Positions 1-4,511 of a DNA stretch of 4,511 bases are shown in pieces. Both the position numbers and the translations under genes were made by a program. The stretch lies in the IMG/VR virus record IMGVR_UViG_2695420658_000003, one strand, 5' to 3'. Below the pieces are notes generated by a model, which was given only the letters and a program-made list of their open reading frames with translations, was not told the DNA's origin and searched no databases. The stretch comes from a virus. Taxonomy: Duplodnaviria; Heunggongvirae; Uroviricota; Caudoviricetes. Numbering within the stretch: the first letter of the stretch is position 1; every line of letters starts with the position of its first letter.

Positions 1-8
1 ACACTAAA

Positions 9-140
9 TCAGTAAGTTGGCAGCATCACCGTTTTAACGTTACTAATAAATCGTGAAACAATCTCCTCATTTGTTAGTATTTTCGCCTGAGCACAGCAAG
101 AGGTTAATATTGCAACCGTCATTAAAAATGGCTTTATCAC
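9..140 (-). CDS. hypothetical small protein (43 aa), possible lipoprotein precursor; candidate moron downstream of the tape measure gene
   Basis: Minus-strand frame open from a GTG at 138..140 to a TGA at 9..11; the other two minus frames are full of stops. GGAG (plus 149..152) lies 8 nt upstream of the GTG. Predicted product MIKPFLMTVAILTSCCAQAKILTNEEIVSRFISNVKTVMLPTY has a Lys-containing N-region, a hydrophobic stretch, then L-T-S-C resembling a lipobox. An ATG at 120..122 is an alternative start (37 aa) with no obvious SD. The ORF is very short and lies in AT-rich DNA, so chance occurrence is not excluded. Confidence 0.3.
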   Translation of the reverse strand: MIKPFLMTVAILTSCCAQAKILTNEEIVSRFISNVKTVMLPTY

Positions 141-207
141 AAAACAAACTCCATTGTTAGCATGTTACGCGATAATTTTGCCTCATCTTTCACCACAAAA
201 AAAGAAC

Positions 208-2157
208 TCACCTTTTAAATGGAGAATACCCAACATCATGGGTGATTTTCATAAAGGGATCGCCTGTTTTCGGCAAATCGATAACGCGCATTCCAGGCGG
301 CGCGTTGTCAAACGTCACCTTAAGTTCGCTGCGGGTTGCCGGTGAAGATGCAAGGCTTAACAGCTGATTCCTTTCCAGTGATACATTCGGGGTGTAGCGT
401 TTATCGGGAGATAAATACCCATCACCACGTGGCATCTGCCATCCGGTCATGTCATAGACAAAATCATGGAACTGTTTGCCCCACTCGTCGAACTTATCAT
501 TCAGACCAAATCCACTGTTCAGTGCATCAGCCACAAAATTTTTAACAAGCCAGGGATGTGCTTTTTCAAACTCCTGCGCCATCATGCCCAGTTCAAGCAA
601 TCCACCAATCAGACTGATCTTTCCGAGGCCCTTTAATTTCAGCCCTGTTTTTCCTGCCGCCGTTGTCCATTGATTCTGGGCGACTGTTGCCGCACGAATA
701 CTTGCCACCGCCTTCACACCAATATACAGGGCAGAAACCGTTGCTATTGTTTTTACTGCCTGTTCCCATCCCCCCATTGCTCTGACAACCTGATCAACCT
801 CCTGCCAGACTTTTTTCACAACCGGACCGACCGTTTCCCAGTTATCAATTATGAGATATGCACCACCGACGAGAAGCGCAATTAATCCCTTTGCCGGCGT
901 CATATTCATCACGCTACCCATGATTTTTGTTATGCGTGTCAATGTGCCAATCGCCACGCCCATCGTCAGTAATGCCGCACCAGTTTTCGCGATGGTTTTT
1001 ACGACCTCAGGATTTTCTCTGACAAACGTGCGCACTTCTTCCAGAAAAGGCTTCATCTCTTTTATGCCTTCATTGAGTGAAGGCAGGAAGGTTTCCCCCA
1101 GCGTGGAAGAAATCGCATTGATCTGGTTCTGCAGCAGCAACAACTGATTTTCTGTCGTCGCGGCACGGGCGGCATATTCTTTCTGCATTGAGCCGCCATA
1201 CTGCTGCGCATCCGCCACACGATTAAAGTTGGTTCGCAACAAATCCAGATTCGTGAGCAGCGGCGCAATGGCCCCCAGGGATTCCTTCCCGAACAGCGCT
1301 TTCAGCACAGCAGCCTGTTTTTCTTTCGGCACTTTTGCCAGAGAATCCAGTACGTGCAGCATGGCCCCGCGGGCGTCTTTCTGCATATCCGCCGCCAGTT
1401 TTTTCGGGCTAATGCGCAACGAGCGGAGCACTTTTTTCTGCGATTTGGTGGCAGAATCCCTCGCTGTCAGCGACAACATAAAATTCTTTATCCCCGTCGC
1501 AGCAATTTCTGACTCCACCCCCATTCCGGCAATGGTTGCCCCCATTGCGGCAATCTCTCCGGAGGCCACACCCGCAACACTGCCTAAAGGGCCAATACGG
1601 GTCACAACATCAGAAATCTTTTTCGCACTTGCAGGACCGGTATTACCAAGATAGTTAATCTTATCCGCAAGCCCTGCCACCTCTCCCTGTGTCAGTTTAA
1701 AGGCAGTGCGCCACTGCGCCATCATCTGACCGGATTCTTCTGCCGTGGTGTCAAAGGCCACGCCCATCTTCACGGCATCGTCAGTAAACTGCATCAGCTC
1801 GTCACGGGCGATACCAGCCTGACCACCCGCCGCCACAATTTCGGCGATACCTTCCGCCGACATGGGCAGTTCTGTTGACAGGTCGCGCACCTGCTCCGTC
1901 ATTGCCTTAAACGCTTCCGGCGTATCCAGACCATCCACCACTTTCCGGACATCCGCCATTTTTGATTCAAGGGCAATGGCAGATTTGACCGGGAGCGCCA
2001 GCGCCCCCAGTACTGCGGTTCCGGCACCCGCTGCGCCCAGTAACAGGCTGGCAAACTCCTTTTTAAAACCTTTCAGCTGGCGCTGCATTCCCTTCAGCGG
2101 TGCCGATACCTTATCCACGGCAGTGATGATCGCCTTCAGCTGAAAACTGTCAGCCAT
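208..2157 (-). CDS. phage tail tape measure protein
   Basis: 649-aa product starting MADSFQLKAIITAVDK from the ATG at 2155..2157, ending at TGA 208..210. Ala/Gly-rich helical N-terminal region typical of tape measure proteins, internal hydrophobic segments (e.g. GLIALLVGGAYLIID), and position directly downstream of the tail assembly chaperone. The six-frame track extends the ORF to 2196 (MK + 10 X) through the N run; I treat that as an artefact of the ambiguous bases. The true start and its RBS cannot be verified because they abut the gap. Confidence 0.88.
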   Translation of the reverse strand: MADSFQLKAIITAVDKVSAPLKGMQRQLKGFKKEFASLLLGAAGAGTAVLGALALPVKSAIALESKMADVRKVVDGLDTPEAFKAMTEQVRDLSTELPMSAEGIAEIVAAGGQAGIARDELMQFTDDAVKMGVAFDTTAEESGQMMAQWRTAFKLTQGEVAGLADKINYLGNTGPASAKKISDVVTRIGPLGSVAGVASGEIAAMGATIAGMGVESEIAATGIKNFMLSLTARDSATKSQKKVLRSLRISPKKLAADMQKDARGAMLHVLDSLAKVPKEKQAAVLKALFGKESLGAIAPLLTNLDLLRTNFNRVADAQQYGGSMQKEYAARAATTENQLLLLQNQINAISSTLGETFLPSLNEGIKEMKPFLEEVRTFVRENPEVVKTIAKTGAALLTMGVAIGTLTRITKIMGSVMNMTPAKGLIALLVGGAYLIIDNWETVGPVVKKVWQEVDQVVRAMGGWEQAVKTIATVSALYIGVKAVASIRAATVAQNQWTTAAGKTGLKLKGLGKISLIGGLLELGMMAQEFEKAHPWLVKNFVADALNSGFGLNDKFDEWGKQFHDFVYDMTGWQMPRGDGYLSPDKRYTPNVSLERNQLLSLASSPATRSELKVTFDNAPPGMRVIDLPKTGDPFMKITHDVGYSPFKR

Positions 2158-2162
2158 GCTTC

Positions 2163-2189
2163 NNNNNNNNNNNNNNNNNNNNNNNNNNN
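2163..2189. other. run of 27 ambiguous bases (N): assembly gap or masked sequence
   Basis: Read directly from the sequence; translated as X in the overlapping ORF. Confidence 1.
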
Positions 2190-2190
2190 G

Positions 2191-2609
2191 CTTCATCTCC
2201 TCGTTAATGCGGACGGCCTCGGCTTCCAGTTCTGTAAACTGCGAAACAGCCCCCCGTCGCAGCTCCAGTGGATTCAGTTTCCAGAACCAGGCAACATTGT
2301 AGAGTCGTTTCCGGAGGTGCTTCCCGTCTCCGACTGGGTAAAAAAACGCAGGATCTGCATGCTGGTCTTAAAAATATCCAGTTTTGCCATCTGCGCCGCC
2401 GATGAACGCGGGATCCCCGCCAGCAACGGGATATATTTCAGTGCCACCTGGCTGTCCAGTTTAATACTGCCTTCACCGGAAATAATGAAAGGAAAACCCA
2501 GCGCCTCGATTTCGTCATACGTGGGCTCGCGCAACTCCAGCACATGCAGCATTTCGTTATGCGCTGTCACCGGTTTTTTTAAAACTATTTCTGTAACGTT
2601 CATTGCCAT
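2191..2609 (-). CDS. tail assembly chaperone, -1 frameshift-extended isoform (lambda G-T / P2 E+E' type); 3' end undetermined because it runs into the N gap
   Basis: After codon 90 of the chaperone (…ILRFF), a -1 slip on the minus-strand heptamer T_TTT_TTT (plus 2340..2346) enters a frame that stays open for 50 codons (YPVGDGKHLRKRLYNVAWFWKLNPLELRRGAVSQFTELEAEAVRINEEMK) down to 2191, then enters the N run. This frame is the same as the tape measure frame. Confidence 0.5.
2274..2609 (-). CDS. phage tail assembly chaperone (unshifted short product, 111 aa)
   Basis: ORF MAMNVTEIVLKKPV… between the tube and tape measure genes, the canonical chaperone position. The ATG at 2607..2609 overlaps the tube stop codon (TAATG). 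GGAGGG (plus 2618..2623, reverse complement) lies 8 nt upstream of the ATG. The size is typical for this family. Confidence 0.72.
   Translation of the reverse strand: MAMNVTEIVLKKPVTAHNEMLHVLELREPTYDEIEALGFPFIISGEGSIKLDSQVALKYIPLLAGIPRSSAAQMAKLDIFKTSMQILRFFTQSETGSTSGNDSTMLPGSGN
2340..2346 (-). other. candidate programmed -1 ribosomal frameshift slippery heptamer (T_TTT_TTT on the minus strand)
   Basis: Seven consecutive A on the plus strand at 2340..2346. In the chaperone frame they read CGT TTT TTT ACC, giving an X_XXY_YYZ heptamer with tandem Phe codons. The -1 frame downstream is open and leads toward the tape measure gene. Confidence 0.5.
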
Positions 2610-2965
2610 TACTGATACCCTCCCTCTTCGCCGTGGAATTCAAGATCTGCCGTGCCTTCTTCGGCATTATGATTAGCCTCTCCGTGCAGCCATGCCGCCG
2701 AAAGCACATACACCATGCCGTTTGCCAGCTCAGCGGTAATCGTCATCTGGTCTGAGGTGGTAATTTTGTCGACCGGAAAGTTTTTGGGCACTTTAAACGT
2801 GCCCTTAACGTAAGGTGACCGCCAGGTCTCCTTGTAATCCACATCCCCTGCCATGCCGACGATGTCATCCCGGACATTGGTGTTCATCGGCACTTCAATG
2901 CCACCTGTCAGCGATAACTGCTGACCATCCACTTTAAAAAAACAGGTTCCGGCGATCTTTGCCAT
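2609..2965 (-). CDS. phage tail tube protein (Mu gpM-like size class)
   Basis: 118-aa ORF MAKIAGTCFFKVDGQQLSLTGGIEV… immediately downstream of the sheath gene. The ATG at 2963..2965 overlaps the sheath stop codon (TAATG). Strong SD GAGGAG (plus 2974..2979, reverse complement) lies 8 nt upstream. Stop TAA at 2609..2611. Confidence 0.8.
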   Translation of the reverse strand: MAKIAGTCFFKVDGQQLSLTGGIEVPMNTNVRDDIVGMAGDVDYKETWRSPYVKGTFKVPKNFPVDKITTSDQMTITAELANGMVYVLSAAWLHGEANHNAEEGTADLEFHGEEGGYQ

Positions 2966-4461
2966 TATGCTGACTCCTCTGAATACTGAAGACGGAACTG
3001 GTTAACCACCGCAAAGACACGTAACTGATTAACATAATCCGGCGGGAACAGCGTATTCAGTCGGTTCGGGTTATCTGCATCACGCTCAACTATCAGATAC
3101 TGTTTAAACAGATCGTAATTTTCCACAATACCGGCACGCTCCATCTGACGATATGTCGCCAGAAGTTCCCCTTTGATAACGGCAGGAGTGACAATCGCCT
3201 GCCCCGGACCAAAACGGGTACCATCATTTGCCAGCTTGTGACGTCCGTACTTGCTTGTGATGACCGATTTCAGTTTGCGAAGAACATATGCACTGGTATG
3301 CAGAGTTTCACTGTCCAGATAGCTGTTGTCTGCCACGCCATACGCATTCTTTTTGTAGGTGGTTACGGAACGCTGGATCTGCAACGTGCCGCCTTCCACA
3401 TAAGCCGTCGCCACGCCGTGAGATAAAAGGGTCTGCTGCTCTGTCATGATGAATCGCTTACCTTTCGGTGCCGGAAGCATCCCCACCAGCTCCCCCGTCT
3501 GTGTCGGACGGGCAGGATCATTCCGGATAAATACCGCTTCACGGGCAAGGCGACTGGCAACCAGTTCATCGACAGGCGACTGGGTTTCTTTTTCGTAACC
3601 GGCAAGCGTGATATGTTGCTGATTATGCATATCTCCGGCACCAACCAGCTCTGACAGCGTTCCCAGTTTTGCGGTATAGCCATGCCCGTATAACTGGCGC
3701 GCATAACTCCAGCGACCGCTGCTGTCATTCATTTCGGTCATCATCATATTGATGGAGGCGGCATCGTTGAACGGCAGACCGATAAAGTCGAATGCCTCAT
3801 CGCCCATAGCAGCAACAGCGGCGGTAAGATCAGGCGCTCCGCTACCGGCAGCACCGACTTCCGTCACCACCCGAAGCCCTGCTGGCAGAATCTCACCACC
3901 ACCAGAACCATAATAATTCAGACAGACCGGTAACTCATTACCATACAGCCCCTTATGACGGGCAGTCAGCGTCACCACACCTGCATCAGATGACGCCGTA
4001 AACGGCAGGGTGATAACCCCGTTTACCGCTTCCTTAATCGCGGTGGCAACCGCAGTGGCATCATCGCCATTCACCACAGGCACCTGTACACGGGAGCGCC
4101 CGACATACAGACTCAGGGTGCCGCTTTCCTCTGCTTCTCCGGCAACCGTCACCCTGACCGTCGCCGCCGCCCCTCTGGCTTCCGGTACTGCAATAACATA
4201 CAGTTCACCGAAAGGATCTGTCTGACGGTAGACTTCCACCATACGCGCCAGCTGGCTCCCCGCCCCACAAATCTGGCGGGCATAATCTGCCGATGGCATC
4301 AGCACCAGGCTGTTAACCTCAATGGCTGCATCGTTGCTGGCATGCCCGATCAGTAATGCAGGCGCGCTGGTCACCGCTGTATTTGCCGCAGAATTGTTCA
4401 TCTCGGCGTAGAACAACGGCACCAGCGTATTCGACGGAACAGTATTAAAACTTATCGTCAT
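2965..4461 (-). CDS. phage tail sheath protein (contractile tail)
   Basis: 498-aa ORF MTISFNTVPSNTLVPLFYAEMNNS… as the first gene of the sheath-tube-chaperone-tape measure series. Start ATG at 4459..4461, preceded by AAGG (plus 4472..4475, reverse complement) with a 10-nt spacer. Stop TAA at 2965..2967. The size and N-terminal sequence are consistent with sheath proteins of Mu-like myoviruses as I recall them. Confidence 0.88.
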   Translation of the reverse strand: MTISFNTVPSNTLVPLFYAEMNNSAANTAVTSAPALLIGHASNDAAIEVNSLVLMPSADYARQICGAGSQLARMVEVYRQTDPFGELYVIAVPEARGAAATVRVTVAGEAEESGTLSLYVGRSRVQVPVVNGDDATAVATAIKEAVNGVITLPFTASSDAGVVTLTARHKGLYGNELPVCLNYYGSGGGEILPAGLRVVTEVGAAGSGAPDLTAAVAAMGDEAFDFIGLPFNDAASINMMMTEMNDSSGRWSYARQLYGHGYTAKLGTLSELVGAGDMHNQQHITLAGYEKETQSPVDELVASRLAREAVFIRNDPARPTQTGELVGMLPAPKGKRFIMTEQQTLLSHGVATAYVEGGTLQIQRSVTTYKKNAYGVADNSYLDSETLHTSAYVLRKLKSVITSKYGRHKLANDGTRFGPGQAIVTPAVIKGELLATYRQMERAGIVENYDLFKQYLIVERDADNPNRLNTLFPPDYVNQLRVFAVVNQFRLQYSEESA

Positions 4462-4473
4462 GATTTTTTAGCC

Positions 4474-4511
4474 TTATCCTTGAGGTGTACTGGCAATAGC
4501 GGACACTACCA
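4474..4511 (-). CDS. possible 3' end of an upstream minus-strand gene (partial; frame uncertain)
   Basis: One minus-strand frame is open from the window edge and ends …VVSAIASTPQG with TAA at 4474..4476, 12 nt before the sheath ATG. A second frame is also open and would stop just inside the sheath gene. With only about 12 codons visible, neither can be confirmed. Confidence 0.2.
   Translation of the reverse strand, partial: VVSAIASTPQG

Follow-up and report, generated by a model that had tools for sequence, protein, structure and literature searches.

A 43-codon frame beside a prophage tape measure gene, very probably the stub of an IS1-split, moron-like accessory gene

We analysed a 4,511-nucleotide stretch of viral DNA (hereafter the window) and found that its first 207 positions very probably join the end of an insertion sequence, IS1 (1..30), to the 5' end of a moron-like prophage accessory gene that the same IS1 has split. 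An earlier note on this DNA had read the segment as an AT-rich stretch with a small lipoprotein-like ORF, a candidate moron. The open reading frame itself is exactly as it was described: it lies on the minus strand (9..140), runs from a GTG at 138..140 to a TGA at 9..11, carries a Shine-Dalgarno-like GGAG 8 nt upstream of the start (149..152, minus strand, read off the sequence), and encodes 43 residues (MIKPFLMTVAILTSCCAQAKILTNEEIVSRFISNVKTVMLPTY, beginning MIKPFLMTVAILTSCCAQAK). However, the frame is a chimera, in which 37 native codons are followed by six codons (VMLPTY) and the TGA from the IS1 end. Its 43-residue length is an artefact of the insertion, and what had looked like a small lipoprotein ORF is the stub of a 160-codon gene.

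The rest of the window holds tail genes, all on the minus strand: the sheath gene (2965..4461), the tube gene (2609..2965), an assembly protein gene (2274..2609) and the tape measure protein (TMP) gene (208..2157), whose true start is the ATG at 2155..2157 and whose product has 649 residues. The TMP was listed with 662 residues, including X residues, because its frame reads through a run of 27 N at 2163..2189. This run sits 6 nt upstream of the TMP ATG, is flanked by a 5-bp duplication (GCTTC), adds 32 bases relative to two related loci described below (L004 and L001), and reflects an assembly gap or else a mask. The TMP gene stops at 208..210 and, as the earlier note had stated, no next tail gene starts anywhere in 1..207. 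Its composition figures were also reproduced by our recount, with 75 G+C of 210 (35.7%) in 1..210 and 34 of 60 in 4021..4080, the remaining window standing at 52.5%. A 67-bp spacer (141..207, minus strand) leads from the TMP stop to the accessory gene and, by alignment with phiP27, forms the upstream boundary of a cassette. An Rfam scan of 1..700 returned one sub-threshold chance match and nothing else.

The segment is not a single spacer: prophage homology begins only at position 31, where the match to related prophages starts exactly in sequence comparisons. Positions 1..30 are the outer 30 bp of IS1, namely its left inverted repeat, which reads GGTGATGCTGCCAACTTACTGATTTAGTGT on the minus strand and appears in reverse complement on the plus strand. 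Of 5426 complete E. coli genomes, 4966 contain the 30-mer, with a median of 10 copies; in one annotated example (L003), it is found 55 bp outside the start of an IS1A transposase, abutting a disrupted zapC. The adjoining positions 31..39 hold one copy of a 9-bp target-site duplication (CGTTAAAAC on the minus strand). The far flank of the IS1 lies outside the window and is known from two NCBI contigs, L004 (GCA_000281815.1) and L005 (GCA_000268045.1), which match 1..2162 at 100% identity and encode the exact 43-residue product. In L004, the IS1 is 768 bp long, opens with the sequence of 1..30 and shows four differences from an annotated IS1A copy. In both contigs CGTTAAAAC forms a perfect 9-bp direct repeat on the two flanks of the IS1, and the gene order is TMP, 43-residue ORF, IS1, 68-residue ORF, DNA circularization gene. 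In these contigs, the sequence to the left of the stub, asked for by the earlier note, is the IS1, then the remainder of the broken gene and then the DNA circularization gene. The remaining part of the 768-bp IS1 lies beyond the left edge of the window, its transposase gene running leftward on the minus strand.

IS1 is known to duplicate 9 bp of its target and to favour AT-rich sites. The 768-bp element, the 9-bp duplication and these known habits together mark this as a simple transposition of IS1 into the gene, and the preference for AT-rich targets would explain why the AT-rich accessory gene was struck. L005 carries two tandem IS1 copies 8 bp apart (TACATCGG; 4881..6424), with the same 9-bp duplication at the outer flanks. 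The exact junction between IS1 and the gene was absent from species-representative genomes. A 37-residue "partial" protein under Shigella sonnei database entries stops exactly at the break point, at residue 37, which suggests, without proving it, that the IS1-broken allele belongs to S. sonnei.

The gene can be read in its uninterrupted form in E. coli FDAARGOS_944 (L001), which is 99.9% identical in DNA to the window over 31..700. A hypothetical protein of 160 residues (WP_000594909.1) is annotated there between the TMP and the DNA circularization protein, and its annotated start maps to position 140 of the window, the very GTG picked by the earlier note. The GGAG site in front of it is kept in all copies of the window's version of the cassette (group 1). 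The native fragment in the window (31..140, minus strand) corresponds to codons 1-37 of the 160, with 37 residues identical to the intact protein. It covers the signal peptide (residues 1-19; 84..140), a lipobox, LTSC (96..107), an AQA/K site (84..92), all on the minus strand, and the start of the first helix, but neither the beta-barrel nor either conserved cysteine of the intact protein. Because only the signal peptide and 18-22 mature residues can be encoded, the accessory gene is dead in this genome. The window ORF should be annotated as a pseudogene: the tiny "lipoprotein gene" is what is left of a larger gene killed by IS1.

In its intact form, the cassette spans ~570 bp between the TMP and DNA circularization genes, at ~36% GC, and comprises the spacer, the Shine-Dalgarno site, the gene and a terminator-like hairpin. 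This slot is used in phiP27-like prophages (Mu-type tail) of E. coli, Shigella, Salmonella and Yersinia, in four sequence clades. Group 1 was found in 11 of the 5426 E. coli genomes and group 2, with 49% amino acid identity to group 1, in 101; a Yersinia copy (74% identity) and a fourth clade (~40% identity) sit in the same slot. phiP27 itself has the same tail genes without the accessory gene: its TMP stop lies 15 bp from the DNA circularization start, and the alignment places the beginning of the cassette right behind the TMP stop. Such an empty, phiP27-type junction occurs in 40 of the 5426 genomes. Among viral-contig copies (n = 27), located ~65 bp after the TMP gene and ~100 bp before the DNA circularization gene, 26 carry an intact gene of 160 or 162 codons and the 27th resembles the same IS1-broken allele. 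E. coli STEC309 and phage vB_EcoM-720R4 are further examples of carriers of an intact copy. The search of related tail modules proposed by the earlier note has therefore returned a conserved ORF of 160-162 residues in the same slot, and not a spacer devoid of one.

Comparisons of deep pairs gave dN/dS values of 0.07-0.27, those from close pairs being uninformative (too few changes), which indicates that the accessory gene is under purifying selection. Its GC content is 34-37%, against 52-57% in the flanks (three clades). Between the two groups, the accessory protein shows 49% amino acid identity and the neighbouring DNA circularization protein 52%. Because the divergence of the gene matches that of this neighbour, it is to be viewed as an old resident of the slot rather than a recent arrival, and the sequence comparisons indicate that the cassette, although long established, is often lost or exchanged. 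The earlier idea of a laterally acquired, AT-rich moron behind the TMP gene is largely right: the cassette is optional, mobile and low in GC, but it is not a recent acquisition, and a promoter was not found. In two loci (L012 and L015, upstream of 6001), a group-1 gene with 95% identity lies beside a TMP C-terminus that is only 35% identical to that of the window, so that a mosaic recombination joint lies just upstream of the cassette. The ribosome-binding region of the phiP27 DNA circularization gene (TAATGGGGTAT; alignment A3, columns 142..152) resembles the sequence upstream of the accessory gene (CAATGGAGTTT), and the empty phiP27 junction might have arisen by deletion between such short similar sequences.

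The intact product is a 160-residue pre-protein with an N-terminal Sec signal and a mature domain of ~14 kDa. It matches phrog_5586 (PHROGs v4) over its full length (E 9.7e-89, residues 1-160 of 161 profile positions), and two of its relatives match the same family, P0010 at 5e-46 and P0024 at 2e-14. At E<=1, the PHROG scan returned only two families, both of unknown function. The family is small, with 19 representatives at 50% identity among 1.84 billion proteins, and every database source labels it hypothetical; sequence searches of Pfam, NCBIfam, PADLOC and PDB with the protein gave no match. A cluster member of 43 residues (P0035) was considered as a counterpart of the window ORF and rejected, as it is a C-terminal fragment.

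An N-terminal signal peptide is present in every clade, and export appears from the sequences to be the family-wide property. The lipoprotein-like N-terminus described by the earlier note is accurate as to the export signal and the formal lipobox LTSC, but the lipobox is limited to one clade. A PROSITE-style rule asks for the lipobox motif [LVI][ASTVI][GAS]C behind a short run of hydrophobic residues; the n-region must hold a basic residue, and the cysteine must fall at position 15-35. The window's clade passes this test (MIKPFLMTVAILTS followed by C15, LTSC), the cysteine occupying the lowest allowed position, and it also keeps AQA/K at the homologous signal peptidase I site. The lipobox cysteine is found only in E. 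coli/Shigella and Yersinia sequences and is not conserved across the family: all others have an AxA/K signal peptidase I site and no cysteine in the signal peptide. Lipoprotein status is thus possible, and then limited to the E. coli/Shigella and Yersinia clade. Within one family, a signal peptidase I site appears to have given way to a lipobox, which makes a neat case for studying the evolution of protein localization. In the mature part, C57 and C150 are invariant across the family and probably form a periplasmic disulfide. An AlphaFold model (pLDDT 70.6, pTM 0.68) has a helix at residues 24-41 followed by eight strands, from which the mature domain is predicted to be one helix plus a generic eight-stranded beta-barrel; an earlier model built from 7 sequences was discarded (pLDDT 49). 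Foldseek returned only generic small-barrel matches, all with E-values >0.01.

We also looked at transcription signals. In every clade examined, the stop codon is immediately followed by a GC-rich hairpin, whose sequence differs by clade, and a T-run; in the window genome, the hairpin is displaced past the IS1 and lies outside the window. A scan of the cassette upstream region for the sigma-70 consensus yielded 0 sites where shuffles would lead one to expect 2.6, and under looser settings the best match reached 7/12 only. The accessory gene could be expressed late, with the tail genes. For HK97- and lambda-like phages, the term moron denotes an additional gene that separates two genes adjacent in relatives and brings its own promoter and terminator; its expression while the prophage is repressed is a defining property. 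On sequence grounds, we describe the accessory gene as a moron-like cargo gene. A moron of SfIV was considered as a counterpart and set aside: it is unrelated and sits between Q and the lysis genes.

The most remote relatives (P0021, P0024 and P0028; 25-29% identity) occur outside tail modules, on contigs of ~20-39 kb. Their neighbours include IncFII repA, ParC-like and ParA-like genes, toxin-antitoxin pairs and a CI-like repressor; a set of repA, partition, toxin-antitoxin and CI-like repressor genes is typical of phage-plasmids. In these relatives the GC content of the gene equals that of its surroundings, so that the low-GC criterion fails there, and a hairpin with a T-run again follows the gene. 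Such a shift of surroundings favours a cargo gene over a structural part of the tail. An AT-rich, partly palindromic element (TTAAATAAATATTTAATAA) lies upstream of the gene in all three (L036 690..739, L037 2870..2918, L038 1995..2043) and could be a promoter or operator.

Could the 43-residue frame nevertheless encode a complete moron lipoprotein that blocks phage receptors in the manner of Cor or Llp, the role that the earlier note offered as speculation? Its ORF, GTG start, Shine-Dalgarno site and lipobox-like LTSC are all genuine, and the product is called as a gene on the two NCBI contigs. Nevertheless, the last six codons and the stop are IS1 sequence, the uninterrupted homologs are all 160-162 residues long, and nothing of the barrel and neither conserved cysteine is present in the stub. 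Cor is also unrelated: BLASTP against N15 Cor gave no alignment at E<=100, and Cor belongs to phrog_1119, the accessory protein to phrog_5586, so that the suggested Cor-type relationship finds no sequence similarity behind it. We regard the 43-residue lipoprotein as refuted as a native gene product, and this receptor-blocking lipoprotein reading as highly improbable. The opposite view, that 1..207 is a non-coding AT-rich spacer or regulatory region with an ORF arisen by chance, has in its favour that short ORFs are common in AT-rich DNA and that Pfam and NCBIfam hold no family match. It is refuted by the substitution pattern (dN/dS 0.07-0.27) together with ORF conservation, the full-length frame being kept at 25% to 99% identity across many elements; the 19 representatives at 50% identity, a PHROG of its own and the empty Rfam result tell against it as well, and its probability is practically nil. 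The IS1-split accessory gene is the reading that we retain.

What the intact protein does is a separate matter. It would serve its carrier as a binding or blocking protein of the cell envelope. In most clades it would be a soluble periplasmic protein, and in the E. coli/Shigella clade it may carry a lipid anchor. Proteins of such a profile have often proved to be superinfection-exclusion or host-interaction factors. From the location of the protein, its cargo behaviour and analogy, we tentatively consider protection of the lysogen against other phages at an envelope step as the most likely single role, though itself less likely than not; in this genome, a role in superinfection exclusion cannot apply because the gene is disrupted. 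A PADLOC search for defence systems gave no match. A placement as a component or assembly factor of the tail module would explain the conserved place beside the TMP gene: four clades use exactly one slot, the divergence of the gene keeps pace with that of its neighbours and no promoter of its own was found. However, a cleavable export signal in every clade means that the protein leaves the cytoplasm, where tails assemble; the gene is entirely absent from phiP27 and from the 40 E. coli genomes with a phiP27-type junction; remote relatives lie in plasmid-maintenance regions; and a terminator-like hairpin stands behind the gene. We consider this tail function very unlikely. The fold matches, together with a stretch S61-A-S-G ... 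K77 (an SASG...K motif), raised instead the idea of a periplasmic or lipid-anchored lysozyme inhibitor of the MliC/PliC type, which would shield the lysogen from host lysozyme or from the lysozyme of an incoming tail, as T4 Spackle does. Pfam shows no MliC domain at E<=1, and hhalign of the family alignment against a real MliC/PliC alignment pairs the signal peptides only, with a probability of 12%, so that membership was rejected at the profile level. Avidins and uncharacterized barrels score equally well or better, the motif comes right after the first cysteine here and near the last one in MliC, and it is missing in the remote clade. The inhibitor reading is thus unlikely, even if a MliC/PliC-like mode of action, as distinct from membership, is conceivable by analogy. 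Returning to protection at the envelope step, a wider and rather doubtful version of it may be drawn by analogy. Here, phrog_5586 would be an undescribed class of exported cargo of prophages and phage-plasmids that guards the carrier at the envelope step; the protein might bind or block an incoming tail component, or it might inhibit a muramidase, either of the tail or of the host. By evolving a lipobox within its signal peptide, one lineage would have turned the soluble form into a lipid-anchored one, and repeated IS1 strikes, as in the S. sonnei-like contigs and E. coli PEC122, would mark loss of the function in decaying prophages.

The prophage around the window is a decayed remnant full of insertion sequences. 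The place just upstream of the sheath gene, where head and neck genes belong, is taken by an IS4-family transposase and an IS3-type pair (L004 2620..5649; likewise in L005), and another IS1 breaks the baseplate J region (L004 15300..15803; likewise in L005). In FDAARGOS_944, the prophage with the intact accessory gene has its sheath gene split by ISEc60, an IS4-like element (8903..11703). In Shigella flexneri SFBU1023 and E. coli ECMA0423 (L044, L045), the 160-residue gene is intact, and a different IS1 (right end GGTAATGACTCC...) lies ~30 bp (~10 codons) into the DNA circularization gene, ~80 bp after the accessory gene, near 4560. E. coli PEC122 (L046) carries an independent IS1B (709..1476) near the 5' end of a group-2 homolog, in the signal-peptide region, a second IS1 strike on the accessory gene family at a different site. 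In Yersinia enterocolitica (L006), a sequence ATG AAA AAA CCT... lies upstream of the homolog and out of frame, the proper start being seemingly lost (7880..8000), and the signal peptide of this homolog may be frameshifted. The tube gene there is only 1.5 kb from the accessory homolog (6491..8001), and because no TMP is called in this gap, the TMP gene may have been deleted.

As a feature, the split gene is of an ordinary kind, and the intact family, while worth experiments, has so far offered no surprise. Its wider interest is modest and lies in an exported, predicted beta-barrel kept in one fixed tail slot in at least four clades, and found beside phage-plasmid maintenance genes as well. The phrog_5586 protein is small and lends itself to inexpensive expression and simple tests.

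Compared with known systems, the disruption resembles the IS1 insertion mutations by which Shigella-type prophages are pseudogenized: it has the canonical end, the 768-bp length, the 9-bp duplication and the AT-rich target, and the host prophage holds several more IS copies. Nothing is unusual in this respect except the two tandem IS1 copies in L005. The accessory gene shares with morons its presence or absence between two otherwise adjacent conserved tail genes, a GC content far below that of the flanks, a terminator-like hairpin right behind it and an exported product, as in many morons (Bor, Lom, Cor). It departs from them in having no recognizable sigma-70 promoter and in having diverged together with the tail module in four clades, and the window copy is interrupted by IS1. 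Cor (N15/phi80/HK022) and Llp (T5) are likewise small exported proteins encoded in or next to phage tail clusters, and the E. coli/Shigella clade of the accessory protein has a lipobox as they do. However, the accessory protein is about twice as large, most of its family lacks the lipobox, and it shares neither sequence similarity nor PHROG with Cor, the protein covered by the sequence comparison. With MliC/PliC it has in common a small eight-stranded barrel (predicted here), the periplasmic location, two cysteines near the barrel ends, the existence of soluble and (here putative) lipid-anchored forms and an SxSG...K-like stretch, whereas it differs by an additional N-terminal helix, a larger domain and another placement of the motif relative to the cysteines. 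With phrog_5586, a family of unknown function in PHROGs v4, there is no difference: the accessory protein belongs to this same family.
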